Shown here piece by piece: positions 1 through 30,866 of a stretch of DNA of 30,866 nt. How positions within the stretch are numbered: the stretch's first letter is position 1; each line of letters starts with the position of its first letter. The DNA is from Candidatus Hadarchaeota archaeon (lineage in GTDB: Archaea > Hadarchaeota > Hadarchaeia > Hadarchaeales > Hadarchaeaceae): NCBI GenBank assembly GCA_040755315.1, contig JBFMBF010000014.1, positions 1 through 30,866 of the forward strand, given 5' to 3'. A program made the translations under genes and the position numbers. The notes under the pieces are model-generated. The model searched no databases. It was not told the origin of the DNA and worked only from the letters and a program-made list of their open reading frames with translations.

Positions 1-1
1 C

Positions 2-139
2 TGCCCGGCTTCCGTCGCGATAAACGAGCTCGCGGAGGTCGTCGCCGGCAAGGCCGACCTGCCGCAAGTTTCAGGGAAGCAGGCCCTGGGTGAAATAACT
101 GAGCGGCTGGTCAGGGCGCTCACCGCGCACGGCTCCTGA
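2..139 (+). CDS. 3' end of a gene entering from the left edge (…CPASVAINELAEVVAGK…AHGS*), product unknown, possibly the tail of an Fe-S protein
   Basis: Open frame from nt 2 to TGA at 137-139 with GC-rich codon third positions. The 'CPxxVxIxE' string resembles the end of 4Fe-4S dicluster domains, but only 45 aa are visible. Confidence 0.45.
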   Translation, partial: CPASVAINELAEVVAGKADLPQVSGKQALGEITERLVRALTAHGS

Positions 140-174
140 TTGTCGACATCTGGGCCGCTCGAGTTTGTGACTTC

Positions 175-516
175 CTATGGCACAAGATAGTTCAGCGCAA
201 TGGCGGCTATCGCAAACACCACTCCGGAAGCCAAAAACGCCACGCCAATGCCGTACCTTGGCAGCGTCAGGTACAGCGCTACGGCGAAGAAGACGTTTGA
301 GACCATGGCAAGAACAACGCCGCGCGTGAGGTCGACCGCAGATTCAAGCCCGCCGTGCAGCCACTGGAGGAAAATCACTCCGCTTGTTCTTATTGGGGCG
401 CCTGCTATGATGCCTCCGCTGGTCGGGCCTAGCAGCGCAGCGACCAGAAGTGCTCCTGCCACGAGCGCGCCGCCGAACAGGAAGTCAAACACGACGAATC
501 TTACGTTCACTTTCAT
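175..516 (-). CDS. Small multi-pass membrane protein, DUF3147/GlpM-like
   Basis: 113 aa, about four hydrophobic segments, 'FLFGG…GGIIAGAP' pattern typical of this family. Confidence 0.65.
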   Translation of the reverse strand: MKVNVRFVVFDFLFGGALVAGALLVAALLGPTSGGIIAGAPIRTSGVIFLQWLHGGLESAVDLTRGVVLAMVSNVFFAVALYLTLPRYGIGVAFLASGVVFAIAAIALNYLVP

Positions 517-687
517 CTATACCGCCATCTTTTGGGTTCGTACGATAAAACATTACCTTACAATCAAGACGTTGCTACAGTATAATAAAAATTATATAAC
601 TAACAATTAGAGTTACAAAAACTCCAAAATAAGTAGCCCTGCTTATAAATGTTTGGTAAAAACCCGAAAAGCTAGGGGTGTTTAACG

Positions 688-753
688 ATGGCGTCGGCAG
701 CTTATTATTATTTCGGGCAATGCCGAAACCGACTCGCCCAGTTTCTGGTTTAA
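688..753 (+). CDS. Putative 21-aa upstream micro-ORF (MASAAYYYFGQCRNRLAQFLV)
   Basis: ATG at 688 follows GGGGTG (675-680). A TATA-like CTTATAAA lies at 642-649. TAA at 751-753. Confidence 0.25.
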   Translation: MASAAYYYFGQCRNRLAQFLV

Positions 754-757
754 ACCA
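746..757. promoter_or_regulatory. Perfect 12-bp palindrome TGGTTTAAACCA containing a TATA-like TTTAAA, upstream of the 792 gene
   Basis: Self-complementary 12-mer ending 34 nt before the ATG at 792. GGTGGTGA RBS at 781-788. Confidence 0.45.
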
Positions 758-791
758 CGCGAAAAGCCGAAAGATTGCTTGGTGGTGAACA

Positions 792-1787
792 ATGAAACAC
801 AACAGTTCAGGCCTAGGGAAATCAAGATGGATAATTACAATAGTCATACTCATAATTTTATCTTTGGCCGTCACCCCGCTTTCTGCAGCCGCACCCAAGA
901 AGGAAAAAGACGGGAAGGGCAACGGAAACAAGCCCGAGGTCCCGCCAGGCCATTCAGACAACTTTCCAGGAAATGGCCAAGGACCGCCGGAGACTCCTCT
1001 AGGACAGGGAGGCCCGTCTGATCAAATCCCACAACCCGAAAACCCCCCACAAGAAAACGAGGCCCCTCAGCTGGATAACGAGCTCCCCATTTCTGAGCCA
1101 GATAATTCAGTTGAGGGGCCCAAAGATCAACCAAGTGAAGACAACACGGTTGAAGAGTCCCCCGCTGATGAGAATGTAGTTGAGGAGCCACCCGTCGAGG
1201 AGAACGTGAACGAGCCAGAACCGGAAGTGGTGCAAGAACCCGTCATTGAAGTGCAACCAGCAGTACAACCTCCGCCCGCAATTGTGCCGCCAGTGGTGCA
1301 GTATCCGATTTCATCGACGAACACTGACGAGGTTGAAATAAACTCCGCCGCGATAGACAATCTAGAAGAAGAGACTCAGGCGCAGGAAAGCCCAGCTCAG
1401 AGTCCGGCTCCCGAGCCGGTCGCGACTCCGCCAGCATTGGGAGAAGCCCAAGCGGTTTCCAACCAGGACAAGGAGTCCAGCGCTCCAGAGGCCCCGCAGG
1501 CGAGCCCGCTGGTGGTTCAGATTTCAGGCGGAACGGCAGTAGTGTTCGCAATAATGTCTGTTTTGGTGATAATCAGGACCCTCCACGGAGGGATAGTCAG
1601 ACAGACAACCCCCGTCAGGCTTGAGCAGCTGGGGTTCGTGCCAGTAACCGCCGTACACGGAGTCCTGAGAAAAGTCAAACCGGTGTCGGTCAAAGTGAAA
1701 TTTTCCCATAAAAGTAAAATGGGAAGGCGTGACATCTTGAAGATCTTGGCGGAAAATTCGAGGCCTCCTGGCCTCAGGAGGAGGTAA
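792..1787 (+). CDS. Secreted, membrane-anchored Pro/Glu/Gln-rich low-complexity surface protein
   Basis: N-terminal basic plus hydrophobic signal peptide, a G/N/P-rich 'PPGH' segment, a long acidic P/E-rich stalk, one TM helix (GGTAVVFAIMSVLVII) and a basic cytoplasmic tail. GGTGA RBS. Confidence 0.8.
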   Translation: MKHNSSGLGKSRWIITIVILIILSLAVTPLSAAAPKKEKDGKGNGNKPEVPPGHSDNFPGNGQGPPETPLGQGGPSDQIPQPENPPQENEAPQLDNELPISEPDNSVEGPKDQPSEDNTVEESPADENVVEEPPVEENVNEPEPEVVQEPVIEVQPAVQPPPAIVPPVVQYPISSTNTDEVEINSAAIDNLEEETQAQESPAQSPAPEPVATPPALGEAQAVSNQDKESSAPEAPQASPLVVQISGGTAVVFAIMSVLVIIRTLHGGIVRQTTPVRLEQLGFVPVTAVHGVLRKVKPVSVKVKFSHKSKMGRRDILKILAENSRPPGLRRR

Positions 1788-1789
1788 AA

Positions 1790-1927
1790 ATGGAGGCAGT
1801 CCTTAGAGAAGTGCCCACCGTGTGCAGCGGCTGTGGATTGTACTACATGTATCCTGACGCCTTGGACTACGAACACAATCCATGCCCGCGTTGCAAGTGC
1901 GGCAACAACGGTAAAAATCATGAATAG
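1790..1927 (+). CDS. 45-aa zinc-finger micro-protein (CSGC…CPRC), absent from the ORF track
   Basis: MEAVLREVPTVCSGCGLYYMYPDALDYEHNPCPRCKCGNNGKNHE*. A strong GGAGGAGGT RBS overlaps the end of the upstream gene, and the ATG is 2 nt after its stop. Confidence 0.65.
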   Translation: MEAVLREVPTVCSGCGLYYMYPDALDYEHNPCPRCKCGNNGKNHE

Positions 1928-1942
1928 AAAACGGTGAGAAAA

Positions 1943-2065
1943 ATGAGAGTATGGATTCCAAAGTGGGCGGTTGAGGTAGCCGACGGCGAACTCAACAGGC
2001 TCATGCGGGTCGTGGCCGTTAGGCACAGGCCGCAAAAGCGCGTGACATGGCTCTGCGCGTCGTAG
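1943..2065 (+). CDS. 40-aa hypothetical micro-protein (MRVWIPKWAVEVADGELNRLMRVVAVRHRPQKRVTWLCAS)
   Basis: GGTGA RBS at 1933-1937. Fills the gap between the zinc-finger ORF and the thi4 promoter. Confidence 0.45.
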   Translation: MRVWIPKWAVEVADGELNRLMRVVAVRHRPQKRVTWLCAS

Positions 2066-2180
2066 GGTATTTGCGTAGCATGGCGGAATGCCAGCGCCCT
2101 GGTGACAGTGCAGGCGGGCCGGAGGCATAGGTAGGGAGTTGTATATTTATAACCAAATCGCACAACCCAATGGGGATGCC

Positions 2181-2966
2181 ATGACAACGTTTCAACCTGC
2201 AGGAGAAAAGGAGGTCACGCGGGCCATAGTAGAAAGTTTCATGCAGGACTTTCAGAAATACGCAGAGAGCGACGTCATCATAGTTGGCGGTGGCCCCAGC
2301 GGTTTGATGGCGGCGAAGGGCCTGGCCGAACGCGGGGTGAAAGTGCTGATAATAGAGCGCAACAACTACCTTGGCGGAGGTTTCTGGATTGGAGGATTCC
2401 TGCTGAACCCTGTAACAGTTCGAGCGCCAGGACATAAAATCTTGCAGGATTTGGGCGTGCCGCTAAAAGAACACTCGAAAGGACTTTATGTGGCGAGCGG
2501 CCCCCACGCCTGCTCAAAACTAATCGCCGCCGCCTGCGATTCCGGCGCCAAGATTTTGAACATGTCTTTGATAGACGACGTCATGCTTCGGGAAAAGCGG
2601 GTTGCCGGTGTCGTGGTCAACTGGACCCCGGTGTCGGCTCTGCCGCGGGAAATTACATGCGTGGATCCGATTGGACTTGAATCAAAGCTGGTAATAGACG
2701 CAACCGGCCACGACGCAGCTGTTGTGCGCCAGCTGGAGAGACGCGGACTTTTGAAGGTTCCCGGTTATGGGGCCATGTGGGTCGAGCGCTCGGAGGATCT
2801 GGTGGTCGAGCACACCGGCGAAGTCTATCCAGGGCTCATCGTCACGGGGATGGCGGTTTCAACGGCGTACGGCCTGCCAAGAATGGGTCCGACGTTTGGG
2901 GCGATGGTACTGAGCGGCAAGAAGGCGGCGGATGTAGCCTATGAAAAGCTACGCGACGCCAAGTGA
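2181..2966 (+). CDS. thi4: Thiamine thiazole synthase Thi4 (Cys-type)
   Basis: GGGPSG dinucleotide-binding motif, 'LGGGFWIGG', 'TCVDP', 'DATGHDA', '[10 protein letters not shown]'. Start set at ATG 2181 after GGGGAT. TATA-like TTTATAA at about 2146-2152. Confidence 0.95.
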
Positions 2967-3753
2967 CCGTCTGCCAAAAATCCATCTTTACGGCGACCCC
3001 TCCGCAAAGACCTTGGACCTCCGCAGGATAACCAGCTACTTCGAATCCATGTTCGGAAAGATTTCAGTCGACATCCGACCACCATTGCTAGTCCGGACAG
3101 CAGGAGTTGAGCATATCGCGCGGGATTTGGCGTCCACAAAAGTCAGAGACCTGCTGAGGGCCGATTTTGAGACGGATACCCTTCCCGGCGAGATAGATTT
3201 CGAACGTAGGCTCATATCCAACCCAGCTTTGAGAATTCTTGGAGTCGTTTATGATGGATACAAGCTACAAGCGGTGCTGCGAAAGCTCTTACCAGAAGAA
3301 GAGCTCGATGCCGGCCACGTGCACATAGTTTTCACAAACCGCCTATTTGTGACTTGGGATGAGAGCGACGGCAGGCACCACGCGCGCGTGAGCGTTTACG
3401 GATTCCCATCCATTATTTCGACAACGGGAATAGTTGAGGCGCCAGCGAGGCCCAAAGAGTACTACATGCTCAAGCAGGGTTACGCGGCCCTCGGCGCGAC
3501 TGTCCCCGCCGCCGAGCTGGCAAAGTTCCGCGCCAGGTTCATCGACTACGATGACGCGCGCCTGACCGAGGTCATGAAAGGCTACGCCGCGCAGGCCCTT
3601 TTTTACCATATTTTCGGAGAGCCGTTCTGCGAGGATAAAAAGTGCCGGCTTTTCAATTCCCACTGGCAGGAGGAGGTTCTCGAGTCGCAGCTGGGGAAGC
3701 AGGAGTTTTGCGCGAGGCACGCAAAGATGCTGGGTGAGCTCAAGCATCCGTGA
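2941..3753 (+). CDS. Conserved archaeal hypothetical protein, putative metallopeptidase-like (DUF6775-like)
   Basis: 'HIVFTNRL…RHHAR…[19 protein letters not shown]' and a C-terminal 'FC…[11 protein letters not shown]…FC..H' Cys/His cluster. Start uncertain; overlaps the thi4 end. Confidence 0.65.
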
Positions 3754-3767
3754 AATGGTTAATGTGG

Positions 3768-4061
3768 CTACTTTTCTTTGCTGCCGACAGACGCGCCCTT
3801 CAGCTCGATGCTTAGTTTCTTCAGTTTCAAGAGGCGGTTTACATCCTCTTCATCCATATCCTCCAGAGTCTCGCTAGCGAACCAAAGCTTGGACCTTCCC
3901 ACCTGCCGGTACCTGAGTAGTCCCTGAACGTTTAGCACTTCCAGCCACTTGATCACGGTCGGGTAGCTCAACCCCGTGCCCTCCTGAATCTCGCGCGTAG
4001 TCACCCCAATTTTTGATGAAACAACCGCGTTGAACACTTTGGCCGATTTTTCACTTGACAT
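3768..4061 (-). CDS. Winged helix-turn-helix DNA-binding protein
   Basis: 'TTREIQEGTGLSYPTVIKWLEVL…G.L.YRQVGRSKLW' HTH plus wing. Confidence 0.8.
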   Translation of the reverse strand: MSSEKSAKVFNAVVSSKIGVTTREIQEGTGLSYPTVIKWLEVLNVQGLLRYRQVGRSKLWFASETLEDMDEEDVNRLLKLKKLSIELKGASVGSKEK

Positions 4062-4092
4062 TTCAAACCCCGCTGTTTCTGTTAATCATATT

Positions 4093-5487
4093 TCACAATT
4101 CCACGTTAAAGCCCACGTTCACACGGGATGTTCTGCCCGGCATTATGACGCGGACGGTGTCGCAAGCCGCGAACGGCACGGCAGTCCCTTTCAGCACGAT
4201 ATTCCCAGTCACCTGCAGTTTGACTTCGGCAGGTCTCGCCTCGCTTTTTAGCAGGTTTACTAGCTCTCTCCTGTCGAACTTTGTCATCAGCACTCCGTCA
4301 TCAATAGAACCGCGGGCAGCCTTAATTTCGTGTTCTTTGTACTCTAATTTGACGGTGCCGATGTCTATGTCTTTTACTTTCAGGCCGGAAGATAGCTCAA
4401 TATATCCAGTTATCCACTTGCCGTTGCTCTTCAGGTTCAGGGTGTCCGGGTCAAGATCTACTTTGATGGTGCCAACCTTGCCAGATGAACTGCCTGTGCT
4501 CAGCAGGTATTCCCCGTCGCCTTCGAACGAGGCGGTGACCGTCACGTCAGTAGCAGAGCCGACTTTTGGAGCAGTGTAAGTTATTGAAACCTGTCCAGAG
4601 TCGTCGGTTGTTTCACTGGCCGCGATAATACTTCCCACTGTAGCCGTCCAATTTACCTTCATGCTTGGGAGGGGGGAGCCCTCCGAGGAAAGTGTGGCGG
4701 TCAACACAATGGATCCATCGGAGGATACAATGAAATTTTCCGGTGAAATGGCTATGCTCGTGGGTTTTTCAGGCGCCCCCGGCACACTTACAATTAAATC
4801 GTCATATAACGTGTCCGCCTCGTAGCTGATCATGGCAATCCCTCCGGCGGGAAGGCGCGAGATTTTCTCGTCGGTCACGTCTGCCCAGAGTGTCCCATCA
4901 ATCCAGATTTTTGCATTGTTTCCCGATATTTCGCCCTTGATAGTGTGCCACGCATTGTAGTAGGGGGGCAGCGAAGAATCAGTTTTATACTCATACACCT
5001 CACGAGCACCGTCGCCGTCATCGTCGGTCACGAGTCTGAGAGAATACGGTTTTCCATAGGTTCCGCCCATCCAGATTCCAAGGCCTTTCCATGCAGTGAG
5101 ATTGGCGTAACCGCCTCCAACTTCTGGGAAGCCGCTTGCTCTGAATAGAATAATGACGGTTGAATGCCGCCAGTAGTTCACGGAGTTGAACCGAACCGAG
5201 GCCGAGTGATTTGTCCAAGCGTCCGCACGCCAAACAAATGTGCTCAAGCCCCATCCACCGGCCTGCATATCAACGAAGAGCTTGCCATTAATTACTGAGA
5301 GCGTTGGTGAGAAATAGGGACTGTCCCAAGCCATTTTCCAACCCTGCTGCTCAAGCGAAGCCCATGTTTCCCCTTCAAAATCTTCGGACAACACAATCTG
5401 CTCCAATCCCGATACAGCCGTTGGCAAAGCCAGCAACATGGCAAATGCGCCAATGACCACTATCGCCGTCTGGATGGTTTTCCTCAT
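4093..5487 (-). CDS. Secreted multidomain protein: ConA/LamG (DUF1080)-like beta-sandwich, Ig/invasin-like domain and a C-terminal beta domain
   Basis: Signal peptide (MRKTIQTAIVVIGAFAMLLAL), lectin-like 'SEDFE…WHTIK…AKIWIDG…GGIAM…YDDL', Ig-like 'TTDDSGQVSITYTAP', C-terminal 'DLDPDTLNLKSNGKWITGYIEL' module. Start set at ATG 5487. Confidence 0.75.
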   Translation of the reverse strand: MRKTIQTAIVVIGAFAMLLALPTAVSGLEQIVLSEDFEGETWASLEQQGWKMAWDSPYFSPTLSVINGKLFVDMQAGGWGLSTFVWRADAWTNHSASVRFNSVNYWRHSTVIILFRASGFPEVGGGYANLTAWKGLGIWMGGTYGKPYSLRLVTDDDGDGAREVYEYKTDSSLPPYYNAWHTIKGEISGNNAKIWIDGTLWADVTDEKISRLPAGGIAMISYEADTLYDDLIVSVPGAPEKPTSIAISPENFIVSSDGSIVLTATLSSEGSPLPSMKVNWTATVGSIIAASETTDDSGQVSITYTAPKVGSATDVTVTASFEGDGEYLLSTGSSSGKVGTIKVDLDPDTLNLKSNGKWITGYIELSSGLKVKDIDIGTVKLEYKEHEIKAARGSIDDGVLMTKFDRRELVNLLKSEARPAEVKLQVTGNIVLKGTAVPFAACDTVRVIMPGRTSRVNVGFNVEL

Positions 5488-5571
5488 TGCTGGACCCCCC
5501 AAATTTATTTTAGTTTTCTTTAAGAATAAGATTAACTTATTTTGACTTAATTATTTAATAATATTATAAAA

Positions 5572-6237
5572 CTATGCGATTTTTTCCAAGTATCTCTGAA
5601 AATCCTCGTCGAATGTTAGGACTTCCAGCGATTTTTTCAGCGCTTTTGAGACAAAGTCGGCAATGTTAAGCCTTTCCAGCATAGAGTCCACAATTGTTGA
5701 ATCTGCCCTAGTGCGGGGATGTTTAGGCGTGGCATAGCAGCACCCCGCGTGCACCTCATGCCAGAGTCCAAGTTTTTTTGAGAGGCGCTCGATTTCAATT
5801 TTGTCAAATCCAAGCAGCGGGCGGATAATTGGGAATTTTATTCCTGCAGAAGTGGCGCCAAGGTTGGCCAGCGTTTGGGACGCTTTCTGCCCCAGAGACT
5901 CCCCAGTCACTATTCCAGAGGCTCCTTCTCGCTCGCACAGCAGTTCTGCCGCTCGGAACATGCTTTTCCTGCATGCCAAGCAAGCGTAGTTCTTTTCTCG
6001 GTCGCCAAGAATTGTTTTGAGGATTTTTGACCAGGGGAGAGTGATGGCTTTTTCAAACCCTATAATTTCTTTTAGCTCCTTCAGCGTCCGCATGGCAATC
6101 AAAAAGTTTTCCTCACAGGTGTAGGGGTAAAGGCAGAAGTGTAACGGAAGGACTTCGAACCTTCTGGCCGCCATAGCACAAGCCACGGGCGAGTCTATAC
6201 CGCCAGAAACCAAACAAACGATTTTTTCTCTATTCAT
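5572..6237 (-). CDS. ThiI-family PP-loop sulfurtransferase catalytic domain, without THUMP/NFLD domains
   Basis: SGGIDS PP-loop, 'VTGESLGQKASQTLANL', 'RPLLGFDK.EI', CxxC plus 'GCC' Cys set, 'PKHPRT'. Only 221 aa. Confidence 0.85.
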   Translation of the reverse strand: MNREKIVCLVSGGIDSPVACAMAARRFEVLPLHFCLYPYTCEENFLIAMRTLKELKEIIGFEKAITLPWSKILKTILGDREKNYACLACRKSMFRAAELLCEREGASGIVTGESLGQKASQTLANLGATSAGIKFPIIRPLLGFDKIEIERLSKKLGLWHEVHAGCCYATPKHPRTRADSTIVDSMLERLNIADFVSKALKKSLEVLTFDEDFQRYLEKIA

Positions 6238-6273
6238 GTGTCTTCCTTTCCTTGCATGGGCAATTTTTATTAG

Positions 6274-6288
6274 ATAACGGCGTTATAA
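6274..6288. promoter_or_regulatory. Palindromic operator candidate ATAAC-GGC-GTTAT(AA) between the thiI-like gene and tRNA-Cys
   Basis: Perfect 5-3-5 inverted repeat. 14/15 identical to the site at 7717-7731. Confidence 0.6.
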
Positions 6289-6298
6289 GAGAAACGGT

Positions 6299-6374
6299 GC
6301 CGGGGTAGCCAAGCGGTTAAGGCGGTGGGCTGCAGACCCGCTATTCGCCGGTTCAAATCCGGCCCCCGGCTCCA
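6299..6374 (+). tRNA. tRNA-Cys (GCA), no intron, CCA encoded
   Basis: Acceptor stem GCCGGGG/CCCCGGC, anticodon arm GTGGG-CT-GCA-GA-CCCGC, T-arm GCCGG-TTCAAAT-CCGGC, U discriminator followed by CCA. Confidence 0.97.
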
Positions 6375-6423
6375 ACACACAAAAAACAGCGCGCCCTGGC
6401 AAGTACATGATTGGTAATAAAAC

Positions 6424-6678
6424 TCACTTCCGTATCCCAACGATTTTTCGCCTAGATTTCACACCAGAAACTATCCTGACATTGGAAGACGGAATTCCGA
6501 AGTGTTTGGCCAGCTTTTTGACGAGTTCTAAATTTGCCTTGCCCCTCTCGGGTCTGGAGGTCAAGCCGATAATTATCCTGTTTTCTTTAACACTCAAAAA
6601 ATCTTGGTGGAACTTAACCTCGACTTCGTACTTCACTTCTTTCTCTGGACCCCCCGTCAAAATCTTTACAGCGCTCAT
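6424..6678 (-). CDS. DUF167/YggU family protein
   Basis: 'PERGKANLELVKKLAKHFGIP.S.V.IVSG.KSRRK' signature. Confidence 0.9.
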   Translation of the reverse strand: MSAVKILTGGPEKEVKYEVEVKFHQDFLSVKENRIIIGLTSRPERGKANLELVKKLAKHFGIPSSNVRIVSGVKSRRKIVGIRK

Positions 6679-6897
6679 ACTTCTGAAGTTTCATACACAT
6701 TCCCATTGAAATATTTTTGCAATGCTTTTTTCGAGCCTTTATCTCGCGTCATGGTGGATAAATCTTGATTTTAGGTTAATCTACACAGAAATGCTCTACA
6801 CCCCGCAAACTATGCCTTGTTTTATAGAAATAAAAAACTTCTTTAGCAAGGCCGCAGACAATACTGTGATGTTTGCCCACGGTCTGAGGCATGAATC

Positions 6898-7350
6898 ATG
6901 AAGCTGCTGTGCATACACGCGAGCTACTTCAACTACCAAGTGAAGGAAAAGGCCAAGGCGGCCGAGGAGATCACGCCGGATCAGAAGGCGGGCGGGATGA
7001 GGGATCCGCTAATAGTTTTTGCGTCAGCAGAAAAGACAGATGATAAGCCGTCGGAAGCCTGCACCGTTAGGCCGGGGGACGTTATTGAGAACACGTTGAC
7101 GGAAATCAAGCTCATAGCATCGAAGGTCAAGACAAAAAATATAGTTCTGTTCCCGTTCGCTCATCTTTCCACAGAGCTTGCTACTCCTGAGGCCGCGATT
7201 CAAATCCTGAAGTGCGTCGCGTGCAAGCTTGAGGAGGAAAACTACCGCGTGCTCAGGGTCCCCTTCGGCTGGTACAAAGCTTTTGAATTCAAAAGCAAGG
7301 GGCACCCGCTGGCGGTGTTATCCAGATCTTTTCCCAGAAAAGCAGACTGA
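6898..7350 (+). CDS. Free-standing archaeal-type threonyl-tRNA synthetase editing domain (DTD-like fold)
   Basis: 'MKLL.IH', 'LFPFAHLS', 'RVPFGWYKAF…KGHPLA.LSR' motifs. 150 aa with no catalytic or anticodon-binding domain. Confidence 0.9.
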   Translation: MKLLCIHASYFNYQVKEKAKAAEEITPDQKAGGMRDPLIVFASAEKTDDKPSEACTVRPGDVIENTLTEIKLIASKVKTKNIVLFPFAHLSTELATPEAAIQILKCVACKLEEENYRVLRVPFGWYKAFEFKSKGHPLAVLSRSFPRKAD

Positions 7351-7710
7351 GCATCCCTCTCTTTGAAGGTAGGGCGCGGTTTTGAAGTGAAGCAAGCAAA
7401 GTATCTGTTTTTTGCTCAGCGACCTGCATATCCCGCAGTACGATGCAATCATCTGCTTGTGATTGAGATTTCTGTTGGATATTTCACATGCAAATTCTCC
7501 AACCCGCTTTTCCAAGCTTTTTATAACTGGGCTTTTCTGCCTGACTCCGCGCGCCATGCGCAGGTAGTGGCTCACGGCCGGCTGCGTTATACCAAGCCTG
7601 CGCGCGACTTCAACTTGGTTCATTTGATGGCGCTCTGTCAGTTCTCTGACCAGCATTGCCCTCATGGCCGGCAGGACTTCTTTGACCACAACTTCACAGG
7701 GAGGCCTCAT
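7318..7710 (-). CDS. HTH transcriptional regulator (COG2522-like) with a C-terminal Cys/His cluster
   Basis: 'MRPPCE…VLPAMRA…NQ.EVARRLGITQPAVSHYL' HTH. C-terminal CGIC…CLLH…CSVC. Confidence 0.85.
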   Translation of the reverse strand: MRPPCEVVVKEVLPAMRAMLVRELTERHQMNQVEVARRLGITQPAVSHYLRMARGVRQKSPVIKSLEKRVGEFACEISNRNLNHKQMIASYCGICRSLSKKQILCLLHFKTAPYLQREGCSVCFSGKRSG

Positions 7711-7716
7711 TTCATC

Positions 7717-7731
7717 ATAACAGCGTTATAA
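7717..7731. promoter_or_regulatory. Palindromic operator candidate ATAAC-AGC-GTTAT(AA), just upstream of the HTH regulator start
   Basis: Perfect 5-3-5 inverted repeat 6 nt from the start codon. Near-identical copy at 6274-6288. Confidence 0.6.
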
Positions 7732-7742
7732 CTGCTTCCCTT

Positions 7743-8597
7743 TTAACTTTTTGTCAAGATTTTTTTTGTGGCCGTGCTGATTAAATTGGATATTTCGCTA
7801 AAACTTTCAGGTGGTATAGTTACCACGTGGGCGTCTGCAAATTTTTTCGGGATAGTTTTGTCGATGAACTCCCTGCGCTGTTCCTTTGACAGCCGCCATC
7901 CAGAAAAGATTTCCTCAAATGAATGAAAAATAGCGTTCCGAACCCGCTGGCGCCTGTGCTGAAAAAGGCCACGCACCAGCCTTGAAAAAAAGGCTTCATC
8001 GTGAACCTCGAACGGCGATGGCTTCGGCGCCAATCTGACTATTGTCGATGTAACCTCAGGTCGCGGAAAAAAGGATTCAGGCGGCACATCTTCGAGCAGC
8101 TCGATTTTTGCTTTACAGTAGACGTTCACGGTAAGGCGCCCGTAGTCATCCGATCCGGGCTCTGCAACCAAACGTCTGGCAAACTCCTTCTGGTACATCA
8201 ACACCGCCAGCTTGAAAGGCCGCTCCAAGAGACTGAAGGTTAGGTCAGAAGAGATAGAGTAGGGGATGTTTGCAACCACTTTGTTGAACTCTGGCATTGG
8301 AATTTTGAGAGCATCCCCTAACACAAGCTCCACGTTACGCGTTTTTCTGAGCCTCGCCTTGGTCAGCCTGTAAAGCCGCGCGTCCTTTTCCACAGCGATG
8401 ACCTTTCCAGCCCGCCGCGCCAACAGCTCTGTAAGGTTTCCCACCCCCGCCCCTATTTCCAGCACCGTGTCCTCCTGCGATATTTCTCCATACTCAACCA
8501 TCCGCTCAAGCAAGGCCGGGTCCATGACTAGGTGCTGTCCTTCTCGTTTGCTCAGCCTTATCCCGCTTCTTTCCAGTTCGATGAGAACCTCAGACAT
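7743..8597 (-). CDS. ksgA: 16S rRNA m6,2A dimethyltransferase KsgA/Dim1
   Basis: 'GQH', 'LEIGAGVGNLT', 'VVANIPYSISS', 'MYQKEFARRL…YGRL', 'FFPRPEV.S'. Start set at ATG 8597. Confidence 0.95.
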   Translation of the reverse strand: MSEVLIELERSGIRLSKREGQHLVMDPALLERMVEYGEISQEDTVLEIGAGVGNLTELLARRAGKVIAVEKDARLYRLTKARLRKTRNVELVLGDALKIPMPEFNKVVANIPYSISSDLTFSLLERPFKLAVLMYQKEFARRLVAEPGSDDYGRLTVNVYCKAKIELLEDVPPESFFPRPEVTSTIVRLAPKPSPFEVHDEAFFSRLVRGLFQHRRQRVRNAIFHSFEEIFSGWRLSKEQRREFIDKTIPKKFADAHVVTIPPESFSEISNLISTATKKILTKS

Positions 8598-8641
8598 CAC
8601 CCTAATAACCACGTTAATAAGCAAATAATTGAGGGGATACC

Positions 8642-8989
8642 GTGGTTTCGGACATCTTCATGCGAGGCAAAGCGGAGCTGCTCAGGATGTTAAAGCCAGG
8701 CGGGGTGCTCGACCAGCAAATCGAGCGCGAGATAATGGATGTCTATGGTGGAAGAGGGAAGCGCGCAATAGAAGCAATAAAGGGAAGGAAGGTCGTAAAG
8801 CGCGGGCCCAGATGGTTCGTACACGGAAAGGTCGGGGAGTATGAGGTTGTTAAGGACACCTGCACCTGCCGCGACTACGTGATGAACATCGTGACTGGAA
8901 AAGCCGACGTTGACATGTGTTACCACTCGCTGGCAAAGACAATCTGCGAGGCCCTCAAGTCATACTATGTTGTTGAACCTGTTGAATGA
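8642..8989 (+). CDS. SWIM zinc-finger protein
   Basis: CTC…CYH SWIM pattern. GGGGAT RBS before GTG. Confidence 0.8.
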   Translation: MVSDIFMRGKAELLRMLKPGGVLDQQIEREIMDVYGGRGKRAIEAIKGRKVVKRGPRWFVHGKVGEYEVVKDTCTCRDYVMNIVTGKADVDMCYHSLAKTICEALKSYYVVEPVE

Positions 8990-9656
8990 TTAGCTTCTTG
9001 TTCCACATAGGGCAAAGATTTCTTACCGGGCATTTTTCATGTAGCGGGTTCAGGGCGCGGCAGTACTTCCGCCCAAGCTGTATCAGGAGCGTGTGAGCCT
9101 CCACCTTCCTTCCGTTTGGAGTTATTCTTTCAAGTTTGGCTTTGACTCCCTCATAATCGTCTTTAGCGGACGCGAAGCCGAGCCTCTTGGAAACCCTGAA
9201 AACATGCGTGTCCACGGCAATGACATCCCTGCCACCAGCGAAGGCCAGCACCACATCCGCAGTTTTGTAGCCAACGCCGGGAAGCGATAGTAGTTCTTTT
9301 CGGGCATCGTCAACAGGCATTTTCAAGACTTTTCCCAAGTCGCCTTCATACCTTTCTAGTACAGACTTGGAAATTTCCTTCAGGTGCTTTGCTTTCGCCT
9401 TTTGGAGCCCGGCTGATCGGATGAGTTTTTTTATTTCCGCGATGTCTCCTTTCGCAAGGCCATTCCAATTTTTGAACCTTTTTAGCAGGGTAGCCGAGGC
9501 CATGGCGGTGTTCCGGTCGTTGGTGTGTTGGGACAGGACGGTCCAGACCATGACCTCGTAAGGGTTTTTTTGTCTTTTCCATGGTTTGAACTCTTTCCCG
9601 AGCAAATCCAAAATTTTTCCTATTCGCTTGGTTTCGCTCCCCAGTTTTATATCCAC
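8955..9656 (-). CDS. nth: Endonuclease III (HhH-GPD DNA glycosylase/AP lyase)
   Basis: 'VLSQHT.D', HhH 'LPGVGYKTA' with catalytic Lys, 'VDTHV.R', C-terminal Fe-S motif Cx6Hx2Cx5C. Start at GTG 9656 inferred. Confidence 0.9.
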   Translation of the reverse strand: MDIKLGSETKRIGKILDLLGKEFKPWKRQKNPYEVMVWTVLSQHTNDRNTAMASATLLKRFKNWNGLAKGDIAEIKKLIRSAGLQKAKAKHLKEISKSVLERYEGDLGKVLKMPVDDARKELLSLPGVGYKTADVVLAFAGGRDVIAVDTHVFRVSKRLGFASAKDDYEGVKAKLERITPNGRKVEAHTLLIQLGRKYCRALNPLHEKCPVRNLCPMWNKKLIIQQVQQHSMT

Positions 9657-9684
9657 AGACGCAATAGCGCGATTGGTGGAATAC

Positions 9685-10080
9685 TTGGAGGCCATACAAA
9701 TAATATACGCGGCGGTGCTATTGAGCTCTTCGGCTTTCGGGCTGGAGGCGCTCCTGCTTGCGTTTGGTGGAAAGCTCATGGTGCTCTACAGACGCAAAAG
9801 GAAACTTACATTGGCCTTGGCCACATTGGCTGGGCTGGCGGCCACTGTTCCGGCCGTTCTGACTTCTGTTTTATTTGGTTTTGGCGTAGTCTATTTTGGG
9901 GCAGTACTTTTCCTTTACCTCATTCTAGTGATTGTCGTCGCGCGTTTGTTCGGACCCAAATCTCTAAGGGCACCATCGCCTGAGCCTCCGAAAATTTCAG
10001 AGGGGGAGATGATTGAAAGCTTGGAAAAGCGGGGTCTCGGCGACCTAGTGAAAAAGAGTAAAAGGAAAAGAAGAGGCTAA
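9685..10080 (+). CDS. Hypothetical membrane protein (about 3 TM helices)
   Basis: Three long hydrophobic stretches and a basic tail. TTG 9685 follows GGTGGA; start uncertain. Confidence 0.65.
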   Translation: MEAIQIIYAAVLLSSSAFGLEALLLAFGGKLMVLYRRKRKLTLALATLAGLAATVPAVLTSVLFGFGVVYFGAVLFLYLILVIVVARLFGPKSLRAPSPEPPKISEGEMIESLEKRGLGDLVKKSKRKRRG

Positions 10081-10127
10081 TTCCAAGTTCACACCAGCCA
10101 AACTCCGTGCGGAAAGAAGCTTGAAAT

Positions 10128-12131
10128 TTACGCTTTTTCAGGGCCTTGTTCTGGTTCGCCCACCGGGTAGCGCATGATGGCAAGGCGCGCAAGCCCAGCC
10201 TTTTCCGATATCTGCAGGGGTAGGTCTTCCAGCTGTCTCAAAACTTCGGCAGTTTGCGAGATTAGCCGTTGCATGTCACCTTCCTCGCTGCCGCTGGTTG
10301 CAACCAGCGTCCTCCAGTCCATTTTGCCTCCCGCCCAGGCGTAAACTGCGGCAGCTCCCAAGTTTGCCTTATTTCTTCGCCCTCCTTCGAACGGTTCCGC
10401 AAAACCAGACGTTGCTATTTTGTGCCTTCTCTCCATGGAGTCAAGCTCAAAGGCAAGTCTTCTGATGGGGTTTAGGTCCAGCTTGGCAACGGCGAAGCGA
10501 GGCGCCCGTTCTATCATCAGCGCCGCCGCCCAGCCAGCAAGAACTTCTGTTGGGAGATCGTCCATCAGCCCCCGTCGGACGGCCTCCATTATCAGAAGAG
10601 ATTTCTCGTGCCTGATGAGCACTCCCCAATCCCCGTCATCCGTAAGCGTCCATTCACTACCCAGATAACCAAGCGAACGCAGAAGTGCCGCCCTCTGTTT
10701 GAACTCATTCGCAAGCCTCTGCCGCACGAACTGGGCCCGGCGATGGCTTCGTCGCGCCGTTTGGTAGAATGCAAAGCTCTTGTCAACCACCTTCAAAGCC
10801 TCTTCATAGCCCCGGCTCGCTAGCAGGTTCAGCACCTGATAGTACTGGATGCGGAAAGCCGACATCAGCTCCTCGGGCTCACTTTCGGCCAGCGCGATTG
10901 CCTGCCTCAAATCAGCCACTGCTTGCGGGACAACCAGGACAAATCCGACTTTATCTTTACCGCGCCGTCCCGCCCTCCCCGTCATCTGGTGGAATTCAAG
11001 GGCAGTGAGGGGGCGTTCGCCCGTCCTGTCTCCAACCCAAAGGGTCGGGAGCACGACGGTCCTGGCGGGGACATCCAATCCGGCCGCGAGTGTTGTAGTC
11101 GCGAACACCGCCTGCACCAATCCCTCCCTCAACATCCTCTCCACGGAAATTTTCCATGCAGTCATGTGTCCAGCGTGGTGTGGCGCCACCCCCGCGTCAA
11201 TCAGTTGCCGCGCCATCTGGTGCTCTTTAATATGTGGAAAAGATTTGGCCAGCTCTGAAAAAGCGGCCCCCCTGTCTTCCAGTCCGTCATCCAGCCTTAA
11301 CCCACGAAACATGCGGGCGGCCTGATCACAGTCGCGGCGTCTTGGAAGGAAAATAATGGCTGGCAGAAGGTTTTGCTGCTGGAGCATGCGAACCACCTGT
11401 ACTGGATTGAAGTCACGCCAGAGCAGCTGCCTTGCCTTCCTGTTGGGTAAGCTGTTCAACACGTCCAATGGCAGAGCCCGGCCGAAGCGGTCTAGGATTC
11501 CATAGCGCAGAGGCACAGGGCGACCCTCACTCCCAACTAGAATCAGCGTTGGTTTTTTGCCTCTCACCACCTTCATCCACCCGACTAGCTCCTCTGCGTT
11601 GGCTATGGTTGCGGAAAGCAACAGAAGGCGACTCTCCGGTGGAGTGAATATTATCACTTCCTCCCAAGTTACGCCGCGTTCCGTCTCAGCGATGTAGTGT
11701 GCTTCGTCCAGCACTATGAAAGACGCATCAACCGCGCCGCTGTATAAGGAGTTGCGCAGGATCTCGGTCGTGGCAACTATGACGGGTGCATGTGGGTTTT
11801 CCCTTCTTTCGCCCGTAAGCAACCCCACGTTATCTTCTCCGAACAGTTTACGGAACCTGTCGTATTTCTGGTTGCTCAGCGCCTTGAGAGGAGTCGTGTA
11901 CCAGCTCCGCTGTCCTCTCGACAGGAAATCTGCTATGGCTTGTTCAGCTATCCAAGTCTTGCCGCTGCCTGTTGGTGCAACAACCATCGTGTCGTTCACC
12001 ATCACGGATTGTAGGGCCCTTGACTGGAAGGGGGACGGGACAAATGGTCGTGGTTCCGCTTCACCCATTCCTGACAGGAAATCTTTCATTAGAATGTGAG
12101 TGTCATGTCTTTTCAATCGATCATTCTCCAT
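10128..12131 (-). CDS. Ski2/Mtr4/HelY-type DExH-box helicase
   Basis: PTGSGKT, 'TPLKALSNQKY', DEAH, SAT, 'HHAG', 'QMTGRAGRRGKD', C-terminal 'EGDMQRL…EVLRQL' (DSHCT-like). Confidence 0.9.
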   Translation of the reverse strand: MENDRLKRHDTHILMKDFLSGMGEAEPRPFVPSPFQSRALQSVMVNDTMVVAPTGSGKTWIAEQAIADFLSRGQRSWYTTPLKALSNQKYDRFRKLFGEDNVGLLTGERRENPHAPVIVATTEILRNSLYSGAVDASFIVLDEAHYIAETERGVTWEEVIIFTPPESRLLLLSATIANAEELVGWMKVVRGKKPTLILVGSEGRPVPLRYGILDRFGRALPLDVLNSLPNRKARQLLWRDFNPVQVVRMLQQQNLLPAIIFLPRRRDCDQAARMFRGLRLDDGLEDRGAAFSELAKSFPHIKEHQMARQLIDAGVAPHHAGHMTAWKISVERMLREGLVQAVFATTTLAAGLDVPARTVVLPTLWVGDRTGERPLTALEFHQMTGRAGRRGKDKVGFVLVVPQAVADLRQAIALAESEPEELMSAFRIQYYQVLNLLASRGYEEALKVVDKSFAFYQTARRSHRRAQFVRQRLANEFKQRAALLRSLGYLGSEWTLTDDGDWGVLIRHEKSLLIMEAVRRGLMDDLPTEVLAGWAAALMIERAPRFAVAKLDLNPIRRLAFELDSMERRHKIATSGFAEPFEGGRRNKANLGAAAVYAWAGGKMDWRTLVATSGSEEGDMQRLISQTAEVLRQLEDLPLQISEKAGLARLAIMRYPVGEPEQGPEKA

Positions 12132-12159
12132 CCAGAGATTTTTACGTGGGCCGTTTCTT

Positions 12160-12738
12160 TCATCTTATGCCACGGTATTTTTTGTTCAGCTCCACCACAA
12201 GCACACTTACTGGTCTGAAAGCAGATTTGTAAGGTGCCAAGTCTTTGTTCACGGCGCGCCAGAGCTCGTCAAGTTCTTTGGATTTTATTCCCCGCTCCCG
12301 ATATTTTATTGCTTGAACCAGCATTGAGAGGTAATCCGCCGAGCGCACCAGTCTTGCCTCCGTCGATTTTCCTTTTTCATACTCCTCCCAGATTCCCAAG
12401 TAATCTTTTCTGTTTGGAAGCCCGTGCAGCATCTCTTCCAAGGCGCTTCGTTCCATTTCTCTCTTCCTTCCGGTGCCGAGATGTGTCAGTGCAGTGTGGG
12501 GATAATCTCCAGTCAAGGCCTCCGCCCAGTCGTGGATTATTGCCATGCTCAGGGCCCGACCGAGATCAAGCTTCACCTTTCCCCCAAGTTCTCCGGCCAG
12601 CAGCATGGTAACCGCAGCGACATCGAAGCTGTGCTGCGCGACATCTTCAACCTCCGCAAGAGGGACGTTGCAGAACAGCCACCCGGTGCGCGGCAACCTG
12701 TCAAGGTTTTCCAGCTTATCCAGCAAATCGCTTTTCAT
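12160..12738 (-). CDS. HD-domain hydrolase (YfbR/HDDC2-like 5'-deoxynucleotidase)
   Basis: 'LPRTGW…E.VAQHSF…IHDWAEA.TGD…ADYL' motifs. Confidence 0.88.
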   Translation of the reverse strand: MKSDLLDKLENLDRLPRTGWLFCNVPLAEVEDVAQHSFDVAAVTMLLAGELGGKVKLDLGRALSMAIIHDWAEALTGDYPHTALTHLGTGRKREMERSALEEMLHGLPNRKDYLGIWEEYEKGKSTEARLVRSADYLSMLVQAIKYRERGIKSKELDELWRAVNKDLAPYKSAFRPVSVLVVELNKKYRGIR

Positions 12739-12784
12739 CAGAAAAACTGTGTTTTTGGTGGATTTGATGATTTTGGTAAGTATC

Positions 12785-13726
12785 CTACATCCTCTCCATC
12801 AGTGCACCGACCATGAGCGGAAGCAAGACAGTTGCGTCGCCCTCTACAGTGACGTGTTTGGCTTTTTCCTTGAGCTTGCCCCATGAGACAGCTTCTCTGG
12901 TTCTGGCCCCGCTAAGGCTTCCGTCCCACTCAGTGGCAGTTGTGATGTACACGGCGTAGTCAAGCCCAGCGCGGAACTGGTTCCACCATAGGGTGTGGTG
13001 TTTGCTGATTCCGCCGCCGATCATAAGCGCCCCGGCCCTTTTCGCCGAGAAAACCACATCGGCCAGCTCCTGTTGTTCCTTGAACTGGTCGAGCCTGAAT
13101 CCCCGGTGGTCCTGCCAGAAAAGCCACAGCTGGCTCCCGAACGCCCCGTCGAATATTCCAGGAACGTAGATTGGTACCTTGTTTTTCCAGGCCCGATAAA
13201 GGATAGAATCTTTGTTATCCACCCGCTTTCCAAACTCCCATATCAGCTCCTTTCCAGTCAACTCGCGTCGTCCTTCCTCCCAGAGTTCTCGGAGGATCGG
13301 TTGCATTTTTTCCTCAAGCACAATCCCGTAGCTTTCGTTCGGCACTAAAACATTCCCAAGGCGGTTTATCCCGGCGCGGCGAAGCTTGCCATCGTCCATC
13401 ATGAAGTCTCCGTGATAATATGGCTTCCAGGAGCGGGCCAGATCATGGTCAAGAGTCCCGCAGGTGGTTATTACCAAATCAACCAGCTTGTTTTTCACAA
13501 GCTCTTTGATGACCCCGCGGCATCCAGTCGCGACTATGCAGGCGGGGAAAGAAAGAAATTTCACGCAGTCCTTGTCTCGCTGCATCTGCTCAAGGATGTC
13601 CACGGCAGCGGAAACGTTTTTTGCAACGAAGCCTCCCCCGGCACCCATCTGTCGCACAAGTTCGTCGGAGGTCATCCCCTTCCGCAGGGAGATGTCCGAA
13701 ACCCGGCGGCCCAAATTCTTGACCAT
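12785..13726 (-). CDS. dys: Deoxyhypusine synthase
   Basis: 'GINRLGNVLVPNESY', 'IGGGISKHH', 'DGSLSGA…EAVSWGK' with the catalytic Lys, 'GDATV'. Confidence 0.96.
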   Translation of the reverse strand: MVKNLGRRVSDISLRKGMTSDELVRQMGAGGGFVAKNVSAAVDILEQMQRDKDCVKFLSFPACIVATGCRGVIKELVKNKLVDLVITTCGTLDHDLARSWKPYYHGDFMMDDGKLRRAGINRLGNVLVPNESYGIVLEEKMQPILRELWEEGRRELTGKELIWEFGKRVDNKDSILYRAWKNKVPIYVPGIFDGAFGSQLWLFWQDHRGFRLDQFKEQQELADVVFSAKRAGALMIGGGISKHHTLWWNQFRAGLDYAVYITTATEWDGSLSGARTREAVSWGKLKEKAKHVTVEGDATVLLPLMVGALMERM

Positions 13727-13842
13727 TTAATCAACAATTAATTGTGGCCGAGGTTTTAAATCGTTCCAAAACTACCCGCCGGGCCGAAAGCGTTTAATTG
13801 AACCCGTACAGAACTATAACTGGTGAAGTGATGGAAGGTCCA

Positions 13843-14094
13843 ATGGAAAAGGAACTGGTCGGGAAAGTGACCCACTATTTCTCAAAAATAGGGGTTGGGG
13901 TCATAGAACTCTCCGATGTGCTCAAGGCGGGGGACAAAATTTCAGTGGAGGGGGCCACAACAAACTTCCAGCAGGTAGTTCAGTCGATGCAGATAGAGCA
14001 CAAAAATGTGCCGCAGGCGGCCAAGGGCCAGTCAATAGGCGTAAAGCTGGAGCAGCGCACGAGAGAGGGGGACCTAGTGTTCAAGCTGGGTTAA
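13843..14094 (+). CDS. Small translation-factor-like beta-barrel protein (EF-Tu domain II/U32 C-terminal-like)
   Basis: 'VGKVTHYFSKIGV…L..GD.I…SMQIEH…A..GQ.IG.K…REGD.V'. ATG 13831 is an alternative start. Confidence 0.8.
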   Translation: MEKELVGKVTHYFSKIGVGVIELSDVLKAGDKISVEGATTNFQQVVQSMQIEHKNVPQAAKGQSIGVKLEQRTREGDLVFKLG

Positions 14095-14903
14095 CTTTTG
14101 CCTGACTTCAACTTATCAAAAACCCGATCTGCCAGCTCAAGGAAAGCCCGCGCGGCCGACGACTTTGGCGCGTGTCTGACAACTGGAACTCCCGCTGTCA
14201 GGCTTTCCCTAACTTTTTCATCATCTGGAACCGTCATGAGCAGCGGCCAGCCTAGGTTATTCTTCACCTCCGAAATTGGAACCTCGTACTTCTTTCCCCT
14301 GACTTTGTTCAGAACAACGCCCATTACAGGAACTCTGTAGCGTTCGGCCGCCCTGAATGTTCTGAGTGTGCTCGCGATTGTCGGTATCTCTGGGTTTGTT
14401 ACTATTAGCATGTCGTCACAAGCCTTTATTGCCGCGATTGTTTCAGTCCCAAGGCCAGGCGCCGAGTCTACTATTATCAGCTTGTAGTTTTTTCTGAGTG
14501 GTTCCAGCACTGTTTTGAAATCTACAAGTGGAGTGTCTCCCTCATAGGCGAGCGATCCAGGAATTGCGTGCAGCTTTTCTCCCACTACATGTATCGCCTT
14601 TTCAACTGGCGCCGCCCCCGTCAAAACGTCATGCATGCTGGTCTCGACATCTATAATTCCAAGGTGAAGACCAAGGTTCGGCGCCGAGAGGTTTGCGTCC
14701 ACAACCAGCACTCCGCCATCGATTTTTTCGCTAAGAACAGAGCCAACGTTTGACACTGTAGTGGTCTTTCCCACCCCCCCCTTGCAGGAAAAAACACCCA
14801 AGATTTTTGCTCTTCGCGGGGTTATTTCCGGGCGTCTGCCTCTTTCTTTGAATTGGCTGACAATCTCTCTGGTTTTTATTGTCTTTTTTCCAGAATTTTG
14901 CAA
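14091..14903 (-). CDS. minD: MinD/ParA family ATPase
   Basis: Deviant Walker A 'KGGVGKTT', 'VDAN', 'DSAPGLG', 'VTNPE', 'GVVLNKV'. Confidence 0.85.
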   Translation of the reverse strand: MQNSGKKTIKTREIVSQFKERGRRPEITPRRAKILGVFSCKGGVGKTTTVSNVGSVLSEKIDGGVLVVDANLSAPNLGLHLGIIDVETSMHDVLTGAAPVEKAIHVVGEKLHAIPGSLAYEGDTPLVDFKTVLEPLRKNYKLIIVDSAPGLGTETIAAIKACDDMLIVTNPEIPTIASTLRTFRAAERYRVPVMGVVLNKVRGKKYEVPISEVKNNLGWPLLMTVPDDEKVRESLTAGVPVVRHAPKSSAARAFLELADRVFDKLKSGKS

Positions 14904-15221
14904 CTAATCACTCACGAGTTTCGAGCCGTTCTTTAATTCATCTACAGTCCTGATGCCCGCCTCTTTTCCAGCCTCGGTGAGCATGAACTGTGTCACTAGT
15001 CCCTCGGTTCTTTTTGTAATGAGTCCGTCGTTCAGAAAAGACGTCAGTATGTTTTCCATGCGTTCGGGGTTGGGAGAAAAGCCCCTTGACAGAAGTATAG
15101 AATTAATCAGCTCATACCAGCTCATAGGCCCACGCGAATATAACATCCACAGTACCAGTTTGTCAAGCTTGCTTGATAGCGAAGCCAAATCGTTCCCGTT
15201 CAAACTACGATGACTTTCCAC
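14904..15221 (-). CDS. PadR-like winged-helix protein
   Basis: 'LWML…GPMSWYEL…L…GLI…LTEAGKE' pattern. Abuts minD and overlaps the upstream gene. Confidence 0.65.
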   Translation of the reverse strand: MESHRSLNGNDLASLSSKLDKLVLWMLYSRGPMSWYELINSILLSRGFSPNPERMENILTSFLNDGLITKRTEGLVTQFMLTEAGKEAGIRTVDELKNGSKLVSD

Positions 15222-16014
15222 CTCGTTCCCCCCTATTTGCCTTTTTCTTCAACCTTTTTAATATAACCAGGTCCCCCTTGTAAGCAGTCTTTTTAGCCGG
15301 AGCAGGCTTCAGCTTCTCCACTTTGGCATGCGGAATGCCTGGCGCGGAAGCCTCGCGGAGACGTTTAACGGCAGTCGCCATATCCTTTTCAGCTTCAGGC
15401 GAAGGCGGTGCAGTTTCTCTTCCAACATCTTTTTTAAGTTTTTTTACAGAGACGAACATCCTCCTTGGCCGAATCAGGAACCAGTAGACTAGCGAAGCGG
15501 CGATTATCCCCCCTATAAGGATAAGGATGCCGGCAACGGTTGGGGGTTGGCCGGAAGGCCGCCCTGCTATGGCAAATGTGGAAAGCCCATCGGTCTGCGA
15601 CACGTAAGTCAGTGTTTCTCCGGATTCTGTCAGCTGGGTGGCAAGCTCATTCCAGCTGTTGTCCAGCCTCAGCAGCACAACATCGTTTTCACCGACATGG
15701 TTCTGTTCAAGCCAGACCCGAGGAACTTTGAACTCTATTTCAGCTCGTGTGGCTAGGCGCTGCGCATCTAATTTTAGGTAGGTGTAGACGACATGCTGTG
15801 GAGACAACGGTGGAGGCGTGGCCAGAACGTCTATTGTTATGATCACATTTTCAGGCTGGTTGTCGAACCAAGCAGTTAGCCTTCTGACGGGCAGGTCGGT
15901 GGTGAAAACATTGCGGACATAACCTTGGTTGTCAACAGCTACCGCTACCGGTGCGGGCACCACCAGCGTTAGGGCCAGGCAAACTACGCAGAATTTTACC
16001 CGCCAACTTGAGAT
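15205..16014 (-). CDS. PGF-pre-PGF domain surface protein with a C-terminal TM helix and basic tail; probable ATC start
   Basis: 'AEIEFKVP..W…V.L.R…W.EL.T…Y…T.GLSTFAI.G' domain signature. An in-frame signal peptide extends to ATC at 16014. Confidence 0.75.
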   Translation of the reverse strand: MSSWRVKFCVVCLALTLVVPAPVAVAVDNQGYVRNVFTTDLPVRRLTAWFDNQPENVIITIDVLATPPPLSPQHVVYTYLKLDAQRLATRAEIEFKVPRVWLEQNHVGENDVVLLRLDNSWNELATQLTESGETLTYVSQTDGLSTFAIAGRPSGQPPTVAGILILIGGIIAASLVYWFLIRPRRMFVSVKKLKKDVGRETAPPSPEAEKDMATAVKRLREASAPGIPHAKVEKLKPAPAKKTAYKGDLVILKRLKKKANRGERGGKSS

Positions 16015-16122
16015 GTAATCCCCAAATCCACTTCATTTGTTTCTTTTTATTGCAGCGCAATCTTGGCCTTGTTTCAAGTTTTTTCGAAACATTTAAAACC
16101 AACGCTGGGGAAAGTTTATTGC

Positions 16123-16764
16123 ATGAAGAAAAATGAGCGGGTCATCAGGCAGGTACTTTATTTAGTGTTTGAGCAAAACAAACGGTTCATGAACCAGAAG
16201 GCGATATCTGAAGCATGCCACGTCTCTCTCGGGACGGTGAATCCAATCATCAATAAGCTGGAGCGATTGGGCGCCATAGAGAAGAAACCACTCGGCTTCT
16301 CAGTCAGCGATGTTGGCAGAATTCTGATGTACTGGGGCAGCACCCGCGACATTTACCAGGACATAGTTTACACCACCAGCAGCCACCTTCACCCCAGAGA
16401 GATAGAAAAGAACCTGCCGCACGGGTCTATTTTAACGGCATATTCTGGTTTCAGGGCCAAGTTTGGTTCAGCGCCCTCCGACTATGGGTTTGTACATGTT
16501 TATACGGATTCAGCAGAAATGCGCCGGCGGTTTCCCATCAGGAGAGGACGACCAGACAACATAGTTGTTCTCAAGCCAGACGAACACCTTCGGAAACTTA
16601 GCCAGGGGGGGGTTGTGCCCATGGGGCAGCTTTATGTCGACCTCTGGCAGCTTGGGGCCCCAGCCAAAATATTTGTTGACGAGCTGTCCAAGCGTATGAA
16701 GTTGACAGAAGTGGAGGCCATGAAAGGCATAATAAAAAGAGCACGGGAAAAACCGGTCTCCTAA
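16123..16764 (+). CDS. wHTH transcriptional regulator with an AbiEi-antitoxin-like C-terminal domain
   Basis: N-terminal HTH 'NQKAISEACHVSLGTVN', 'LTAYSG', 'VHVY', 'QLYVDLW'. Start set at ATG 16123. Confidence 0.7.
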   Translation: MKKNERVIRQVLYLVFEQNKRFMNQKAISEACHVSLGTVNPIINKLERLGAIEKKPLGFSVSDVGRILMYWGSTRDIYQDIVYTTSSHLHPREIEKNLPHGSILTAYSGFRAKFGSAPSDYGFVHVYTDSAEMRRRFPIRRGRPDNIVVLKPDEHLRKLSQGGVVPMGQLYVDLWQLGAPAKIFVDELSKRMKLTEVEAMKGIIKRAREKPVS

Positions 16765-16773
16765 ACCCGGCAG

Positions 16774-18057
16774 TTATCTGTTCAGTCTTTTTATGTCGAT
16801 TTTGAGCGAGTGGACAGAACACGAGATGCACGGGTCATAGCTGCGGATGAGCATCCCGCTCAACTTGGCGAGCTCTTCATCCGGCGAGTCTATCCGGCCC
16901 TCCACAAGTACTTTGAGCATTTCTTCCATGTTTGCGAGGTTTTGCGCCGTTGGAGGGATTATCCTAGCCCGCTTTATCCTTCCGGAGGCATCAAGCTCGT
17001 ACTCATGGTAAAGCATGCCCCTCGGCGCCTCGGTTATCCATGTCCCCTTCGATGCTTTTGGTTCTACTGGAACTCTGCTCCTCAACGGTTCTTTATAATC
17101 TTCCAAGATTCCCACGGAATCTTCGATTGCATTTATAGTCTCAAGTATCCGCGCAATGTTTTGTGTGAAGACATTTCTTTCATCAACAGCATCGGCGTAC
17201 CTCTTGGGAACAGGACGCAGAGAGTCCAGGTTCAGCTTTAACCTTGACAGTGGCCCAACAAGGAACGTGCTTCGGCCCTTAACTCGGGCATGGTAAGCCG
17301 TGGAGTGAGGGACCTGGTATTCCTCAATGTTGTTGCAAAAATCCCCCTGCTTTATGTGGAGCCCCTTGTTAGACATGACATCTCCGGCGCTCATGGGGTA
17401 CTCCTCCGGATCCCACAGAGACGCCACTTCAACGTCGTGGTCAAGCTCTGGCATGGCCACCTTGTCCAGAACCCACTCTGTCACCATCTGCATGTTTTTC
17501 TCAACTTCTTTCAGCGGCTCAAGCATAGCTTTCAGCTTGCCGGCAGAAGGCAGGCCAGTGAAGCCGCCCACGCACGGGCTGATCGGATGCGTGGCCCTTC
17601 CCCCTATCAGCGCCATTATCTTGTCCCCCACGTTTTTTGTTTCAAGTCCGATTTTGACGATGTCCGGGTGTTCTTTCAAAAGCCCCAAAACATCATTTTT
17701 GCCGAAGAAGTCTGGAAGCGCGAGAAGGAAGAAATGGAGGGCGTGGCTCTGTATCCACTCCCCGCAGTATAACAACCTTCGGACTGTTTCTATATCCTCG
17801 TCAACCTCCACCCCGAAGGCATTTTCAATGGCTTTTGCGGAACTCATCTGGTATGCAACGGGGCATATTCCGCAGATTCTGGCAGTGATGTCCGTGACGT
17901 CCTTATAGCTCCTTCCAACAAGGAAGGCCTCGAAGAATCTTGGCGGCTCAAAGATGTTGACCTCTGTCTCAATCTTGTCGTCCCTTATCTCCACACGTAC
18001 TCTTCCCTCACCCTCAACCCTCGTTAGAGGGTTTACCCCAAAGACTCTGCCGCTCAA
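16774..18057 (-). CDS. hydA: Group 3b [NiFe]-hydrogenase large (alpha) subunit
   Basis: 'TRVEGEG', L1 RICGIC, 'EAPRG', L2 DPCISCSVH followed by an 11-aa cleavable extension. Confidence 0.95.
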   Translation of the reverse strand: MSGRVFGVNPLTRVEGEGRVRVEIRDDKIETEVNIFEPPRFFEAFLVGRSYKDVTDITARICGICPVAYQMSSAKAIENAFGVEVDEDIETVRRLLYCGEWIQSHALHFFLLALPDFFGKNDVLGLLKEHPDIVKIGLETKNVGDKIMALIGGRATHPISPCVGGFTGLPSAGKLKAMLEPLKEVEKNMQMVTEWVLDKVAMPELDHDVEVASLWDPEEYPMSAGDVMSNKGLHIKQGDFCNNIEEYQVPHSTAYHARVKGRSTFLVGPLSRLKLNLDSLRPVPKRYADAVDERNVFTQNIARILETINAIEDSVGILEDYKEPLRSRVPVEPKASKGTWITEAPRGMLYHEYELDASGRIKRARIIPPTAQNLANMEEMLKVLVEGRIDSPDEELAKLSGMLIRSYDPCISCSVHSLKIDIKRLNR

Positions 18058-18818
18058 ACATCCACCTCCCTGAACCTGCGTGAGAAGCCGGTGAACTCCC
18101 TGAACTTGTGCTGTATTTCATAATCTTCGAGGCCAATTTCCTTGAATTTGTTCTTCAATGAATCCGGGTTTATCTCCTCCATGGGACCAAAGCAGGAGTA
18201 GCAGTCCCGCCTATAGGAAGGACACAAGGCCCCACAACCTGCCACAGTCACCGGCCCCATGCACGGCAGCCCTTTTCCAACAAGGACGCAGATGTTGCCA
18301 AGCCGCTTGCATTGAATGCAAACGCTCTGCCTTTCTATCCTCGGCCGTTTTCCCGAAAAAAGTGAGGCCATCAAGTCGATCAGGTAAGTTTCATTTATCG
18401 GGCACCCCTGAATCTCGTAATCCAGCTTGACGTGTTCAGATATCGGAGTGGATTTTTCAAGCGACTCTATCCATTCAGGGCGTTTGTAAACGATGTCTGA
18501 GAACTCTTTCATGGAGCCCCAGTTCCTGAGGGACTGAATGCCGCCCGCCGTGGCGCAGGCCCCGATGGTGACCATCAACTTGGATTGTTCCCTTATCTGC
18601 TTCACCCTTTCAATGTGTTCAGGGACGGAGACCGAGCCCTCAACTAGAGCTAGGTCGTACGGCCCTGGCAGTTTTGTGTCGGTGGCCTCAGCAAAATATC
18701 GGATGTCCACATTTTCGGTAATGAACAGCGGCAACTGCTCCACAGCTCTGATTACAGCAAGCTGGCAGCCGTCGCACGAGGCAAACTTGAAGACCCCAAG
18801 CTTCAACTTCTCGGCCAC
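18054..18818 (-). CDS. hydD: Group 3b [NiFe]-hydrogenase small (delta) subunit
   Basis: 'SCDGCQL', 'VEGSVS', 'GACAT.GG', 'GCP', and distal-cluster Cys motifs. Confidence 0.93.
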   Translation of the reverse strand: MAEKLKLGVFKFASCDGCQLAVIRAVEQLPLFITENVDIRYFAEATDTKLPGPYDLALVEGSVSVPEHIERVKQIREQSKLMVTIGACATAGGIQSLRNWGSMKEFSDIVYKRPEWIESLEKSTPISEHVKLDYEIQGCPINETYLIDLMASLFSGKRPRIERQSVCIQCKRLGNICVLVGKGLPCMGPVTVAGCGALCPSYRRDCYSCFGPMEEINPDSLKNKFKEIGLEDYEIQHKFREFTGFSRRFREVDV

Positions 18819-18819
18819 T

Positions 18820-19650
18820 CTAAACCCCCTTTACCCCCAGCAGCCCGGCCAGCTGCTTGTACGTGAATACTGGACCGTCCTTGCAAACGAAGTACCCGCC
18901 GAACTGGCAGTGGCCGCACAGCCCTATGCCGCACCTCATCCGTCTTTCCATCGAAAGAAAAATCCTGTCCGCCGAGATGCCACGCTTGACCAGCTCCTGC
19001 GATACTATTTTCATCATTATCTCCGGGCCGCAGACAATGGCCACGGTGCTGTCGTGTTTTATCTCTATTTGATCGAGCAGGGTGGTGATGAGTCCGACGT
19101 TGCCCTTCCATTGCTCGTCGCCCCTGTCAACAGTCACGCGAACCTCTCCACCCAATTCGCACCACGTGTCGTACTCCTCGGGGAACATCAGGTCTGAGGG
19201 ACTCCTAGCGCCGCATAGCACCTTCACCGAACTGTATTTTTTCCTATTTTTCAGCATGTGGCGGATGGCGGGCCTCAAGGGGCAAAGGCCTATCCCACCG
19301 CCTATCACAATCACATCTTTACCTTCTGTTTTTTCTACTGGCCACCAACTACCGTAAGGCCCGCGCAGGCCAATTATGTCGCCTTCCTTCAGGGTTGAGA
19401 TAGCCTTGCTTATGTATCCCACAGACCTGACGGTGTGCCCAATTTGCTCTTCATCAGGGGAAGAGGAGATGGATATCGGAGCCTCGCCCACGCCATATAC
19501 ATAAAGCATGTTGAACTGCCCCGGCTTGAAGGAGTATTTTTTTCTCTCTTCGGGATTTACAAATTTTACAGAAATTGATATGGTGTCTTTTGTGTGTTGT
19601 ATTTTTTCGACAACTTCCACATTTTTCAGTTCCCAGCTGCTTGGATTCAA
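18820..19650 (-). CDS. hydG: Group 3b hydrogenase gamma subunit (FAD/NAD(P)-binding, 2Fe-2S)
   Basis: 'PGQFNML', 'RGPYG', 'GGGIG', 'CGP', 'RMRCGIGLCGHCQ…C.DGPVF'. Confidence 0.93.
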   Translation of the reverse strand: MNPSSWELKNVEVVEKIQHTKDTISISVKFVNPEERKKYSFKPGQFNMLYVYGVGEAPISISSSPDEEQIGHTVRSVGYISKAISTLKEGDIIGLRGPYGSWWPVEKTEGKDVIVIGGGIGLCPLRPAIRHMLKNRKKYSSVKVLCGARSPSDLMFPEEYDTWCELGGEVRVTVDRGDEQWKGNVGLITTLLDQIEIKHDSTVAIVCGPEIMMKIVSQELVKRGISADRIFLSMERRMRCGIGLCGHCQFGGYFVCKDGPVFTYKQLAGLLGVKGV

Positions 19651-20780
19651 GTCATGTCCCTCCTCAACAGTTTCTCGTTTTCAGTAATGTCAATTCCGAC
19701 CGGGCACCATGTTATGCACCTGCCGCAGCCAACGCACCCGTACACTCCATATTGGTCGACCCAGTAAACCAGCTTGTGCATCATCCACTGCCTGTACCTG
19801 TCGGTTATTGTCGGCCTGACGTTCCCTGTGGCTATTTCCCCGTGATCTATGCTGTAGCAGGAGTCCCACAACCTTCTCCTAACAACTTCATTCTCCTTCA
19901 AATCAATGATGTCAAGTACATCATTGCAGAAGCAGGTGGGGCAAACCATCGTGCAGTTACCGCAACTTAAGCAGGTCTCGGCCGCCTTTGACCAGAGTGG
20001 GCTCGCGATCCTCTTGTAAAGGTCCTCTCTGAGTGTGGTCGTGTCTATGTACTTCACCATTTTCTCAGCAGTTTCGTCTACCAGCCTGTTGGCGCGGTTT
20101 ATTTCGTCCAACGTGGCAGGCCTCATTTCAACGTTTTTCATCGCTTCTGCTCCTTTGTTGCTCCCGACCCTTACAAGGAAGCAGTCTTCCAGCTCGGTTA
20201 GCGCAATATCGTAACCGTTTTTGATTTGTGGTCCAGCGCCCATGGAAGCGCAGAAGCAGTGCTCCCCCGCTCTCGTGCAGGTGACCGCCAACATGAAAAT
20301 TTCTTTTCTTATGGCGAGGTACGAGTCGTCGGGGAACTCCCCCCCCGCGAAAATCTTGTCAAGAACTTTCAAAGCCGTGAGGTCACAAGCCCTTAACCCC
20401 ACGAAAGCCTGCTTTTTCGGATCAATTTTCAGAGGGCGGCAAATGAGCCGGTTGTCTTTTCTGCTAACTTTCATCAAATCAATCTCCGGCAAGAAAAGGA
20501 ACCTTTTGATTGAATTTTGACCATTGACATAAGCAAAATAAGAATTCCCCTCCTTTTTGGTTTTGTACCACCCCGGCCCTTGGACGTCAATGTACCCGAT
20601 GGGTAGGTCTTTTGTTGAATTTATTTCTGCCAGCAGCATTTGCCCGTCTTTCAAAGTTGGGCCAATCAGGGAATATCCAGAAGACTTCAAATTATTGAGA
20701 ATGGTGTCCAGACCTTCCTTAGGTATTGCATAGATTTGCCATCCTCGTGCTTCAGCATCAATGTGTGGGACGTATTTCAT
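19647..20780 (-). CDS. hydB: Group 3b hydrogenase beta subunit (4Fe-4S dicluster)
   Basis: 'CLSCGNCTMVCPTCFC', 'R.RQW..HK', 'GCVGCGRCITWCP'. Confidence 0.93.
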   Translation of the reverse strand: MKYVPHIDAEARGWQIYAIPKEGLDTILNNLKSSGYSLIGPTLKDGQMLLAEINSTKDLPIGYIDVQGPGWYKTKKEGNSYFAYVNGQNSIKRFLFLPEIDLMKVSRKDNRLICRPLKIDPKKQAFVGLRACDLTALKVLDKIFAGGEFPDDSYLAIRKEIFMLAVTCTRAGEHCFCASMGAGPQIKNGYDIALTELEDCFLVRVGSNKGAEAMKNVEMRPATLDEINRANRLVDETAEKMVKYIDTTTLREDLYKRIASPLWSKAAETCLSCGNCTMVCPTCFCNDVLDIIDLKENEVVRRRLWDSCYSIDHGEIATGNVRPTITDRYRQWMMHKLVYWVDQYGVYGCVGCGRCITWCPVGIDITENEKLLRRDMT

Positions 20781-20785
20781 TAATT

Positions 20786-20819
20786 ATCTTTTAAATCAGC
20801 GCACCCCGTATTAAAAGAT
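20786..20819. promoter_or_regulatory. Inverted repeat ATCTTTTAA-N16-TTAAAAGAT spanning the hydrogenase operon promoter
   Basis: Perfect 9-bp arms. The distal arm reads CTTTTAAT on the minus strand about 30 nt upstream of the hydB ATG, which is TATA position. Confidence 0.55.
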
Positions 20820-20835
20820 TTACTAAACATCAAAT

Positions 20836-20853
20836 GAAACAAAAAAGAAAAAT
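20836..20853 (-). terminator. Oligo-T terminator of the histone gene
   Basis: TTTTTCTTTTTTGTTTC on the minus strand, starting about 13 nt after the TAA. Confidence 0.6.
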
Positions 20854-20865
20854 AGGGAAGAGGGG

Positions 20866-21030
20866 TTAAACGTCGAAGCCCCTCAGAGTCTTTCTTCCGT
20901 TACCCTTCGCCCTCTCGATCGCCCGCTTGGCCCTTCGGGCTATAAGAGCGTCGAGTTCCTTGAAGAAGTCTTCGCTTGCCCTCATTCCCTTTATCAAGCT
21001 TCTTACAGCAGATTTCACTATGTATGCCAT
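20866..21030 (-). CDS. 54-aa histone-fold protein (face-to-face/DUF1931-like alpha3 histone), absent from the ORF track
   Basis: MAYIVKSAVRSLIKGMRASEDFFKELDALIARRAKRAIERAKGNGRKTLRGFDV*. RKTxxxxD histone L2 motif, GGAGGTG RBS (21036-21042), TTAAATA TATA box (21071-21077) and T-rich terminator. Confidence 0.9.
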   Translation of the reverse strand: MAYIVKSAVRSLIKGMRASEDFFKELDALIARRAKRAIERAKGNGRKTLRGFDV

Positions 21031-21147
21031 TTATCCACCTCCAATTGCTGGATAATTGTGAGTTCCGCGGTATTTAAGCATAATCGTGGGATTTGGCCAA
21101 AATGGCACTGTTTTGCAATTTTCGCGTATTTAGAAGTTCTGCGCAAT

Positions 21148-22002
21148 TCAGGCCGAGCCACGTTTTATTCGACTTTTCAGCTTTGCAAGCTCTCCCTTCG
21201 ACATCTCGTAGCTTTGCTCAAGCGTCGGGAACTTTCCATCCTTAACCTCTCGTTTGAATTTTGTCAGCGCCCGCGATACTGCCCCGTCAAGTTTTGCATA
21301 GCGCTTCACAAACTTTGGCAGAGTTGCTCCAGTCAGGCCAACCAGATCGTGGAAGACAAGAACTTGGCCGTCGCAGTATGGGCCAGCGCCAATCCCGATG
21401 GTTGGAATTTTTAGTCTTTCCGTTATGAGCTTAGCCAGCTGCCACGGTACGCACTCCAGCACCAGGCTGAAAACGCCCGCCTCCTCAAGCTTTTTCGCAT
21501 CTTCAACAATAGTCTGCGCCGCTTTCACGGTTTTCCCGCTCACCTTGTATCCTCCCAGCTGGTGGATCCATTGAGGAGTGAGCCCCAAATGTCCCATCAC
21601 AGGAACTCCCGAGTCGATCATGGCTTCTATCTTCGCCGTTACCCCTCGCCCGCCTTCGACTTTCACGGCCCGGGCGTGTCCCTCTTTCAAAAAGCGCCCC
21701 GAGTTCCGAATCGCATCTTCTGCCGCCGCTTGATATGACATGAACGGCATGTCTCCGACCACAAGCGCCCGCTTCGACGCTTTTGCAACAGCTTTTGTGT
21801 GGTGAATCATCTCATCCATTGTTACGGAAAGGGTGTCTTGGTGTCCGAGCACAACGCTCGCCAGCGAGTCGCCCACCAGCAGCACATCCACCCCAGCTTC
21901 ATCCGCAAGCCGAGCCGTGAGGTAGTCATAAGCGGCCAACATGACAATGCGCTCGCCTCGGCCCTTCATCTCGCGGAGGGAGGCAGTCGTTACTCTTTCC
22001 AT
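21148..22002 (-). CDS. panB: 3-methyl-2-oxobutanoate hydroxymethyltransferase
   Basis: 'AYD', 'LLVGDSL', 'DMPFMSY', 'VKVEGG', 'HLGLTPQ', 'VLECVP', 'IGIGAG…DGQVLV.HD'. Confidence 0.97.
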   Translation of the reverse strand: MERVTTASLREMKGRGERIVMLAAYDYLTARLADEAGVDVLLVGDSLASVVLGHQDTLSVTMDEMIHHTKAVAKASKRALVVGDMPFMSYQAAAEDAIRNSGRFLKEGHARAVKVEGGRGVTAKIEAMIDSGVPVMGHLGLTPQWIHQLGGYKVSGKTVKAAQTIVEDAKKLEEAGVFSLVLECVPWQLAKLITERLKIPTIGIGAGPYCDGQVLVFHDLVGLTGATLPKFVKRYAKLDGAVSRALTKFKREVKDGKFPTLEQSYEMSKGELAKLKSRIKRGSA

Positions 22003-22086
22003 TCAACCATTCATACCTGAAACCTGGCAAAATAAAGCTGTTGAAAGTGTTTTTAGCCGGGCGGGGAGAGTTACCCTTGTGGTTGA

Positions 22087-24552
22087 GTGGTCGGAGGTTA
22101 CATGGGGCAGCTGCTCCGCGTCGACCTGTCGCGGGGGAAAACAATCGCGCAGCCGATTGACCTGACTATTGCTTATAACTTCCTGGGTGGCAGGGGCTAC
22201 TCGGCAAAGCTACTTCATGATGAGCTGAAGCCGGGTATTGACCCGCTTTCTCCAGGGAACAAGCTGGTTTTCATGACGGGGCCACTCACTGGAACGACCT
22301 TCCCCGGCGCAGGCAGGACCGCGGTAAGCGCGAAGTCGCCCCTGACTGGTACTGTGGCGGACTCCCTGATGGGCGGCGCCTTTGGCACGTTTCTAAAGAG
22401 AGCTGGTTTTGACGGGATAGTTGTGGAAGGAAAATCCGAAGTCCCAGTCTATCTTCATGTAGACGACGGCATGGTGGCAATTCACAGCGCAGCGGATCTG
22501 TGGGGAAAGAGCACCATCCAGACAAGAAAAGACCTTGAGGAAAGGCACAGAGGTGCATGGGTTGCGGCAATTGGCCCGGCCGGAGAGAACCTCTCAAGCA
22601 TCGCGTGCATCTACACGGGCGCGAAAGCGGGGAGGGAAGGCATGGCTGGCAGGTGCGGTCTCGGCGCCGTCATGGGTTCGAAAGGGCTGAAGGCGATAGT
22701 CGTGAATGGCAGCAAAAAGCTAGATGTGGTTCACGAGAATGCCTACAGAAAAATCATCGAAAAAATCAGGCGCACCGTGGAGACGCACCCCATAACAGGA
22801 ATGGACGGGAGCTTGGGCCGATTCGGGACCTCTCTTTTGGTGCACAGGATAACGGCAGCGGGGATGCTGCCGGTAGATAACTTTTCAGGCAGGAGGATCA
22901 CATTCGAGGAGGCCGACAGGTTCTGCGGCGAAACAGTAAAAGAAAAGTACCTTGTTAGAAAAACAGCCTGCTTTGCGTGCCCGACCGCCTGCGGGAGGTG
23001 GGTGAGGGTCGGCGATTGGGAGGGGAAGGGGCCTGAATTTGAAAACACCATCATGCTGGGGCCGAACTCTGGGTTCCTTGATTATGAGAAGGAGATAGTC
23101 CCGCTAAACAGGATGTGTGATGAACTCGGGATAGACGCAATTTCAGCTGGCGTGATTCTGGGCTTTGCGAGGGAAATCGGGAAGGTCAATGGCTTGGAGG
23201 ACGCGGAGACTCTGTTGAAGGATATTGCAGGAGGCAAGTCGGAGTTTTCGAAGGGACTGGCGGCGGCAGCCGGAAAAATAAAGAGCAAGGCGTTGGCGCC
23301 GCACGTGAAAGGACTGGAGCTACCAGCCTACGACCCTCGGGGAGCAAAAGGGATTGCCTTGGCGTATGCAACCTCAAACAGGGGGGGCTGCCATCTCAGA
23401 GCCTACACCATCGCCCCGGAGATCGTCAGCAACCCGGAGTTTGTTGACCCCAACTCGGAAGATGGCAAGGCAAGGCTTGTCGTCAAGATGCAGGACGCGT
23501 TCGCAATTTATGATTCCATGGTTGGATGCAAGTACCACGGTCTTGCCCTTTTCACGACATTGGACTACGAGCTGGACGACATCGCGAAGCTCCTGACCGC
23601 CGTGACCGGCCTGGAGTGGACCAGCAAGTCGCTGCACGAGGTCGGGTCTAGAATAAACAATGTTGAGAGGATGTTTAACTTACGAGAAGGATTCAGCTCG
23701 GTCGACGACAGGCTGCCAGTCCAATTTGGGATAGACCTCTCGAGGATGTTGCGCGATTATTACTCGGAAAGGAAGTGGGGGGCAAAGGGTGCGCCGAAAG
23801 CCCGGCCGCTTCTCAAAAAGCCGAAGAAAGCTGAGGCGGTGGAAGTCGTTGGTGACCCGTTTGATCGTTTGAACTTCCCTGAGCTCCAAGTCGCGCTTGA
23901 CATGGATGCCGAAATCCCAACGATAGCATCTGTGGCGAAGCAGGTCTACGAGGGAGGTTCCAGAATAGTTGAGGCCGGAACGCCATCTGTGAAGAGGCAC
24001 GGCGTGGACGCCCTCATCCCCGCGCTGAGAAAAGCCGCACCGGACGCACTGCTGGTGGCGGATCTTAAGACGATGGATGTCGGGAACCTGGAGGCGAGGA
24101 TAGCCTTCAGGGCCGGGGCGGACGTCGCGGCGGTCCTTGCAATAGGCGGGAGGACAAAGGTCATCGAGGCCGTGAGCGAGGCGGAGCGATGGGACAAGGC
24201 AGTATTAATAGACCTGATAGACTGCCCGGACCCACTCGAGATGATTGAAAGCCTTGTCCGCCACCTGAAGGGGCAGGAGGGCCGCGTCATCCTATGCCTC
24301 CACAGAGGGATAAGCGAGCAGCTGAAGGGCAGGGGAATTTACGAGCAGACCGCACTCATATCCGAAGCCAAAAAGCGGGCCGGAAGGTTCACTCTTGCTG
24401 TTGCTGGTGGTTTGAAGGAAGGGGTGGTGAAGGACGTGGTGAAGGCCGGGGCCGACATATGCATCGCCGGCAGCGCGGTATACAACTCCACGAACCCGAA
24501 GGAAACGGCGAGAAGGATACTCCAAGAGATGAGGGAAGCTCGCGCTGCATGA
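22087..24552 (+). CDS. Aldehyde:ferredoxin oxidoreductase (W/Mo-pterin) fused to a C-terminal 3-hexulose-6-phosphate synthase domain
   Basis: Residues 1 to about 570 carry AOR motifs (LGGRG, KSPLTG, IGPAGE, GLGAVMGSK, CFACPTAC, GPEFE, CDELGID, YDPRG, NRGGCHL, DDRLP). Residues about 596-821 carry HPS motifs (LQVALD, EAGTP, ADLKTMD.GNLEAR, LHRG, VAGG). One uninterrupted frame. Confidence 0.92.
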   Translation: MVGGYMGQLLRVDLSRGKTIAQPIDLTIAYNFLGGRGYSAKLLHDELKPGIDPLSPGNKLVFMTGPLTGTTFPGAGRTAVSAKSPLTGTVADSLMGGAFGTFLKRAGFDGIVVEGKSEVPVYLHVDDGMVAIHSAADLWGKSTIQTRKDLEERHRGAWVAAIGPAGENLSSIACIYTGAKAGREGMAGRCGLGAVMGSKGLKAIVVNGSKKLDVVHENAYRKIIEKIRRTVETHPITGMDGSLGRFGTSLLVHRITAAGMLPVDNFSGRRITFEEADRFCGETVKEKYLVRKTACFACPTACGRWVRVGDWEGKGPEFENTIMLGPNSGFLDYEKEIVPLNRMCDELGIDAISAGVILGFAREIGKVNGLEDAETLLKDIAGGKSEFSKGLAAAAGKIKSKALAPHVKGLELPAYDPRGAKGIALAYATSNRGGCHLRAYTIAPEIVSNPEFVDPNSEDGKARLVVKMQDAFAIYDSMVGCKYHGLALFTTLDYELDDIAKLLTAVTGLEWTSKSLHEVGSRINNVERMFNLREGFSSVDDRLPVQFGIDLSRMLRDYYSERKWGAKGAPKARPLLKKPKKAEAVEVVGDPFDRLNFPELQVALDMDAEIPTIASVAKQVYEGGSRIVEAGTPSVKRHGVDALIPALRKAAPDALLVADLKTMDVGNLEARIAFRAGADVAAVLAIGGRTKVIEAVSEAERWDKAVLIDLIDCPDPLEMIESLVRHLKGQEGRVILCLHRGISEQLKGRGIYEQTALISEAKKRAGRFTLAVAGGLKEGVVKDVVKAGADICIAGSAVYNSTNPKETARRILQEMREARAA

Positions 24553-24600
24553 AGGTCTGCAAAGGTTTTAGTGTTTGGCTTTCCATGTGTGAGTGATACA

Positions 24601-25794
24601 ATGTTGATTAATGAGGAAATCGTGAAGTTGGCCGGGCTAGAGGAAAAATCCCTGATTTTGCTCAGCGAGCCGGACAGGGTAATCCACTTCAGGCTCCGCG
24701 AGCATGTCCCGCCCGGCTACAAGGTTTTGCACGCTTACGTGGTTTACCACAACTCAGCTAGGGGTCCACCTTGCAAGGGAGGGGTTAGAATGGCAAGTCA
24801 TGTCACATTGGAGGAGACGACCCAGCTTGCCGAGATAATGACTTACAAAAACGCGCTGATGGATTTACCGTTTGGAGGGGGGAAGGCAGGTATAGCTGCC
24901 CCAAGCGATCTGCCTTCAGAACAAAAGAAAGTAATAATGGAGGGCTTCGCCCACGAGATTAGGTACGAACTCATTTCCGGGAATTACGTGCCCGCGCCGG
25001 ACCTCGGGACTGGACCTAGGGAGATGGCCGCCATCTTTGCAGAGACCCACCTCAGGGAGTGCGTGACAGGAAAGCCGGTTGGAATCGGGGGGCTGCCCGG
25101 CAGAGAGGAGGCCACCGGTTATGGAATTTCCGTGGTTGTTGAGCGGGCCGTGAAGGAGTTCCTTAAGAAGGAACTACGGGACGTGACGGTGGCCGTGCAG
25201 GGATTCGGGAACGTGGGGAGTTGGACATGCAGTTTCCTGGCCGAGAAGGGAGTAAAGGTAGTTGGGGTGACTGACAGCAAAGGGGGGGTGATAAACAGGA
25301 ATGGAATAAACATCGCGGAGCTCAGGAAGTGGGTGAAAGAGCGCGGATCCCTTAAAGGATACAAAGGGATCGAGCTCAGCAACGAGGAACTTTTCAAGCT
25401 TGACGTGGACATCCTCATTCCCGCGGCCACCGGCGGCGTAATCAACGAGACAAACGTTGGGACGGTCAATGCAAGTCTTGTGATAGAGGGGGCCAACGCT
25501 CCGACAACCAAGGCGGCGGACGATATCCTCAAGAAAAAAGGCGTGGTTGTTGTCCCGGACATCCTCGCGAACGCCGGTGGAGTGGTCGCCAGTTATGACG
25601 AGTGGAGAAAGGGGAAGTCGGGGAGCAAGACAAAGAAGGAGGAAACTTACGCAACGATAAAAGGAACGCTTCTTGAGGTCTTCGACGAAGTTCTGGACAC
25701 CTCATCCAAAGAAAACATCTCGCTGAGGAAGGCTGCCCTGCTGACGGCGACAAACAGGCTCGTCGATACAATGAGAGGAAGAGGTTGGCTCTAA
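24601..25794 (+). CDS. gdhA: Glutamate dehydrogenase (Glu/Leu/Phe/Val dehydrogenase family)
   Basis: 'KGGVR', 'MTYK', 'PFGGGK', 'PAPD', 'VTGKP', 'ATG', 'QGFGNVG', 'EGANAP', 'PDILANAGGV..SY'. Start set at ATG 24601. Confidence 0.88.
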   Translation: MLINEEIVKLAGLEEKSLILLSEPDRVIHFRLREHVPPGYKVLHAYVVYHNSARGPPCKGGVRMASHVTLEETTQLAEIMTYKNALMDLPFGGGKAGIAAPSDLPSEQKKVIMEGFAHEIRYELISGNYVPAPDLGTGPREMAAIFAETHLRECVTGKPVGIGGLPGREEATGYGISVVVERAVKEFLKKELRDVTVAVQGFGNVGSWTCSFLAEKGVKVVGVTDSKGGVINRNGINIAELRKWVKERGSLKGYKGIELSNEELFKLDVDILIPAATGGVINETNVGTVNASLVIEGANAPTTKAADDILKKKGVVVVPDILANAGGVVASYDEWRKGKSGSKTKKEETYATIKGTLLEVFDEVLDTSSKENISLRKAALLTATNRLVDTMRGRGWL

Positions 25795-25812
25795 AGACGG
25801 GCATGTTCAGAG

Positions 25813-26298
25813 TCATGTTTTGCTTTTTTTCAAAATTTTTACAAAAGATGTTATCTTGCCTTCGTAATTTCCGATCTTTATTTCTTTTGAACTCACGCCA
25901 ACCCGCCCGATGATGACAGATTTTTTCGTCAGCCGCTCCACCTCCGCAAGTGGTTTTTCCACGTGGTCGCCTCCAGCCGTACAAAAAATACCCACTTTCT
26001 TTTTAGCCCAATTGTGGTTCGTCAGATAAGTCCGAACGGCTGGCGCAATGTTGTTCGCCCATGCTGGTGTTCCAACAACCACCAAATCGTATTTTTCCGG
26101 ATTTTTCTTCACTTCAATTTTTGTCAGCTTCTCACGCTTGGCGTCCATCCCTGCAGCAAGCCACCTGATTGGCCTAAGCCCCAGCCTTTTTTTCAGGTCT
26201 ATGATTTCGTCAGAATCAGCGTTCAGATGTTTTGCGATGGTTTCCCCGACTTTTTTGGTCGTGCCAGTTCTGGAATAGTATGCAACGAGTATTTTCAT
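25813..26298 (-). CDS. Flavodoxin family protein
   Basis: FMN phosphate loop 'YYSRTGTT', 'GTPAW', 'FCTAGG'. Confidence 0.88.
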   Translation of the reverse strand: MKILVAYYSRTGTTKKVGETIAKHLNADSDEIIDLKKRLGLRPIRWLAAGMDAKREKLTKIEVKKNPEKYDLVVVGTPAWANNIAPAVRTYLTNHNWAKKKVGIFCTAGGDHVEKPLAEVERLTKKSVIIGRVGVSSKEIKIGNYEGKITSFVKILKKSKT

Positions 26299-26383
26299 TC
26301 TGTAGCCGTCTCCCGTCTGTAATTTAGACCTTCATTGCACATACATATTTTATTAATCAAACATGTTGTAAATAGTGGTCCCC

Positions 26384-28036
26384 ATGGCTGAGAACATTGC
26401 GGAAAAAATGTCCGAAGCGATGCGCGAAGTCTCGGTTGCCGAGTTTTTTGAAAAAAACAGGCACCTTCTTGGGTACGAAAACCCTACCAAGGCGCTGATA
26501 ACAGTGGTAAAGGAGCTTTTGGACAATTCTCTGGACGCGGCCAACGAAGCCGGCATTTTGCCCACAATAAAAATAAACGTTGCGTCCATTTCCGAAGACA
26601 AGTTCAAAGTCACGGTCAAAGACAATGGCCCGGGAATAAGGGACGACAAGGTGCCATATGCATTCGGCAAGCTGCTTTACGGCAGCAAATTCTATCGGCT
26701 CCTCCAGTCCCGCGGGATTCAAGGGCTGGGTGGTCACGGCGCGGTGCTTTACTCGCAGCTGACGACGGGGCGGCCGGCGAAGATCACCACAAGCATCGGC
26801 AAGAAGACCCATTATTTTGAGATGGTGATCAACGTTTCGGAAAACGAGCCGCAGATTCTCAGGCATGAGGTTATGGAAAATCCAGAAGGCTGGCATGGCC
26901 TGAAGATTGAGTTGGAGCTGGAGGGCAGGTACGTTGAAGGCAAACAGTCCATGCTTGAGTACATAAAACAGACCCACATGGCTAACCCCTATTCGCAAAT
27001 AACATTTGATGGCCCGAATGGGAAATCAGTTTACAAAAGATTGTTAAGCAAAATGCCGAAGCAGCCGAAGGAAATAAAACCGCACCCTTATGGCGTGGAA
27101 ATCGGCGTTTTCAGAAGGATGCTGGCCGCGACCAAAGCCAAGACTGTGACAACTTTTCTCACAGAGGATTTTTCCAGGGTGGGCAAAAGGTCCGCGCTTC
27201 AGATTCTGAAAGCCGCAAAGGTAGAACCCAAAAAGAAACCACTTGAGGTTTCGCACGAAGAATCGGAAAGAATCCACAAGGCTATACAAAACGTGAAGCT
27301 AATCGCCCCCCCAACCGATTGCCTGTCGCCTCTTGGAGAAAAGCTTCTGGAGGAGGGGTTGAAAAAAGACACCGGCGCGGAATATGTAGTCGCGGTTACA
27401 CGGCCGCCGAGCGTTTACCGCGGCAATCCATTTCTTGTCGAGGTGGCGATGGGATATGGAGGAACTCTCGCCGCAGATCAAACAGCGCAGTTGTTCAGGT
27501 TCGCGAATAAAGTGCCGTTGCTGTACCATCAGTCGGACTGTGTTACAACCGAAGCCGTGAAGGAAGTCGATTTCAGGAGGTATGGATTCAGCCAGCCGTC
27601 CTCATCGCTGCCAGCCGGCCCTCTGGCAATACTGGTGCACTTCGCGTCAGTGTGGGTACCTTTCACATCGGAGGGCAAGCAGGCAATAGCAAACTACCCG
27701 GAAATTTTGAGGGAAATAAAGCTCGCCTTGCAGGACGCGGGAAGGAAGTTGGGCTCGTATGTGAACCAAAAGGTCCGGCAGACGCAGATGCAGTTAAGAA
27801 AGGAGCTGTTTGAAAAGTACTTGCCTGAGCTTGCCGAGTCCTTGGCGAAGCTGACCGGCAAAAGCAAAGATAAAATTATCAGAGACTTGGAGAAGATAAT
27901 GACAGAAAAAGATGTTAGGGGCGAGGAAAAATCAGAGGCCGCCGAAAAAGATGTTGAGGGAGTGAAAAAATCCGAGGAGGGAGAAATAGATGAAGACGTC
28001 GGACGCGAGGAAAAATCTGAAGAAGCTGGGCAATGA
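26384..28036 (+). CDS. top6B: DNA topoisomerase VI subunit B
   Basis: GHKL motifs 'KELLDNSLDA' and 'DNGPGI', plus 'KPHP.G', 'RFANKVPL', 'VPFTSEGK'. Start set at ATG 26384. Confidence 0.96.
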   Translation: MAENIAEKMSEAMREVSVAEFFEKNRHLLGYENPTKALITVVKELLDNSLDAANEAGILPTIKINVASISEDKFKVTVKDNGPGIRDDKVPYAFGKLLYGSKFYRLLQSRGIQGLGGHGAVLYSQLTTGRPAKITTSIGKKTHYFEMVINVSENEPQILRHEVMENPEGWHGLKIELELEGRYVEGKQSMLEYIKQTHMANPYSQITFDGPNGKSVYKRLLSKMPKQPKEIKPHPYGVEIGVFRRMLAATKAKTVTTFLTEDFSRVGKRSALQILKAAKVEPKKKPLEVSHEESERIHKAIQNVKLIAPPTDCLSPLGEKLLEEGLKKDTGAEYVVAVTRPPSVYRGNPFLVEVAMGYGGTLAADQTAQLFRFANKVPLLYHQSDCVTTEAVKEVDFRRYGFSQPSSSLPAGPLAILVHFASVWVPFTSEGKQAIANYPEILREIKLALQDAGRKLGSYVNQKVRQTQMQLRKELFEKYLPELAESLAKLTGKSKDKIIRDLEKIMTEKDVRGEEKSEAAEKDVEGVKKSEEGEIDEDVGREEKSEEAGQ

Positions 28037-29072
28037 TGTGGTTGAGCAGATAGAGAAAAAGCAAAATCCGGCCCTGGATGTGCCGATAAGGTCATTGTCA
28101 AACATCAAGTTCAACCTAGAGACCAAAAGGATAGAAATGGGGCAGGCGGTGGCCAAGCGTTATTTTTTCAACATTGCCCACGTAAAAAAATTCACCCAGA
28201 CGGTAGAAGTGGCAGCTCTTAGCAAAGAGCTGCTGGACGTGAACAAACACCTTAGCCTGAGGGAAGCTTACTACAGGATGAAAAGGACGCTGCCAAACTC
28301 CAACATAAACATTGTCGATGACCAAGTTGAATCAAATCAAGCGATAGAAGACCTCGAGCTCATAGCGGACGCCTCAAGAGAGCAATTGCACGTGAACGCG
28401 AACAAGATGGGTTCCGTCGCCGGCAATGTCGTCATCGAAGACAAAGGCGACCTTGTAGATTGGAGCAAGCTCGGCTCCGGGGGGTGGGCCATCCCGAGTA
28501 ATGTGGAGGAGATACTTTTCAAAAAGGTGAAAGCGAAGTTCGTAATTTACATGGAAAAAGCGGCTGAGTGGGAACGGCTGCACGAAGACCGCGTTTGGGA
28601 GAAGCTGAACTGCCTGATAATGAGCTCCCAGGGGCAGGCCACAAGGGGCGTCAGGAGGCTGCTGCAGCGGCTGCACCTGGAACATAAATTGCCGATTTAT
28701 GTGCTGGTGGATGGTGACCCCTGGGGGATATATATTTATTCTGTCCTAAAATTTGGCTCGATAGGTCTCGCCCACATCTCCGAGAGGCTGGCCATCCCGG
28801 GCTGTAAGATGCTGGGCTTGACGGCTGACGATGTAACTGAGTACGACTTGAAAAAACATCTCATCAAGTTTGAAGAGGTTGATTTGAGAAGGCTGGAGCA
28901 GGTCAAGAACTACGACTGGTTCAAAAACAATAAGGAATGGCAGAGGCAGTTCAAGCTGTGGAAGGAGTTGAACGGCAAGGTGGAGCTGGCGGCGCTGTCG
29001 TCCAAAGGCATCACCTTCATTTCGGACAATTACATACCAAACAAGATCAAAAACAAGCAGTGGCTGGATTAA
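27990..29072 (+). CDS. top6A: DNA topoisomerase VI subunit A
   Basis: Catalytic 'REAYY', Toprim 'MEK' and 'DGDPWG'. Confidence 0.96.
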   Translation: MKTSDARKNLKKLGNDVVEQIEKKQNPALDVPIRSLSNIKFNLETKRIEMGQAVAKRYFFNIAHVKKFTQTVEVAALSKELLDVNKHLSLREAYYRMKRTLPNSNINIVDDQVESNQAIEDLELIADASREQLHVNANKMGSVAGNVVIEDKGDLVDWSKLGSGGWAIPSNVEEILFKKVKAKFVIYMEKAAEWERLHEDRVWEKLNCLIMSSQGQATRGVRRLLQRLHLEHKLPIYVLVDGDPWGIYIYSVLKFGSIGLAHISERLAIPGCKMLGLTADDVTEYDLKKHLIKFEEVDLRRLEQVKNYDWFKNNKEWQRQFKLWKELNGKVELAALSSKGITFISDNYIPNKIKNKQWLD

Positions 29073-29095
29073 TTTTTCTCGCCGGGGACCAGAAG

Positions 29096-29623
29096 CTACC
29101 TTCTCGGGCCGTAGCTCCTCATTTTTTTCTTTCTCTGCAGGAACCTGTAGACTGTCGTGTGCTCAGACCCCTTGAGGAGCATCTCTATGGCCTCCCTTGA
29201 GACGGAGATTTGTTCGGCCGTCCCGATCACCGCCACGGTTTTTCCGTACACAGAAATATGGGTCCCGGTCTCCCTCTCCATGGCCTGCCTGGCCTTGCCT
29301 TCCTCGCCTATCAGTCTTCCCCTCATTCTCTTCAGAGTCTTTTCGGAGCCGCCGACGTAGTCCCTGATGTCCAGGACGTCCATGAACTGGTCCTCCTCAA
29401 AAAGTTTGAAAGCCCGCTCGGGGCTGAAGCCGCGCGAGATGGCTTTGAGCACATCGGAGGCTTTCAGGGCCCCCAAAGGGTCGGCCACGGCGTCAATCTT
29501 GACCTCTCCAGTTTCGCTGTCAAAAGTGATTTTAGACCCGGTTCTTTTTTCTATCTCCCGTTTGACCGAACCGTCTGGGCCTATCGCGGCGCCAATCCTT
29601 TCTTTTGGTATTCGTATGTACAT
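29096..29623 (-). CDS. Two-KH-domain RNA-binding protein (archaeal Dim2/Pno1-like)
   Basis: 'IPKERIGA.IG..G', 'RGFSPE.A', 'GRLIG..G', 'ISVYGKTV', 'GS.H..VY.FL'. Confidence 0.92.
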   Translation of the reverse strand: MYIRIPKERIGAAIGPDGSVKREIEKRTGSKITFDSETGEVKIDAVADPLGALKASDVLKAISRGFSPERAFKLFEEDQFMDVLDIRDYVGGSEKTLKRMRGRLIGEEGKARQAMERETGTHISVYGKTVAVIGTAEQISVSREAIEMLLKGSEHTTVYRFLQRKKKMRSYGPRR

Positions 29624-29634
29624 CCGCGCACCAC

Positions 29635-30210
29635 TCAGCGGCGGTGGCTGTCTTTGAAGGCAAGGCTTTCCGATGGCTCCAGCCTTCCGGAGTACTTTCC
29701 TTTAATGTCGTCGTAACCCATTTTTGCGGCCTTGTCCATCGTGTAGAAAAGGAGCTGGCACACCCTCATGCCGGGATAGAGCTTGACCGGGGATGGGTTC
29801 ATGTTGAGTATCTCAAGGGTCACCGGAATCGGGCTTTTTTTGCCCGAGCCAGGGTTCACATGCCCGGACGAGATGTGGATGAAAACGCCCATCCTTGCGA
29901 TGGAGGACCTGCCCTCTATCGATGCCACTAGATCGTTGGGCACAGCCACCCTTTCTTTCGTGACTCCGAGCACAAGTTGTCCGGACTGAAGCACGAACGG
30001 CTTGCCTTTTGTATCGATCAGGCGGGTGTTTCTCTTTATCGACTTTTGGTCATGCGGGTCGACCACGCCGTCCCCCCTGAATATCCTGAAGCTGCTCCCC
30101 AGGCGCAGGTCCACTTGGCTTGGTCCTATTAGCTTCTCATCAAAAGGATCAATTACAATTTCTCCGATTTTAACGTATGCGCGGATTTGCTCTCCAGACA
30201 GTACTGACAT
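29635..30210 (-). CDS. dcd: dCTP deaminase family protein
   Basis: 'VDLRLG', 'EGRSSIARMG', 'TLEILN', 'LYPGMRVCQL', 'KYSG'. Start set at ATG 30210. Confidence 0.88.
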   Translation of the reverse strand: MSVLSGEQIRAYVKIGEIVIDPFDEKLIGPSQVDLRLGSSFRIFRGDGVVDPHDQKSIKRNTRLIDTKGKPFVLQSGQLVLGVTKERVAVPNDLVASIEGRSSIARMGVFIHISSGHVNPGSGKKSPIPVTLEILNMNPSPVKLYPGMRVCQLLFYTMDKAAKMGYDDIKGKYSGRLEPSESLAFKDSHRR

Positions 30211-30366
30211 GGAGGTCAATGAAGACTGATTTCAACCCCACAAAAGTGTTGCGGTGGGAATGTCATGAAGCTTGGAACTCGTTTTATTGGCGCAGCGCTA
30301 AAAACATCGCCTCTAAACAGGAAAATTTTATATTTCATCAGCCCCATGAATTTTACAGGAAAGATA

Positions 30367-30591
30367 ATGGCTCTATCCGAAGAACACTACAAGCAACTGG
30401 TGAAGTTTGCTAACTCTCAGATAGACAAGGCGCCGTTTCTGGTAAAAGACATAGCTAGATCCAAAATCAGAGATACACTTGCATCGAACACTTCTGATTC
30501 TTTGCTTGCCGATGCCCCTTTCATCTTGGACCATACTGTACGGGAAGTCTTGGATGCTCTAATTGATGCTGTGAAGAAGGGAGATATTTAA
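30367..30591 (+). CDS. Small alpha-helical hypothetical protein (74 aa)
   Basis: MALSEEHYKQLVKF…KKGDI. TATA-like TTTTATAT at about 30326-30333. Start chosen at ATG 30367. Confidence 0.6.
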   Translation: MALSEEHYKQLVKFANSQIDKAPFLVKDIARSKIRDTLASNTSDSLLADAPFILDHTVREVLDALIDAVKKGDI

Positions 30592-30746
30592 ATAGGGGCA
30601 TCACGATTTTCCTCAGCTTCACGTACCCGCGGGCCTGCTTTCCAGATAGGACGGTCACGTGAACCCTTGAAGCCGCATTTTGGCCTGAAAAACCCCGTGA
30701 TTTGCTTGAACCTGCGAGGCGAGAACTGGTAAGAGTATTTATTAAG

Positions 30747-30866
30747 CTAAGTTGTGTATGTTGAGTTATATTTTCTGAGGAAACTTCTTGTAGCGGCGCC
30801 AAGCGCTATGTAGTCAGAATGGCAGCGATTGGTGCCGACCGCTGCGGACAGTCTTTTGTTGACAAG
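30747..30866 (-). CDS. Possible 3' end of a gene entering from the right edge (…LVNKRLSAAVGTNRCHSDYIALGAATRSFLRKYNSTYTT*)
   Basis: Open frame from the window edge to TAG at 30747-30749, followed by AT-rich sequence. Only 39 aa are visible. Confidence 0.3.
   Translation of the reverse strand, partial: LVNKRLSAAVGTNRCHSDYIALGAATRSFLRKYNSTYTT

Follow-up and report, generated by a model that had tools for sequence, protein, structure and literature searches.

An AOR-HPS fusion protein of Hadarchaeota as a candidate methanopterin-free formaldehyde sink in the reverse RuMP pathway

The methanogen Fae-Hps fusion has been suggested to trap formaldehyde as the reverse RuMP pathway sets it free (PMC5241800, accessible part). 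In the AOR family, the function of FOR is called unknown in the accessible part of PMC12318220, and glutaric semialdehyde is named as a possible natural substrate of FOR in the part of PMC12096430 available to us; the same part of this AOR-family review contains neither "fused" nor "fusion" and names no fused member. The literature that we searched gave no description of an AOR-HPS fusion or of a link between hps and panB; the first-pass annotation, too, had known of no characterised protein of this architecture.

Here, we describe such a fusion in a window of 30,866 nucleotides (the whole stretch of DNA analysed) from a Candidatus Hadarchaeota archaeon. Reading of the ORFs gives a single open frame of 821 aa with a GTG start at window positions 22087-24552 (+). 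The features of the locus are:

21148..22002, minus strand: panB, ketopantoate hydroxymethyltransferase (TIGR00222, 338 bits, above cut-off)
22003..22086, no strand: divergent intergenic region of 84 bp between the fusion gene and panB (from the sequence)
22087..24552, plus strand: AOR-HPS fusion gene, 821 aa (Pfam domains, homologue listing)
22108..22710, plus strand: AFOR_N domain, aa 8-208 (Pfam PF02730, E 1.9e-75; invariant R77, R189)
22750..23805, plus strand: AFOR_C domains 2-3, aa 222-573 (PF01314, E 2.3e-91)
23797..23877, plus strand: inter-domain linker, aa 571-597 (constant length, sequence partly kept; pLDDT 77-94 per 10-residue block in the predicted model)
23878..24540, plus strand: HPS TIM barrel, aa 598-818 (D605, E629, T632, D659, K661, D664, D709, H739, I742, A773)

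The first-pass annotation had described a complete AOR-family domain, and C295/C298/C302, C481, GPEFE (315-319) and GGCHL (433-437) are all where it had placed them. Likewise, a start of the HPS barrel around nt 23870 in the same frame is borne out by the coordinates and by a Pfam OMPdecase/HUMPS match at aa 598-811 (E 1.5e-24). The linker had been called basic, which is correct for aa 572-583 of this protein, but its basic character is not conserved in relatives; what is kept is the length (25-27 aa in 59 of the 60 close relatives of full length) and a consensus L-R-x-P.

Among the matches listed, 85 of 120 proteins (the window's own included) have both domains, 78 of them at full length, and their source names include Hadarchaeota, Bathyarchaeia and Hodarchaeota; the fusion is thus present in related genomes. 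In independent assemblies, too, the frame runs on across the junction, which counters the objection of a stop, frameshift or mis-join; mis-assembly or read-through as the origin of the frame is ruled out by the two-domain homologues in other assemblies. We conclude that the AOR-HPS fusion is real and not an artefact. The database labels of the homologues cover one half only (AOR, OMP decarboxylase or KGPDC), and metabolic reconstructions may therefore overlook the HPS in Hadarchaeota, Bathyarchaeia and Asgard archaea.

For the C-terminal half, the HPS models of NCBIfam score 151 bits at best vs 57 for KGPDC and 45 for PyrF, and these scores together with residue alignments exclude a PyrF or KGPDC identity. 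The top model, at 151 bits, is NF009833, which bears out the likeness to the Hps half of Fae-Hps noticed earlier; in the tree, the HPS half falls with the Fae-Hps domains of Hadarchaeota, apart from canonical HPS (support 100/99). With TIGR03128 (cut-off 200 bits), the fusion protein scores 138.7, one Fae-Hps passing NF009833 only 153.6, and distant fusions 199.6, 213.5 and 273.7. E629, T632, D659, K661, D664 and H739, the counterparts of Glu33, Thr36, Asp62-x-Lys64-x-x-Asp67 and His136 in HPS (OMPDC-type barrel), are unchanged in all sequences compared (62 close, 14 unfused, 18 distant). D709, I742 and A773 align with positions 112, 139 and 169 of 1XBX, i.e. those of the KGPDC triple mutant E112D/R139V/T169A, and are of the HPS type; S743 aligns with position 140, outside this set. 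The HRGIS motif had been named as a possible sign of an inactive HPS; this objection fails, as S743 is the family norm (59 of 61 rows) and the catalytic residues are all kept, and we dropped it on the alignment evidence. The HPS half thus retains its catalytic residues and is predicted to be active.

In the AOR half, the 4Fe-4S ligands C295, C298, C302 and C481 are invariant in 76 of 76 alignment rows. Also invariant in the 76 rows are T248, E319, Y415 and H436, which in the alignment to 1AOR correspond to Thr243, Glu313, Tyr427 and His448, the second-shell residues of P. furiosus AOR (PMC12096430, accessible part); P. furiosus Tyr312 corresponds to Phe318, a position at which close relatives have Tyr (66%) or Phe (34%). 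Alignment to 1AOR and 8C0Z places the pocket residues Y440, Y483 and L486 in AFOR_C. C481 is followed by a family-specific insertion (~6 residues), and the span C481-G508 is 28 residues in all 83 fused AOR halves vs 4 of 144 unfused ones (mode 22). This span marks the fused halves as a dedicated AOR subfamily, and the insertion common to them speaks for a single AOR lineage. Free HPS trees suggest two independent fusion events, which we do not claim because a single origin is not rejected (p-AU 0.14 for HPS, 0.51 for AOR). By comparison of scores, the AOR half is closer to three AORs sensu stricto (362-382 bits) than to FOR 1B25 (274 bits); thus, of the proposed AOR/FOR membership, the family is supported and the FOR clade is not. 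Foldseek matches the predicted model to 9MQX, 9G7J and 1AOR at rmsd 1.9-2.2 Å. The genome has moeA twice, and a WtpA match was not found in it (86.6% complete). The AOR half would use tungsten as metal, formaldehyde as substrate and ferredoxin as acceptor.

The same genome (86.6% complete) encodes the fusion as its sole HPS-like gene, PHI (G000:C16:16006-16566, 193 bits vs a cut-off of 160), RpiA, FBP aldolase/phosphatase and four further AORs; Fae (PF08714), Mch and transketolase were not found in it, and the check for phi, another hps and fae thus came out as the proposal predicted. We then considered 66 genomes of the phylum, 23 with the fusion and 39 with HPS, for which Fisher values overstate co-occurrence because the genomes are kin. 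PHI is present in 20 of the 23 fusion genomes and a canonical stand-alone HPS in none. Mch is present in 0/23 fusion genomes vs 17/43 others (high-quality genomes, 0/8 vs 10/18); for Fae, the difference is not significant (1/23 vs 6/43, p 0.41), and G058 has the fusion together with Fae-Hps. Within genus g14, the fusion and Fae-Hps plus Mch are alternatives: two genomes encode the fusion but neither Fae nor Mch, and five encode Fae-Hps and Mch but not the fusion. Short-type transketolase and HPS are nearly exclusive (3/39 HPS-bearing vs 19/27 other genomes), as expected if HPS makes pentoses; among the 23 fusion genomes, 16 have no transketolase match, 2 a short-type one and 5 a longer, weaker match. 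The fusion is not required, as ten HPS-bearing genomes have neither fusion nor Fae, and G043 (95% complete) has no AOR match at E 1e-60. In some genomes, an AOR lies near PHI.

The sole HPS, the presence of PHI and the exclusion of Mch support the proposal that AOR takes the place of Fae, and we consider it likely that the fusion is a bifunctional reverse-RuMP enzyme acting as a methanopterin-free formaldehyde sink that yields formate and reduced ferredoxin. PHI, whose gene lies elsewhere in the genome, would isomerise fructose-6-phosphate, and cleavage of hexulose-6-phosphate by the HPS domain would give ribulose-5-phosphate and release formaldehyde. Sitting against the HPS catalytic face, the AOR domain would convert this formaldehyde to formate at its tungsten-type pterin centre, and electrons would pass via the AOR 4Fe-4S cluster to ferredoxin. 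This would remove a toxin and pull an unfavourable cleavage forward without methanopterin. Formaldehyde is thus probably destroyed on the spot in cells without the usual formaldehyde trap; flux would run in the cleavage direction and formate would be exported. As formate consumers or exporters, a PF00384 oxidoreductase, Fhs, PurP, PurT and an FNT channel were not found in this genome (86.6% complete). Fhs is present in 2/23 and PF06973 in 3/23 fusion genomes; given this rarity and no PurP or PurT here, formate feeding purine synthesis is not general.

The whole-protein model has pLDDT 92.3 and pTM 0.85. With the halves modelled as separate chains, the docking score was 0.65 (best of three controls, 0.00). 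Solved complexes attained this mark in 116 of 157 cases and mismatched pairs in 2 of 215; runs agreed in at least 96% of contacts, with partner pLDDT of at least 92. In the predicted contacts, HPS loops after strands 1, 6, 7 and 8 touch AOR segments beside T248, Y415 and H436/Y440. Thus, the HPS catalytic face is predicted to pack on the AOR half, which would cap the active site, and direct hand-over of formaldehyde is plausible, with a chance that we put just short of even. Relaxation of the HPS interface was not detected in 14 unfused close relatives (conservation 0.80 vs 0.82, p 0.38). N800 and S796, picked after the fact, change in unfused relatives. The model of a distant-group member (16 sequences) has pLDDT 79.9 and pTM 0.80, with AOR contact segments of low confidence.

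Alternatively, the AOR half could act on another aldehyde (amino-acid-derived, glycolaldehyde or phosphorylated) or be a lid or regulator of HPS, with fusion serving co-expression or control. Its closest solved relatives are broad-range AORs (362-382 bits) and not FOR (274); Tyr468, Phe511 and Phe514 of the aromatic pocket of AOR-Aa (PMC10413684, accessible part) align with Y440, Y483 and L486; and H253, R254, K482 and H484 near the pocket are basic or polar and family-specific. Moreover, degenerate-AOR versions exist: in relatives of ~610 aa, HPS is retained although the AOR-like domain joined to it is highly diverged, and activity of the partner domain may thus be dispensable. We nevertheless regard this explanation as unlikely: four other AORs are available for general aldehydes, and neither the Mch exclusion nor a docking against the catalytic face of HPS, as predicted, would be expected.

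The fusion gene has a conserved head-to-head neighbour, panB, which adjoins it in 15/23 fusion genomes across a spacer of 84 bp here and 47-222 bp elsewhere; adjacency is found for 11/11 canonical stand-alone, 3/4 fusion-type stand-alone and 1/7 Fae-Hps genes, i.e. in 30 of 39 HPS-bearing genomes over four architectures. A/T-rich boxes ~30 bp before each start in the spacer are, by eye, possible archaeal TATA boxes; a scan for sigma-70 promoters and terminators, with a model ill-suited to archaea, gave nothing above chance. Four genomes that encode Fae-Hps elsewhere keep a stand-alone HPS gene with pps on one side and panB on the other, and one stand-alone HPS scores best with the HPS-RraA model (280 bits vs 225 for TIGR03128). 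Given the adjacency in 30/39 genomes, some formaldehyde may feed pantoate synthesis, and we tentatively suggest PanB as a minor user, a branch compatible with the formaldehyde sink; this link to panB had not been raised in the first-pass annotation.

It is improbable that C1 supply for coenzyme A is the main purpose of the fusion. In this reading, PanB would make ketopantoate from the formaldehyde that HPS releases, either as such or once it has condensed spontaneously with a folate-type carrier, and the fused AOR would be an overflow valve. The adjacency, the HPS kept beside panB in four genomes already having Fae-Hps and the HPS-RraA-like case count for it, as does the condensation of free formaldehyde by some PanB enzymes (accessible part of PMC7073904, citing Sugantino 2003). 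However, panB is present in 58/66 genomes, HPS-less ones included, and in two of the latter that were examined it lies directly beside pps, so that its position may reflect inherited gene order; SHMT in 63/66 genomes and a pterin-binding enzyme in this one suggest that methylene-folate may be available; and a scan covering 15 of the 21 ORFs that flank six distant-group loci gave no panB. Moreover, coenzyme A demand is far below pentose demand, which speaks against this purpose.

In C1 assimilation, the AOR half would turn formate into formaldehyde at the expense of low-potential ferredoxin, and HPS would build this formaldehyde into hexulose-6-phosphate. The equilibrium of HPS favours condensation, and the predicted docking would serve this direction as well. 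Reduction of free acids is within the reach of AORs (PMC12096430, accessible part), but this requires ~-560 mV (PMC10413684, accessible part). The cycle needs ribulose-5-phosphate regeneration, and no transketolase match was found here or in 16/23 fusion genomes; a formate dehydrogenase-type enzyme was not found in this genome (86.6% complete); and, the fusion being the only HPS, forward operation would deprive the cell of what appears to be its source of pentoses. This direction, also raised in the first-pass annotation, is poorly supported and very improbable.

The formaldehyde sink is a candidate answer to the fate of reverse-RuMP formaldehyde in archaea without Fae and methanopterin and, if true, gives an AOR-family tungstoenzyme the defined formaldehyde role still missing for FOR. 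Reduction of formate to formaldehyde is a bottleneck in synthetic formatotrophy, to which a natural AOR-HPS channel would be of interest; the HPS-panB link hints at a possible way into coenzyme A that does without folate. A wider picture, which we hold to be rather doubtful, is an old, widespread archaeal family of substrate-channelling tungstoenzymes in which AOR caps the HPS site and receives its real substrate, unhydrated formaldehyde, by way of a closed passage. Pentose synthesis would become a source of reduced ferredoxin, a little formaldehyde would escape to PanB as C1 for folate-free coenzyme A, and the same scaffold in reverse would be a cofactor-free formate-to-sugar-phosphate module.

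Among known systems, methanogen Fae-Hps (NF009833, e.g. Mhun1628) likewise carries a partner domain N-terminal to an HR-G-I-type HPS; by contrast, the fusion has no Fae domain (PF08714; 151 bits vs the NF009833 cut-off of 274), and its partner is a W/Fe-S oxidoreductase without methanopterin, so that carbon would leave as formate and reduced ferredoxin be gained. HPS-PHI (NF041755, PDB 9LJ9) and HPS-RraA/MenG (NF005442) also combine an HPS barrel with a second domain, but there HPS is N-terminal and the partner an isomerase or RraA-like, whereas the AOR-HPS protein stops after the barrel without SIS or RraA and misses both cut-offs (142 vs 500 and 133 vs 593). FOR of P. furiosus (1B25), of the same family, oxidises C1-C4 aldehydes but is stand-alone and more distant than AOR proper (274 vs 380 bits). 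AORs sensu stricto (1AOR of P. furiosus, 9G7J of C. autoethanogenum, WorL 9MQX) share with the fusion the fold (TM by target 0.88-0.89, 37-38% identity), the four Cys and the Thr/Glu/Tyr/His second shell; the iron-site Glu332 of the P. furiosus AOR dimer aligns with P339, and the fusion adds the insertion after C481 and the C-terminal HPS.

The stretch window:22087-24552 (+) is a single open frame of 821 residues, in which three Pfam domains score over cut-off:

aa 8-208 of the fusion (+): AFOR_N
aa 222-573 of the fusion (+): AFOR_C
aa 598-811 of the fusion (+): OMPdecase/HUMPS

The motifs quoted in the first-pass annotation lie in the protein where it placed them. A homologue search with the junction-spanning residues 440-821 gave 159 proteins from 8000 scored candidates. 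Domains of aldehyde oxidoreductase (AOR) plus hexulose-6-phosphate synthase (HPS), a combination that the annotation had proposed to search for, occur together in 85 of the 120 matches listed (of 159; the window's own included), 78 of them at full length. Among the source names are Hadarchaeales, Bathyarchaeia, Hecatellales, Hodarchaeota, Hydrothermarchaeota, Thermoplasmata, Thermoprotei and Aenigmarchaeota. When 1.84 billion representatives were searched with a profile, the top three matches were full-length fusions; five of the best 150 covered both domains and the remainder the AOR part only. The named genome records nearest to this DNA are Hadarchaeota (94%, 72% and 73%), and the host is accordingly taken to be a Hadarchaeote. 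Because the junction is found in independent assemblies, we take it as real. We conclude that the AOR-HPS fusion protein is real and conserved; it is apparently undescribed and, as predicted from sequence, a bifunctional enzyme.

The closest solved sequences to the HPS half are HPS enzymes (E 6e-29, 3e-28 and 3e-23), followed by OMP decarboxylase (8e-13) and KGPDC (1e-7). Its TIGR03128 score of 138.7 is under the cut-off, which a Fae-Hps control (153.6) also misses. D605, E629, T632, K636, D659, K661, D664, D709, H739 and A773 are invariant across 62 close, 14 unfused and 18 distant sequences. D709, I742 and A773 align with positions 112, 139 and 169 of KGPDC, those changed in the triple mutant E112D/R139V/T169A, which reportedly gains HPS activity. 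The annotation had raised the possibility that HRGIS renders the HPS domain inactive; we rejected this, as the Ser corresponds to position 140, outside the three mutant positions, and is kept in 59/61 close relatives.

Two HPS types are found among the 78 full-length fusions from the 120 matches listed. The window's group (60/78) clusters with Fae-Hps domains (100/99), while the distant group, mostly with canonical HxGID, comprises 16 fusions plus two of ~990 aa with an additional partial barrel. A single origin was rejected neither for the HPS halves (p-AU 0.14, 40 chosen rows) nor for the AOR halves (p-AU 0.51, 35 chosen rows), and therefore we do not claim convergent fusion. In two proteins of ~610 aa (P0082, P0088), the HPS domain is sister to that of the window's group, and the N-terminal domain of 380 aa has an AOR-like fold without any Pfam match; these proteins are a degenerate form of the fusion. 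Three proteins of ~990 aa (P0070, P0083, P0243) carry an AOR together with both a partial HPS-like barrel and a complete HPS; the members of their clusters bear the names Aenigmarchaeota and Nanohaloarchaeota.

The AOR half is closest among solved sequences to broad-range AORs (9MQX, 382 bits; 1AOR, 380; 9G7J, 362), with FOR at 274 bits. C295, C298, C302 and C481 are invariant across 76 aligned fusions, as are T248, E319, Y415 and H436, which correspond to the second-shell residues Thr243, Glu313, Tyr427 and His448 of P. furiosus AOR (PMC12096430). The C481-G508 span is 28 residues in 83/83 fused AOR halves tested vs 4/144 unfused AORs (mode 22); on this sequence feature the fused AORs are classified as a distinct subfamily. 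The ~six-residue insertion, absent from all four other AORs of G000 (the genome holding the window), immediately follows the positions matching Phe511 and Phe514 of AOR-Aa, which hold the aromatic substrate (PMC10413684). That the AOR half acts on another aldehyde, or plays a structural role, is unlikely in our estimate.

An AlphaFold2 model of the whole chain, linker included, reached pLDDT 92.3 and pTM 0.85 (61 close relatives); no solved chain spans the two halves (TM by query at best 0.66 and 0.25). With the halves modelled as two chains, the score was 0.65 vs 0.00 for the best control; the mark for this score is attained by 116/157 solved complexes and 2/215 mismatched pairs. Contact agreement between runs was at least 96% and partner pLDDT at least 92, with a paired alignment of our own. 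The model supports that the AOR half binds the HPS half. Predicted HPS-side contacts (606-615, 743-749, 777-780, 796-807) correspond to the loops following strands 1, 6, 7 and 8, which in the model would be the catalytic face of the barrel; the loops following strands 2-4, through which HPS dimerises, are not among the predicted AOR contacts. AOR-side contacts (235-260, 272-282, 418-420, 445-456) flank T248, Y415, H436 and Y440, exclude the Cys loop 295-302 and probably surround the entrance to the substrate channel. Conservation is 0.80 at contact positions vs 0.71 over all positions; 14 unfused HPS relatives show no relaxation at the contact positions (0.80 vs 0.82, p 0.38).

The fusion is present in 23/66 Hadarchaeota genomes: 21 carry both domains in a single frame (the contig start truncates two), in G003 the AOR half runs off the contig, and in G006 (L058:4086-6574) a frameshift inside HPS may be an assembly error or mark a pseudogene. 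PHI, the partner isomerase, is present in 20/23. Mch, a methanopterin-route marker, is found in 0/23 fusion genomes vs 17/43 others (0/8 vs 10/18 in 26 high-quality genomes), with a Fisher value of 0.0002; this and the other Fisher values overstate the evidence because the genomes are kin and incomplete. Canonical stand-alone HPS occurs in 0/23 vs 11/43 genomes; for Fae, the usual formaldehyde trap, the difference (1/23 vs 6/43) is not significant. Within genus g14, the fusion occurs in G048 and G049, which lack Fae and Mch, and Fae-Hps occurs together with Mch and no fusion in G050-G054. Short-type transketolase is found in 3/39 HPS-bearing vs 19/27 other genomes, a count that omits seven genomes whose sole match is weaker and lies in a frame of 550-710 aa; the fusion is present in five, giving any transketolase match in 7/23 fusion genomes. 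Two observations speak against the fusion being strictly required: both it and Fae are missing from ten HPS-bearing genomes, and G043 (95% complete) has a fusion-type HPS without AOR beside panB (L054:6681-7406) and no AOR, Fae or Mch match. G058 has fusion and Fae-Hps together (C23, C26) and no Mch match. Five genomes (G017, G019, G021, G023, G001) have PHI and no convincing HPS match.

In G000 (86.6% complete), the fusion is the only HPS-like gene. Of the genes named for checking in the annotation, PHI is present, and a second HPS, Fae and Mch were not found. RpiA, a transaldolase-family gene, FBP aldolase/phosphatase, SHMT, a pterin-binding enzyme and two copies of moeA are also present; transketolase, FolD over cut-off, Fhs, PurP, PurT, a PF00384 oxidoreductase, an FNT channel and WtpA were not found. 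A partial formyltransferase lies at a contig end (G000:C1:100567-100896).

The most likely function, which we consider probable, is a route of PHI, HPS and AOR that disposes of formaldehyde as formate plus reduced ferredoxin. PHI would convert fructose-6-phosphate to hexulose-6-phosphate, the HPS domain would cleave this to ribulose-5-phosphate and formaldehyde, and the AOR domain would oxidise formaldehyde to formate, reducing ferredoxin. The HPS equilibrium favours condensation, and therefore a tight formaldehyde sink would be needed; free AORs bind formaldehyde weakly, which a docked AOR site would offset. Formate would, as a default guess, be exported, because Fhs is found in 2/23 and PF06973 in 3/23 fusion genomes.

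panB (ketopantoate hydroxymethyltransferase) lies head-to-head with the fusion in the window, 84 bp apart, and in 15/23 fusion genomes; in the remainder it is 3.7 kb off in one, contig ends leave three undecided, and in four it is not adjacent. It adjoins 11/11 canonical stand-alone HPS, 3/4 fusion-type stand-alone HPS and 1/7 Fae-Hps genes, in total an HPS gene in 30/39 HPS-bearing genomes, often with phosphopantothenate synthetase (pps) at the cluster end. Some PanB enzymes condense free formaldehyde (PMC7073904). Against a special link, panB is also found in genomes without HPS (beside pps in two examined), and SHMT is found in 63/66 genomes; no panB was found in the 15/21 flanking ORFs scanned at six distant-group loci (6 of 80 loci). 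We regard the association as a lead to a minor branch, seen to date only in Hadarchaeota, and the chance that the fusion mainly serves to supply C1 for CoA is slim. The annotation's alternative, C1 assimilation by the fusion, is the least probable. In G052 (L192:2910-4935), panB adjoins mch, near a FolE2-type GTP cyclohydrolase, instead of HPS, and because of this position hints at methanopterin as C1 donor for its PanB.

Other genes near the fusion in the window are:

window:16774-20780 (-): four-gene group 3b-like [NiFe] hydrogenase (sulfhydrogenase beta, gamma, delta, alpha; all under NCBIfam cut-offs), directly downstream of panB
window:24571-25794 (+): glutamate dehydrogenase, starting 18 bp past the fusion on the same strand
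window:25813-26298 (-): flavodoxin, after glutamate dehydrogenase

The hydrogenase is a possible electron outlet. Glutamate dehydrogenase was seen downstream of the fusion only in the closest relative scanned; flavodoxin genes are also near panB at two HPS-less loci. In G009 and G010, which have stand-alone HPS, two tandem PHI-like SIS genes lie beside an AOR and a DapA-like aldolase (L190:3624-6720, L191:5587-8684), with phosphoglucomutase and a second AOR close by.

Searches of open-access literature gave no account of an AOR-HPS fusion or hps-panB link, nor did passages of PMC12318220, PMC4814558, PMC10321748 and PMC13473441; subscription papers and supplementary tables, WOR clade lists for example, may mention the fusion. 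Fae-Hps, HPS-PHI and HPS-MenG fusions are already described (PMC5241800, PMC11291895), and a separate AOR has been suggested to oxidise formaldehyde in HPS/PHI-bearing archaea (PMC8065059, PMC11291895). The AOR-HPS fusion is predicted to work like Fae-Hps, yet is not of the Fae-Hps family.
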